Shown: positions 1-64,000 of the stretch, piece by piece
Position numbering within the stretch: the first letter of the stretch is position 1
Layout of the letters: the number at the start of each line of letters is the position of its first letter
Assembly (NCBI GenBank): GCA_963727445.1
Contig: CAVSGI010000010.1
Location: 224,001-288,000, forward strand
Length of the DNA stretch: 64,000 bases
Reading direction: 5' to 3'
DNA from: an uncultured delta proteobacterium
GTDB taxonomy: Bacteria; Myxococcota_A; Polyangia; Polyangiales; B10-G4
Position numbers and translations under genes: made by a program
Notes under the pieces: model-generated
Databases searched by the model: none
The model's input: the letters and a program-made list of their open reading frames with translations, nothing else
Told to the model about the DNA's origin: nothing

Positions 1-551
1 TGCTCGGTCAGGACCTGGGTCGCCTGTACGATGGCGCCGTGGAGGTTGGTCGAGGGGTCGCGGGAATGGAAGCTGGAGAGCCGGTTGATGCCGGCGGAGC
101 CGCGACCGGCCGAGCTGGTGAAGGGCGTGATCGGGTGGATCTCCTCGGCGCCGTCGAAGGCATAGACGGCGACCTCCTGATAGCCCTCGAGGGTCGAGGT
201 GAACTCGCTGGCGGCGGCCTCGATGAGGGGGACCTGGTCGCTCTCGGTGACGCTGCCGCTCATGTCGACGAGGAGCAGGGTGTAGTGCTTGGCAGCGACC
301 TCGGGGTTGATGATGGTCTGCCGGCTCTCGTCGATGGAGACCAGGCGGCCGTCCTCGTAGATCTTGAAGTCCTCGGCGGTGAGGCCGGGCACCGGATCGC
401 CCTCGTTGTCGTCGACGGTGAAGAAGACCGCGACGTTGCTGGGGGCCTGGTAATCGGCCTGCACCAACTCGAGATCCAGCGAAGGACCACACGCGCCACA
501 GACGAGGGCGGCGAGGAGGACCGGGGCGAGATGAGTACGCTTGGTAGGCAT
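1..551 (-). CDS. VWA-domain lipoprotein (partial, runs off window start)
   Basis: Manual translation MPTKRTHLAPVLLAALVCGAC...GLTAEDFKIYEDG...LLLVDMSGS...AFDG...TNLHGAI: lipobox-like signal and MIDAS DxSxS motif; not in ORF track because the stop lies outside the window. Confidence 0.8.
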   Translation of the reverse strand, partial: MPTKRTHLAPVLLAALVCGACGPSLDLELVQADYQAPSNVAVFFTVDDNEGDPVPGLTAEDFKIYEDGRLVSIDESRQTIINPEVAAKHYTLLLVDMSGSVTESDQVPLIEAAASEFTSTLEGYQEVAVYAFDGAEEIHPITPFTSSAGRGSAGINRLSSFHSRDPSTNLHGAIVQATQVLTE

Positions 552-595
552 CGAGCGCGAGGATACCGAAAACCGAGCCACGGCTGCGATTTTGC

Positions 596-1771
596 TCAAC
601 CGTGCAAAATTGTGGAGAGACGGCTCAGGGCCGCGTCCAGCTCTCTCGGCGGTATCGACGTGAAACACATCCGTACCCAGCGGTCGAAATCCGCGCCGCA
701 TGCCCGGCCGGGCGTCATCAGCACACCACCTTCGAGGCAGCGCTCGAGGAAGGGCATCGCCGTCTCCTCGCCCTCTCGAAGGTAGGGGCTCGCATCGAAG
801 AAGAGGAAGGTGCCGCCGCGGGGGGCGGGGACGCCGAGCACCTCGGCCGCCCGCCCGCCCGCTTCCTTGTATAGGCGCCGCGCCTCGTCGAGCCACGCGT
901 CGCCCTCGCGAAGAGCCCGGGCGGCGCCCATCTGCATCGGCCGCGGCGCGCAATAGGTCATGAAGGTCTGGGCGCCGCGGATCGCCTGCATCGCCTCCGC
1001 GGGTCCGTGGGTGAAGCCCACGCGCGCGCCGGCGAGCCCGTAGCCCTTCGAGAGGGTGTGCGTCGCGACCGCGCGGTCGCGGAGATCCTCGCGGTCCCAG
1101 ATCGGTGCGAAGGGCGCGTCTTCGAGCCAGAGCTCTTCGTAGGCCTCGTCGCAGATCACCCAGAGATCGTGGCGTTTCGCCACGCGAGCGATGGCGGCCT
1201 GGTGCGCCTCCGAGAGCACGCGACTCGTCGGGTTGTGGGGCGAGTTCACGTAGACGGCGGCGGTGCGATCGGTGACCGCCGCCTCGAGGGCGGCTTCGAG
1301 GTCGAAGTCTTCCTCGTCGACGCGATGAAGAATCGGCACCTCCACCGGGACCGCGCCGCGTCCCGCGATGATCCCGCGGATCAACGGCCAGTAGGGCGAC
1401 GGGAGCAGGACCTCCTCGCCGACGTCGACCAGCGTCTTGATCACCACCGAGAGGCCCGCGGTGGCGCCGGCCTGCACCTGGATGCGATCGCGATCGATCA
1501 CGCGCCCCACGCGCTCCTTCAACCGCTCGACGATGGCGTCGAGGAAGACGGGCTCGCCCGCGGGGACCGCGTAGTTGTGCAGGCGCGGGTGCTCCGAGGT
1601 GAGCTGCGCCTCGGCGCGCGCGGCCGCCGGCGGGTCGAGGTAGGTGTCGCCCACCGTGAGCCAATGGACCTTCTCCTCGCGCTCCTTGCGCTTGGCTTTG
1701 GCGACCAGCTCGCTGAAGACGCGGGCGGAGAGGGTGTCGGTGGTGGGCGAGACGCTGGGGAAGCGCGGCAT
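596..1771 (-). CDS. PLP-dependent aminotransferase, class I/II
   Basis: NSPHNPT, DEAYE and SKGYGLAGARVG motifs. Confidence 0.9.
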   Translation of the reverse strand: MPRFPSVSPTTDTLSARVFSELVAKAKRKEREEKVHWLTVGDTYLDPPAAARAEAQLTSEHPRLHNYAVPAGEPVFLDAIVERLKERVGRVIDRDRIQVQAGATAGLSVVIKTLVDVGEEVLLPSPYWPLIRGIIAGRGAVPVEVPILHRVDEEDFDLEAALEAAVTDRTAAVYVNSPHNPTSRVLSEAHQAAIARVAKRHDLWVICDEAYEELWLEDAPFAPIWDREDLRDRAVATHTLSKGYGLAGARVGFTHGPAEAMQAIRGAQTFMTYCAPRPMQMGAARALREGDAWLDEARRLYKEAGGRAAEVLGVPAPRGGTFLFFDASPYLREGEETAMPFLERCLEGGVLMTPGRACGADFDRWVRMCFTSIPPRELDAALSRLSTILHG

Positions 1772-1779
1772 GCCGCTCT

Positions 1780-2808
1780 CTACATCACAACGATGTCGGC
1801 TCTGCAACCGGCCATGCCCCCGTGCCCGTCCCGGACGACCACCCAGACCGGATAGGTTCCAGGCTCCTCGGGGGTGGTCCAGACGCCTTCATCGGTGGGG
1901 GCGCGGGTGTTCTCGAAGGCGATGTGCCCCTCGGTCGAATAGAAGGAGTAGAAGGCGCCCTCGTTCACCTGGACGAACTGCCCGGCCGCGTCGACCACCG
2001 TGTACTCCTCGACCCAGGTGTCGGGGCCCGGCTCGAGGTTCACGTCCTCGGGGTCGAGGAGGTAGTCGGTGTTCGCCTCGAGGGTGATCGGCTCGCCGCT
2101 CTCGCTCACGCAGACGAATGGCTCGTCGACCTCGCGCGCGCTGAGCCACTCGTTGTCCTCGAGGGGCGCGTCCCGGAGCCGGACGCCGAAGCGGATGGGC
2201 CACGGGTTCCGCGCGAGGTCGTCCGCGTCGCGCGCCATGATGAGCACCCGCTTGAAGGCGCTGACGAAGACCTCGGCGTCCGGCGCACAAGCGGTGCCGC
2301 CCGCCGGCCCGTCGCAGACGCGGAGCTGAATGGTGATGGTGAGGCCGACGTCGGTGAGGATGCGCTGGACGAACTCGATGGGGACGCCCAGGGCGTCGGC
2401 GGCCGCCTGGAGGTTGTCCGGCGTGACCGCGGCGTCGATGGAGTCGGCGCCGACGAAGAAGGAGGCGGTCCCGTCGGGGCCGGGCACCAGGGGCAGCACC
2501 GGATAGCCTTCGCAGGCGAGGCCCGGGATGTTGGTCTCGTAGGTGCTGCTGTTGAGGTTCGGCACGCGCTCGGGCCGCAGGCACCCCAGCCACTCGAAGA
2601 CCACGCCATCGCGCGGCGTGACACGCTCGCCATTGGGATCGACCACCAGCGGCGTCAGGCCGACCGTGCGGCCGACGCCCACCGTGGGCGGATCGGCGAC
2701 CACCGCGAGGACGCGCCAGGTCTGGATCTTCGACGGGCGGTCGAAGTGTGGATCGAAGCACGCCGACAGCGCGACGCACGCGAGCGAGAGCGCGAGCAGC
2801 CGACCCAT
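1780..2808 (-). CDS. Lipoprotein, partner of upstream TonB-dependent receptor
   Basis: MGRLLALSLACVALSAC lipobox; RVLAVVADPP and WVVVRDGHGG motifs; ATG overlaps the receptor stop (TGATG). Confidence 0.7.
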   Translation of the reverse strand: MGRLLALSLACVALSACFDPHFDRPSKIQTWRVLAVVADPPTVGVGRTVGLTPLVVDPNGERVTPRDGVVFEWLGCLRPERVPNLNSSTYETNIPGLACEGYPVLPLVPGPDGTASFFVGADSIDAAVTPDNLQAAADALGVPIEFVQRILTDVGLTITIQLRVCDGPAGGTACAPDAEVFVSAFKRVLIMARDADDLARNPWPIRFGVRLRDAPLEDNEWLSAREVDEPFVCVSESGEPITLEANTDYLLDPEDVNLEPGPDTWVEEYTVVDAAGQFVQVNEGAFYSFYSTEGHIAFENTRAPTDEGVWTTPEEPGTYPVWVVVRDGHGGMAGCRADIVVM

Positions 2809-5273
2809 CACTCGTACTCCAATCTGACGCCGAGGGTGGGCAGGAAGGGCAGGCCGGGTACGCGCGCGGAGGCGCCGAAGTCGTACTGATACTGGATGCC
2901 CTCGCCGTTCTGCGCGTTGTAGATGTTGATGATGTCCAGATAGACCGAGCCGTGCAGGCTGTCCCCGAGCCAGAACTCGCGATCCACGCGCACGTCGAGC
3001 TGGTGGTAGGTCGGCAGGCGCTGGGTCCGCGGCCCGAGCGCGGGGCGGTAGCAATCGCACTCCACGTCGTAGTCGGAGCTGAGCACGGCCCGCGTCGGGC
3101 GGCCAGTGGAGAGCGTGAAGCGCACGCCGAAGCGCCAGCCGTGCCAGGTATAGCTCGCCGCCAGGAACAGGTTGTGTCGCTGGTCGTAGGAGAAGGGCGT
3201 GGTGTTTCCGTCCAGGGTGAAGCGCTCGCTCCACGACAGGGTGTAGCTGATCCAGCCGAAGAGACCTTCGGCGACGCGCCGGCGGATCAAGACCTCGAGA
3301 CCGTAGGCCTGCCCGTTCCCGTCGGCCGCGTAGACCTGACGGCGCGGCTCGCCGGTGCGCTCGTCGATGATGAAGTCGTTGGTGGTCCGCGGCATGCGGT
3401 AGAAGCGGTTGTAGAAGGCCTGGGACTGCACCTCGAAGTGCTCGGGGAGCGTGAGCTCGAAGCCACCGCTGTTCTGCCAGGCGCGTTGCGGGAGCATGCT
3501 CGGGTTCCCGAACTCGCGAGCGATGTGATACGGCAGGGGCGGTTGGGTGAAGAGGCCGGTGGCGACCTTGAAGACCAGCGGCTCCACGAGGCGGTAGCGA
3601 GCGACGAGGCGCGGGTCGAACTCGGCGCGGGCGACGCGGCCGTAGGAGAGGTTTTCGAGGCGCAGGCCGGCGACCACTTCGAGCGGGGCGAAGTCGATCT
3701 TCTGCTCGATGTAGGGCGCGACGGTGCTGATGATCGGGTTGATGCTCAGCGGCGGGCCGACGCGCGAGTCGGTGGCCTGCGGCGTGGGGAAGGTCCCGTA
3801 TCCGGGCGGGATGGGGAAGGTCGCCGTCGCGTCGTACTTGGTCGCGGAGAGATCGACACCGACCGTGGTCTGCAGCGAGTCACTCTCGGGAATGATCAAG
3901 CCCAGGCGCTGCGCGAAGAAGGTGCCCACGAGATTGAGTCCGGTGTCGACGCCGCCGGGGTCGCGCTGGCGCAGCTCGGCGTCGTTGATGCCGACGGTGC
4001 CGCGCCACGCGAGGCGCACTCCGTGGCCGACCTTCCAGTCGAAGCCGCCGATGAGGCGCTGAAAGCGATAGCCGAGGTTGGTGCTGCTGTTCTGATCGCT
4101 GACGACGGCGCCCTCTTCGCTCTGGGCCTTCAGGCTGTCCTCGGAGCCGAAGTAGAAGAGGAAGGCGGAGAGGCGGTCCGAGAACTGGTAGTCCACCCGC
4201 ACCTGCCAGTCCTGATAGAAGAGGTTGATCTGGGGGGCGATGAGGGGGAGGAGCAGCTCGTAGTAGGAGCGGCGATAGGCGGCGGAGATGCGCCCGCGGC
4301 CGTTGTCGAAGGGCACCACGCCTAGGACGCTCGCCTTGAAGATGTCGAGCTCGCCCTCGAGGTGGAAGCGATTGGCCGGGGCGTGGGTGTCGACGGCGAT
4401 GAGGCCCGCGGTGAAGCGGCCGTACTTCACGGGGAAGCCGCCGGGGTAGAAGTTGAGCTCGTCGACGAAGCGCGAGGAGATGACCGCGGGGCCCGCGCCG
4501 AGGTGATAGAGGAGCGGCACCTCGAAGCCGTCCACCATGAAGCCCGTGTTCTGAAAGGACGCCCCGCGGACGACGTAGAAGCCCGCGCCGAAGGGTGTGC
4601 GCGCGACGCCGGGCATCGTCTGCACGACGCGGAGCGGCTCACCGAAGGTGCCGGGGACCGTGGTGAGCTCGGCGCCCTGAAGCGTGTAGCGGCTCACCGC
4701 CCCCGGCTCGGGCGCGACGATGCGCGCATGCGCGCCGAAGCCCTGGGTGTCCTCGGCCGACGCCGGCTCGGCGCTTTCCGCTGCCGGCGCGGACGCGGTC
4801 GGCGGGGACCCCTCTCGTTGGGCGTCCGGCTCCGGCCCTTCACCGGCGCGAGGTTCGTCCCCGTGGTCCGCAGGAACCGTTCCCGTTCCCGTTCCCGTTC
4901 CCGTTCCCGCACCCGTTCCCGTCTCTCCCTCCGCTCTCTGCGCGATCGCAAACCGGAAGCGCACCCGCGCCGGGATCGGCTCTCCGTCCCGCGTCGCCGG
5001 CTCGAAGCGCATCTCGCGCGCGGCCTCGAGCGCGAGGGCGTCCACGTCCTGTCGCAGGCCCTGTGCAATCTCGGCTTCCGTGACAGTTCCATCGGCGGCG
5101 ATGGTCAGGGTCAAGAGCACTCCCGCGTCCTCGGGGAGTGGCTCGGCGTCTTCGGGGACGACGACCTCGGGCGCCGTGACCAGGCGCGGTGGGACGAGCT
5201 CCTGAGCGGCCGCGGTCTCACAAGAGGCGGACGCCATGAGGCCGAACAAGAGCGCGCGGACGGGCCGGAGCAT
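2808..5273 (-). CDS. TonB-dependent receptor with N-terminal TonB C-terminal-like domain
   Basis: N-terminal TIAADGTV...AAREMRFEPATRDGEP; plug region VPGTFGEPLRVVQTMPGV...YPGGFPVKYG; beta-barrel C-terminus LPTLGVRLEYE. Confidence 0.85.
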   Translation of the reverse strand: MLRPVRALLFGLMASASCETAAAQELVPPRLVTAPEVVVPEDAEPLPEDAGVLLTLTIAADGTVTEAEIAQGLRQDVDALALEAAREMRFEPATRDGEPIPARVRFRFAIAQRAEGETGTGAGTGTGTGTGTVPADHGDEPRAGEGPEPDAQREGSPPTASAPAAESAEPASAEDTQGFGAHARIVAPEPGAVSRYTLQGAELTTVPGTFGEPLRVVQTMPGVARTPFGAGFYVVRGASFQNTGFMVDGFEVPLLYHLGAGPAVISSRFVDELNFYPGGFPVKYGRFTAGLIAVDTHAPANRFHLEGELDIFKASVLGVVPFDNGRGRISAAYRRSYYELLLPLIAPQINLFYQDWQVRVDYQFSDRLSAFLFYFGSEDSLKAQSEEGAVVSDQNSSTNLGYRFQRLIGGFDWKVGHGVRLAWRGTVGINDAELRQRDPGGVDTGLNLVGTFFAQRLGLIIPESDSLQTTVGVDLSATKYDATATFPIPPGYGTFPTPQATDSRVGPPLSINPIISTVAPYIEQKIDFAPLEVVAGLRLENLSYGRVARAEFDPRLVARYRLVEPLVFKVATGLFTQPPLPYHIAREFGNPSMLPQRAWQNSGGFELTLPEHFEVQSQAFYNRFYRMPRTTNDFIIDERTGEPRRQVYAADGNGQAYGLEVLIRRRVAEGLFGWISYTLSWSERFTLDGNTTPFSYDQRHNLFLAASYTWHGWRFGVRFTLSTGRPTRAVLSSDYDVECDCYRPALGPRTQRLPTYHQLDVRVDREFWLGDSLHGSVYLDIINIYNAQNGEGIQYQYDFGASARVPGLPFLPTLGVRLEYE
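4877..4922 (+). repeat. (CCCGTT)n hexamer microsatellite encoding a GTGTGT linker
   Basis: ~7 tandem hexamers read directly. Confidence 0.85.
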
Positions 5274-5433
5274 GGGACGGGCAGTGTGTCTCAAACCACG
5301 GGGAAACTGGGACCCAAGATCGTCGGCCGTTCAGCCCGCGACTTCTCGAAGGCGCGCCCGAGGTAGGGATCCACTGGCATTCGATGGCGGTGGTGCAGCC
5401 GGCGTCCGGTGGAGATTGGCGTACCATGGTGAG

Positions 5434-6264
5434 GTGGCACCGAGACGTTCGGGCGGGCTTTGGGGGGTCGTCTTCTTCGCGATGGTGGCGGGCGGTTGCT
5501 ACCGCGTGCACGAGCGGGACGTCGGGGGCGTGGATTCCGGCGTGCCGGACGCGCACCTCGACGCGGTCGTGGACGCGCGGGTCGCCGACGCGCGGGTCGC
5601 CGACGCGCGCGTTCGGGACGCGGGGAGCCCGATGCTCGTGTGGGTGGTCGTGCATCCATCGGATGCGCCGTCGGGCGCGGGGATGTACCTCTTCGACGAG
5701 AGCGCGCAGGAGGTCCTTCGGCAGCTGCCGCTGCCGGACGGAGTGACGTCGCCGCACGCGATCCTCTGGGATGGGTCGTCGCTCTGGCTCGGCGGTCACG
5801 ACCGGGTGCCGGCGATCCGCGAGATCGATCCGGAGACGGGGGCGGTACGCTCGCTCTGGGCCGGCGTGGTGACGGAGGGGGTCGCGACCGATGGCGAGAG
5901 CTACTTCTACGTCGCGGACGCGATCTCGCCGCTGTTGCGCGTCGACCGCGCGGGCACCGTTCTGTCATCGATCGCGCTGCCCGAGGGGACGATCCAGGAC
6001 CTCGTGTGGGCGCGCGGCGCGCTCTACTACCTCGTGAACGACGGCCCGGACCGGATCGTTCGGCTCGATCCGGAGACGGGCGCGCGCGAGGATGTCGCGC
6101 GCACGGGTCTCGGGGCGCCGTACTCGCTCGGCTTCGACGGCACCTTTGTCGTGGTCGCCATGAACGGGCGCGCGTATCGGTTCGATCCGGAGACGGGGGA
6201 GCTCGTCAGCGACAGCGACTTCGCCGTGCCCGGGTGGATCACGGCGATCTCGTACGTGCGTTGA
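5434..6264 (+). CDS. Putative beta-propeller lipoprotein
   Basis: Signal ending VAGGC, DA-rich linker, repeated WDG/TDG/FDG and three IDPETG/LDPETG/FDPETG blades; GTG start inferred. Confidence 0.6.
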   Translation: MAPRRSGGLWGVVFFAMVAGGCYRVHERDVGGVDSGVPDAHLDAVVDARVADARVADARVRDAGSPMLVWVVVHPSDAPSGAGMYLFDESAQEVLRQLPLPDGVTSPHAILWDGSSLWLGGHDRVPAIREIDPETGAVRSLWAGVVTEGVATDGESYFYVADAISPLLRVDRAGTVLSSIALPEGTIQDLVWARGALYYLVNDGPDRIVRLDPETGAREDVARTGLGAPYSLGFDGTFVVVAMNGRAYRFDPETGELVSDSDFAVPGWITAISYVR

Positions 6265-6314
6265 GCGGCGTGGCCGAGACATCTCGCGGTCGTGTCCCCG
6301 CGACATCGCGCGGG

Positions 6315-7634
6315 TCAGAAGAGGATGGCGCCGAAGCTCTCGTCCTCGGAGCAAGGCGTTCCCGTGACCGCGCCCCCGCAGGTCGAAGGTGAGAAGCGCC
6401 CCCCGCTCACCTCGAAATGAGCGGAGCAGTTGGGGACAGCCGGGGTGACGTTCTCGTCGATCCAGCGATCGCCCACCCGCACGTGGGTCGCCGTCCACGC
6501 GCTGCCCGAGCGCCATCCGATGCAGGTCGGCGAAAGCAGCCGCGCCTCGTGCGCCGCCGCCTCGACCCAGACGCAGTAGCCCGGGTGTCCCTCACAGGAT
6601 TCTCCGTTGCCGGCCATCCCGCCGAGCGTGAGACCGGAGCTGACCAAGCCCTCGTCGGTCACGAGCAGCGACACGAGCAGGCGCCCGAGATCGCGCTGGT
6701 TGCCCCAGCTCGTCTCCCCCACCACCAGCCAGCCGCCGTCGGGGGTGGGCGCGACGCTCGCGATGGAGTCGATCGGGCTGTTGACGCATTCGAGCGTCGG
6801 GCGATCCGAATCGCTGACGCAGACGAGCATGCCCTCGATCTCCAGGTCGGCGAAGGTCACGAGCAGGAGCCTGTGAGTGGTGTCGAGCGCAAAACCGCGA
6901 AGCGCAAAGGTGTCGTGTGCGGCGAGGACCGCCGCGATGCGCTGGACGGTGGGTGTGGTGAGCACGGCCCCCGGACGCGTTCTTCGCGAAGCCCGAGCCC
7001 GCACGCGACGCGACCGTCTGCGTTGGGAGGGCGGCACCAGCGCAGCCGGCGGCGTCAGGTCGAGCGGGCCGGGGGGCGGCCGCACGCTGGGGGGCGCACG
7101 GCGGCACTGCCCGACGCCGGTGTCGTAGCTCACCGCGCAGTCGACCACGCCGTCCTGAGCGGTCGCGAAGTAACGCCCGGTCTGGTCGAGCACCACGCCC
7201 GCCTCGGCGAGCTCCCGCAAGAAGCGCGCGGCTTCGAGCGTCTCGGATCGGTCCAGCGTCTGCCCCTCCCCATACTGGCGATACCCGACGCGCAGCCGGA
7301 GCCCCTCCCAGACGATCGCCGCCGTGCCGAGCGGCTGCCGATCCGTCGGCGCCTCGACGATCGTCACCTGCGCCCCATCGAGCTCTTCTCGCACCTGCTC
7401 CTCGAGGGTGGGCAGCCTCGCCTCGTCGCGCTCGAGCTCCAGCTGCTGCTCTGCGGCGATGCGGTCCAGTGCGGCCCCGGGCGGGTCCTGCGCAGCCGTG
7501 GCCCCCGACGCTGCGGGAGCCGCCACCGGGCGACCCTCCGCCGCTTTCCCCCCACACGCGAGCACCGAGAGCATCGCCACCAGAACGCCGCTGACCCTCG
7601 GCCAAACGGCCCGACCCGACCGCCCACCGGTCAC
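6315..7634 (-). CDS. Hypothetical lipoprotein
   Basis: VLAC lipobox; start abuts the upstream Cys-rich gene; no family recognised. Confidence 0.55.
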   Translation of the reverse strand: MTGGRSGRAVWPRVSGVLVAMLSVLACGGKAAEGRPVAAPAASGATAAQDPPGAALDRIAAEQQLELERDEARLPTLEEQVREELDGAQVTIVEAPTDRQPLGTAAIVWEGLRLRVGYRQYGEGQTLDRSETLEAARFLRELAEAGVVLDQTGRYFATAQDGVVDCAVSYDTGVGQCRRAPPSVRPPPGPLDLTPPAALVPPSQRRRSRRVRARASRRTRPGAVLTTPTVQRIAAVLAAHDTFALRGFALDTTHRLLLVTFADLEIEGMLVCVSDSDRPTLECVNSPIDSIASVAPTPDGGWLVVGETSWGNQRDLGRLLVSLLVTDEGLVSSGLTLGGMAGNGESCEGHPGYCVWVEAAAHEARLLSPTCIGWRSGSAWTATHVRVGDRWIDENVTPAVPNCSAHFEVSGGRFSPSTCGGAVTGTPCSEDESFGAILF

Positions 7635-7641
7635 GGAGGCC

Positions 7642-9891
7642 TCAGACGCATTGGCCGCGCGCGTCGCAGCTCATCCCAGTCGCGCAGTCGCTGTCCATGG
7701 TGCACTCGATCGGGATCCGGCAGAAGCCGTCGATGCACACCTGATCGGTGGGGCAGTCGGAGCCGATGCGGCACGTCGTCGCTGGGCGGCAGAAGCCGAG
7801 CTCGCAGGCCTCGCCCATGGCGCAGTCGGTGTCGAGGCTGCACTCCTGCGGCGGAAGGACGTAGCAGAAGCCGCCGAGACAGTCCTGCATCGGCGGGCAA
7901 TCGCTGTCGGTCATGCAGCCGCCCGGGTTCGTGCACTGGTTGTTGATGCACATCCGGCCGTCACTGCAGTCGGCGTCGGTGCCGCAGAAGAGCCACGGGA
8001 TGCAGCGGGTCCCCACACATCCCCAGCCGTAGTTGCAGTCGGCGGTGCTGGCGCAGGAGGTCGGCTGACAGAACTGCGCCGCCTCGCAGCGCTCCCCCGT
8101 CGGACAGTCCGCGTCGCTCATGCAGTCGGGAGCGATGAAGCACGCACCGAAGTCCGCGCAGGTGGTCCCCTCCGGGCAGCCGCCCATCGTACCGGGCGGG
8201 AAGCAGAACTCGAGGGCGTAGCACTGGGTCCCGATGCAGGTGAAGCCCAGCGGGCAGTCCGGGTTCGACATGCAGGCGATGTCCGGGATGCACGCCCGGG
8301 TCGAGAGGTTGCAGATGGTCCCCATCGCGCAGTCGTCGTTGGCGCGGCACGGCATCGATTGGCAGGAGCCGGTGACGCAGCTCTCGCCCGCGGCGCAGTC
8401 TGCGGCGCTCCGGCATTCGCCCACGTACCTGCACGCACCGATGACGCATTCGTAGCCGGGGTCGCAGTCCGAGTCGCGGCTGCATTCGCCCACGTAGGTG
8501 CACGCCCCGGCCACGCAGCGGTAGCGGTCCGGGCAGTCACCGTCGGTCGTGCAGTCGCCCACGAAGATGCAGCGGCCGAGCGAGCAGCTGTAGCCAGAGG
8601 CGCAATCCCCGTCGGTCATGCACTCCGGTGGAGGCACGCACGCGCCGCTCTCGCACACCTGCATCGGCGGGCACGGGGTGCCGGGGCAGCCCTCGATGTC
8701 CTGGCAGAACCCGATGTTGCACTCCTGGCCCATCGGGCAGTCGGTGTCGCGCTCGCACATGGGCGGCGGCAGTGGCACGCAGGCCCCATCGACGCAGACC
8801 GGGGCGAGGACGGTGCACTCGTCGTCCGAGGTGCAGCCGTCGGGGACGATGCAGAGCCGATCGCGGCAGACCATGCCCATGAAGGGGCAGTCCTCGTCGC
8901 GTCCGCAGATGAAGGGCGGAACGCAGCGCGTGTCGATGCAGCGCCACCCCGCGGAGCATTCGGAGTCGACCATGCAGGCCACCGGCTGACAGCTCATCCC
9001 GTCGCAGCGCTCGGTGGCCCGGCAGTCGTCGTCCGAAGTGCAGGCGGGCGGCGGCGCGCAGCGGAAGCCGTCACAGCGCTCGCCCGGTGGACAGTCCGCC
9101 GAGTCGCGGCAGCGGATGAAGCTGGTGCACCGCCCAGCGATGCACAGATCGCCGACGGGACAGTCGCCGTCGGTCATGCACTCCATGGCGGGCACGCAGC
9201 GCCGGGAGAAGAGGTCGCAGAGCTCGCCGGTCGGACAATCCGCGTCGCGCACGCATCCGGTCGGCACGCAGGAGGCGCTCTCGCAGCGAAACCCGCTCGC
9301 GCAGTCCCCGTCGATCAGACACTCGCCCGTGAAGACGCAGCGCGTCGACTCGCAGCTGAATCCCGTGCTGCAATCCGCGTCGGTCATGCAGTCGCCGGTG
9401 AAGACGCAGACGTCGCTCATGCAATCGAAGCCGGTCGGGCAATCCGCGCCGCTCATGCACTCGCCCACGAAGACGCAAGTCCCGCCGACGCAGTCCTCGG
9501 AGGGCCCGCAGTCGCTGCGCGTGGTGCACTCGGTCGGCGTGTCGCAGCGCCCGGAGACACAGACGTCGCCGGGGTCGCAGTCGGCATCGCTCGTGCAGCC
9601 GCCGCGGAAGACGCAGCGGAAGCTCTCGCAGAACTCGCGCGGGGGGCATTCGAGATCGCTCCGGCACTCGGGGCTCGCGCACGCGCCATCGACGCACATC
9701 GCTCCGGGCCCACAGTCGGCGTCGGATTCGCAGATGACGGTGGCGTCTGCGTCGGGCGGCGAGGCATCCACCGAACCGTCGGACACGTCGCCGTCGAAGG
9801 GGGGCGGGCCGTCGGGGTGTGAGCGCCCGCAGCCACCGAGGCAAGCGAGCAGGAAGGCACAAAGGACGGCAGGAAAGACGAACGACCGCAT
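7642..9891 (-). CDS. Large Cys-rich repeat secreted protein (about 30 CxxDxDC...C...C modules)
   Basis: Signal peptide/lipobox followed by ~22-aa four-Cys repeats to the C-terminus. Confidence 0.85.
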   Translation of the reverse strand: MRSFVFPAVLCAFLLACLGGCGRSHPDGPPPFDGDVSDGSVDASPPDADATVICESDADCGPGAMCVDGACASPECRSDLECPPREFCESFRCVFRGGCTSDADCDPGDVCVSGRCDTPTECTTRSDCGPSEDCVGGTCVFVGECMSGADCPTGFDCMSDVCVFTGDCMTDADCSTGFSCESTRCVFTGECLIDGDCASGFRCESASCVPTGCVRDADCPTGELCDLFSRRCVPAMECMTDGDCPVGDLCIAGRCTSFIRCRDSADCPPGERCDGFRCAPPPACTSDDDCRATERCDGMSCQPVACMVDSECSAGWRCIDTRCVPPFICGRDEDCPFMGMVCRDRLCIVPDGCTSDDECTVLAPVCVDGACVPLPPPMCERDTDCPMGQECNIGFCQDIEGCPGTPCPPMQVCESGACVPPPECMTDGDCASGYSCSLGRCIFVGDCTTDGDCPDRYRCVAGACTYVGECSRDSDCDPGYECVIGACRYVGECRSAADCAAGESCVTGSCQSMPCRANDDCAMGTICNLSTRACIPDIACMSNPDCPLGFTCIGTQCYALEFCFPPGTMGGCPEGTTCADFGACFIAPDCMSDADCPTGERCEAAQFCQPTSCASTADCNYGWGCVGTRCIPWLFCGTDADCSDGRMCINNQCTNPGGCMTDSDCPPMQDCLGGFCYVLPPQECSLDTDCAMGEACELGFCRPATTCRIGSDCPTDQVCIDGFCRIPIECTMDSDCATGMSCDARGQCV

Positions 9892-9953
9892 CGCCTTCAA
9901 GATACCACGTCCCCTCTACCCGAAAACTCGACGGCCCCCTATCATTCGCGCCC

Positions 9954-10967
9954 ATGAACAGGCTGATCGTCTCCGTGCTCCTCACGTCCCTCGTGCTCAT
10001 CGCTTGTGACGACGAGGAGGAAGTGGAGCAAGAGAGCACCGACCCGGTCGTCGGCGTGATGGAGCTCCCCATCTCCCTGCGCAACTCCGCGAGCGCGCCC
10101 TCGAACGCGATCCCGATCGAGATCTCGCCCACGGCGCTCCGAGTGGACCGCCACACGGTGCTCGAGCTCTCCGGCGGCGAGGTGCCCGACGGGGCGCGCA
10201 ACGCAGAGATCCTCCCGGCGGTGCGCGATGCGATCTCGGCGGGCGCGGCGCGCCGCGCGGCGGAGATCGAGATGCACGTGAACACGCCGTGGGAGACCAC
10301 CGCTCTCGTCCTCGGCTCGCTGAAGGCTTCGAACATCAACACCGTGGCCTTCAAGGTGCGCAAGCCGGGCGGCGTCGCCGACACCGGCTACCTGGTGCTC
10401 GAGAACTACGACGTGCAGGCCGCGAGCGCGGATCCCGTCGAGATGCAGGGGCCGGCGCAGCGCAACTGGGACGAGTTCGTGGAGGTCTGGCAGCCGTCCT
10501 ACGAAGGTTGCCGCCGTCCCGACGCGGAGCAGGAGACCCGCTACGTCGACTGCACCTACAAGCCCACCCTCGCGGCGCCCGGCGGCAAGCTCGAGATGCG
10601 CTTCTTCGCGCGCGGCAGCGCCCTCAAGGCGGAGTTCAACCGCTTCGGCGCGGAGGAGATCGACGAGGCGGCCGCCGCGCCGCCCCCCGAGATGCTCGAG
10701 GGGATCCCGGCCGATCCCGGCGCCGAGCCCCAGGAGGAGCACACCCCGGTCGAGAACGGCGCCTTCACCTGGCGCTTCGAGGCGGCGGTCGCCGATCTCT
10801 CTCCCATCTCGGCGGCCTTCCGGCCCCTCTGCGGCAGTGGTGCCTGCGGGATCACGGTCACCGGCGACAAGGAGACCATGTCGATGCGCCTCGTCTCCTT
10901 CATCGGCGCTGCATTTCCCGACGGAACCTCGGCGCCCCAGGTGGTCTTTCAGGTCCCGGCTCCCTGA
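9954..10967 (+). CDS. Hypothetical lipoprotein, possibly with ExbD-like segments
   Basis: MNRLIVSVLLTSLVLIAC lipobox; GC3-rich codons; ExbD resemblance (HVNTPWET...LKASNINTVAF) is weak. Confidence 0.65.
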   Translation: MNRLIVSVLLTSLVLIACDDEEEVEQESTDPVVGVMELPISLRNSASAPSNAIPIEISPTALRVDRHTVLELSGGEVPDGARNAEILPAVRDAISAGAARRAAEIEMHVNTPWETTALVLGSLKASNINTVAFKVRKPGGVADTGYLVLENYDVQAASADPVEMQGPAQRNWDEFVEVWQPSYEGCRRPDAEQETRYVDCTYKPTLAAPGGKLEMRFFARGSALKAEFNRFGAEEIDEAAAAPPPEMLEGIPADPGAEPQEEHTPVENGAFTWRFEAAVADLSPISAAFRPLCGSGACGITVTGDKETMSMRLVSFIGAAFPDGTSAPQVVFQVPAP

Positions 10968-11024
10968 GCGGGGAGGGTCCGCGCATGCAGTGGCGCGGCG
11001 GGCCATACGTGCCATATCTCCTTC

Positions 11025-12487
11025 ATGGCTTGGCGGGTTTTGGTGGCGGCTGCCCTCGTGGGCGGCCTCTTCTGTTCGGCGTGTAGCGCCATCGTGAGCC
11101 CCGACGAGAGCCGCCTCGGCGGCTCGGCGGATGGCGGCACCGACACCGGAACGATGACCGGTGACTCGAGCGTTCCTCCGGGAGACGCCGACACCGGCAC
11201 GCCACCGGACGATACGGGCGTGCCTCCGGTGGATACCGGCGTGCCACCCGGCTGCGAGTTCGACCGTCGCTGTGAGGGTAGCGAGCTCCTGATCTGCGAC
11301 ATGGGCGACATCATGCGGGTCCCGTGCCGGCTCGGTTGCGTCGAGGCCGGCGGCACCGCCAGCTGTGGCAACATGGTCCCCTCCAACGTCGACGCCGACC
11401 TGTGGATGATGGGCGCCGAGGATCTCGAGGTCGACGGTCGGGTGGGCTTCGATACGTCGGCGTGCGCGTCGGATTCGGCGATCACCACCGTCGTTCCTCA
11501 AGGCGACACCGCGCCCGAGCTCTGCGTCCTGTCGGTCGCGAGCTTTCGCGTGCACGAAGGGGCCGGCTTGAGCGTCCACGGCGAGCGCCCGCTGGTGGTC
11601 ATGGCGACAGGCGAGGTGCGCATCGATGGCATCATCGACGTCTCCGCGACCAGCGGCGAAGCGGGTCCTGGCGGGGCGCGTGGTGGAACCGGCGGCGGCG
11701 CCACCGAGCTCTGGAACGGCGGCGGGCCCTTCGGAGGTCAGGTGGGCGCGCACGAAGGCGCCTACGACGACGGTGGCGGCGGCGGCGGCGGCTTCTGCGG
11801 CAGTGGCGGCGATGGCGGGAGCGGCGGCGGCGGAGCCGGCGGCGCTGGCGGCGGAACCGTGCCCGGGATGTGGGAGCTCTCCCCGCTCTTCGGCGGCAGC
11901 GGCGGCGGACGCGGGCGTGGCGCGTTCATCTCGATGGGAACCAACGCCGGCTTCGGGGGCGCGGGCGGCGGCGCCCTGCAGAATCAGCTCGCGCGCACAG
12001 ATTCGGCTCAGCGGTCGCATCCTCGCCGGGGGCGGCGGCGGCCTTCCGGGTCAGAACCTCTTCGGCTCGACGCAGAACTGGGGCTCCGGCGGCGGCGGCG
12101 GCAGCGGTGGCGCAGTGCTCCTCGAAGCGCCCGAAGTCACCTTCGAGGGTGGTCAGATCATCGCGGCCGGTGGCGGCGGCGGCGGCGGCGGCGGAACGAC
12201 GAACGGGGAGCCGGGCGAAGACGGGCGCGGCGCGGGGCTCGGGCGCGCCCGGGGTGGCGCCGGGGACGACGTTCGGGGAGCGGATGGCGGCAACGGCAGC
12301 GCTTCGACGAATCTCGACGGACGCATCGGCGGCAGCAACGGCACCAGCAACGGAAACGGTGGCGGTGGCGGTGGCGGCTCCGGCTGCGTGCTCGATCCGC
12401 ACCGCCGACACGATGGTGGGTGGAACCAGTAGCTCCCACCCCGGCGTCGAGCCCGGCTACCGCCAGCTTCGCATCCTGACGCCCTGA
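11025..12487 (+). CDS. Gly-rich lipoprotein (frameshifted near 11985 and 12395)
   Basis: CSAC lipobox, DTG/PPD linker, GGGGG tracts that continue across three frames. Confidence 0.65.
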
Positions 12488-12576
12488 GGGCCGCCACACT
12501 TTTTTGACCACGGCGAGCCGACCCTGCTATCGGAGGGTCAGCTGCTTTTCGGCCCGTACCCGCGAGGAGGCTCTCG

Positions 12577-13035
12577 ATGAAGGGACGACGCTCCGAGGCG
12601 GCGTGGCTCACCATTGCCACGCTCGCCGCCGTGTATCTGTGTGCGCTCGATTCGCCTGCCTACGGTCAGCCGGGCCGAGGTCACCTCCCCGTGGCCATCG
12701 GCGACATCAGCTCACCGACCCTCCGTCGCGCCATCGAGGGTGAGCTGGAGAACCTCGGCGGGTTCCGCGTCGAGAATCAGAGGCACGCGCGCTTCGTCGT
12801 GCAGGGCTCGCTGACGCGCCTCGATCGCCGCGATGCCCCGCACGGGATGGAGGTCGACTGCGAGGTCTCCCTCATCCTCGCCGACGCGCGCGGTGGCGCC
12901 GTTCGACTGATGCTCTCCGGCCGAGCCGGCGCCCGCGGCGGTGCCGACCACCAGGCGGTGGAGCGAGCCGCGGTCGAGGCCGCGGTGCGCGGCGCTCTTC
13001 GCCCGCTTCCGCGCACCCTGCGCGAGATGCGCTGA
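12577..13035 (+). CDS. Hypothetical secreted protein
   Basis: GAGGAGG RBS upstream, hydrophobic N-terminus, VDCEVSLIL...LSGRAG. Confidence 0.6.
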   Translation: MKGRRSEAAWLTIATLAAVYLCALDSPAYGQPGRGHLPVAIGDISSPTLRRAIEGELENLGGFRVENQRHARFVVQGSLTRLDRRDAPHGMEVDCEVSLILADARGGAVRLMLSGRAGARGGADHQAVERAAVEAAVRGALRPLPRTLREMR

Positions 13036-13042
13036 CTCCGAC

Positions 13043-14554
13043 TCAGCGCAGGCGCGTGAGCGCGCCGAGGCGCCAGGCGCTCAGCCCGCTTTGCGCAGGA
13101 GCTGCCGCGGCCTGGCCGCGGCCCGCTCGCTCCCGATCCTCGAAGGCTTGCGCCACGGCCGCTCCGATCGAGAGCTCCGCGCCGGCTCCTTTGGCGTCGC
13201 CCGAGGTCAGCAGCACCTCCGAGTGGGCGCCGATGAAGCCGGTGTCGTAGTCGCCACGCACGAAGTCGGGGTGGCTCATGAGCGCGAGGTGGAAGGGGAT
13301 GTTGGTGCGGATGCCCGCCACCACGTACTCGGACAGGGCGCGGCGCATGCGGCGGACGGCGTCGTCGCGATTCGCCGCCCAGACGCAGAGCTTCGAGATC
13401 AGCGGATCGTAGAAGCTCGAGATCTCGGCGCCCTCGTAGGCGCCCGAGTCGTCGCGAATCCCGGGGCCGGCGGGGGTGCGGAGCCGCTCGATCGTGCCCG
13501 GGCTCGGCAGAAAGCCGGTGGCCGGATCTTCGGCGTAGATGCGGCATTCGATGGCGTGGCCGCGCCGCGTCACCGCCGTCTGGTCGTAGCCGAGAGGCTC
13601 GCCCGCCGCGATGCGCACCTGCTCGCGGACCAGGTCGAGCCCGCTGGTGAGCTCGGTGATCGGATGCTCGACCTGCAGGCGCGTGTTCATCTCGAGGAAG
13701 TAGAACTCGCCGTCCTCGTTCATCAGGAACTCGACCGTGCCCGCACCGCGGTAGCTCACCGCCTGTGCTGCGCGCACCGCGACGGCGCCCATCTCGGCGA
13801 CGCGCTCGTCGGTGGCCGCGGGCGCCGGGCTGGGCGACTCCTCGACCACCTTCTGATGGCGTCGCTGGATGGAGCAGTCGCGCTCGAAGATGTGGACGGC
13901 GTTGCCGTGACCGTCGGCCAGGACCTGGATCTCGATGTGGCGCGGGCGAACGATGGCCTTCTCGACGTAGACGTTGTCGTCGCCGAAGGCGTTCTTCGCT
14001 TCGGAGCGCGCGCGCTCGAGGGCGTCTTGCAGATCCTCTGGCTTCGTGACCAGGCGCATGCCTTTGCCGCCGCCGCCGGCCGAGGCCTTGAGCATCACCG
14101 GGAAACCGAGCTCCTCGGCAGCGGCGGCCAGCGCCTCCACCGAGTCTCCTTCCGCACCCGGGACGACGGGCACGCCGGCCGCGATCATCTTGGCGCGGGC
14201 GCGGGTCTTGTCACCCATCGCCTCCATCGCAGAGGCATCTGGCCCGATGAAGGTCACCCCCGCTGCCTCGCAGGCGCGCACGAAGGAGGCGTTCTCGCTG
14301 AGAAAGCCGTAGCCGGGGTGAATGGCCTGGGCGCCGCTCTTCTTCGCCGCATCGAGGATGTTGTCGTGAACGAGATAGCTCTGCGACGAGGGCGCCGGTC
14401 CGATGGGATACGCCTCGTCGGCGAGGCGCACGTGAAGGGCGGCGCGGTCGGCTTCGCTGTACACGGCGACCGAGGCGATGCCCATCTCCCTCAGGGTGCG
14501 AATGACACGGACGGCGATCTCGCCACGGTTGGCTACCAGGACCTTTTCGAACAT
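13043..14554 (-). CDS. accC: Acyl-CoA carboxylase, biotin carboxylase subunit
   Basis: KVLVANRGEIA, HPGYGFLSEN, GGGGKGMR, ERDCSIQRRHQK, EMNTRLQVEH. Confidence 0.92.
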   Translation of the reverse strand: MFEKVLVANRGEIAVRVIRTLREMGIASVAVYSEADRAALHVRLADEAYPIGPAPSSQSYLVHDNILDAAKKSGAQAIHPGYGFLSENASFVRACEAAGVTFIGPDASAMEAMGDKTRARAKMIAAGVPVVPGAEGDSVEALAAAAEELGFPVMLKASAGGGGKGMRLVTKPEDLQDALERARSEAKNAFGDDNVYVEKAIVRPRHIEIQVLADGHGNAVHIFERDCSIQRRHQKVVEESPSPAPAATDERVAEMGAVAVRAAQAVSYRGAGTVEFLMNEDGEFYFLEMNTRLQVEHPITELTSGLDLVREQVRIAAGEPLGYDQTAVTRRGHAIECRIYAEDPATGFLPSPGTIERLRTPAGPGIRDDSGAYEGAEISSFYDPLISKLCVWAANRDDAVRRMRRALSEYVVAGIRTNIPFHLALMSHPDFVRGDYDTGFIGAHSEVLLTSGDAKGAGAELSIGAAVAQAFEDRERAGRGQAAAAPAQSGLSAWRLGALTRLR

Positions 14555-14697
14555 GTGCGCGGATTCGTCGCACAGGAGGCGGGGCCCGTCAAAGGGCCCT
14601 GGAACGTGGGGCTTTCGGGCACTCTTCGGCGGTGATCTGTGCGGTTTGGACTTCCTACGTCATAATGAGAAATCGCTTTTTCCTTCGGAGGAGTTCC

Positions 14698-16358
14698 TTG
14701 AACCGCACCGTTTTCTGTTGTTGGCGGTGCTCGTCTCGTCGAGCGCCTGCACCGACTCTCGCGGCCGCCCACCGACCATCGATTCGAGCACGCCCGTCGA
14801 CACCGGGACGATGGGTGGGGACGCCGGCCCCGATTCGACCATGCCCCTCTCTTGCGACGATGGGGTTCGTAACGGCGACGAGACCCACATCGATTGCGGA
14901 GGCTCCTGCGACCCCTGCCCCGATGGTGCCGGCTGCGTCCGAGCGACCGACTGCCAGAGCATGGTCTGCCGCGCGATGTACTGCCTGGTTCCGTCCTGCA
15001 TGGACGCCATCCAGAACGGTGACGAGCTCGGCGTCGACTGCGGCGCGGGGGGCACCTGCCCCGGCTGTCCGGGAGGGACGGCCTGCACCGACGGCGAGCA
15101 GTGCCTGAGCCACATCTGTGAATCCGGAACCTGCACCAGCACCTCGTGTGAGGATGGCCTGTTGAACGCAGACGAGACCGACGTCGATTGCGGCGGCACC
15201 GTCTGCCCCGGCTGTCCGGCCGACGGCGTGTGCACCGACGACAGCGATTGCGCGAGCCTGATCTGCGATGCCGGCGCCTGCACCATGGCGAGCTGCGTTG
15301 ACGGCGTCATCAACGAGGGGGAGTCGGACTACGACTGCGGCGGTCCTCGGTGCCCGGCGTGCGGGCCCGGGTCGATGTGCACCGCGGACTCCGATTGCTC
15401 CTCGAACATCTGCGACGCTGGCACGTGCACCATGGCGGGGTGTCGCGACGGGGTGCAGAACCAGGACGAGACCGACGTCGACTGCGGCGGCTCCAGCTGC
15501 ATGCCGTGCACGCCCGGCGACATGTGCATGGACGCCGAAGACTGCGACAGCTCGATCTGCGACATGGGCACCTGCGCGATGCCGGCCTGCGACGACATGG
15601 TGCTCAACGGCGGCGAGAGCGACGTCGACTGCGGTGGCATGACGATCTGCCCGCGCTGCCCCGACTATCGGGCCTGCACCGATCCCGCCGATTGCACCGC
15701 GGGCAGCTGCACCATGGGCTTCTGCGGCGACACGGGCTGCATGCCCTTTCCGGGCACCAGCACCGATACCTTCGGGTACTTCGGCTGCACCATCCCGCTG
15801 ACGCCGGCGACGTTGCCCTGCCCGGACATCTCGTCGACCGGCACGTCGGTGACGCTGTCCGATGACGGCCAGGTCACCGTGCCGCTCGGCTTCACCTTCG
15901 ACTTCTACGGTACACCCCAGACCGACATCATCATCGAGGCCAACGGCGCGCTGGCGTTCGCGTCGACCGCGCTTTCGTTCACGAATGCGTGCCTACCGCG
16001 AACGACGGCGCCCACGCAGTTCATCGCGGCTTTCTGGGACGATCTCTACCCGCCCACCGGAGGGACCATCGAGTACGAGACCGTCGGGACCGCGCCCGCG
16101 CGTCGGTTCGTGACACGATGGAACATCTATCACATCGGTGTGAGCACCGGGAACACCATCGACGTCACCGCGGTCCTCGAAGAAGACACCGGTCACGTGA
16201 AGCTCTGCTACGCGGACACCGCGTTCGGAAGCGCCAGCTACGACTACGGGGCGAGCGCGACCGTCGGCATCAACGGTACCGCCACCGACTCGCTCCAGTT
16301 CAGCTGCAACACCGCGAGCCTCAGCGACGGCCTCTACATTCAGTACATCCATCCGTAG
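14698..16358 (+). CDS. Cys-rich (ETDVDCGG repeat) lipoprotein with C-terminal NIDO-like domain
   Basis: Six C-x-DG-x2-N-x2-E-x-D-x-DCG-type repeats, then PLGFTFDFYG...FIAAFWDDL; GGAGGAG RBS then TTG; one extra T near 14712 would restore MNRTVFLLLAVLVSSSAC. Confidence 0.8.
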
Positions 16359-17666
16359 CGGTCTCGCCCGGGGGGCGGAGATCCAGAAAGCCATCGGGCC
16401 AGAGGCTCGTCGCGAGCATCACTTCGTTGATGTCGCGATGCTCCGTCCAGGTGGTCGGCACGCGGTGGTCCTCTTCGAGCCAGAACGCTTCGATGCGACG
16501 GGCGAGCGGGAGATGGGGGCCGAGCTCTTCGACGCGCTCGGCCACGCCACTGCCGCCCGCGAGCTCGCCACGCTCCGCGGCCGCCGCCATTCGCTCCACC
16601 GCATGAAGGCCGATGGCGAGGCCGAGCTCCCGAAACGCGAGACGTCGATTCGCGCCCTCCCCTGGGCTCGCCGCTCGAAGCGTACTGCCTCAGCCCTTGG
16701 ATGGCTGCGTCGAGCACCTCGATCGAGCAGATCGTCGTCGAGCGAACCCTCGCGGCCGAGCTGCGCCAAGCGGTAGGCGTCGATGAGCAGGCCGCCGAGG
16801 CCCAGTGGGTCGGTGGTCGCCAGGTTGCCGTCGGCGGACCATCGCGCGCGAAATCCGGCTCCGCATCGGCTAGCTCGCGGACCTGTCTCGGTCGAGAGAG
16901 CGCGCGCCGTCGCCTCGAGCTGCGACCGCCGTCACGAAGCCGTCGAGCGGGTCGTGCTGTCCCATGGAGGCGACCAGCGGCCGGCGGAGGTCGATGCTCA
17001 TCTTCCAGTACATGCGCAGCGGCGCCCGCCGGGCCGCGGTATGCGAAGCGCATCGTGCGCCGTCCGCGTCAGCTCGCGCGCCCAGCACGATTGAGCGGAG
17101 CGTGCCGACGGTGCGCGCGAGCGGTCTGGTCGAGGGCGTGCATCCACTGGGTGAGGTAGTGGAAGTACTGCCCGTCCCGATCCCACTCGAGATCGCTGCG
17201 TCGAAGCGGCTCCGCGGGCCCGCGCTCGGGGAGCGGCTTGCCGATACGCAGCCCGCCGCGGGTCGGGTGCGCCTCGTCCGCCGCGCCGTCGGGTCCACGG
17301 AGCCAGCCCTGTCGCCCGTCGTCCGGTGCGGTGTCGTCCGAGCGTGTGGTGCACGCGCTCGACCAGCGTGAGCGCGAGCCGGCGATCGCCGTCGTCTCCG
17401 GTCGCGCGGGCGAGCCCCAGGAAGTTGCAGACGGCGAACGCGTCGGTCCACAGATAGCGGCGCTGTCTCACGCCCGACTGGATGCCCGTTCTTTCCGCGA
17501 AGGAGCGCATCAGCTCCGACGCAAGCGCGATGCGGTGCTCCTCGGTCATCGTCGGCTCCTGAGTCGGCTGGTCCATGCCAGGGTTGCTGGCCGCGGGCAC
17601 GGAGGGCTCTCCGCATTCGCAGGTCACCCCAGCGAGCAGCCCGAGCGCGACCAGAGGCCACGTCAT
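16321..17666 (-). CDS. Conserved hypothetical protein, multiply frameshifted (possible alpha/alpha-barrel family)
   Basis: Motifs RYLWTDAFAVCNFL, GGLRIGKPLPER, EWDRDGQYFHYL, MYWKMSIDL, MGQHDPLDG, HRDINEVMLATSL lie in different frames. Confidence 0.6.
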
Positions 17667-17729
17667 GCGCCTGGTCATCTCCCCTGCCAGGTAGTCCCCT
17701 GGCACGAGGAGGCCATGGCTCGTGCGGCG

Positions 17730-19676
17730 TCAGAAGCTCAAGTCGGCTTCGGCGGCGGCGGCCGGCGCAGCGCTGACGGCGGCCTCTCGCACACCGAGCC
17801 CCTGGCGGCGAACGCGGACGCGGTAGTGTCCCCGGTCGACGCTCTGGAAGCGGTAGCGGCCGTTGCGCGTCGAGGAGGTCGACTGCACGACGTTGCCCCG
17901 CTCGTCCAGGAGCTCGACGGTGGCTCCTTCCATGTCCTCGTCGGCGAAGTCGATTCGGCCGGCGACCTGCCCGAACTGGCGTGCTTGCGCTTCGGCGGTG
18001 TCGTGAACGAAGGGGACGTCGACGGTCTGCTTCACCTCTCCATCGGCATCGAGATAGGCGAGCTCCGCGACGTAACGACCGTTCTCCACGGCGGTGCCCG
18101 CGTCGCTCTTCCCGTCCCAGGAGAGCGTCATCGCGCCCGCCGAGCCCGGGACGTCGGTGGTGCGGACGCGGTCGCCGCGCGCGCCCCCCTCGCCGGCCTC
18201 GAAGATGCGAAGTCGGACGCGGCTCCGCGCGCTCTCGCTCTCCACGTTACGCAGCGAGAACACGGTGGCGCCGCTCTCGTAGTGGCTGCCGACCCGCGTG
18301 AGGTAGAAGTCGCCGGTGTAGAAGGTCAGCCGTCGCCGGCTCTCTTTGCCTTCGGCATTCACCGCGATGACGTCGACGCGATGCGCGCCGGGCTCGAGGT
18401 GCGCCGGGTCCACGCGGACCGAGAGCTCGCCCAGGCAGGCGCGCCCCAGCGGGACATCGTCGACGCGGATCTCCACGCTCTGTGCGGGCGCACCCTCCGT
18501 GTCCGCGGCTTGCGCGTGAAGGCGCGAGGCCCGGTCCAGGTGGCTTCCGTCCTCGAGGCCCGCCACGTCGACCGAGAGCACGTCGATGGAGACCAGCCCC
18601 ATCACCGCCCACATCGCCTCCCCCCGCCGATCGCCGCCGGTGGACCACCCGCCGTTTTCCTGCTGGTTCTCCACCAGCCAGCCGATGCCGCGAACGACAC
18701 CAGCGTCGCGGTCGCTCGCGCCCAGGCGCTTGAGCACGTAGAGGCTCTGCCCGGTGGCGAAGGCGTCGGAGGCGGCGCCGACCGTGAATCCCCAGCCGCC
18801 GTCGGCGTTCTGACGTTCGCGGAGCTCGGCGCTCAACAGCTCGAGCACCGCCTCTCCGCGGCCGGCGCCTGCGGCGAGCAGGCCGATGATCGCGTAGTTC
18901 AGATCCTGCAGGTAGGTCGCTTCGGCGTCGGTGAGGTTCGCCGCGCGCGAGCGGATGTACTGCTCGGCGCGGGCGATGGGCTCGAGCCAGCGATCGTCCG
19001 CCGTCCGTGCGTAGGCCTGACGCCAGGTGCGCGCCGCCTGCGTGGTGGACTGCATCTCGCCCGCGACCACGGGCGGGCGGCGGTCCGTGGAGCGAACCGA
19101 GCCGTCGTCGTTCTGATAGGCGAGGATGGCCTCGGCCGCTTGCATCAGGACCGGCTCGAGCTCCGAGCCGACGTGCTCGTCGTACTCCGCCATGGCCGCG
19201 CCCCCGAAGCTCTTCGAGGATTCGATCAGGTGGTTCGGGTCCCCGCCCACCGAGAAGCCGTTCGGGCCGTGCGCGCCGCCGCTGATGTCGAGCAGGCCGC
19301 GCAGGACCTCGTCGAAATGCTCGTCGGGCACTTCGTAGTGGTGCTCCCGCCCCACGATGAAGGCGTCGAGGGTCACGGCTTGCACGTGACACCCGTAGCA
19401 GTTGTTCTGGTTCTGCCAAGCGAGGGTGTCCTCACCGAGGAAGCGAAGCCCGCGCTGCGCGGCGCGCCGAACGCCCGGGTCCTCTCGCCGCGTGGTCGGT
19501 AGCCCCTGTGCGTTGGTCGCGACCAGCGTCCCTCCGCATTCGGGGAGGTCGGGCGGCGCTGTCCGCCGTGCGGTTGTCACCGTCCTCTGTAATCCTCCGC
19601 CGCAGCTCGTCGCCAGCCCCACCGCACCCAGCACACACACCACCGCCGCGAGGGCGCGAGTCATCGACCCCTTCAT
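17730..19676 (-). CDS. Lipoprotein: prenyltransferase/squalene-cyclase-like repeats with CxxCH, FlgD-like Ig domain, carboxypeptidase-regulatory-like domain
   Basis: LATSC lipobox; CYGCH; QW-type repeats YQNDDGS, RQNADGGW, QQENGGW; LSWDGKSDAG...ENGRY; TRNGRYRF. Confidence 0.75.
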   Translation of the reverse strand: MKGSMTRALAAVVCVLGAVGLATSCGGGLQRTVTTARRTAPPDLPECGGTLVATNAQGLPTTRREDPGVRRAAQRGLRFLGEDTLAWQNQNNCYGCHVQAVTLDAFIVGREHHYEVPDEHFDEVLRGLLDISGGAHGPNGFSVGGDPNHLIESSKSFGGAAMAEYDEHVGSELEPVLMQAAEAILAYQNDDGSVRSTDRRPPVVAGEMQSTTQAARTWRQAYARTADDRWLEPIARAEQYIRSRAANLTDAEATYLQDLNYAIIGLLAAGAGRGEAVLELLSAELRERQNADGGWGFTVGAASDAFATGQSLYVLKRLGASDRDAGVVRGIGWLVENQQENGGWSTGGDRRGEAMWAVMGLVSIDVLSVDVAGLEDGSHLDRASRLHAQAADTEGAPAQSVEIRVDDVPLGRACLGELSVRVDPAHLEPGAHRVDVIAVNAEGKESRRRLTFYTGDFYLTRVGSHYESGATVFSLRNVESESARSRVRLRIFEAGEGGARGDRVRTTDVPGSAGAMTLSWDGKSDAGTAVENGRYVAELAYLDADGEVKQTVDVPFVHDTAEAQARQFGQVAGRIDFADEDMEGATVELLDERGNVVQSTSSTRNGRYRFQSVDRGHYRVRVRRQGLGVREAAVSAAPAAAAEADLSF

Positions 19677-19822
19677 CGAACCACCTCCGAGATGGCAGTC
19701 CGACGGGCGAGCGCCGCCGATGATCTATGCTCTGCGCGATGAAGAACGCGATTTACATCTTCGTGACGGTGACGGCCCTCCTCGGCGCCTGCGGTGATGA
19801 CCAGGAAGGTGGCGGGTCGACA

Positions 19823-21094
19823 TCAATCCGCGGTGCTCGGGCTGATCTCGTCGGTGATGATGTCGACCAACAGGTCGTTCAGGAGCCAGACCTTGTAGGT
19901 GCCGATGGTCGGCTCGATGTGGTCGCCGCCGATGCCGCTGTCGTTCGTGAGGAACGTGTACCGGCCGTTGGTGGTGACCGCGAGGAAGCGGAGGAGGAAC
20001 TCGGTGTCCTTGTCGATGCCGCTGCCGGCGACGGGGATGATCTTGACGCCCGCGGCCGCAGCCGCGCGGTTGGCGTCGCGTAGCCGCGACAGGATCTCGG
20101 GATCCGAATGAGGCGGCGCGTCGAGGACGAGGAAGAGCAGGCGCGCCGTGGCGGACTCGCTCCATTCGTGCGCCTCGATGGCGTCGGCGAGGGCCTGGTC
20201 GACGGCCTCGGGGAAGTCCCCGCCGCCGCCCGCGCTCTCGCTGGAGAGCTGGGAGAGACCTTCGGAGACATCGGTCGTGAAGGGATGCGAGTTGACGACG
20301 TACTCGTCGCCCACGTCGCGATAGAAGTTCATCGAGAGGCGCAGATCGAAGCGCTGGACGGCCTCGTCCTGGGCGCGGGTGATCACGTCCTCGAGCTCCG
20401 CTTGCACGTAGCTGAGCTCGTCGCCCATCGAACCTGTGGTGTCCACCACGAACATGAGATCGAGCTTCGGGGTGCCGGCATCCGCCGCGCTCGCGAGGTC
20501 CACCTCGAGGGTCGTGAGGACGGCCGGATCGACGTCGTCGATGGTCTCGCTCGCCGCACCCGAGCTGACGGTGACCGAGTAGGGCCCGGTGTCGTCGCCG
20601 AACACCGACGCGAAGAGCTCCGCGCGTCCCTGACTGTCGCTGTGGGCACTCCACACCACGGTCCCCGAGCCGTCGCGCAGCGTGACCGCGGCATCGATGA
20701 CCGCGTCGCCGCCGGAGGTGACCCTCACCGGCACGCGGCGCGTCGTCTCGTAGCCCCAAAGCGGCTGCTTGTCGCTCCACGCGTCGCCGCTCATCAGGTC
20801 GAGCCAGAGCTCCCAATCGTCGAGGTCGCGCCAGTCGCCGGCGGTGAGCTGACCGGCCGGGACGTCGGTGATCCCCTCGCAGCCTTCGCCACATCCTTCG
20901 GCGGGCACCGCGCCTCCGCCCCCGCTGGCCGTGCCCTCGGCGCTGGGCGCGCCCGAGCCGATGCCGTCGCTGCCCGAGGCGCTGCTGTAGTCGCCGCCGC
21001 CAGAGCTCCGCGAACCCTCCGAGTAATCACCGCATCCGCCGAGGGCCAACAAGAGGGAGAACGTCAGAATCGAAGTCGTTGTCGTCGTGCGCAT
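19823..21094 (-). CDS. VWA-domain lipoprotein
   Basis: LGGC lipobox; DLMFVVDTTGSMGDE, GGGDFPEAV, LVLDAPPH. Confidence 0.85.
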   Translation of the reverse strand: MRTTTTTSILTFSLLLALGGCGDYSEGSRSSGGGDYSSASGSDGIGSGAPSAEGTASGGGGAVPAEGCGEGCEGITDVPAGQLTAGDWRDLDDWELWLDLMSGDAWSDKQPLWGYETTRRVPVRVTSGGDAVIDAAVTLRDGSGTVVWSAHSDSQGRAELFASVFGDDTGPYSVTVSSGAASETIDDVDPAVLTTLEVDLASAADAGTPKLDLMFVVDTTGSMGDELSYVQAELEDVITRAQDEAVQRFDLRLSMNFYRDVGDEYVVNSHPFTTDVSEGLSQLSSESAGGGGDFPEAVDQALADAIEAHEWSESATARLLFLVLDAPPHSDPEILSRLRDANRAAAAAGVKIIPVAGSGIDKDTEFLLRFLAVTTNGRYTFLTNDSGIGGDHIEPTIGTYKVWLLNDLLVDIITDEISPSTAD

Positions 21095-21226
21095 GCGCGT
21101 CTTTCCTCCGTGCGAGCCAAGCGCCAGAGGAGAAAGCAGCTTTGATGCCACGCACGCCGCGTGAATTGACGGGTGAAATCAGCGGCGAAGGGTGTGTCAG
21201 CGTGTGCCCCGCCGGGTGGGGGCCTG

Positions 21227-21823
21227 TCAAGGGGGCGGTGGAGCGTTCGGGCATGGGGTGAGCGCGAACGTCCCGTCTGGGTGCGGTCGTTGCTCGAAGC
21301 AGCGCGCCGCGCATTGGCCATGCGCGTAGAAGTCGTATTGGAGCAGGTACATCGCGCCGACCCTCGGGTTGAGCGAGAAGCCTACCGAGCAGCGGCCGTC
21401 GACCTCCTGCTCGGTCCGCGTCACGTATCGGGTACGCAGGTGGGTGCGTGTGCAGTAGCGGGTCGTCGTGTAGGTGCTGTTGCCGAAGCCGGAGCGCTGC
21501 GTGCCGCAGGGATAGCGTTCGGTCTCGGTATAGGTCTGGGGAACCCTGCGCGTGATCGTGTGGAAGAAAGTGGAGCCGAGTTGCCACGCGCCGGTCTTCG
21601 GGCGAACCCGAACTGCCGTCGTTCGCGTTGCGCCTCGCGCCTCCGGATAGGGGACCCGGATCTCGTGACCATCGAGGGTGATGCGTTCCGTCATCTGAGG
21701 CCCGGGTTGCGAGTGATAGTTCACCCGCAGCTTCACTACGGCGTGTGGCTCACTGGCGGTGGGCGGGACGTAACGTGGAGGTGCGCATCCGAGGCACGCA
21801 AAGATGATCAACGCCGCGGACAC
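21227..21823 (-). CDS. Hypothetical lipoprotein
   Basis: IIFACLGC lipobox, Thr/Arg-rich beta segment, paired Cys; start inferred. Confidence 0.5.
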   Translation of the reverse strand: MSAALIIFACLGCAPPRYVPPTASEPHAVVKLRVNYHSQPGPQMTERITLDGHEIRVPYPEARGATRTTAVRVRPKTGAWQLGSTFFHTITRRVPQTYTETERYPCGTQRSGFGNSTYTTTRYCTRTHLRTRYVTRTEQEVDGRCSVGFSLNPRVGAMYLLQYDFYAHGQCAARCFEQRPHPDGTFALTPCPNAPPPP

Positions 21824-21946
21824 GTGGCGACACAGGTCGTCGAGCTCGAATCGCACTCGTTGATTCCAACGACTGCTTTGATCGGTGCGTCCACGAGGAG
21901 ATTCTACGCGGACGCGGCGCGAAACGCGCACACTCCGAAGGGGCGG

Positions 21947-23938
21947 CTACACCTGCGCGCGGGCGGCGTCCGTGCGGTCGCCGAAGATGTCTTCGGGGGT
22001 CGCGATGTAGCCCGCGACGGCGCTGGCGACGACGGTGAGGGGGCTCGCCAGGTAGACGTTGCCGGGCCCCGAGCGGCCCGGGAAGTTGCGGTTCTGGGCG
22101 CTGACCGTGACCTGGTTCGGGTCGTCGGACTTGCCAGGCCCCGCGTTGATGCAGGCGCCGCAGCTCGGGTTGATCACCTCGACGCCCACGCGCTGGAAGA
22201 GGTCGATGTAGCCCCTCCTTGGCGGCGTAGTCGCGGATGTGCTGCGAGCCGAACTGGATGTAGCAGCGCACGTCGGGCGCGACGCGCATGCCGCGCTTCT
22301 CCGCCTCGCGGAGCACCGCCGCGTACATGTCCATGTCGCTCTTCTTGCCGCCGGTGCAGCTGCCGCCGTAGGCGATGTCGATCTTCACCTTGTCGCCGAC
22401 GTCAGAGAGCGCGATGCCGTTCCGCGGGTCGCCGGGGGTGGCCACCATCGAGGGGACCTCGGCGAGATCGATGTCGAAGGTCTCGACGTAGCTGGCGTCG
22501 GGATCGCTCTTCACGATGCCCGCGCGGATCTGGTCCTTGGGCGTGCCCCGCATCTCGTGGATGTAGTCGACCACGACCTCGTCGGCTTCGATGATGCCGG
22601 TGAAGCCGCCCGCCTCCACAGCCATGTTGGTCAGGGTGGCCCGCTCGTCGAGGGGCATGCGCGACACGCCCTCGCCCGCGAACTCGAGCACCTTGCCGAT
22701 GCCCTTGGAGGTGCGGAAGAAAGGCTGGCTCAGGATGTAGAGCATCACGTCCTTGGCCGAGACGCCCTGTCGAAGCTCACCGCTCAGCACGAAGCGCACC
22801 GTCTCGGGCACCTTCACGCGGACGTCCTTCGTGTACCAGCTGTTCGCCATGTCGGTGCTGCCGACGCCGAAGGCGAAGCAGCCGAGCACGCCGGCCATGC
22901 AGGTGTGGCTGTCGGTGCCGGCCACCACCATGCCGGGGAGTGCCGAGATCCTCGACCACCGCGTTGTGGCAGATGGCCTCGGAGCCGCCGCCGCTGACCT
23001 CGCCGTAGAGCTTGAGGCCGTGCTTCTTCGAGAAGCTTGCCTGCGTGGTGGCGAGACCGTCGGCGTGCTCGAGGAGGCCCATCTTCCGCTTCGACTCCTC
23101 CATCACGTCGCCGAGATAGGTGAGATGGTCGCGGAAGGTGTAGACGCGTGTCGTGGTCGGTGACCGTCGCCTCCGGGCCGAAGCCCTGGCGGAAGAGCGA
23201 GTCGGCCATGGGCGTCACGTACTCGTGACTGAAGCGAACGTCGGTGCGCACGAAGAGCGCGTCACCCGGCGCCACCGCAGGGACGCCGAGGGCGCCGGTC
23301 TTGGCGTCGCGCACGGCGTGCTTGGCGATGATCTTCTCGACCATCGTCATGGGGCGCGCCGGCGTCTCGATCGGCGGCGGCGAGGTCTCACCCGCCATGC
23401 GGCGCTTGTTGTACTCGAAGAGCCCGCCGGAGCGGACGATCTCCGCGCTGATCGGGTCGAGCCCCTCGGTGAAGGTCGACAGCTCGATCTCCTCGCCGCG
23501 CAAGATGCGCGGGATGAGGGAGAAGTCGGTGGAGGTGAGCAGGCCGATGTTCTGGCAGTTCTGGCCGTAGATCTTCTCGATGCTCTCGGCGATGACCAGC
23601 TCGATGCCGGCCGTCTTCTCGCTGTAGGGCGCGGTCTCGCGGGAGCTGCCGCAGCCCTTGGACTCGCCGCTGACGATGACGCTGAAGCCGCCCTTCTTGA
23701 GGGTGTCCTTTTCGAAGAGACCGCCTCTCAGGCCCACCATCGAGTAACGGCCGAGGGTCTCGTCGTAGTAGAAGCAGACCCAACCCGGCGTGATCTCGTC
23801 GGTGCTGATGGCGTCGATCAGCTTCCGATCGGGATCGAAGGCCAGATCCTCTCCTTCGAGCTGCTTCTTCAGGAGCTCGAGGTCTTCGGTGAGAAAGAGG
23901 ATGCGTCCGTCGAAGTGGATCCGGTCGGGTCTTGCCAT
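21947..23938 (-). CDS. Aconitase-family hydro-lyase, LeuD-like + LeuC-like fusion (frameshifted near 23150, 22945, 22215)
   Basis: ISTDEITP, GCGSSRE, GTDSHT, TLTNMAVEAGG, GGSCTGGK, PSCGACING-like Cys cluster, QNRNFPGRSG, YLASP. Confidence 0.85.
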
Positions 23939-24068
23939 GAAGCGCCTACATTCATTAGAGGCCACGCCGTCCCCCCGCAAGGACTGTTCGAGGATCAGCG
24001 TGAGGAGAGATCTGTGAGGATCCACACTGGGACTGGCAATAGCTGAGAAAGGACTAGAATCCCGGGCG

Positions 24069-25728
<1,660 letters not shown>

Positions 25729-25854
25729 CCCCCCGCGCTCTTGCTCGTTCTCGACGCAAGCCGTCTCGAGCCACCCAACGTCGCGCAGCGCCAGCGCCCG
25801 AACGCACGCGTCGAGAGTGAGCCGCGTCCCCCGAACATCCTCGGCGGGACGAGC

Positions 25855-26495
25855 GCGACATCACGAGAAGGGGCCGCGATGCGGTCGCAAGTCGAGGCGT
25901 TGCGTGCGACGCAGCGAGAAATGACCGCGGTGCGGTCACAAGTCGGGACGTCGCGTGCGACGCAGCGAGAAATGACCGCGGTGCGGTCACAAGTCGGCAC
26001 GTTGCGTGCGACATCGCCAGAAATGACCGCGATGCGGTCACAAGTCGGGACGTCGCGTGCGACATCGCCAGAAATGACCGCGATGCGGTCACAAGTCGGG
26101 ACGTTGCGTGCGACGCAGCGAGAAATGACCGCGATGCGGTCACAAGTCGGGACGTCGCGTGCGACGCAGCGAGAAATGACCGCGATGCGGTCGCAAGTCG
26201 GGACGTCGCGTGCGACGCAGCGAGAAATGACCGCGATGCGGTCACAAGTCGGGACGTTGCGTGCGACGCAGCGAGAAATGACCGCGATGCGGTCACAAGT
26301 CGGGACGTTGCGTGCGACATCGCGAGAAATGACCGCGATGCGGTCGCAAGTCGGGACGTCGCGTGCGACGCAGCGAGAAATGACCGCGATGCGGTCACAA
26401 GTCGGGACGTCGCGTGCGACGCAGCGAGAAATGACCGCGATGCGGTCACAAGTCGGGACGTCGCGTGCGACATCGCCAGAAATGACCGCGATGCG
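25855..26495 (+). repeat. Tandem array A: ~12.5 x 51 bp double-hairpin repeat
   Basis: Consensus GAAATGACCGCGATGCGGTCACAAGTCGGGACGTCGCGTGCGACGCAGCGA; unit starts 25867, 25918 ... 26479 at exact 51-bp spacing. Confidence 0.95.
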
Positions 26496-26508
26496 AGGCG
26501 CCGCACCG

Positions 26509-27306
26509 TCACCATGTCGAGGCGGGCGCCCGAGCCGTGACACTGGCGGCCACGGCCTCCTCGAGCGCGATGCGGATGCGAAGCGCACGCAGCGCTTGAG
26601 GCGAGGCCGAACACGCGGCCAATCGCCGAGCGCTCCGCGGGGAGAGCGAAAGTGACCACGCGATCTCGGCGGTCGCGATTCCCAGCTGCCCCGCGAGCAC
26701 CGCGGCGGTGATCTTCGCTCCCATGACCGGGGCCTCTCTCCCGGAGAGCGGCGGGCCCGCCGCGAAGGCCGAGGACGCTGCCGCGGCGATCCGAGTAGGG
26801 CCCAAGGCGCGAAGCGCGGCGTCATCGAGAAGCGGGATGGACGGCGGCAGCCCCGCCGCTTCCAGCAGCGTCTCCGTCCGCAGGCGCGGCACGAGCTCGC
26901 GCACGCGCGGCGTGACGCCGGGAACGATCCGGGCTCCCACGAGATCCTGAAAGCACGATCCCGTCCAGAGCGCCGGATGGCCCGAGAGGCCGTGATGTTC
27001 GACCTGCCGCACCATGTAGGGGATCAGTCGCTTCAGGTGCTGCCGATCCCGCACCGGTTCGACGTGCGCGAGTCGAACATCGACCTGGGCGACCTTCTTC
27101 CACGCGAGGACCACCGACCGACCGACCCACGGGAAGCTCTCGCCATTGGCGAGCACCACCGTGTGCGCGTGATCATCGACGACGCAGAAGAGCACCACGC
27201 GCGCGCCGCTTCTTCCGAGTGCACGAACCGCCTGGCGCAGCGAGCGCTCATCTGGGAATGGGGGCAGACGACCGGCGGAGGTGAACGTCAGGTGGGCGCA
27301 TCGCAT
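26509..27306 (-). CDS. HUH (Y1) endonuclease/transposase, RAYT/TnpA-like, with C-terminal HTH-like region
   Basis: HLTF...R.PPF N-terminus, FCVVDDHAH (HUH), VRDRQHLKRLIPYMVRQ (candidate catalytic Tyr), GL...P..W.GS, and TAEIAWSLSLSPRSARR. Confidence 0.75.
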   Translation of the reverse strand: MRCAHLTFTSAGRLPPFPDERSLRQAVRALGRSGARVVLFCVVDDHAHTVVLANGESFPWVGRSVVLAWKKVAQVDVRLAHVEPVRDRQHLKRLIPYMVRQVEHHGLSGHPALWTGSCFQDLVGARIVPGVTPRVRELVPRLRTETLLEAAGLPPSIPLLDDAALRALGPTRIAAAASSAFAAGPPLSGREAPVMGAKITAAVLAGQLGIATAEIAWSLSLSPRSARRLAACSASPQALRALRIRIALEEAVAASVTARAPASTW

Positions 27307-27395
27307 GCGGGCCTTATCGACTCGGAGCGGTCGCGGTTGCGCCGGGCGCGAGTGCGGCTCGGTTGCAACTCGGATCCCTGGTGAGCGCGGGCAGA

Positions 27396-28272
27396 CCAGC
27401 GGTCACAACTCGGGTCGTCGGGGTCAACGCCGGCAGAAGTGACCGCCTCGCGGTCACAACTCGGGTCGTTGGCGTCAACGTGGGCAGAAGTGACCGCCCA
27501 GCGGTCACAACTCTCGTCGTCGGGGTCAACGCCGGCAGAAGTGACCGCCCAGCGGTCACAACTCGGGTCGTTGGCGCTAACGCCGGCAGAAGTGACCGCC
27601 CAGCGGTCACAACTCTCGTCGTTGCGGTCAACGCCGGCAGAAGTGACCGCCCAGCGGTCACAACTCGGGTCGTCGGGGTCAACGCCGGCAGAAGTGACCG
27701 CCCAGCGGTCACAACTCGGGTCGTCGGGGTCAACGCCGGCAGAAGTGACCGCCTCGCGGTCACAACTCTCGTCGTCGCGGTCAACGTGGGCAGAAGTGAC
27801 CGCCTCGCGGTCACAACTCGGGTCGTTGGCGCTAACGCCGGCAGAAGTGACCGCCCAGCGGTCACAACTCTCGTCGTTGCGGTCAACGCCGGCGGAAGTG
27901 ACCGCCCAGCGGTCACAACTCTCGTCGTCGGGGTCAACGCCGGCAGAAGTGACCGCCTCGCGGTCACAACTCTCGTCGGGGTCAACGCCGGCAGAAGTGA
28001 CCGCCCAGCGGTCACAACTCGGGTCGTCGGGGTCAACGCCGGCAGAAGTGACCGCCTCGCGGTCACAACTCTCGTCGTTGCGGTCAACGCGGGCAGAAGT
28101 GACCGCCCAGCGGTCACAACTCGGGTCGTTGGCGCTAACGCCGGCAGAAGTGACCGCCCAGCGGCCACAACTCTCGTCGTTGCGGTCAACGCCGGCGGAA
28201 GTGACCGCCCAGCGGTCACAACTCGGGTCGTCGGGGTCAACGCCGGCAGAAGTGACCGCCCAGCGGTCACAC
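27396..28272 (+). repeat. Tandem array B: ~17 x 51 bp double-hairpin repeat (one 48-bp unit)
   Basis: Consensus GAAGTGACCGCCCAGCGGTCACAACTCGGGTCGTCGGGGTCAACGCCGGCA; starts 27436 ... 27946, 27994 ... 28249; degenerate remnant at ~27359-27395. Confidence 0.95.
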
Positions 28273-28298
28273 CTCCGCCCGGTCGCCCTCAGGCCCAT

Positions 28299-28970
28299 TC
28301 ACGGAAACAATCGTGGCCACTCGGATATCAGCGGGGGCGCGTCGCCCTCCCAGGGTTCGTCGCACTGGCGCTCGCGGTACTCGAGCAGCTCGAGGTGGCC
28401 GTCCGTCAGACGATAGCGCCCGAAGCTGCCGCAATCGCCGATCCCGCGGTACTTGATGTGGTCGCGCGCTTCGCCGGTGTCCGGGTCGAACTCGAACCAG
28501 CCGGTGAGCGGACGGGAGGCGCGCTGCCCATCGGGACTGACGTATTCGAGGGTCAGCGCGCGGGCCTGGCCACCGGCCACGGTGAAGACGCGCCCCGCTT
28601 CCTGGTACGCCCCGATCTCGCAGACCATCCAGACGAGCACCGCGCCCTCCACACGATACGTATGCGGCCGGGTCGAAGCGGCGTCGTAGTCCGGGAGCCT
28701 GTCGAAGGGACAGGCTTCGGGGCTCCCGTAGGCCGCCTCGACAGCGTCGGCGTCGAACGGCTCGCCCGCCGCCTCGGCCGCCTCCGCCCAGGCGTCGAGC
28801 GGCAACCCGTCGACGTGCGCGCGACTCGGCGCCGGCTCCTCATCGGCCGAACCGATCTCGTCCATCTCCAGCGTCTCCGCGCGCGGCGGGCGGGCCGCCG
28901 ACATGGCTGGCTCCGCGCTCCCGCAACCCACGAGCAACGAAAGCGCGCACGCTGTGAGCCGAGCGAGCAT
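28299..28970 (-). CDS. DUF1176-like lipoprotein
   Basis: LVGC lipobox; CEIGAYQ and FDPDTG...KYRGIGDCG motifs. Confidence 0.65.
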   Translation of the reverse strand: MLARLTACALSLLVGCGSAEPAMSAARPPRAETLEMDEIGSADEEPAPSRAHVDGLPLDAWAEAAEAAGEPFDADAVEAAYGSPEACPFDRLPDYDAASTRPHTYRVEGAVLVWMVCEIGAYQEAGRVFTVAGGQARALTLEYVSPDGQRASRPLTGWFEFDPDTGEARDHIKYRGIGDCGSFGRYRLTDGHLELLEYRERQCDEPWEGDAPPLISEWPRLFP

Positions 28971-29168
28971 TCGCGGCGACGCTAGTGCCTGGTCCAATGA
29001 TGTGGAAGGGGAGATCGCGACGGGCGTCGGTCACGTCGCAAGGAGGGAAACCGAAGGACGTGCAGCGCACATTCGAGGTTTCCCGACGCCGCGAGGCGGC
29101 CGACGAACGAGCGAGAACCCTTCTACGTCATTGGACCAGGCACCAGCAGTCTCCCTCCGAAACGCTTC

Positions 29169-30377
29169 TTACGGTCCGGTGGGCGCGGGATTGCCCGGCT
29201 GCGTCGAGCCGCCGGTCCCCACGCTCGGGGCGGCTGGCTGCAGGCCGCCGCCTGAATTCGCGGGCTGCTGCTGAGGTTGCTGGGCGGGCGCCGGTGCGGG
29301 CGCTGGCTGCGGTGCAGGCGCGGGCGCAGGCGCGGGCTGCTGCTGCTCGCTGCCGCCCGCACTCTGCCCCTCGATCGCCACCAGGTCCTCGGAGCGCGCC
29401 ATGCCGCGCACCGCGACCGTGTCGTCGACGGCCACGAAGACGTCGACCTCACCGGTGTCGTAGCGGTTCATCTCGCGCGCCCAGCCATCCTGCTCGAAGA
29501 CGGCGATGACGCTGTCGTCGAAACGCAAGCGCGTGCCCGCCGGGACCTTCCACAGTGGGCGCGTGTCCTCCGCGGCGAGACGCTCGGGCACGTCGCCTGC
29601 CGGCGTGGCCGGGGTCGGGGCGCGCGTCGGGAGCGCCTCGGCCGGGCTGAGCTCGACGTTGGTGTACCCGACGAGATAAGGGCCAGTGCCCACGCGAACG
29701 GCGCTCCACTCTCCGCGCGCCGCGACGAGCTCCACGACCAGCGGCGGGTCGAGCGCCGGCAGCGTCGCCACCACGTCGCCGTTCGGGCGGTCGAAGACCT
29801 GGACCTCCTGGCCTGCGGGCAGGCTCTTCGGCTCGCCAGGCTCCGGGCCCGCGGCGTCCGCGCCGGTCACCTCGTCGGCACCGAGGCGATCCGTCGGGTA
29901 CTCACCGAGGAAGGGACCGAGCGCCGGCGCGTTCGCCTGCCCCAGCCACGGTCGCACCTCGATCCGCATGATGCCGTCACCCGCGCTGCCGCGGACGCCG
30001 ACGAGATCGTTCGGCGCGACGTAGGTCGGCGTGCCTCGCACGCGGCCCTTTTGCTGCACCCGCGCCGCGAGGCGCGCGATGCTCAGCCAGCCGCGAACCT
30101 TCAGCGGTCCGTCCACCATCACGTAGACGCGGTCGCCCACCGGCGCGCGGCCGATGCGCACCGGCACTCCGGCGGAGACGTATCCGATGGCGGGCGAGTC
30201 GGCGCCTTCGCTCAGGTAGAGCGCCGGGCCGCTTCCTTCGCTCGTGACGAGGCGAGAAGGCCACTCCTCGTCGCTCGAAGGCGTCCTGGTCTCGCCAGTC
30301 GTCGTCTCGGTGGTCGTTCCCCCGCAGCTCGCCGCCGCTGCGAGCGCGAGTACCCCAATCATCGCGCGAGCTTTCAT
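29169..30377 (-). CDS. Hypothetical lipoprotein with Pro/Gln/Ala-rich tail
   Basis: AASC lipobox, repeated SH3-like beta segments, QPAPAP tail. Confidence 0.65.
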   Translation of the reverse strand: MKARAMIGVLALAAAASCGGTTTETTTGETRTPSSDEEWPSRLVTSEGSGPALYLSEGADSPAIGYVSAGVPVRIGRAPVGDRVYVMVDGPLKVRGWLSIARLAARVQQKGRVRGTPTYVAPNDLVGVRGSAGDGIMRIEVRPWLGQANAPALGPFLGEYPTDRLGADEVTGADAAGPEPGEPKSLPAGQEVQVFDRPNGDVVATLPALDPPLVVELVAARGEWSAVRVGTGPYLVGYTNVELSPAEALPTRAPTPATPAGDVPERLAAEDTRPLWKVPAGTRLRFDDSVIAVFEQDGWAREMNRYDTGEVDVFVAVDDTVAVRGMARSEDLVAIEGQSAGGSEQQQPAPAPAPAPQPAPAPAPAQQPQQQPANSGGGLQPAAPSVGTGGSTQPGNPAPTGP

Positions 30378-30459
30378 GCCCAGGCCCAATACCGCAGATG
30401 TGGCGCCATCGCCAGTGGCACTCGCGATCGGCCACGACCGGGCCAACGACGAAGCGCCC

Positions 30460-31084
30460 TCAGCGCAGGCGGGGGCGCAGCTTGATCCCGAGAAAATCAG
30501 CGATCGCCTGGGCGCTCTGGCGGTCGATGTCGCCCAGGCGGTCCTCGACCACGGCCCGGGCGTTGGCGTGGGGTTCCCCCTTGAGGGCGGGGAGCACGGT
30601 CTTGGTCCACTCCACCAGGATCTTGCCGTCGGCGCTCCCGAGGGCCAGCTTGAGCACCGGCTCGAGGCGCTTCTGATAGGCCACGGACGCCGAGCAGAGG
30701 TTGGCGAAGGTGTTCACGATGCCGGCCTGGCCAGCCTCGCTGAGCTCCTCGAAGCCCTGCTTGAGCTTGTCGAGGTGCTTGGCCACCCGCGCGGGCGCGA
30801 CCTGGGCGATGGCGGGCAGGGCGTTGGCGCTCGCCTGCACGACGCGCTTGTTGTCCGAGCGGAGGCCGGCGACGAATCGATTCGACGTAGCTCGCCAGCG
30901 CTTCGGGCTTGCTCGTCGCGATCTCCCCGATGATGCGCGCGGACTGCGTGGCAGCCGTGCGTGGCCCGTCGACGAAGTTGTCCGCGTGAGCACCGATGGC
31001 GGCGTTGTCCTTTTCTTCGAGGAGCCGCGCGGCCTCTGCCGCGGCGCCGCCTGCCTTCTTGCTCGCTTTCTTTTTGGTCGCCAT
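30460..31084 (-). CDS. HEAT/ARM-like helical protein (frameshift near 30880)
   Basis: MATKKKASKK start joins FVAGLRSDNKRVVQASANALPAIA in another frame. Confidence 0.6.
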
Positions 31085-31142
31085 GGGCCGTCTGCCAGGA
31101 TAGGCGAAGCCTGCGCACGGCGTCGAGTGCGAATCGCGGCGA

Positions 31143-32154
31143 TCAGTCCTTCGCGAGGGCGGCGACGAGATGTGGAAGCGAGTCCTCGTAGCGATAGCTC
31201 GTCCCGCGATGCCCACCCGAAAACTCCTCGAAGTGGACCTTCGCCCCGGCCTCGCGCAACGCGCTTTCGAGCGCGCGAGCGGCGAATTGCGCGCCGTACT
31301 CGTCGACGTCACCGGCGTCGAGATAGACGAGGGAGAGCTGGGCGATCGCGTCCTTCGCGTTCTTCACGCGCACGAGAGGGTCGTGAGCCAGATAGCGCGA
31401 CCAGATCTCCACGAGGGGCTCGCCGGTGTGCAGGTCGAAGGGCAGCGCGGCGTGGGGCAGCGGCGCATCCGGCTCGGGTGCGTACGCAGTGGCCGTCGCG
31501 AGGAAGAAGAGCCCGTCGAAGTCCGGACCGCGCGGGCCTCGTTCGGTGATCTGCGCGCAGAACGCCTCGAGCCCACCGGCGGCGGCGTAGCTGATCGAGG
31601 CCTTGAGGAACATGGGCCTCAGGGTCACCTCGAAGGCGGCGTCCCCTGCGTGGCTTCCCACCACGGCGAAGACCTCCGGGCGATCCATGCCCAGGCGAAG
31701 CGCGCCGAAGCCGCCGGAGGAGCGTCCCACCACGGCGCGGGCCTCGCGCTTCGGGATCGTCCGATAGGCGGCGTCGACGTGCGGGACGATTCTCGTCGGC
31801 CAGATAGGTCTGGTAAGGCCCGGTCGCCGCCGAGTCGACGAACTGGCTCCCGCCCCAGCGGGTGATGGCGTCGGGCATCACGAGGATGGCCTCGTCGCAG
31901 GCGCCCGTCTCGAGGAGCGTCTCGTAGAGCTCGAGGAGATTCGGCTTCCAGATGTCGTAGCCGACGATGGAGCGATGGTTGGCGCCGAAGCCCGGCAGCA
32001 CCATCACGGTGGGATAGCGCTTCGTTCCCTCGTCGTAGCTCGGCGGCAGATAGGTGAGCACCTCGCGGCGCGTGGGGTCACCGAGGATGTTTCCTTCGAG
32101 GAGCTCGCTCTCGATCGTGGTGACGCAGAGCGTGCCGCGAAGCGGCGCCTTCAC
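31143..32154 (-). CDS. Esterase, alpha/beta hydrolase (enterochelin-esterase-like; frameshift near 31790)
   Basis: LLEGNILGDP, YLPPSY, GGSQFVDS, GRSSGGFG nucleophile elbow, DAGDVDEY, FSGGH. Confidence 0.85.
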
Positions 32155-33908
32155 ATCTGCTCCACGACGCGGATACCCAGCAGCGACAAGCCGCGCTCGA
32201 GCTGGCGCGCGGTCAGCGCGCAGAGGGCGAGGCGCGAGTCACGCGTGGCCCCTTCGGACTTCAAGACCGGGCACTTGTCATAGAAGGAGCTGTAGGCGCG
32301 CGCGACCTCGTAGAGGTGCTCGCAGACGAGGTTCGGCAAGCACTTCTCGGCGGCGTCCTCGACGATCTGGCCGAAGCGCAGGAGCAGGCGTCCGAGGGCG
32401 AGCTCGGCCGGCTCTTCGAGGTGAATCGGGCCCTTTGCGCTCTCGAGCGGCACGCCCGCGTTGGCGAAGATGCTCCGCACCCGCGCATACGCGTAGTTGA
32501 TGTAGGGGCCGCTGTGGCCCGACAGGGAGATCATCTTCTCCCAGTCGAACTGGTAATCCGTGTTCCGGTTCTGGTGCAGGTCGGCGTACTTGATGGCGCC
32601 GATGCCCAGCACCTCCGCGACCTGGTCGATGTCCGACGGGTCGATGCGCAGCTTCTCCTGGTTTTCCAGGATCAGCGCCTTGGCGCGCTCGACGCCCTCG
32701 TCCAGGAGCGACTCCAGCGTGATCGCCTTTCCGTCGCGCGTCTTGATCGGCTTGCCGCGCTCGTCGAGCACCATCCCGAAGCCCACGTGCTCGAGGCGCA
32801 TCTCCACGCCCATGAGCTTCACCGTGGTGAAGAGCTCCTCGAAGTGCTTGCCCTGGCGCTTGTCCACCACGTAGATGGCGCGGTCGGCGTGAAAGTGGTC
32901 CCGCCGGTACAGCACCGTCGCGACGTCGGTGGTCGAGTAGAGATAGGCCCCGTCCTTCTTCCGGATGATGAAGGGCGTGGGCTCGCCGTCGGCGTTGCGC
33001 TGCTCGCGGAGCTTCTTGGGCACGACGTCCGCGTCCTTGTCGTGCCAGAAGACGCAGATCGCTCCGTCGTCCCCGCGCGCGATGCCCTCGTCCAGGAGCA
33101 GGTCGACCACGCCTGGCAGCGCGTCGTGGTACGCGCTCTCGCCGAGCCACTCGTCGAAGCTGACCCCGAGCTTGTCGTAGACGCGGTCGAGGGCGACACG
33201 CGTCGCCGAGACGAACCTCTTCCAGAGGGCGAGGTTGTCGGCGTCCCCCGCCTGGAGCTTCGCCAGCTCCGCCCGCGCCGACGCGGCGAAGGCCTCGTCG
33301 CTCTTCGCCTTGTCGCTCGCCAGCCGATAGACGCGCTCGAGCTCGACGATGGCGTCCTTCTCGAGCGCCGCTTCGTCGCCCCACTCGCGCATCCCCACGA
33401 TGAGCAGCCCGAACTGCGTGCCCCAATCGCCGAGGTGGTTGTCGCCGATGACCTCGTGGCCGATGGCGCGGAGCAGATGACAGATGGCGTCGCCGATGAT
33501 CGTCGAGCGCAGGTGCCCCACGTGCATCTGCTTGGCGATGTTCGGGCTCGAGAAGTCGACGACGATCTTCTCGGGCGCCTCCGCCTTCTCGATCCCCAGC
33601 CGTTCGTCCGCCAGGTCCTCGCTCAGGCGCGCGGCGATCCAAGCCGGATCGAGGTGCAGGTTCACGAAGCCGGGCCCCGCGACCTCGGCCGAGAGGATCG
33701 CCTCTTCCTCGGCGAGCGCCTCGGCGAGTGGCGCTGCGATCTCTCGCGGCGCCTTCTTCAGCTTCTTCGCGAGCGGCATCGCCGCGTTGATCTGATAGTC
33801 GCCGTGCTTTTCGTCCTTGGCCGCGCGCAGGAGCGCGGGCGCCTTCTCGCCGGTGGTCTCTTCGATGACCCGGGAGGCGAGCGCATCCAGATGCCGTTCG
33901 ATCCGCAT
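32151..33908 (-). CDS. argS: Arginine--tRNA ligase
   Basis: SSPNIAKQMHVGHLRS, NHLGDWGTQFG, KYADL, DALR-type C-terminus. Confidence 0.97.
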   Translation of the reverse strand: MRIERHLDALASRVIEETTGEKAPALLRAAKDEKHGDYQINAAMPLAKKLKKAPREIAAPLAEALAEEEAILSAEVAGPGFVNLHLDPAWIAARLSEDLADERLGIEKAEAPEKIVVDFSSPNIAKQMHVGHLRSTIIGDAICHLLRAIGHEVIGDNHLGDWGTQFGLLIVGMREWGDEAALEKDAIVELERVYRLASDKAKSDEAFAASARAELAKLQAGDADNLALWKRFVSATRVALDRVYDKLGVSFDEWLGESAYHDALPGVVDLLLDEGIARGDDGAICVFWHDKDADVVPKKLREQRNADGEPTPFIIRKKDGAYLYSTTDVATVLYRRDHFHADRAIYVVDKRQGKHFEELFTTVKLMGVEMRLEHVGFGMVLDERGKPIKTRDGKAITLESLLDEGVERAKALILENQEKLRIDPSDIDQVAEVLGIGAIKYADLHQNRNTDYQFDWEKMISLSGHSGPYINYAYARVRSIFANAGVPLESAKGPIHLEEPAELALGRLLLRFGQIVEDAAEKCLPNLVCEHLYEVARAYSSFYDKCPVLKSEGATRDSRLALCALTARQLERGLSLLGIRVVEQM

Positions 33909-33920
33909 GCGCGCTCTGTA

Positions 33921-35363
33921 TCAGGGGTGGATGTAGCGCACCAGCAGGCCGTCGGTGAGGTCGGGCATGTCGCAGCTGAAATCGTTGTAGTCGGTGGCCG
34001 AGCCCTGGATTCCGGCGGCCGCGCTGGCGCCTGCGTCGTAGGTGGCGTCCCCGACGTTGGTGTCGACGTAGCAGACCTGGATGTCGTTCGACCCCTCGGT
34101 GAGGACCACGGTGAAGACGAGGTTGGTGGTGCCGCCGAAGAAGCGCGCCGTGTCCCACTGGACGATGAGCTCGTGGCTGCCGGCGCCTCCACGGGTCTCG
34201 TACCAGACATTGCTTCCCGACGTGGTGGGGTCGAGGTCGTCCCAGAACGCCGCGATGAAGGTCTCGGGCGAGAAGGTGCTGGTGGACGGCCAGGGGCAGG
34301 ACAGGCCGGTGCTGAGGTCGCCGGTGCCGAAGCTGAGCCCGCCGTTCGACTCGATGTTCACCATCGAATACGAGGTCCCGTAGAAGTCGAAGTCGAAGCC
34401 GATGGGCACGGCCGTGTAATCGTCGTCGCCGAGGCTGGTCGCCGTGCCCGTGCTGCTGATGTCGGGGCAGGGCAGGGTGGGCGGCGTGTAGGAGCAGCCG
34501 GTGTAGCCGAAGGTGTCGCTCCCGAAGGGGACGCAGGGGTTGCTGCCGCAGTAACCCATGGTGCAGGTGCTGGCCATGCAATCCCGCGCGCGGCTGCACA
34601 TGCGGAAGTCTGCGCAGCGCGGGCACCCGGCGCTCAGGGGGCCTCCGCAGTCGATGTCCGTCTCCGAGCCGTTCATCACCCCGTCGACGCAGGACGGCAT
34701 CTGGCACTCACCACCCATGCAACTACCGGTCTCGCAGTCGCTGCCCACCGAGCACATGTCGCCCACCGGGCACCGGTCGCTGCACATGGAGCCGCCACAG
34801 TCGATGTCCGTCTCGTCCCGGTTCAGGACGCCGTCGGTGCACGAGGGGACGTGGCAGGTGTTGTCCGGGTCGCAGATCATGCTCGAGCAGTCGGAATCCA
34901 TCATGCACATGTCGCCGGGCGGGCAGCCCATGCAGGAGCCGCCGCAGTCGAGGTCGGTCTCGGTGCCGTCCTGAATGCCGTTGGTGCAGGAGGGGGGCTG
35001 GCAGCGACCGATGATGCAGATGCCCGAGGCGCACTCGGAGCTGGCAGTGCACGCCGCGCCGACTGGAAGACCGCCATCGCTGAGCGCATCGGCGGTGGCG
35101 TCCATCGAGGCGTCCATGGTGGCGTCGCCGGTCATGCCGGAGTCGGCCGTCCCGGTGTCCATGGTGCTGGAGTCCGTGGTGCCCGTGTCGAGGGTGCCGG
35201 TGTCGGCGCCGGTCCCAGTGTCCACGATGCTGGTGTCCGCGGTGCTGGTGTCGCCAACGCCCGAGTCGAGGCTGGCGTCTCGGCCGGTCCCTCCGGTGGT
35301 ACAGCCGACCGCGCCGAACGCCGCGCCGAACAGCACGACGAGAAGAATCCGATTAAGAGTCAT
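33921..35363 (-). CDS. Cys-rich (ETDxDCGG repeat) lipoprotein with NIDO-like domain; paralog of 14698-16358
   Basis: AVGC lipobox, DT/DS linker, three ETDxDCGG repeats, PIGFDFDFYG...FIAAFWDDL...YIHP. Confidence 0.8.
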   Translation of the reverse strand: MTLNRILLVVLFGAAFGAVGCTTGGTGRDASLDSGVGDTSTADTSIVDTGTGADTGTLDTGTTDSSTMDTGTADSGMTGDATMDASMDATADALSDGGLPVGAACTASSECASGICIIGRCQPPSCTNGIQDGTETDLDCGGSCMGCPPGDMCMMDSDCSSMICDPDNTCHVPSCTDGVLNRDETDIDCGGSMCSDRCPVGDMCSVGSDCETGSCMGGECQMPSCVDGVMNGSETDIDCGGPLSAGCPRCADFRMCSRARDCMASTCTMGYCGSNPCVPFGSDTFGYTGCSYTPPTLPCPDISSTGTATSLGDDDYTAVPIGFDFDFYGTSYSMVNIESNGGLSFGTGDLSTGLSCPWPSTSTFSPETFIAAFWDDLDPTTSGSNVWYETRGGAGSHELIVQWDTARFFGGTTNLVFTVVLTEGSNDIQVCYVDTNVGDATYDAGASAAAGIQGSATDYNDFSCDMPDLTDGLLVRYIHP

Positions 35364-35479
35364 CGAAGCGCTCCAAAGCATCTCGCCGAGGCGAGGAGGG
35401 GCGGGATAGCACGATTGCTCCGGGATGCATTCCGACGCGCTTCCGCTATAGTGCCGCGCCCTCTTGGAGAGACTTAACG

Positions 35480-37177
35480 ATGGCCGCAACTCTTGATCCT
35501 CGGCGACTCGCCCTCGCGCTGGCACTCACCTGCTTCGTCCTGCTCCTCTCGCTGTCCGCGAGCGCACAGGCCCCGCTCCTCACCGGCCTCGGTGGCGCGC
35601 GCGATTTCGGCACCGAGTGCCTGTCGCCAAACGACGACAGCTCGTCGTCGATCATCGACCTCACGCCCGCCTTCCCCTCCGGGCTCGACTTCTACGGTCG
35701 GCGCCACACGTCTGCGTACGTCAACACCAACGGCAACATCTCCTTCACCGAGTCGCTCTTCGAGTACACCCCCGATCCCTTCCCGATCGCCGACCAGCCG
35801 ATGATCGCGCCCTACTGGGCCGACGTGGACATCCGCGGTGCAGCCTGCTCCGGCTTCGACGGCTCCCTCGGTTGCTCCGATCCGATGGACAACGGCGTGT
35901 GGTGGCACCTCGAGGACGGCCTGATGGTCGTGACCTGGAACGACGTCGGTTACTTCGCCTGTCACGACGACAAGAAGATGAACTTCCAGCTCATCCTCAG
36001 CGCCGCCACCGACGGCTGCGGCGCCGGGGGCGACTTCGACGTGGAGTTCCGTTTCAACCGCTGCGAGTGGCACACCGGCGACGCCAGCGGCGGCGCCGAC
36101 GGCTTCTGCGATCCGATGCCGGGCTTCGACACCTGCGTCCCGGCTCAGTCCGGCTTCGACGCCGGCAACCTGACGGACTTCGTCGAGATCATGGGCTCGC
36201 GCACCGAGATGATCCACACCATCCTCTGCACCGAGTCGAACGTGGACGAGCCGGGCGTGTGGCGTTTCCAGATCCGCTCCGGATCCGTCATCTGCCCGGA
36301 GGCCGGCGACACCTGTGACACCGGCATGACCGGCGTCTGCGGCGACGGGCTCACGCAGTGCGTCGGCTCCGGCATCTCCTGCCTGCCCATCATCGGGGCC
36401 TCCGACGAGGTCTGCGACTCTCTCGACAACGACTGCGACGGGATGACCGACGAGGGCGACGGAATCTGCGGCGAGCTCTCGGTCTGCGAGCGCGGCGTCT
36501 GCACGCCCCTGTGCTTCGAGGGCGGCTGCCCCGATGGGCAGATCTGCAACAGCGCCGGCCGCTGTCTGGACGAGGGCTGCGACGGGGTGGAGTGCGACGA
36601 GGGCCAGCGCTGCATGGCGGGCAGCTGCGTCGATGCCTGTGAAGGCGTCGTCTGTCCCGAGCCCCTCTCCTGCCGCTCGGGTCAGTGCCTCGACATCTGC
36701 GCGACCCTGACCTGCGACGACTGCACCGTCTGCGACGACGGCGCCTGCGTGCCCCGCTGCCCCGACACGCCCTGCGAATCGGGGATGGAGTGCAACGCCG
36801 AGGGCCGCTGCGTGCCCTCCGGCTGCTCCACCGTCACCTGCCCGGCCGGCCAGGCGTGCGCGGGCGGCACCTGTCAGGACGCCTGCATCGGCGCGGTCTG
36901 CCCGCCCGGTCAGGAATGCGCCATGGGCGCCTGCGCCCCGATCAATCGCCCGATGCCCGACGCCGGGATGGGGGGCGACGCTGGCACCATCGACGCCGGG
37001 CCGGACGCCACCCTCTGCCCCATCGGCTTCGACTGCAGCGATGGCGGAATGGAAATGCGCGCCCGCGACAGCGGCTGCGGCTGCGCCACGCCCGGCCTGT
37101 CCCCGACCGGCAACCCGCCCTTGTGGGCGCTGGCCCTCTTCCTGGCCTTCGCCGCCCTGCGCTTCCGCCGCCCCTGA
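35480..37177 (+). CDS. NIDO-domain, Cys-rich, MYXO-CTERM-anchored surface protein
   Basis: YVNTNGNISF, IAPYWADVD, VTWNDVGYF, MNFQLIL, SNVDEPGVWRF; Cys repeats; GCGC...hydrophobic...RFRRP tail. Confidence 0.85.
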   Translation: MAATLDPRRLALALALTCFVLLLSLSASAQAPLLTGLGGARDFGTECLSPNDDSSSSIIDLTPAFPSGLDFYGRRHTSAYVNTNGNISFTESLFEYTPDPFPIADQPMIAPYWADVDIRGAACSGFDGSLGCSDPMDNGVWWHLEDGLMVVTWNDVGYFACHDDKKMNFQLILSAATDGCGAGGDFDVEFRFNRCEWHTGDASGGADGFCDPMPGFDTCVPAQSGFDAGNLTDFVEIMGSRTEMIHTILCTESNVDEPGVWRFQIRSGSVICPEAGDTCDTGMTGVCGDGLTQCVGSGISCLPIIGASDEVCDSLDNDCDGMTDEGDGICGELSVCERGVCTPLCFEGGCPDGQICNSAGRCLDEGCDGVECDEGQRCMAGSCVDACEGVVCPEPLSCRSGQCLDICATLTCDDCTVCDDGACVPRCPDTPCESGMECNAEGRCVPSGCSTVTCPAGQACAGGTCQDACIGAVCPPGQECAMGACAPINRPMPDAGMGGDAGTIDAGPDATLCPIGFDCSDGGMEMRARDSGCGCATPGLSPTGNPPLWALALFLAFAALRFRRP

Positions 37178-37275
37178 GGTGAAAAGGGCCTATTGACGCG
37201 GCGCAGCACTGGGACTACTTCTCTGAATGGCGATTCACTCGGTGGCTCGCCGGTCCCCATTCGGAGGTCTCCCCC

Positions 37276-39116
<1,841 letters not shown>

Positions 39117-39117
<1 letters not shown>

Positions 39118-39734
39118 TGAGCGGATCGCCCCGCGCCTCGTCCAAGAGCGTCGAGATCTACTACGACGTCGTGTGCCCCTACGCGTATCTGGGCTCGACC
39201 CAGATCGCGTCGGTGGCGGCGCGCGCGGGGGCGGAGGTCGTGTGGAAGCCGTTCCTCCTGGGCGGCGTCCTCAAGGCGCTCGGCAACCTCGACCCGAACG
39301 AAGCCATGAGCGAGGCCAAGAAGCGTCACAACTTCCTCGACATGCGCCGCTGGGCGGCGTTCTTCGAGGTGCCGCTCTCGATCCCCGAGGCGCATCCGCG
39401 GCGCACGGTCCTCGCCATGCGCGCGCTCCTCGCCGCAGGTGTCGAGGCGCGCGTGCCGGCGACGCGCGCGCTCTTCGAGAGCTACTGGGTGCGGGGCGAG
39501 GACGTGACCGACCCATCCGTCGTCGCCGAGGCGCTCGGCCGTGCGGGCGTCGACGGCGACGCGTGCGTGGCGCGCGCGAGCGACGACGCCATCAAGATGG
39601 AGCTACGGACCCGCACCGACGAGGCGCTCGCACGCGGCGTCTTCGGCGCACCGACTTTCTTCGTAGGTGACGAGATGTTCTGGGGACAGGATCGCCTCGG
39701 ATTCGTCGAGCGCGCGCTTCGCCGCGAGGGGTAG
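39117..39734 (+). CDS. 2-hydroxychromene-2-carboxylate isomerase / DsbA family protein
   Basis: YYDVVCPYAY, GVFGAPTF, FWGQDRL; TGATG overlap with upstream gene. Confidence 0.85.
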
Positions 39735-39770
39735 TCACCCGATCGTTTTCCGGTACCATCCGCCGCTTCG

Positions 39771-40733
39771 ATGCTGGTACCCGAGAAACACACCTGGCTC
39801 CGCATCATCCTCTACACGCGCGGAACGCCCATCCGCGACATGTGGCGGCGCTGGCTGACGGTGACGCTCACCGCGTTCGTGATCACCTACATGGAGGTGA
39901 AGCTCGACTTCTTCAATCTCGAGCTCACCATCGTTCCCTTCTCTCTCGTCGGCCTCGCGCTCTCGATCTTCCTCGGGTTCCGCAACAACGCCAGCTACGA
40001 CCGCTTCTGGGAGGGCCGCAAGCTCTGGGGGAAGCTGGTCAACAACGCCCGCACCATGGCGCGCGAGCACCAGATGCTCATCGGGCCCGTGCCGGAGCGT
40101 GACGGTGGCGAGGCGAACGTCGCGTCGGCCGAGGAGATCCGCGAGATCCACCGCGGCCTCACCTACGCGATGATGGGCTACGTGCACGCCCTGAGGCTGC
40201 ACCTGCGCGGACAGAAGCACCTCGACGAGCTCGCGCCTTTCCTCGCTCCCGAGCTGATGACGCAGCTCGAGGACAGCCACAACCGCCCGATCACCATCCT
40301 CGAGCACATCGGCGCGAGGTATCGCGAGCTCTGGCAGCGCGGCCTCGTCCACGTGATGCACCTGCCGCGACTCGAGGCCTGCCTCGAGATCAACGCCGAC
40401 GTCCAGGGCGGCTGCGAGCGCATCCTCAAGACGCCCGTGCCCTACGCCTACACGGTGCTCCTCCACCGCATCGTCGCGGTCTACTGCTTCATGCTCCCCT
40501 TCGGGCTCGTCCAGAGCCTCGGCATGGTCACGCCGGCGGTCGTCGCCTTCGTCGCCTATGCCTTCCTCGGCCTCGACGCGCTCGGTGACTCCCTCGAAGA
40601 GCCCTTCGGCTTCGACGATGGCGACCTGCCGCTGACGCAGCTCAGCCGGATGATCGAGATCAACCTCCGGCAGGCCCTCGGCGAGACCGACCTGCCACCC
40701 GCGATCGAGCCGCTGAACGACGTCCTGCCGTAG
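39771..40733 (+). CDS. Bestrophin family anion channel
   Basis: FRNNASYDRFWEGRKLWG, CERILKTPVP, LEEPFG. Confidence 0.92.
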   Translation: MLVPEKHTWLRIILYTRGTPIRDMWRRWLTVTLTAFVITYMEVKLDFFNLELTIVPFSLVGLALSIFLGFRNNASYDRFWEGRKLWGKLVNNARTMAREHQMLIGPVPERDGGEANVASAEEIREIHRGLTYAMMGYVHALRLHLRGQKHLDELAPFLAPELMTQLEDSHNRPITILEHIGARYRELWQRGLVHVMHLPRLEACLEINADVQGGCERILKTPVPYAYTVLLHRIVAVYCFMLPFGLVQSLGMVTPAVVAFVAYAFLGLDALGDSLEEPFGFDDGDLPLTQLSRMIEINLRQALGETDLPPAIEPLNDVLP

Positions 40734-40797
40734 CACGGTGATGACAAAGCCCTCGGGCTCCTGCCCGTGCCCGTGCCCGTGCCCGACGCCTGCCGCA

Positions 40798-41514
40798 TCA
40801 GGCGGCGGCTGCGATGTCGGCGACGTAATAGGCTGCGTACGCCGGGACCGGCTCGACGTTCAGCTCGTTGCGGACCTCGTCGAGCGGCCGCGACAGGAGC
40901 GATTCCCAGTGCACGACCGGGAAGAAGGCCGCGTTTCTGGCGCGCAGGAACGCGGCCTTGACCAGCCGGCGTCCTTCGCCGCCGAGCTCCTTCGGGAGCG
41001 TGAAGGAGCGGGCATAGCCCGCGAGGGTGAGCACCGCGACGCCGACGCTCTCGGTCTGGGCGGTGGTGAAGGCGAGGATGGCGAGCTCGCCCGCGAGATC
41101 GGTGCGGCAGCCGACCACGACGTGCCAGAGATCGTGCGCGTCGCGCATGCGGTCCGCGACGTAGCGCACCTCGGGATCGATCCCGGGGTCCACGTCGTCG
41201 AAGTGACTCGCGTCCACGAGGCCGCCGGGAGTGATCCCCTCCGCGTCGCAGAACGCGAGATAGGCGCGCCCGAGGCTGCCCTCGGGCATCGCCGCGAGCG
41301 CCTCCCGGTCCTCGAGCTTGGACAGCAGGGAAGGGCGCTCGCTCAGCAGCAGCCGTCCCTTCGGCGACTGGCGGAAACGGGCGTGAAGCCGGTCGAGCCC
41401 CCCCGCGTCGACGGCGCGGATGATCCGGAACGCCTCCTCGGTTCGGGTCGGATCGGTGAGGATGCCTCGGACCCCCCGAAGCGCTTCCAACGGACGAAAA
41501 TTCTCGTTTTCCAT
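40798..41514 (-). CDS. Coq4-family protein
   Basis: PEGSLGRAY and HDLWHVVVGCRTDLAGE (HDxxH...E motif). Confidence 0.8.
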   Translation of the reverse strand: MENENFRPLEALRGVRGILTDPTRTEEAFRIIRAVDAGGLDRLHARFRQSPKGRLLLSERPSLLSKLEDREALAAMPEGSLGRAYLAFCDAEGITPGGLVDASHFDDVDPGIDPEVRYVADRMRDAHDLWHVVVGCRTDLAGELAILAFTTAQTESVGVAVLTLAGYARSFTLPKELGGEGRRLVKAAFLRARNAAFFPVVHWESLLSRPLDEVRNELNVEPVPAYAAYYVADIAAAA

Positions 41515-41536
41515 GGTCTTTTTCCCCTGGTCAGGC

Positions 41537-41575
41537 GACTTACGAGAGTGTAAGTTACAGCTCTGTAGGTAAGTC
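41537..41575. promoter_or_regulatory. Probable TetR operator in divergent intergenic region
   Basis: GACTTAC-N25-GTAAGTC with nested ACTTAC-N6-GTAAGT and TACAG-CT-CTGTA palindromes; AT-rich. Confidence 0.55.
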
Positions 41576-41600
41576 ATCCGCTACAGGGGTCAAGGGCCAC

Positions 41601-42230
41601 ATGGCGAAAAAGCGAAAACGGCTCAGTGGGGAGGAGGCGCGGCAGCGGATCCTCGACGCCGCCGACGAGGAGCTGCGGAGGTCGGGGCCCGATGCCCTCA
41701 AGCTCACCACCCTCGCCAAGGAGCTCGGCGTGTCGCATCAGGCGATCCTCCATCACTTCGGCAGCCGCGATGGGTTGGTCGCGGCGGTGGTGCGGCGCGC
41801 CCTCGAGAGCCTCTGGGCGGAGCTCGCAGGTGGGCTCCGCGTTCTGGAGGATCACGAGCGCGGCACCGGCGTGCTCCTCGACCGCGCCTTCGAGGTGATG
41901 GTCGATGAGGGTCATGGGCGCCTCCTCACCTGGCTCGCCCTCGCCGACCCCGAGGGCGAGATGCAGAAGGAGGAGCCGCTCGCTTATCTCGCGCAGATGG
42001 CACACGCGATCCGCGAGCGCGACCACGGCGCCTCCGACCTGCGCGATACCACCTTCATGCTCATCATGCTCAGCCACGTGGTGCTGGGCATGAGCGTCTT
42101 CGAAAAGGGTGCCTTCGTGGCCGCCGGCCTGGCGGACGATCCCGATGCCACGGAGGCCTACCGCACCTGGGTTCGCGACCTGGTGGTGCGGCACTTCGAC
42201 GAGAAGCGAGGGCGCGATCCGAGCGCGTGA
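41601..42230 (+). CDS. TetR family transcriptional regulator
   Basis: RILDAA...LAKELGVSHQAILHHFGSRDGL HTH. Confidence 0.9.
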   Translation: MAKKRKRLSGEEARQRILDAADEELRRSGPDALKLTTLAKELGVSHQAILHHFGSRDGLVAAVVRRALESLWAELAGGLRVLEDHERGTGVLLDRAFEVMVDEGHGRLLTWLALADPEGEMQKEEPLAYLAQMAHAIRERDHGASDLRDTTFMLIMLSHVVLGMSVFEKGAFVAAGLADDPDATEAYRTWVRDLVVRHFDEKRGRDPSA

Positions 42231-42233
42231 CGT

Positions 42234-43505
42234 TCACCCGGACGCGGCGCGCACGCGCGGGCACTCCGGATCGGGCGTGAAGGGGCTCGCCGCGCGCCCG
42301 GCGACCACGCGGCATCCGCCGCGGCAGCTCTGGACGAAGTCGCAGCTCGCGCAGGGCTCGGGCATCCGGGCGACGTAATCGCGAAAGCGCTCGAGGGTCT
42401 CCGAATCGCGCCACGCCTCGGCTGGCGGTCGCGGGTCCGCGTCGGTTTCCCAGAAGCTACAGGGCTTCACTGCGCCGCGGGCGTCCAGGGTCATCAGCGA
42501 GCGCCCCGGCTCGCAGCCCGAGACGGCGAAGCGCTCGAGATCCTCCGGGCGCACCTCGTGGCTCGCGGCGAGGAAGGGAACGAGGGCGCAGTCGATGCGG
42601 AGCGCGGGTGCGACGGCCTGAGCGAGCGCACGGAGCGTGGCGCCGAAGGCGTCCACCTGCCGTGGGGTGAGGCGCGAAGCGAGGTAGTCGAGGCGGCCGC
42701 GCCCGGAGGGCTTGAAGCGCAGGAGCTGGAGCTCGACGGCGCCGAGGGCTTCGGCGCCGCGGGCGATCTCCGCGAGGTGCGGATAGTTGTGGCGGGTGAG
42801 CACGGTGTTGACGCCGACCAGGATGCCGGCGGCGCTCAGATGCGCGATGGCGCGCTCGGCCACGGGCGCGCCGTCCCATCCACGCACGCCCTGGTAGAGC
42901 GCGGCAGGTCCGTCCCAGCTGACGTTGATCTGGGCGAAGGCCGTCAGGTCGCGGGCGCGCGCCTCGGTGATGCCGAGGCCGCTGGTGGTCATGGTGGGGG
43001 TGAGGCCGACCGCGCGCGCGTGGCGGGCGAGGGCACCGATGTCGCTGCGGAGCGCGGCTTCGCCGCCGCCGAAGGCGACGGAGAAGACGCGCATGGCGGC
43101 GAGGGCGTCGAGGCGCGCACAGAGCGCCTCGAAAGACGGCTCGTGACCCTCGGGCTTGGCGTCGGCGTAGCAGCCGGCACACCCTGCAGGACAGCGCTCG
43201 GTCGCGGCCACGTGCACCTCGGTGGGCGCGGTGAGCGCGCGCACCGCGAGCCCTGGATCCGCCTCGTCCCAGAGCGCGCCGGGATCGACGCCGATCTTCG
43301 CGGCGAGGACGCGGTCGACGGCGACCAGCGCCGGCGGGTGCGCGAGGGGAACGAGCGCGCCGAATTTCTCGGGCCGCGGCCTCCCGCTCGCGCTCCCGCT
43401 CCCGCTCCCGTTCCCGCTCCCGTTCCCGCTCCCGTTCCCGTTCCCGTTCCCGCTCCCGTTCCCGTTCCCACTCCCGTTCCCGTTCCCGTTCCCGTTCCCG
43501 TTCAC
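42234..43505 (-). CDS. Radical SAM/SPASM domain protein with N-terminal (NG/SG)n tract
   Basis: CPAGCAGC (CxxxCxxC), FGGGEA, C...VKPC, CASC...CRGGC...DPEC. Confidence 0.9.
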   Translation of the reverse strand: MNGNGNGNGNGSGNGNGSGNGNGNGSGNGSGNGSGSGSASGRPRPEKFGALVPLAHPPALVAVDRVLAAKIGVDPGALWDEADPGLAVRALTAPTEVHVAATERCPAGCAGCYADAKPEGHEPSFEALCARLDALAAMRVFSVAFGGGEAALRSDIGALARHARAVGLTPTMTTSGLGITEARARDLTAFAQINVSWDGPAALYQGVRGWDGAPVAERAIAHLSAAGILVGVNTVLTRHNYPHLAEIARGAEALGAVELQLLRFKPSGRGRLDYLASRLTPRQVDAFGATLRALAQAVAPALRIDCALVPFLAASHEVRPEDLERFAVSGCEPGRSLMTLDARGAVKPCSFWETDADPRPPAEAWRDSETLERFRDYVARMPEPCASCDFVQSCRGGCRVVAGRAASPFTPDPECPRVRAASG

Positions 43506-43572
43506 GAGTCCGTCTCCGCGTCCGAGTCCGTCTCCGCGTCCGCGTCCGCGTTTGTGTCCGTCTCCGTCTCCG
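43381..43572 (+). repeat. ~20 x (CCCGTT/CCCGCT) followed by (TCCGYN)n hexamer tract
   Basis: Read directly; spans the junction of the small ORF and the rSAM gene. Confidence 0.85.
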
Positions 43573-43702
43573 CCTGATTCCCCAGATACACCGCCAGCGC
43601 GCCCAGAATCGCCGTGCCGGCGACGCTGCTCAGGAAGAGCACGTCGACGACGCTGCCGACGGAGCTGCAGTTGGCGCTGCGACCGAAGTGCACAGAGAGC
43701 AC
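43502..43702 (-). CDS. Small 66-aa peptide, candidate rSAM substrate or partner
   Basis: (M)LSVHFGRSANCSSVGSVVDVLFLSSVAGTAILGALAVYLG + acidic tail; GAGG upstream of GTG; stop overlaps rSAM start (GTGA). Confidence 0.55.
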   Translation of the reverse strand: MLSVHFGRSANCSSVGSVVDVLFLSSVAGTAILGALAVYLGNQAETETDTNADADAETDSDAETDS

Positions 43703-43749
43703 CCGGCCTCGGTCGCGGCCGGTGGCCGCTCCAGCTTCGCCCGACGAAG

Positions 43750-45443
43750 CTAGAGCTCGATCGTCTTTTCGATCCATCCGACGCGACGGCTGCCGATGCG
43801 GAGCTTCAGGGTGCCCTCGCCGCGGACCGTCCAACTGAGCTTCTTCGCGTTGCTGGAGCCGCTGCCGCGGACGAAGTGAACCGAGGCCTCCCCGCTGTGG
43901 AAGCCGTGGCCCCATCCCTCGAGATGGCCCAGCTCCATCCGTCCGCCGATGGGCGCCAGGATCTCCACGCCGTGCGCTTCGACCTCCGCCCACAGCCCCT
44001 CGTTGTGGTCGAGCTTCTTACCCGCGTGGGTCACGTAGGTGGGCAGATAGCCGACGTTCGAGATGCGCGCGCTGACCACCTTCGCTTCGCCGGCCTGCTG
44101 TGGAGCGTCGACCTCGAGGTCGAGGCGTGGCGCCATCGCCGCCACGCGGAACCACATGGCGCTCTGCTTCTCGCAGACCTCGGCGAGGAGATCGTAGGGC
44201 GGGTTCCAGACGCCCACGCGCGGATCGAGGCCACCGACCTCGACCTCACCCAGCTGTGGATGCTGGATCTCTTCCAGGGCCGCACGACGCGCCCGGCGTT
44301 CACCTCCTGGTCCCACTTTCGGAAGCCCACGATCTCCTTGCGGCCGATCTTGGAGAAGTGGTCCACGAAGCGCTTCGGGCGTTCGTGACCGAGGCGTGCC
44401 CACAGGTCCCACAGCTCGCAGACGTAGGCCATCGCGCCACGCATGGCGTAGGCCCACTCGCTCAGGTCGCCCCGGAGCGGCGTCTCGGGGCTGTAGGTGA
44501 ACTCTTCGAAGCCGCTCACCATCGGGTAGCCGGTGATGTCCTTTGCCCACGCGCCGAGCTGGCGATAGATGGCGAGGTCCCGCGCGTCCATCTTGTTGTC
44601 GGGCCGATCGCCGCAGGGCCGGATGAAGACACCGCCGAAGCAGTGCAGGTTCACCCACGCGCAGATCTCCGGATGATCGATCGCGAAGTCGATCACCGCG
44701 CGCGACTCCACCTCGCTGCCGGGATAGTCGCCCGCACCCACCTGCTCGTGCTCGGGCGCCCAGTCGAAGGGGAAGTTGCGGTTCAGATCGGGATAGGTGT
44801 CATCGTAGAGCTGCGGGTCCGGGATGTCCCGTCCGTTCCAGTTCGCGATCACCGCCTCGGCGAAGACGCGGTAGTAGGGCGGCGGGTCTTCGATCTCCCG
44901 AGGCGCCATCATCCCGTCCACCTCGACGTACTCGCCGGCGGGATCCTCGATCCGCATGAGCAGCGACGCGCCGTCGCCGTCGAGGTCCTGCGCCCGCCAG
45001 TAGGGCGCCGACTTCCCCTCGCGGCCCGTCTTCGGCACCGAACGGACCCATCTGCCGACGTTGAGGACCTCCTCCGCACCGTCCGGCGAGATGCGCGGGA
45101 GCACGAAGAGCTTCACCCCCCGCAGGAACTCGAGCACGTGCGGGGGCAGGCCGTGCATCGCGCCGTCCTCGGTGTGAAGCCGGATGAAGTCTTCGGCGAT
45201 GGAGAGAGCCACCGACGAGCCTGCGAGCTCCGAGGCATGCATGTTCCCGTCGACCCAGACCGCCGGACGCGTGACGTCCGGATCGGGACCGATGGTGAGC
45301 AGCCAGATGTCGCGACCCTCGGCGGTCACCGCCAGCGACTCGAGGCGCACCACGTCCGGGTGCGCCTCGGCCCAGGCCTTCACCTGCGCCGTCAGCTCTT
45401 CGTGATCGAGGTACTTCTGCCGGAACCCCGTCCCTTCGCTCAT
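43750..45443 (-). CDS. M14 family zinc carboxypeptidase-like protein (frameshift near 44270)
   Basis: DGNMHASE (HxxE), PRISPDG, DLNRNFP, SEVESRA, VNLHCFGG. Confidence 0.85.
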
Positions 45444-45462
45444 GCGAGGAACGGTACCAGAA

Positions 45463-46891
<1,429 letters not shown>

Positions 46892-47114
46892 GCCACTCAA
46901 GTTAGTGCGATCACGAGCAAAAGCGTCCCCCTCCCAGTGTGGTGACTCACGTGTCGGCGCTCAGGCTCTCGAAGAAGGCGGAGCGCCACCGAAACGGAGC
47001 CGCGCCGTAGCGCGGCATTTGCCGCGTGAAGGGGCCGCGCAGCGCAGGTGGCGCGGCGCTGGGAGTGCGCTAACGTGTCGAGGCTCACGCGCACACACTC
47101 ACACCGAGCTTGGC

Positions 47115-48773
47115 TCAGCAGCGCGTCCAGTCGAAGATCGGGCGGTCGGGCTCGCCGTACTTCGTGAGCGCGCCCTGTGGGCCGACCGCGTTCGGGCGCT
47201 GGAAGATCCAGTTCTGCCACGCCGACAGGCGCGCGAAGATCTTGCTCTCGAGCGGTCTCGGGGCCGGGGAAACGCAGGCTCGCCTCCATCCCGGTCAGCG
47301 CATCGGGGCTCAGGCTCACGCGCTCCTCGATGGCGATGCGCACGTCGTCTTCCCAGTCGATGTCGTCGGCGGCGACGGTGATCAGGCCGAGCTCCTCGGC
47401 GTCCTCGGTGGCGATGCGCCTCGCCCGCTCGAGCACCTGCCCGACCTGCTCCGGGCGCGCCGAGAAGCGGGCCGGCGAGGCGCGAGAGGCCGTGGCTCAT
47501 CGGAAAGCGACCGCCGTTGTGGGCTCCGGCCGGACCGCGACCTCACCGTCGTCGTCCTGGAGCATGTAGCTGCGGTCGGCGGCGAGCGCGAGCTCGAAGA
47601 GCGAGCCGGCGAAGCAGGAGCCTTCGTCGACGAGCGCGAAGAAGCTCTTCGCGGTGTAGGTCGAGGCGGCGGAGCACCCGCGCCTGCAGCCGCAGGATCT
47701 CGTTCGCGAGCCAGTGCTCTGCGGTTGTCGCAAGAGCGCTCTGGTCGGCCGCGAGGACCGCCTCCGCGTCGCCGCGGGTCCGAACGACCACCAGGCCGAT
47801 GTCGCCGTGGTTGACCCGCAGTCGCAAGAGCGCGTCGTCGAGCTCGCGGAACGCGCGGAGCGACCACTGCGTCGGCGCCCGCCTTCTGGATCTGCTCGGC
47901 GCTCTCGGGCTGCGCGTCGCTCGGAGCGCTGATCGTGAGCACGGCGGTGCGCTTGCTCGGGTCGACCGAGAGCTGCACGTGTCGATAGGCGACGGTGGTC
48001 ACGCCTTCGTCGCTCGTCTCGACCTTCGGCTCGAGGGGGCCGAGGACGATGCCCTGACCCTTCGTCAGCCCTTCGCTCTGCTTCGACAGGAGCGCTGCCC
48101 GCTCGGCGATGGCGTCGTCGAACTTGCTACGCGGCGCGATCGCGTCGACCAGGCCCCACTCGACGGCGCGCTTTCCGCGGATGCCCTCCTCGGTCGTGCA
48201 GAAGACGTCCGCGCGGTCTCGGCGCACCTTGCGCTTGTCGACCAGCCGAGTGAGCCCGCCGGTGCCCGGCAGCACGGCGAGGAGCGGCACCTCGGGCAGG
48301 CTCACCGCGCTCGACCCGTCGTCGATGAGGAGCACCTCGTCGCACGCCATCGCGAGCTCGTAGCCGCCGCCCGCGCACGGCCCCGCGACCGCCGCGAGGT
48401 ACTTCTGGCCGCTGTGCCTGGAGGCGTCCTCGATGTAGAGGCGCGTCTCGTTGGTGAACTTGCAGAAGTTGACCTTGAAGCTGTGGGTGGAGCTGCCGAG
48501 CATCGGGATGTTCGCGCCAGCGCAGAAGCAACGCTCGATGGCGCTGTCGATCACCACCGTGCGCACTTCGGGGTGCTCGAAGCGAAGGCGCTGCACCGCG
48601 TCGGCCAACTCGATGTCGACGCCGAGGTCGTAGCTGTTGAGCTTCAGCTCGTAGTCGTCGCGGAGCCCGCCGTGGAGCTCGACGCCCATCGTCAGGTGGG
48701 CCGTGTGGCCCGTTACCGTGAGCTTCCAGTGCCTGTAGCGATCGGGGTGAGTCTCGAACGAAATCGCGGTCAT
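47115..48773 (-). CDS. boxC: 2,3-epoxybenzoyl-CoA dihydrolase (frameshifted in 3' half)
   Basis: YRHWKL, LKLNSYDLGVDIELADAVQRLRFEHPEV, KVNFCKFTNETR, SPDALTGMEA, WQNWIFQRPNAVG, FDWTRC. Confidence 0.9.
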
Positions 48774-48894
48774 GGGGGAGGGACCATACGTCAGCGCTGG
48801 GGCGGCCGGCAGCGCTGGACGTGCGAATCCGCACGATCGGGCGTGGGTGGAGCCGGGTGTTTGCATGGATCTCGAGCCGCCCTAGGTTGATCGG

Positions 48895-49500
48895 GTGAGC
48901 GCGCCCCGCCTCGCCTTCTATTTCGACTACTCGTCGCCCTTCGGCTACCTGGCCTCGGTGGACGTCGCGGATGTCGCCACGCGCCACGGCGCCGAGCTCG
49001 CCTACGAGCCGATCCTCCTCGGCGGCCTCTTCAAGGCCATCGGCACGCCGCTGGTGCCCCTCGCGGAGATGTCCGAGCCCAAGCGCCGCTATCAGAGGCT
49101 CGACATGGAGCGGTGGGCGAAGGAGCGCGGGGTCGAGCTTCGCTGGCCGTCGCGCTTTCCTCTGCGCACCGTGAAGCCGCTTCGCATGACGCTCCTCGCG
49201 GAGGCCGAGAAGCGACCGGCGCTCATCGCCTCGTTGATGCGGGCCTGCTGGGTCGAGGATTGCAATCCCGACGACGACGCGGTGCTGCGCGCCTGTGCGG
49301 AGCGCGCCGGAGCGGAGCCCACCTTGGTGGAGGCGACCCGCAGCGACGCGGCGAAATCCGCCCTTCGCGACAAGACGGAGCGCGCCGTCGGGCGTGGCGT
49401 CTTCGGGGTGCCGACCTTCATCGTCGACGATCAGCTCTTCTGGGGGCAGGATCGTCTGGACTTCGTCGAGCGCGCGCTCGATGGTTGGCGGCCTCTGTGA
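48895..49500 (+). CDS. 2-hydroxychromene-2-carboxylate isomerase / DsbA family protein
   Basis: FYFDYSSPFGY, GVFGVPTF, FWGQDRL. Confidence 0.88.
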   Translation: MSAPRLAFYFDYSSPFGYLASVDVADVATRHGAELAYEPILLGGLFKAIGTPLVPLAEMSEPKRRYQRLDMERWAKERGVELRWPSRFPLRTVKPLRMTLLAEAEKRPALIASLMRACWVEDCNPDDDAVLRACAERAGAEPTLVEATRSDAAKSALRDKTERAVGRGVFGVPTFIVDDQLFWGQDRLDFVERALDGWRPL

Positions 49501-50894
49501 TCGCGTTCCGCATCTTCGGCATCCCCGTTCGGGTCCAGCCCTTCTTCGCCATCCTGGCGGTGTTCCTGGGCTTCGGCCTGGTCGATGGACCGGACGGAAC
49601 GCTCATGATCGAGCGCCTGCTCGCCTGGGTCGCCATCGTGTTCAGCGGCGTGCTGGCGCACGAGCTGGGGCACGCCTTCGCCGGACGGGTCTTTGGCCTC
49701 CGGCCGCGCATCGAGCTCCACGGCTTCGGCGGGCTCACGAGCTGGGACGGGCAGGGCAAGAAGCTCACGCCGACCCGAAGCATCGTCGTCAGTCTGGCGG
49801 GGCCCGGTGTGGGGATCGCCTTCGGCATCGCGGCGTGGATCTCCCTCGCCGCCGTGTTCCCAGGGCATCCCTCCTTTGGCGACTTCCTTCACGTGCCGGG
49901 TCGCGCGTCCTTCGGCGAGTTCTGCCTTCTCGCGGCCTTCTGGGTGAACTTCGGTTGGGGCGTGTTGAACCTCGCCCCCATGCTCCCCCTCGACGGCGGC
50001 AACGTGATGGCCTCCACCTTCGAGCTCTTCGCCGGCCGCTCCGGGATCAAAGCGGCACGCTGGATCTCGCTCGTGCTCGCCGCGGGCCTGGTGCTCCTCT
50101 TCGTCGCGCTGCAGCAGATCTACATGTCCGTGCTACTCGGCTTCCTCGCCTACGCGAACTGGCGCGCGCTTCGTCTCGAGCGGGAGGTCGGCCCCGACCA
50201 GGCGCTGCTCGGTCGGCTGGGTACGGCGCAGCGCCGGCTCGACGCTGGCGACGCACGCGGCGCCGAGATGGACGCTCAGAAGGTCCTGGCTGAAGCCAAG
50301 TCACCCGTCGTCCGCTCCCACGCGCTCACCATCCTCACGCTCGCGCGCCTGGGGCTCGGCGATGCGGCGGGCGCGCGCGCCTGCCTGGACCAGATGCCGC
50401 GCAGCCATCCCCCCGACGTGGGCATCGAGGCCGCGGTGCTGCTGGCCGGCGACGACGCCGACGGTGCGTTCGAGCTTCTCGCCAAGCGACTGAGCGATCG
50501 TCAGGGGCCTTTCGTCGAGCAGCGCTTCCTCGACGCGACCGAGCGCACGGGACGATTCGACGAAGCCGCTGCGGTGCTGGACACGCCTCGCGGTCGGTCG
50601 GTGGACATCTCCATCCTGGAGGCCTTCGAGGAGAAGGCCTATCGCGGCGGCCACCACGCGGCGGCGGCCACCATCGGGCAGGTGCTCTGGGACATCGATC
50701 GCCGTCCGACACGCGCCTACAACGTCGCCTGTTCGCTGAGCCGCGCAGGACGCGCCGAAGAAGCGATGGGCTGGCTCGCGCAGGCGAGAAAGGCAGGTTT
50801 CGACAAGATCGACCTCCTCGATGGCGACGACGACTTGGCCCCGCTTCGGCAGCGCGCGGATTGGGCGGACCTTCGACAGAGCTTCGGGGCCTGA
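49497..50894 (+). CDS. Site-2 protease (M50) with C-terminal TPR-like region
   Basis: HELGH, SLAGP, NLAPMLPLDGG; AYNVACSLSRAG; GTGA overlap with upstream gene. Confidence 0.85.
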   Translation: MIAFRIFGIPVRVQPFFAILAVFLGFGLVDGPDGTLMIERLLAWVAIVFSGVLAHELGHAFAGRVFGLRPRIELHGFGGLTSWDGQGKKLTPTRSIVVSLAGPGVGIAFGIAAWISLAAVFPGHPSFGDFLHVPGRASFGEFCLLAAFWVNFGWGVLNLAPMLPLDGGNVMASTFELFAGRSGIKAARWISLVLAAGLVLLFVALQQIYMSVLLGFLAYANWRALRLEREVGPDQALLGRLGTAQRRLDAGDARGAEMDAQKVLAEAKSPVVRSHALTILTLARLGLGDAAGARACLDQMPRSHPPDVGIEAAVLLAGDDADGAFELLAKRLSDRQGPFVEQRFLDATERTGRFDEAAAVLDTPRGRSVDISILEAFEEKAYRGGHHAAAATIGQVLWDIDRRPTRAYNVACSLSRAGRAEEAMGWLAQARKAGFDKIDLLDGDDDLAPLRQRADWADLRQSFGA

Positions 50895-50961
50895 ACCGCG
50901 TCGAAACTCTCTTGGTTTTTTAGAGGTAGGCTCGCTATCATCGCCCGCGGTGAGCAACATC

Positions 50962-52461
50962 ATGCGGAGCGCGGCTATCGCCGCAGTCCTGATGTTCGTG
51001 GGGGGCACCGCCTCTGCCCAGGACGGCCCGGAGGAGCCGGCGGACACCCGCATCGGCTACGGGGACAACGCGCTGCCGGGCTACGGCCGGGTGTTCCTCG
51101 CCCGGCCCACGCCATGGCTCGTGGGCATCGGCGCGAGCGCGGGTTACGGCCTGACCCCCAACGTGCTCGGGATGGACGATACCCATCACCGCATCATGGG
51201 TCGCTTCGCGGCGTCGTTGGCGCCCGTCGACTGGCTCCAGGTCGCTCTCCAGATGGACGGCCGCTACGACAGTCACAGCCTGGCGGGCGGGGCGTCCGAC
51301 GACGGCCTGGTCGGCGATCCGCGGCTGATCCTGCGCGCGGGTGGTGACCTCGGCGGCCTGATCCTCGGCGGTGAGGTCACGCTCTGGGTGCCGGGGGCCG
51401 ACGCGCCCAGCTTGGAGTTCGGTGCAACCACCGTGGACCTGAAGGCATCCGGCGGCTACATGATCACCCCGGACTTCAGCCTCGCGCTCAACGCGGGCTT
51501 CCGGATCGACAACAGCGCGAAGGCGGTCGCCAACGGCGGCAACGATCTCAGCGCTTCCGACCAGATGTCTCTCGGGCTCAGTCAGTGGAACGCCGTGCTC
51601 CTCGGCCTCGGCGGCGCCTATCGCTTCGGGCCCGGCGAGATCTGGGCGGAGTGGTCCTGGGACGTGCTGGTGGGCGACGCGGCGCCGGACATCGGCGCCT
51701 CTCCGATGCGCGTCGACCTCGGCGGTCGCTTCTGGCTCGACTCCGACGGGGCGATCCAGCTTCAGGCCGCCCTCGGCGTCCTGGTCAGCAGCTATCCGAC
51801 ACCCGACATGACCACGGGGCGCCTGCCGCTCATGCCCATCGATCCGCGCTTCCACGCAAACGTGGGGCTCGTCTTCCGCTTCCCGACACCCGCCAAGCCC
51901 TCCGAGGAGATCACTGGCGGTGGCGGCGGTGGCGAAGAAGGTGAAGAGGCAGGGGAGGTCGCGACCGTCAGCGGCCGCGTTCTCGACGCCGGCGGTCAGC
52001 CCGTCGTGGGCGCCACCGTCTCCATCACGCCAGGCCAGGGTGAGGCGCCCGAGCCCGCCACCACCGGCGACGACGGGGGCTTCGAGATCGAAGACGTGCC
52101 GATGGCGCCTGGCGCCACGCTCACCGTGAGCGCGGAGGGCTATCGCGAGTCCACCGAGGCGCTCGACCTGTCGGCTGGCGGCACGGTCACGTCCAACGTC
52201 TCCCTCGAGCGCGACCTGCCGAGCGGCCAGCTCCGCGGCGTGATCCAGTCCTTCCGGGGCCAGCCCATCGCCGCCACCATCCAGGTCACGCCCGGCGACC
52301 ACGAGATCACCGCCGGCGAGGACGGCTCCTTCGAGCTCGACCTCGAGCCCGGCGACTACGAAGTCGTCATCTCCGCCCCCGGCTACGCCAACCAGACCCG
52401 CCCAGTGCAGATCGAGCAGGAAGGCGTGACCATCCTCAACGTCGACCTGCGCCGCGACTAA
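50962..52461 (+). CDS. Outer-membrane beta-barrel protein with two carboxypeptidase-regulatory-like domains
   Basis: Signal peptide, amphipathic beta strands, VSGRVLDAGGQPVVGATV and GDYEVVISAPGY. Confidence 0.7.
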   Translation: MRSAAIAAVLMFVGGTASAQDGPEEPADTRIGYGDNALPGYGRVFLARPTPWLVGIGASAGYGLTPNVLGMDDTHHRIMGRFAASLAPVDWLQVALQMDGRYDSHSLAGGASDDGLVGDPRLILRAGGDLGGLILGGEVTLWVPGADAPSLEFGATTVDLKASGGYMITPDFSLALNAGFRIDNSAKAVANGGNDLSASDQMSLGLSQWNAVLLGLGGAYRFGPGEIWAEWSWDVLVGDAAPDIGASPMRVDLGGRFWLDSDGAIQLQAALGVLVSSYPTPDMTTGRLPLMPIDPRFHANVGLVFRFPTPAKPSEEITGGGGGGEEGEEAGEVATVSGRVLDAGGQPVVGATVSITPGQGEAPEPATTGDDGGFEIEDVPMAPGATLTVSAEGYRESTEALDLSAGGTVTSNVSLERDLPSGQLRGVIQSFRGQPIAATIQVTPGDHEITAGEDGSFELDLEPGDYEVVISAPGYANQTRPVQIEQEGVTILNVDLRRD

Positions 52462-52499
52462 TCCGTCGCGTCCCCGCACGCCTCGAGCGGTGGGACGCG

Positions 52500-54180
52500 C
52501 TATTGCGCGGTCACGCGCACCGGGATCCGGAACCGCACGAGCTCGCCCTGGCCGGGGAAAGTGGTGGTGCGGGCGATCTGGGTGATGCAGGCGCCGAGAG
52601 GGGTCGAGCCGACGTTGGCGGGGGCGACGGAGGCGTTCTGGACGGCGCCGTCGGGGGCGAGCGTGATCACGACCTGCACCACGCCGTCCTCGGGCGCGCT
52701 CGCGGGATGGGAGCGGAAGCAGCCCACCACCTCGCCGCGGCGGGCGTTGAAGGCGCGGCTCAGCACCTGGGCGTTCGGTCCGTGCATGCCGGCGTGCGAT
52801 CGGCGGCGCATGCCCTGCGGGTTGGGCTCGCTCGCCTCGCCCGCGTCGACCTCTTCCTCGGCGCCCGTGTCCGGGGGCCGCGCCTCGCTGGCGTCGGCTG
52901 CCGACTCCATGGTGGCGCTCGCATCCTCTTCCGCGCCGCTCTGAACCACGACGAAGGTCTGCTCGTGATCGGAGGAGTCGGCGCCGATGCGATCGACGAG
53001 GATCACCGCCGCCGCCGCGATGGCGGCGGCGCCGATCAGCCCGACCGCGAGCCAGGGCCAGGGTGAGCGCTTCGACGTCGCGGGCGTGCCGTCGTCCAGG
53101 TCGAGCGGAGATCGGGATCCCGCCGTCCGCGACCGTCGGCGGAGAGCTCGACTTCCGAGGCGGCGGATCCGAAGCCACGATGGGCGGGTTGCGCCAGGAT
53201 TCTTCGCGCTCGGCCAGCGAGGGGAAGCTGATCACGTCGGCGATGCGCGGGTCCTTGAAGTCGCGCTGCACCGCCTCGAGCAGGCGCGCCTGCATCTCCT
53301 CTTCGGTGCCGGGGCGCACCTCGCGAAGCGCGGAGGCCAGCTCGGCGGCGTCAGCGAAGCGCGCATCCGGGGTCTTCCCGAGGGCCCTTTCCAGGACCGT
53401 CTGGAGCTTGGGGGAGACGTCGGAGCGCGCGTCGAGGATCGAGGTGGGGGTGTGCTCGAGGACGCGCGAGACGGTGGTGGCGACGTCCTTCGCGCGGAAC
53501 TCGTTTCGACCCACCAGCAGCTCGTGGAGCACCACCGCGCAGGCGTAGGCATCCGAGCTCGGGCTCGGATCCTCGAGGCGGAAGAGCTCCGGGGCGAGGT
53601 AGGGCATCTTGCCCTTGATGGTGCTCTGCTCGGTCTGTTCGGTCTGATCGGTGCTGCGCGCCACGCCGAAGTCGGCGAGCTTCACCAGCCCCTCCACGTC
53701 GATGAGGATGTTCGCTGGCGACACGTCGCGATGCACGATGTGGAGCAGCTCGCCGTCGTCGCCCTTGAGGTTGTGCGCGTAGTGAAGCGCATCGAGCATC
53801 TTGACGATGATGTGAATGATGAGGTCTGGCGGGAACGGACCATGCACCTTCTTGTGGAAGCGATTCCACTGTCCGAGGTGGTAGCCGTGGACGTACTCGA
53901 TGATCATCAAGTAGTCGCCCTTCTCCTCACCGAAGTCGATCACCCCCACCAGTCCGGGATGCCTCAGGCGCGACATCAGTCGTGCCTCGCGCACGAACAT
54001 GCGCGACATGCTCTGGTCGACCATCAGGTCGGAGGCCATGCGCTTGACGACCACCGGCTTGGTGAAGCCTGACGCGCCTTCGCTGCGAGCCAAATACACG
54101 ACGCCCATCCCGCCCTTGGCGAGGGCGCGAACGACTCGGTATCGGCCGAGAACCGTCCGGCCGATCATGGCGTCCTGCAT
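52500..54180 (-). CDS. Transmembrane Ser/Thr protein kinase with TonB-C/AgmX-like C-terminus (frameshift near 53090)
   Basis: GGMGVVY, HRDVSPANIL, DFG, YLAPE; TM and VVGCF...LGACI...FPG...FRIP in the second frame. Confidence 0.88.
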
Positions 54181-54184
54181 GCTC

Positions 54185-56161
54185 TCAGCGACCTCCGGCG
54201 CGACGGAGATAGTAATGGATCCCCGTGCGCGGGTGGGTGATGCGTATCGCGAGGGCGTCGAGGTCGGTGGGAACCGCCACTTCGCCCCCGAAGCGATGGG
54301 CCGAATCTAGCGGCAGGTTCTGGCCGCTGGCGCTCACGGTGCAGCCTGCGACACAGGTGCCCGATACCCGCACCGTGCCGGAAACCGCCGAACCGGGGTC
54401 GGGATCGCGGATGTAGGCCGCGGTGGTCGCGTTGTCGTAGCGGATGTTGACGGTGGTGACCGGCGAGCGGGAGGGGCTCGCCCCGGGGGCCTCGAAGAAC
54501 ACGCGGTGGGTGCCCTCGGAAATCTGTCCGGACTCCAGCGTCTGGCTGGCCGAGCTCGACTCGTAGGTCTCGTCGCCCACGTGCAGCACGTAGCGGCTCG
54601 CCGACGGTGCCTCGCGCCAGCGCACCGTCACGATAGGCAGGATGTTCTGATAGAGCAGGGTGTAACGCCGGCCGTCGGTGTCGACCACGTTGCGTGAAGG
54701 TCGTCGCGGAAGCTGCTGGCGCCCGCTGTCCCGGCGCACGATCAACGTGCCCTGCGCCACCGCGTCGCCAGTCGGCGAGCCACCGCTCGCGCATCGAAGC
54801 CGGTAGCGGTTCGCGCCGGGCGACACCGAGATGTTCGCCTTGCCGTTGCCGAAGCTCCGCATCTGCGGCCGGCGATAGGAACCACCGCGGGCCACCTCGA
54901 CCACGCCCTCGCCGCCGCCGCACTTCTCGCCGAACTGGACCTGCACGTTCACCGTGCCGCCCGGGTAGTGAATCGTCGCGCTCGCGCCTGCGCTCACCGC
55001 CATGTGCGCGCTCGAAGGCGCGCGCCCGGTGATGTCGAGCACGCCGTCGCCGCGGATGATCCCCGAATCCCCGTCGCGGATGCTGTAGCTCTCGGAGCGG
55101 CCCTGGAGCGTCACCGTGCCGCGCCGGGAGGCCACCGTCGCGTTGCCGTTGTTGGCGACGTGCGCCGAGCTCGAAGCGCCGGCGTCGCTGCCGTGGGTGA
55201 CGAAAGCACCGCCGGGCACCTCGACTTTCACGTCGGTCTCGCCTGCGCTCACCGCGGCGCGCCCGTCTCCGACGCGCATGAGCACCTCCGCGCTCGGCCC
55301 CACCGTGACGGCGCCTGGCCCGGTCACGCGCACGCTGCCCCCATCGCGGCTCGCGTCTACCCGCGCGCGCCGACGCAGCCGCAGCCGGCTTCCGCCGGGT
55401 ACGGTCTCGGTGCCGCGCTCGAGGCGGCTCCAGTTGCCTTCATCGTCCTCGATCTCGACGCGGCCTCGGAAGCTGATCGCCACCTCGGGCAGCAGCAGCT
55501 CGCCTGCGTCTCCGTCGCCGTCGGGTCCCGCATCGAGCGGGCCGGTGTCCGGAGGACCGGTGTCGATCTCCTCGATGATCACATCGCCGAGCTCGACGTC
55601 GAGCACGATCTCCTCGCCCTCACCGAGGTCGATGATGTCGCCATCCGCCGACTCGATCCGCGCCGCGCCGATCAGCACCTCCATGGAGAGCTGGCCGTCG
55701 GCGGAGGAGATCAGCATCTCGCCGCCGGAGAGCAGCCGCGCCTCGCCGAAGTTGCCGGCGATGGCCAGACCGCCTTCGCCGGCGGTGACGCGCGCGGCAC
55801 CCATCTCGACCGAGACCCGCCCCTGGTCCGGGTCGTTGGGTGCGGCGGCGAGAAATCGGACGATGGTGTCGGCGTTGAGCTCGAGCCCGCCGCCTCCCGT
55901 GAGCACCACCTTCGCCGACGATTCGCCCTCTGCCGTGCGGACCGCGTCGCCCATGGCAAACTCGGCGCCGGTCTCGGCGGCCTCCCACTGGCCCTCGTTC
56001 GCCGCGAAGTCCCGGGTCACCGTCCCGTGCGTCTCGACAAGCTCCGCGACCGCGCTCTTTCCGCAGCCACATCCCCCGTCGCAGGCACCGAAGGCCGGCA
56101 GTGACAAGAGGGCCAGGATCCACAGGGACAAGGGACGACGGTTGTGGCGCGTTCGTCTCAC
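54185..56161 (-). CDS. FecR-like domain secreted/lipoprotein
   Basis: GDAVRT...SAKVVL...LELNADT motif typical of FecR-like beta domains; start inferred. Confidence 0.6.
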   Translation of the reverse strand: MRRTRHNRRPLSLWILALLSLPAFGACDGGCGCGKSAVAELVETHGTVTRDFAANEGQWEAAETGAEFAMGDAVRTAEGESSAKVVLTGGGGLELNADTIVRFLAAAPNDPDQGRVSVEMGAARVTAGEGGLAIAGNFGEARLLSGGEMLISSADGQLSMEVLIGAARIESADGDIIDLGEGEEIVLDVELGDVIIEEIDTGPPDTGPLDAGPDGDGDAGELLLPEVAISFRGRVEIEDDEGNWSRLERGTETVPGGSRLRLRRRARVDASRDGGSVRVTGPGAVTVGPSAEVLMRVGDGRAAVSAGETDVKVEVPGGAFVTHGSDAGASSSAHVANNGNATVASRRGTVTLQGRSESYSIRDGDSGIIRGDGVLDITGRAPSSAHMAVSAGASATIHYPGGTVNVQVQFGEKCGGGEGVVEVARGGSYRRPQMRSFGNGKANISVSPGANRYRLRCASGGSPTGDAVAQGTLIVRRDSGRQQLPRRPSRNVVDTDGRRYTLLYQNILPIVTVRWREAPSASRYVLHVGDETYESSSASQTLESGQISEGTHRVFFEAPGASPSRSPVTTVNIRYDNATTAAYIRDPDPGSAVSGTVRVSGTCVAGCTVSASGQNLPLDSAHRFGGEVAVPTDLDALAIRITHPRTGIHYYLRRAGGR

Positions 56162-56251
56162 GAGCAGTCGGCGGGCGGGGTCCACCCCCACAACGCGACG
56201 AAACTCTATCGCAAATCCGCACTGAATAAGTGATTTTTGGCGGTCCCACAG

Positions 56252-56291
56252 GGATCTATTTGCATTCATGCGAATCAAGGCATATAGATCC
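56252..56291 (+). promoter_or_regulatory. Promoter/operator of sahR-ahcY
   Basis: GGATCTAT-N24-ATAGATCC inverted repeat enclosing TTGCAT-17-TATAGA. Confidence 0.45.
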
Positions 56292-56295
56292 GCCG

Positions 56296-57281
56296 ATGGC
56301 GTTGGCGGCCGCGGTTTCAGACCCACCCCGGTGGGAGCTCTACCGGCTCTTGGCCGAGCCCGTGCGCCTGCGCCTCTTGGCTCTCTGCTCCGAAGAGGAG
56401 CTCGCGATCGGGGAGCTGGCCGAGCTGCTGGGCGAGGGACAGCCCAAGGTCTCGCGCCACGTGGCACCGCTGAAGCGCGCGGGCCTGGTCTCGGTCCGCA
56501 AGCAGGGCACCCGCGCGCTGGCCCGCCTCGCCGAGGGTGTCACCAGCGATCCGGTGATCGCCGATGCGCTGCGCGAGGGCCGCGCCCTCTGTGAGTCGGA
56601 CGGGAGCCTCACGCGCGTCGCCGACGTCGTCCGCGCGCGCGAAGCGGCCGCGCGCGAGTTCTTCTCGAGGCCGGGCACCGAGGAGGCGCGCGGACTGCCC
56701 AGTGAGCTGCCCGCGTATCTCACGGCCCTCGCGCCGCTCCTCGCGCATCGCCAGCTGGCGGTGGATGCGGGCACCGGAGACGGAAGCCTGCTCGACGTCC
56801 TGGCGCCCGTCTTCGAGCGCGTGATCGGCGTCGACCGCGAAGAAGCGCAGCTCGACCGCGCCCGCGCTCGCCTCGCGGCCCGCGGCTACGACAACGTCAC
56901 GCTCCATCAGGGCGAGTACGACGACGCGTCTCTGCTCTCGCTCGTCGAAGAGAGCGGCGGCGCCGACGTGGTCTTCGCGGCGCGGGTTCTTCATCACGCG
57001 TCGCGCCCGGGACGCGCGCTCACGCGCGCTCACGCGCCTCGCGAAGCCGGGCGGCGCGGTCGTGGTCATCGACTACCGCGCGCCACGACGACGAAGCCCT
57101 GCGCGACAAGCAGGCCGACCAGTGGCTCGGCTTCGAAGGACAAGAGCTTCTCCGCTTCGCGGAGGCCGCGGGGCTCGAAGAGCCCTCGATCACCCGAATC
57201 GACGCGTCACGCTGTGGCGACGGCCCGGACGGGCACCTGGATTGGCAGGTGCTGGTCGCGCGTCGCCCGGAAGACGACTGA
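56296..57281 (+). CDS. sahR: ArsR-HTH + SAM-binding methyltransferase-fold regulator, SahR-like (frameshifts near 57025-57080)
   Basis: LAEPVRLRLL...GELAELLGEGQPKVSRH; VDAGTGDG; RVLHH; directly upstream of ahcY. Confidence 0.75.
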
Positions 57282-58671
<1,390 letters not shown>

Positions 58672-58688
58672 GGTAGAGAGAGCTTCGC

Positions 58689-58729
58689 CGACAACGCCCC
58701 CCGTCGCTCAGCGACGGGGGGCGTTGTCG
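58689..58729. terminator. 19-bp perfect stem-loop between convergent genes
   Basis: CGACAACGCCCCCCGTCGC-TCA-GCGACGGGGGGCGTTGTCG; no clear U-tract. Confidence 0.65.
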
Positions 58730-58750
58730 TCTCGAAGGGATGGGGTCGTG

Positions 58751-58794
58751 TCCCGTTCCCGCTCCCGCTCTCGTTCCCGTTCCCGTTCCCGTTC
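58751..58794 (+). repeat. (CCCGTT/CCCGCT)n intergenic microsatellite
   Basis: ~7 hexamers read directly. Confidence 0.8.
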
Positions 58795-58800
58795 ATCGCC

Positions 58801-59748
58801 TCACCACTTCGCCTCGCGCTCGAGGAAGCGCTCGATGGCCGGCAGCACCACCTCCGGCCGCTCGACAAGCGCGAAGTGACTGGCGCGCATCAGGGCCATC
58901 CGCTGTGCATGCGGCATCCGTCTCGCGATCTCTCGCGACTGCCGCGCCGGCGTCAGGACGTCGAGCGCCCCGCTGATCACCAGCGCGGGCGCGTCGATCT
59001 CCGGCAAGAGGTGATAGACCGAGTGCGCGTCCAGCTCCTGGAAGAGGCGCATGTAGTTGTCGAAGCTCTCGCCGAAGACGTCCTCGCGATACGCGGCGAG
59101 CATCGGGCGCAATGACAGCGCCTTCGGTCCGGCGGTGAGCACGAACATGAGGGCCGTCGGCACTTCGGTCAGACGACCGAGGGTGCCCGCGAGCCGCGAG
59201 ACGAAGGCGCGTCCTCGCGCCAGCTCGGCGATGCGGTGCAAGCGCTTCGGCAGCGCGGGGATCGAGAAGAAGGGCTGAAAGCCGCTCGACATCGTGTGGC
59301 CGTAGGTTCCGTTCAACAGCACCAGACCCGCGACGCGCTGTGCGTGGGTCGCGGCGACGTCGAGAGATACCTGTACGCCCATGCTCCACCCGCAGAGCAC
59401 GGCGCGATCCGTCTCTTCGGTCGCCAGGATGGCCGCGGCGTCCTCGACGTGATTGGTGACCTGTAGCCGTCGCGGGATGCGCGGCGTGTCCGAGTCGAAG
59501 AGCCCGCGGTAGTCCCAGGTGATGAGGCGGTAGTCCTCCCACAGGCGGTCGAGGAGCGGACCCCAGGCGTAGAGTCGACCCCCGAGGCCGTTCGCCAGCA
59601 GGATGGTGCGATCGCCCTTGCCGACCACGAAATAGGTGATCCGGGTGCCGTCCTCGGAGACGCACTCCCGCCGGTGCCAGGTCTCTCGCCAGGGAGCGTC
59701 CCGATAGCGCTCGGGGATGGGCCCCGAGAGGGGAGGGACGGTGGGCAT
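58801..59748 (-). CDS. Alpha/beta hydrolase
   Basis: [30 protein letters not shown]. Confidence 0.88.
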
Positions 59749-59813
59749 GGCTCCAATCATACGCCGAAGGTCTGGGAGAGGGCGCTCACCGATTTTCGTG
59801 ACGTCGGACAGTT

Positions 59814-60518
59814 ATGGTGCGACGATACGCCGACATGGGACTGGTGGATGGCGAGGCGGGGCTGCACCTGGTTCGCGAAGCGCTCGAAGGAGTCATCGAG
59901 CCAACGGCGGCCTCGGCCGCGCTTTTCGAGGCCCTCGAGCGGCAGGGAACGGACGAGCTTCCCGGCTCCAGTACCGAGCTACTGGATTTCGTCCGGGGTC
60001 CGCTGCACACGGTGGTGGCGCGGCGCATCGGCGTCGTGGGCGCCGACGAGCTCGTCGAGCGGATGGAGCGAACGGTGGAGCGCGTCGAGAGTGGCCTGCC
60101 GCTTCGCGCCGGGGGCGCCAACACCCTCGAGATCATGATCGGGACGGGCCCGGTCCGCGTCCTGTCGGTGTCGACGAGCACCGCCCTGGCCGTTCGCCTG
60201 CGCGCGGCCCTCGGCGGCATGCAAGTCCACGTGGTGAGCGCGTCCGGTCTGGCGGAGGCGGAGGTCGAAAGCGCCAAGCTCGACCCCGACGTGGTGGTCA
60301 TCGATGCCACCGCCCCGGTCACCGATGACGGCGAAGGCGTCATGCGCTTCCTGAGCAAGCTCAAGCCGACCACCACCTCCGTGCTCTGGGGAGAGGAGCT
60401 CTCCTTCGGGCGCACGCTCGAGCACGAGGCCGTGCAGCGAAAGGTCAAGCTCACGACCGTGGAGCGGGCGGAGGGTGTGGATCTGCTCCTCGATCTCATC
60501 CGCTCTCGGCACAACTGA
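59814..60518 (+). CDS. Hypothetical protein (possible receiver-like C-terminal fold)
   Basis: GC3-rich frame; VRVLSVS...PDVVVIDA. Confidence 0.6.
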   Translation: MVRRYADMGLVDGEAGLHLVREALEGVIEPTAASAALFEALERQGTDELPGSSTELLDFVRGPLHTVVARRIGVVGADELVERMERTVERVESGLPLRAGGANTLEIMIGTGPVRVLSVSTSTALAVRLRAALGGMQVHVVSASGLAEAEVESAKLDPDVVVIDATAPVTDDGEGVMRFLSKLKPTTTSVLWGEELSFGRTLEHEAVQRKVKLTTVERAEGVDLLLDLIRSRHN

Positions 60519-60551
60519 GCTTCGGCACGGGCCGTGGTACCTTTCTCCGCG

Positions 60552-61217
60552 ATGCGCATCGGACTGACGGCCGCGTGCCTCCTCTCTGCGATGGGGTGCA
60601 TCTCCCAGGCTCCTCGCGTGGGTTACACGCCCTCGGGGATGGCGGGCAACGCCGTCTTCTTCGTCGAGTCACGCGCGGATCAGGACCGGCAGTATCTGGT
60701 GCTCTGCCATCCGCAGCGGACGCCGCCCTGCGCGCGCGTCGCTCCGGGCACCATTCGCAACGAGCAGGAGCTCGCGCATTGGGTCGAGACGCAGGAGGCG
60801 GCGCGCCGCGGTCGACCGCCGGCCCCGCGCCGTCCGAGCCCCGCCGCCGCCCCCGCGGCGCGCGCGCACGTTCCGCTCGTCGCCGATGACGACGATTGGA
60901 CCGAGTCCTCTGTGGTGGTCGACCAGCCACATCCGCCGAGCGAGGGGCCGCCCCCCGCTCCGTCGCCGGGCGTCGGCACGGTGAACGTCGTCACCCCAGG
61001 CGGCTGGGCGAATGTCTATGACTCGGACGGACATTTCCTGGGGCAGACGCCGATCCAGCTTCGGCTCCGCGCCGGAACGCAGGAGCTCTCGATGCGGCCT
61101 TTCGGGCAGCCGCCCGGGGACGCCGAGCCGCTGCGGGTGAACGTGGTCTCCGAGGAGTCGGTGACCATCGTGCGCCGTCTCGAAGGGACGCCCGACGTCG
61201 TCAGCGCGCAGCCCTGA
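60552..61217 (+). CDS. Lipoprotein with PEGA-like domain
   Basis: AMGC lipobox, Pro-rich linker, VVTPGGWANVYD...LGQTP. Confidence 0.6.
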   Translation: MRIGLTAACLLSAMGCISQAPRVGYTPSGMAGNAVFFVESRADQDRQYLVLCHPQRTPPCARVAPGTIRNEQELAHWVETQEAARRGRPPAPRRPSPAAAPAARAHVPLVADDDDWTESSVVVDQPHPPSEGPPPAPSPGVGTVNVVTPGGWANVYDSDGHFLGQTPIQLRLRAGTQELSMRPFGQPPGDAEPLRVNVVSEESVTIVRRLEGTPDVVSAQP

Positions 61218-61232
61218 CCGCGGCGTGCGCGC

Positions 61233-62066
61233 TCAACCTTCGAGCAGCGCGAAGATGCGCCGCGCCAGATCGCGAGCCTGATGTTTCTGCGGGTTGTGGC
61301 CGCCGGTCGGGTACGCGGCGATCTCGGCGCCAGGAATGACCTGCGCCAGCTCTTCGCCGATCGCCGGCTCGGCCATGTAGTCGTCCTCGGCGTAGGCGAC
61401 GAGGGTGGGCGCGCGCACCGCCTCCGCCCGTCGCCTCGCGCGGTCGAAGTCGATCGCCATCACCACCGACAGGTCCAATCGGAGCTCGTCGCGGGTCAGC
61501 GAATCGGCGTGCGGAAAACGCATCCGGCGATAGAGCTCGCGCGAGCGACGCACCATGAGTGAGCCGAGGAGCGGCAAGCCCGCGGCGTGGTGAACCACGC
61601 GGGCGCCGACCGGCGGCAGCGCCATGCCCTCGTGACGGCGTACGCCCACGCTCGAGATGACGCAGAGGGCGGTGACGCGATGAGGCACCATCGCCGCCGT
61701 CGCGATCGCCGCCGGTCCCCCCATCGAATGACCGACCACCGCGAAGCGCTCGACGCCAAGGACGTCCGCGAGGGCGATCACCAGTCGCGCGCGTCCGTCG
61801 GGCGAGTAGTCGTCCCAGCGCGCGCCCCTCGCTGCGCCGTAGCCCGGCAGGTCGAGGCGATGGACGCGGAGGCGCTCGGCGAGGAGCGGTGCGAGGTAAC
61901 GGTAGTCGCGCGTCGTGCCTGGGACGCCGGGGACGAGGAGGATCGCCGGGGCGTCGGCGGGGCCCTCGGCGGTCGCGCCGACGCGGGTGCCGAGCACGGC
62001 GTGCACCGTGACTTCGGCGTCGACGGGCTCGGGGAGGCCCGATTCGCTCTGCTGCCTCTGATTCAT
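61233..62066 (-). CDS. Alpha/beta hydrolase
   Basis: DLPGYG, GHSMGG, GGHNPQ. Confidence 0.88.
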   Translation of the reverse strand: MNQRQQSESGLPEPVDAEVTVHAVLGTRVGATAEGPADAPAILLVPGVPGTTRDYRYLAPLLAERLRVHRLDLPGYGAARGARWDDYSPDGRARLVIALADVLGVERFAVVGHSMGGPAAIATAAMVPHRVTALCVISSVGVRRHEGMALPPVGARVVHHAAGLPLLGSLMVRRSRELYRRMRFPHADSLTRDELRLDLSVVMAIDFDRARRRAEAVRAPTLVAYAEDDYMAEPAIGEELAQVIPGAEIAAYPTGGHNPQKHQARDLARRIFALLEG

Positions 62067-62067
62067 C

Positions 62068-62886
62068 TCAGTTGCTTTCAGGCGCGAAAGGACGGAGCTC
62101 GACTTCGCCGTTTTCCACCTCGACCCAGGTGGACTCTCGGATCGCGACCCAGTCGTCCATCTCGGAGAGCGGCTCGGAGACGATCGCGCGCGCGTCGTCG
62201 CTGAAGCTGTCCGCGTCCGGGTGGAGGTTGCGCAGGGCGTCGGCGTGCTTGCTGTAGAACAGCGTGCGCGACTCGCGCTCCGTGGAGTAGCGCACCGCGT
62301 AGATGCGTTTTCCGTCGCTGATGCCGAGGGTCATCATCAATGGGTGCGCGATGCCGGCGGCCTGGCAGGTCGACTCGACGAAGCGCGCCATCTCGGCGAC
62401 ACCCTTTCGGGGCTCGTCCATCAATCCGAAGGTGAGCGCGAGGTGGAAGAGCAGCTCGGTGTCGGTGGTGCCGGCGATCTCGGAGTAGAGCGACGGGTCG
62501 ACGGCGAGAGCGAGCTCGCGGCGCACTCTGTCGAAGTCGCGGATCAAGCCGTTGTGCATGAAGAGCCAGCGCCCGTGGCGAAACGGGTGGCAGTTGGTCT
62601 GCTGCACCAGGGTGCCGGTGGTCGCGCGGATGTGCGCGAGGAAGAGCGGCGACCGCACCTGTGCCGCGATCTCCCGGAGGTTCTGGTCGTTCCACGCGGG
62701 CCGGATGTCGCGGAAGAGCGCCGGCGTCTCGCGCTGCCCATACCAGCCGACGCCGAACCCGTCGCCGTTCATCGGAAGCTCACCCATGCGCGAGTCGCGG
62801 CTCTGCTGCGCGAGGGAGTGCTTTGCTTTGAAGAGGAGCTCCTCGAGGTAGAGGGGCGCCCCGGAGTAGGCGAGCCAGCGGCACAT
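62068..62886 (-). CDS. Class II glutamine amidotransferase (YafJ/EgtC-like)
   Basis: N-terminal MCRW, NGDGFGVGWY, AHIRAT, NCHPF, HNG, TTDTE. Confidence 0.9.
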   Translation of the reverse strand: MCRWLAYSGAPLYLEELLFKAKHSLAQQSRDSRMGELPMNGDGFGVGWYGQRETPALFRDIRPAWNDQNLREIAAQVRSPLFLAHIRATTGTLVQQTNCHPFRHGRWLFMHNGLIRDFDRVRRELALAVDPSLYSEIAGTTDTELLFHLALTFGLMDEPRKGVAEMARFVESTCQAAGIAHPLMMTLGISDGKRIYAVRYSTERESRTLFYSKHADALRNLHPDADSFSDDARAIVSEPLSEMDDWVAIRESTWVEVENGEVELRPFAPESN

Positions 62887-62908
62887 GGCCGGCGAGTGTA
62901 GCAACGGC

Positions 62909-63688
62909 TCAATCCCGGTTGCACGAGCGCTGAAGGAACCCTTCGGCGGCGAACGCGCGAAAGAGATCCTTCCACACCGGCCAGCGGTGACCGCCGGCCG
63001 CGACGTGGACCGCGCGCGGCGGCAGGGTGTGCGCGAGCAGGGTGTGGCCTCGAACGAAGCGATCGTCGCGGCCGTAGCCGAGGTGCATCTCGACCCGGGA
63101 GCCGTCCGTTCGCTCCGGCTTGGTCGCGAAGCGCCACACGCCCCGGAAGAACTCTCCCTCGCCGCGTCGCCAGAAGCGATCGGCGACCGGCGGGGCGTGG
63201 GCGCGCCAGGCGCGCGCGCCGCCGGCATCCTCGATCTCGTCGAGCGCGCTTCCGCCGCCGAGATAGGGCGCGAGCAGGACCACGCCGTCGACCTGATCGG
63301 GTTCGGCGGCGGCCGCGGCGAGCGCGCCCATCCCGCCCAGGGAGATGCCCACCAGCCATACTTTCTCGTAGCGTTCGCGCGCCGGCCCGAGGACGTCCTG
63401 CTCGAAGCGATCGACGAAGACGCGATCGCGGTAGTAGCCGAAGTGCGCGTCGACGGCTGCCACGTCGGCGCGCACGCCGGCGCGGCGAAGCTCGGCGTCG
63501 AAGCCGTTGGCGCGGTAGTCCTCGGGCGAATCGCCGAGCCCCGGCAGGAGCACCACCAGACAGCGGGCGTCCGCCGCGTCGTCCTGCAGGTCCACGACCC
63601 GCATCGGCGTCGCGGGTGCCGGCGCCGGCGGCATGCAGCCGGCGCAGAGCGCGAGGAGACCAACGACGGTGGCGTGGAGCTTCCCCAC
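62909..63688 (-). CDS. Alpha/beta hydrolase lipoprotein
   Basis: CAGC lipobox, LLPGLGD, GISLGG, LAPYLG, GGHRW. Confidence 0.8.
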   Translation of the reverse strand: MGKLHATVVGLLALCAGCMPPAPAPATPMRVVDLQDDAADARCLVVLLPGLGDSPEDYRANGFDAELRRAGVRADVAAVDAHFGYYRDRVFVDRFEQDVLGPARERYEKVWLVGISLGGMGALAAAAAEPDQVDGVVLLAPYLGGGSALDEIEDAGGARAWRAHAPPVADRFWRRGEGEFFRGVWRFATKPERTDGSRVEMHLGYGRDDRFVRGHTLLAHTLPPRAVHVAAGGHRWPVWKDLFRAFAAEGFLQRSCNRD

Positions 63689-63728
63689 GGAGCGATCGAT
63701 AGGGCACGGGGCAGGATGCGTAAAGCCC

Positions 63729-64000
63729 TCAAAGGTCGAGGAGCGCGCGCACCCGACGTGAGACCTTCTCGTCCCACTCGGTGACGGGGAGTCCCGTGCA
63801 CTCGGCGGCGATGGCGGCGACGTCCAGCACCTTTCCCGCGCTCTCCACACGCCCCTCGTCGAAGTGGGTCATGTCGGGGTGAGGCAGCGTGGTGCGCACC
63901 AGGGCGCGCAGCTGCACCACCTCCCACGCCGTCCACCCTTTGGCCCAGGAGGGGATGGTGTAGGCGCCGCGGCCGGCGATCACCGCGCGGAACGCCTCGG
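63729..64000 (-). CDS. Hypothetical protein, 3' end only
   Basis: Open frame from window end to TGA at 63729. Confidence 0.45.
   Translation of the reverse strand, partial: EAFRAVIAGRGAYTIPSWAKGWTAWEVVQLRALVRTTLPHPDMTHFDEGRVESAGKVLDVAAIAAECTGLPVTEWDEKVSRRVRALLDL

Follow-up and report, generated by a model that had tools for sequence, protein, structure and literature searches.

The locus analysed here raises the question of why a gene for a nuclease-like protein of 265 residues should stand between two tandem arrays of a 51-bp repeat, and whether protein and repeats form a single system. The window, i.e. the whole stretch of DNA that was analysed, measures 64,000 nt and belongs to an uncultured delta proteobacterium. 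In a preliminary description of it, the gene had been read as a HUH/Y1 endonuclease and the locus as a candidate for a new REPtron-like system. The position of the ORF between two 51-bp arrays was confirmed by the ORF list and by TRF (Table 1). The left array, estimated before at about 12.5 copies, was delimited by TRF at 25874-26495 (period 51, 12.2 copies, 93% matches) and, after profile extension, at 25855-26495 (12.57 units); it is separated from the stop codon of the ORF by 13 bp, as had been stated. The right array (TRF: period 51, 17.3 copies, 88% matches) lies 89 bp from the ORF start, in agreement with the earlier figures of about 17 copies and 90 bp. The two host genes converge on the locus and the space between them is filled by the arrays and the gene, as first described, with 126 bp remaining past the gpmI stop and 23 bp ahead of the DUF1176 stop. 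The consensus sequences of the two arrays are identical at 38/51 positions on the same strand and at 30/51 on opposite strands, so the arrays have the same orientation, as proposed. No match to a sigma-70 promoter was found in the search carried out.

Table 1. Positions of the features of the locus, counted from the first nucleotide of the window.
Feature	Position	Strand	Remarks
gpmI (iPGM) host gene	24069..25728	+	left boundary, outside the element; split by frameshifts in the assembly
Left array, downstream of the gene	25855..26495	.	about 12.6 copies of the 51-bp unit
Gene for the 265-aa HUH/Y1 nuclease-like protein with C-terminal helix-turn-helix	26509..27306	-	predicted
DnaA-domain-IV-like helix-turn-helix, residues 168-251	26554..26805	-	predicted
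TnpA-REP-like catalytic domain, residues 1-152	26851..27306	-	H46-x-H48, Y97, Q101, H105
Right array, upstream of the gene	27396..28275	.	about 17.3 copies, variant of the 51-bp unit of the left array
DUF1176 host gene	28299..28997	-	right boundary, outside the element

The fold of the protein was predicted by AlphaFold (pLDDT 95.9) and the model was compared by VIA-align with 48,161 chains. Residues 1-152 were best superimposed on the TnpA-REP structure 4er8, which came at rank 1 (Z 11.6, rmsd 2.8, 132 aligned residues) and was also placed first by Foldseek, at an E-value of only 3.6e-3. Ranks 2 and 3 were occupied by domain IV of DnaA, on which residues 168-251 were aligned (3pvp: Z 9.8, rmsd 2.2, 84 aligned residues; 1j1v: Z 8.7). 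The model is thus compatible with a predicted architecture in which a TnpA-REP (RAYT)-like HUH/Tyr fold is joined to a DnaA-domain-IV-like helix-turn-helix, and the HUH fold expected from the first reading of the gene was recovered by structure prediction. No Pfam or NCBIfam model matched the 265-residue query itself; among 40 family members, Y1_Tnp was weakly matched in 10 and HTH_23 in 7, and NF047646 was matched by 28 at E<=0.1 (best 2.2e-6).

Residue conservation was analysed on an alignment of 40 out of the 42 matches of the homolog search. D44, H46, H48, Q101 and H105 are invariant in these 40 sequences and Y97 is conserved in at least 90% of them. In a weak profile comparison (E 0.019), H46/H48, Y97, Q101 and H105 align with H59/H61, Y115, N119 and H123 of E. 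coli RayT, residues that are named as the active site in the accessible part of the structure paper (PMC3479197). All the residues of the metal site are kept, and nuclease activity is predicted from the sequence. The tyrosine motif of the family is Y-x3-Q-x2-H, with Y-x3-Q-x2-HH as consensus. The homolog search returned 41 relatives of 36-50% identity, and its filter-free version 887 clusters at E<=0.001, of which 490 pass E<=1e-10 (clusters at 50% identity); the closest Atlas clusters are unnamed and mostly from Myxococcota, and PF08299 occurs in 48% of the members of a neighbour cluster. Related strains were found in three metagenomes, as low-depth contigs of three DNA runs, each covering part of the locus and none spanning the whole of it. 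Of the 20 differences listed for the ORF, 13 were synonymous and 7 non-synonymous for 28% synonymous expected (p=7e-4), indicating that the reading frame is under selection.

The 51-bp unit consists of an imperfect inverted repeat of 48 nt and a 3-nt spacer. The main hairpin, dyad A, has a stem of 8 bp with the spacer as its loop, and the centre of the second dyad, B (GTY-N6-RAC), is located about 25.5 bp from that of dyad A. The arrays had been called strictly head-to-tail; this holds for the units but not for the half-units, which alternate in direction because each unit is itself an inverted repeat. In the 19 array consensuses of this family (51-family), the pairs at positions 2-6 and 19-20 are invariant and the positions between them vary without compensatory change, so that base pairing beyond the 8-bp stem is unsupported. 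Sites read by their sequence would explain such a pattern no less well than a long hairpin.

In the genome from which the window comes (G000), the pattern of the 51-bp unit detected 157 units in 19 arrays, with 0 matches in the reversed genome. As two of these arrays adjoin the gene, 17 are orphan arrays outside the window locus, of the kind that the preliminary description had suggested looking for. The likeness between units is 93% inside an array and 75% from one array to another, which points to each array having grown locally out of a founder. Dyad-A hairpins standing alone number 20 against 10, and 20 against 23, in the reversed genome, which is close to or at background. The only paralog in this genome (C27:412259-413014), 43% identical to the window protein, has 11 copies of a 52-bp unit on one side and 17 on the other. 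This unit, built on the same 48-nt plan but with a spacer of 4 nt, defines a second family (52-family) of 18 arrays and 119 units; units of the two families are 45% alike, for 43% between shuffled units. Arrays of about 3 units represent 7/19 of the 51-family and 6/18 of the 52-family, several with common flanks. A minimal element of three units may be considered, but the flanks are common to several of these arrays and a length of about 150 bp could also result from short-read collapse. As had been noted, the tetranucleotides GTAG and GTGG do not accompany the stem: GTAG is absent from both window arrays, GTGG is counted 0 and 3 times in them, and a 5' GT[AG]G foot is found in 1/314 half-units of the 51-family (the same count with CGTC included) and in 1/238 of the 52-family. 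CnGA stands 5' of the stem in 54/314 and 115/238 half-units, respectively.

The association of gene and arrays was then followed in GTDB, where the best 80 of 83 homologous loci were examined. By TRF, an array of 50-53-bp period lies within 500 bp of the gene in 36/80 family loci against 1/30 other RAYT-family genes of the same phylum, so that homologs with flanking hairpin arrays, expected if the locus is a system, do exist; the other 44/80 loci, without such an array within 500 bp, include many short-read contigs and many that end near the gene. In a sister subclade, 10/20 loci have an array of 50-53 bp anywhere in the fetched region, and other periods, e.g. 73 and 84, are seen at a few loci. 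Of 138 gene-adjacent flanks, 37 score at lag 51 and 8 at lag 52, each count including four low-complexity flanks that score at every lag, and 0/103 flanks taken at 2.4 kb from the gene score at lag 51/52. Unit sequences are near random between loci, with a mean identity of 45%, and protein and repeat co-diverge weakly (Mantel rho 0.15, p=0.004, n=41, kin not being independent). Significant dyad symmetry is kept in 39/52 units across loci. The period of 51-52 bp and the two-dyad layout are kept across the clade while the unit sequence is near random. A sequence motif common to the families was also sought, and only a weak GA[GC]TT / AA[CG]TC bias emerged.

The genome G041, assembled in long contigs, has five paralogs, all of which (5/5) adjoin a 51-bp array, mostly differing in sequence, and for one of its repeat families there are orphan arrays, the longest with about 40 units. 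One of these paralogs, L120, also bears an array which, by eye, resembles the unit of another paralog, so the pairing of paralog and repeat is not strictly exclusive. An internal stop was observed in one G041 paralog. In the genome G005 the unit is likewise dispersed, over many contigs. The repeat of the window was found in 0/40 relatives, no close relative has an ortholog of the gene, and the DUF1176 neighbour was not found in G001, G002 and G005 with the DUF1176 query of the window.

The HUH motif and the single catalytic tyrosine on a TnpA fold, which mark the TnpA-Y1 superfamily, are present. In core-domain trees (quick search), the family forms one clade (SH-aLRT 99-100) separated from the 33 class 2 proteins used, among them E. 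coli RayT and two of TIRYT type, and from 19 class 1 proteins. The TIRYT-type gene of G000 itself falls in class 2, away from the clade; 9 proteins with Y-x3-Q-x2-HH group with class 1 and not with the clade, and 126 loci yielded a lone putative class 3 protein, which lies outside the clade on a long branch. In the accessible part of Quentin 2018 (PMC6006769), class 2 is characterized by Y-x3-NP, subclass 2.1.2 by a Bac_DnaA_C/HTH tail and no REPs, subclass 1.2 by Y-x3-Q-x2-HH, no REPs and about 148 aa, and class 3 by Y-x3-Q, CnGA-footed hairpins and about 178 aa. Neither Y-x3-NP nor the GT[AG]G foot of the REPs of canonical class 2, subclasses 2.2, 2.4, 2.5, 2.7 and 2.8, is found in the family, and the NF047646 matches of its members are weak. 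Judged on these sequence traits, the family mixes a 1.2-like motif, a 2.1.2-like tail and REPtron-like repeats and appears to fit none of the classes tested; likewise, the locus falls outside the tested TnpA-Y1 subclasses and the REP types described in the accessible part of that work, in line with the suspicion of a system without a described counterpart.

In the broad sense of the term, a REPtron is a low-copy gene with cognate palindromes flanking it and dispersed, and this arrangement is present in G000, G041 and G005. REPtrons are also chromosomal, absent from plasmids and phages, and the family agrees with this in the plasmid, phage and viral sets cited below. As far as the accessible parts of PMC3333891 and PMC3479197 go, the family shares with the REPtron of E. 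coli (RayT, 4er8) the fold and the metal site, a single-copy gene flanked by cognate palindromes with dispersed orphan copies, units that are homogeneous within a locus and one repeat family per paralog. Unlike it, the family lacks the GTAG/GTGG foot, has Y-x3-Q and not Y-x3-NP, carries an extra DnaA-like domain and has repeats only as arrays, without singlets or doublets above background; unlike in BIMEs, where linkers are described as variable in length, its period is fixed at 51-52 bp across unrelated sequences. According to the parts available of PMC6006769 and PMC3733652, subclass 2.1.2/TIRYT proteins are similar in having a HUH core followed by Bac_DnaA_C/HTH, a comparable length and a low copy number, but subclass 2.1 has Y-x3-NP, GGGG[AT][CG]A[CG] terminal inverted repeats and no REP-like hairpins, and differs from the family in all three. 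On the same partial sources, the Y-x3-Q-x2-HH motif is shared with subclass 1.2, and with class 3 the Y-x3-Q motif, class 3 genes being flanked by atypical genome-dispersed hairpins; those proteins, however, measure 148-178 aa without HTH domain, the class 3 repeats are bulged hairpins of 25-30 nt with a CnGA foot, and subclass 1.2 is without REPs. The REPINs of Pseudomonas, in what is accessible of Bertels and Rainey 2011 (PMC3116915), are also inverted doublets, as is the 48-nt unit of the family, and form ordered tandem clusters by the RAYT gene, but they are mostly single doublets, with clusters up to about 4, whereas the arrays of the family comprise 3 to 40 units. IS200/IS605 elements differ as well, since the family has no near-identical copies, no single hairpin per end, a longer protein and no tnpB.

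Tandem repeats beside RAYT genes are already known as BIME-2, tandem REPINs and REP clusters (PMC3333891, PMC3116915, PMC3733652); in the accessible parts of two further sources, RAYT groups 2 and 3 are the only groups reported with REPINs (bioRxiv 2021.07.10.451892) and GTAG is treated as the mark of REP recognition (PMC8266576). A published description of the clade or of the fixed 51-52-bp period was not found in the literature searched, outside which most subscription papers lie. The system is apparently an undescribed variant of the REPtron/BIME type, without GTAG and with Y-x3-Q-x2-H, a DnaA-like domain and a fixed period. Its real novelty, missed in the preliminary description, is the C-terminal DnaA-like domain together with the conserved period of 51-52 bp. 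The overall interpretation given there, a REPtron-like candidate, is supported: none of the three findings named as contrary to it (a protein without HUH fold, homologs without flanking hairpin arrays, a match to a described RAYT/REP class) was obtained.

Taken together, the locus is probably REPtron-like, with a single-copy nuclease, likely domesticated, that is predicted to cut and rejoin its own 51-bp palindromic repeat and would thereby seed it at other chromosomal sites and lengthen it into arrays. The DnaA-like domain would recognise the conserved symmetric motifs while the DNA is double-stranded, taking over the role of GTAG in specificity, and the nuclease would act on the hairpin once the DNA of the array is single-stranded. 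Nicking at two equivalent points separated by n units, followed by strand transfer, would produce a single-stranded circle able to be reinserted elsewhere, and a nick, an extension by host polymerase and a second nick would add units in place, with host slippage adding further change. A comparable two-step route, excision and reinsertion followed by nick-and-extend, has been modelled for E. coli BIMEs, as presented in the accessible part of PMC3333891. In the present case, a spread in two steps is favoured by the greater likeness of units inside arrays than between them, and by the filled and empty cassette sites described below. In the present family, the period would be set by the geometry of the protein and not by the sequence. 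A length of 51-52 bp corresponds to about five helical turns, and this may be the reason for the period.

The arrays themselves bear on a second explanation, which we regard as unlikely: the enzyme would only seed or bind the unit, the arrays would be built by host slippage and recombination, and the period would reflect selection for phased sites of the DnaA-like domain, which would form a platform for DNA organisation or regulation. Some units in the arrays are partly deleted, as slippage typically leaves them, and the symmetric conserved motifs devoid of covariation are what protein-binding sites would show. The ends of the arrays are not fixed across families either. In G000, 23/38 ends of the 51-family and 26/36 of the 52-family coincide with the loop of dyad A, for 13-18% in a simulated null, arrays with common flanks being counted though not independent; in G041 the figure is 2/16. 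The idea that cutting always takes place at the hairpin loop, strongly favoured by the ends of both families of G000, was dropped and no cut site is claimed, because this clustering was unreplicated in G041. A target-site duplication was looked for by eye, and in the 3-unit arrays the 3-nt spacer does not recur on the two flanks. Of the 37 arrays, a single case was seen in both the filled and the empty state. It concerns a small gene cassette with a long hairpin, at the foot of which two copies, 99% identical, carry an array, of exactly 7.0 units in one and 12.0 in the other, while two paralogous cassettes have no array at the equivalent site; the junction, in unit positions 7-15, is again at variance with ends at the loop. 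This case is a single insertion event followed by a change in copy number. The difference of 7 vs 12 units would suit slippage, but slippage alone leaves unexplained this filled/empty pair and the dispersal to 17 other sites, and the invariance of the catalytic residues and the background level of solitary hairpins also argue against this second explanation.

It is still less probable that gene and arrays together are an autonomous IS200-like or rolling-circle transposon with amplified ends. The Y-x3-Q tyrosine motif is that of class 1 transposases, but the clade is placed outside class 1 (SH-aLRT 99). The arrays on both sides of the gene have the same orientation in 10/11 loci (one homopolymer locus dropped), and the family, often with several paralogs, has a patchy distribution (43/401 genomes sampled from the phylum). 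A genome of the same genus (86% complete, 590 contigs) contains neither a full-length family gene nor the repeat pattern, and a different gene follows gpmI directly, within about 40 bp. Against these points, there is one gene copy per repeat family, the sole paralog in G000 being as divergent as given above, no family match was found in 72,556 plasmids, 50,697 phages and viral contigs, and the ORF list of the window leaves no room for a tnpB gene at the locus, the lack of which had already been remarked. Least credible of all is that array transcripts give rise, by processing, to small structured RNAs serving as guides or substrates (structured RNAs being an idea of the preliminary description which found no support), or that the arrays encode repeat peptides. 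The units do fold more stably than shuffled sequences (z -2.67 and -1.85, folded as DNA), and the 51-bp arrays are crossed by long open frames, but there is no Rfam match near threshold, the arrays contain no unique spacers, the conserved motifs are equal on both strands, no reading frame can persist through the 52-bp families, and codon scores within arrays are <=0.08 in 37/37.

A nuclease that spreads and lengthens its own repeat being thus the preferred explanation, a bolder proposal may be advanced tentatively, with less confidence than that explanation: the clade would be a builder of minisatellites, in which a HUH nuclease is coupled to a DnaA-like reader that measures about five turns and would copy units of 51-52 bp irrespective of sequence, each paralog having its private satellite and the phased sites serving as a platform for protein loading. 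The copying of REPs and BIMEs and the role of domesticated RAYTs for the cell are long-standing open questions, for which this family, with its young homogeneous arrays, offers a cleaner test than E. coli. Since two enzyme-repeat pairs of different sequence coexist in one genome, a swap test is possible, and the length rule observed across dozens of sequences predicts that a change of the period by a few bases blocks amplification. For the DnaA-like domain of proteins of the subclass 2.1 type, which had no known target, a candidate binding site is now at hand. Finally, the family is sizeable and largely unannotated, with its 490 clusters at 50% identity (E<=1e-10) and its presence in 43/401 genomes of the phylum.

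The frameshifts which split gpmI, the host gene bounding the locus on the left, and two other neighbouring genes (window 21750-25728 and 31143-32154) are probably indel errors of long-read sequencing; the HUH ORF is intact. At window position 25731, directly after the gpmI stop codon, contigs from two metagenomes diverge from the sequence; their loose ends resemble the two inverted ends of another small insert. Among the homologous loci L003-L080, many of about 70% GC have record titles naming, for example, Enterobacterales, Rickettsiales or Klebsiella; these labels look unreliable and played no part in defining the range.

Four further Y1_Tnp genes are present in the genome of the window (G000). 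One has GGGGACGG-type inverted repeats, as in TIRYT (TnpA-Y1 subclass 2.1.2), and repeats of this type also form short tandem arrays at other places. Two related genes among the four sit amid hexamer tracts. Genome-wide, many further highly identical tandem arrays were observed with periods of about 104-130 bp, 104-105 bp being 2 x 52.

Several 3-unit arrays of G000 have common flanks and therefore seem to have been copied inside larger units. At four places, arrays of the 51-bp unit of the window (51-family) adjoin or lie within 52/53-bp arrays, suggesting that the repeats insert near one another. Small helical-protein genes, long perfect hairpins and hexamer tracts make up a multi-copy cassette, two copies of which contain a 51-family array. 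The layout of a G041 locus (L113:2686-7475), in this relative with five HUH paralogs, is cassette-like: within 5 kb, short gene blocks are set apart by three arrays of one family. Finally, all 14 matches of a two-hairpin repeat of about 90 bp were found in G000 at most 710 bp from 51- or 52-family arrays (the latter built on the 52-bp unit of a paralog) and none elsewhere. This repeat often flanks an array on both sides in inverted copies and may mark larger composite elements.

Repeat-associated features of G000 (contig:position)
Feature	Location
3-unit arrays, common flanks	C4:40148/C5:195834
3-unit arrays, common flanks	C10:767635/C10:1568476/C13:9074
3-unit arrays, common flanks	C12:64935/C12:157947
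51-family beside/within 52/53-bp array	C13:260781-261161; C17:219642-221802; C12:178291-179150; C8:77948-78878
~104-130-bp-period arrays (examples)	C2:91686; C2:186436; C6:79105; C21:569320; C27:265200
Helical-protein cassette	C6:~405300-406700; C27:~289700-291400; C25:~76000-76950; C14:~396400-397300
Further Y1_Tnp genes	C9:567190; C9:168805; C10:985738; C10:487668
Two-hairpin repeat (examples)	C8:480561-480680; C4:22411-23607; C12:178154-179378; C6:535112-535203
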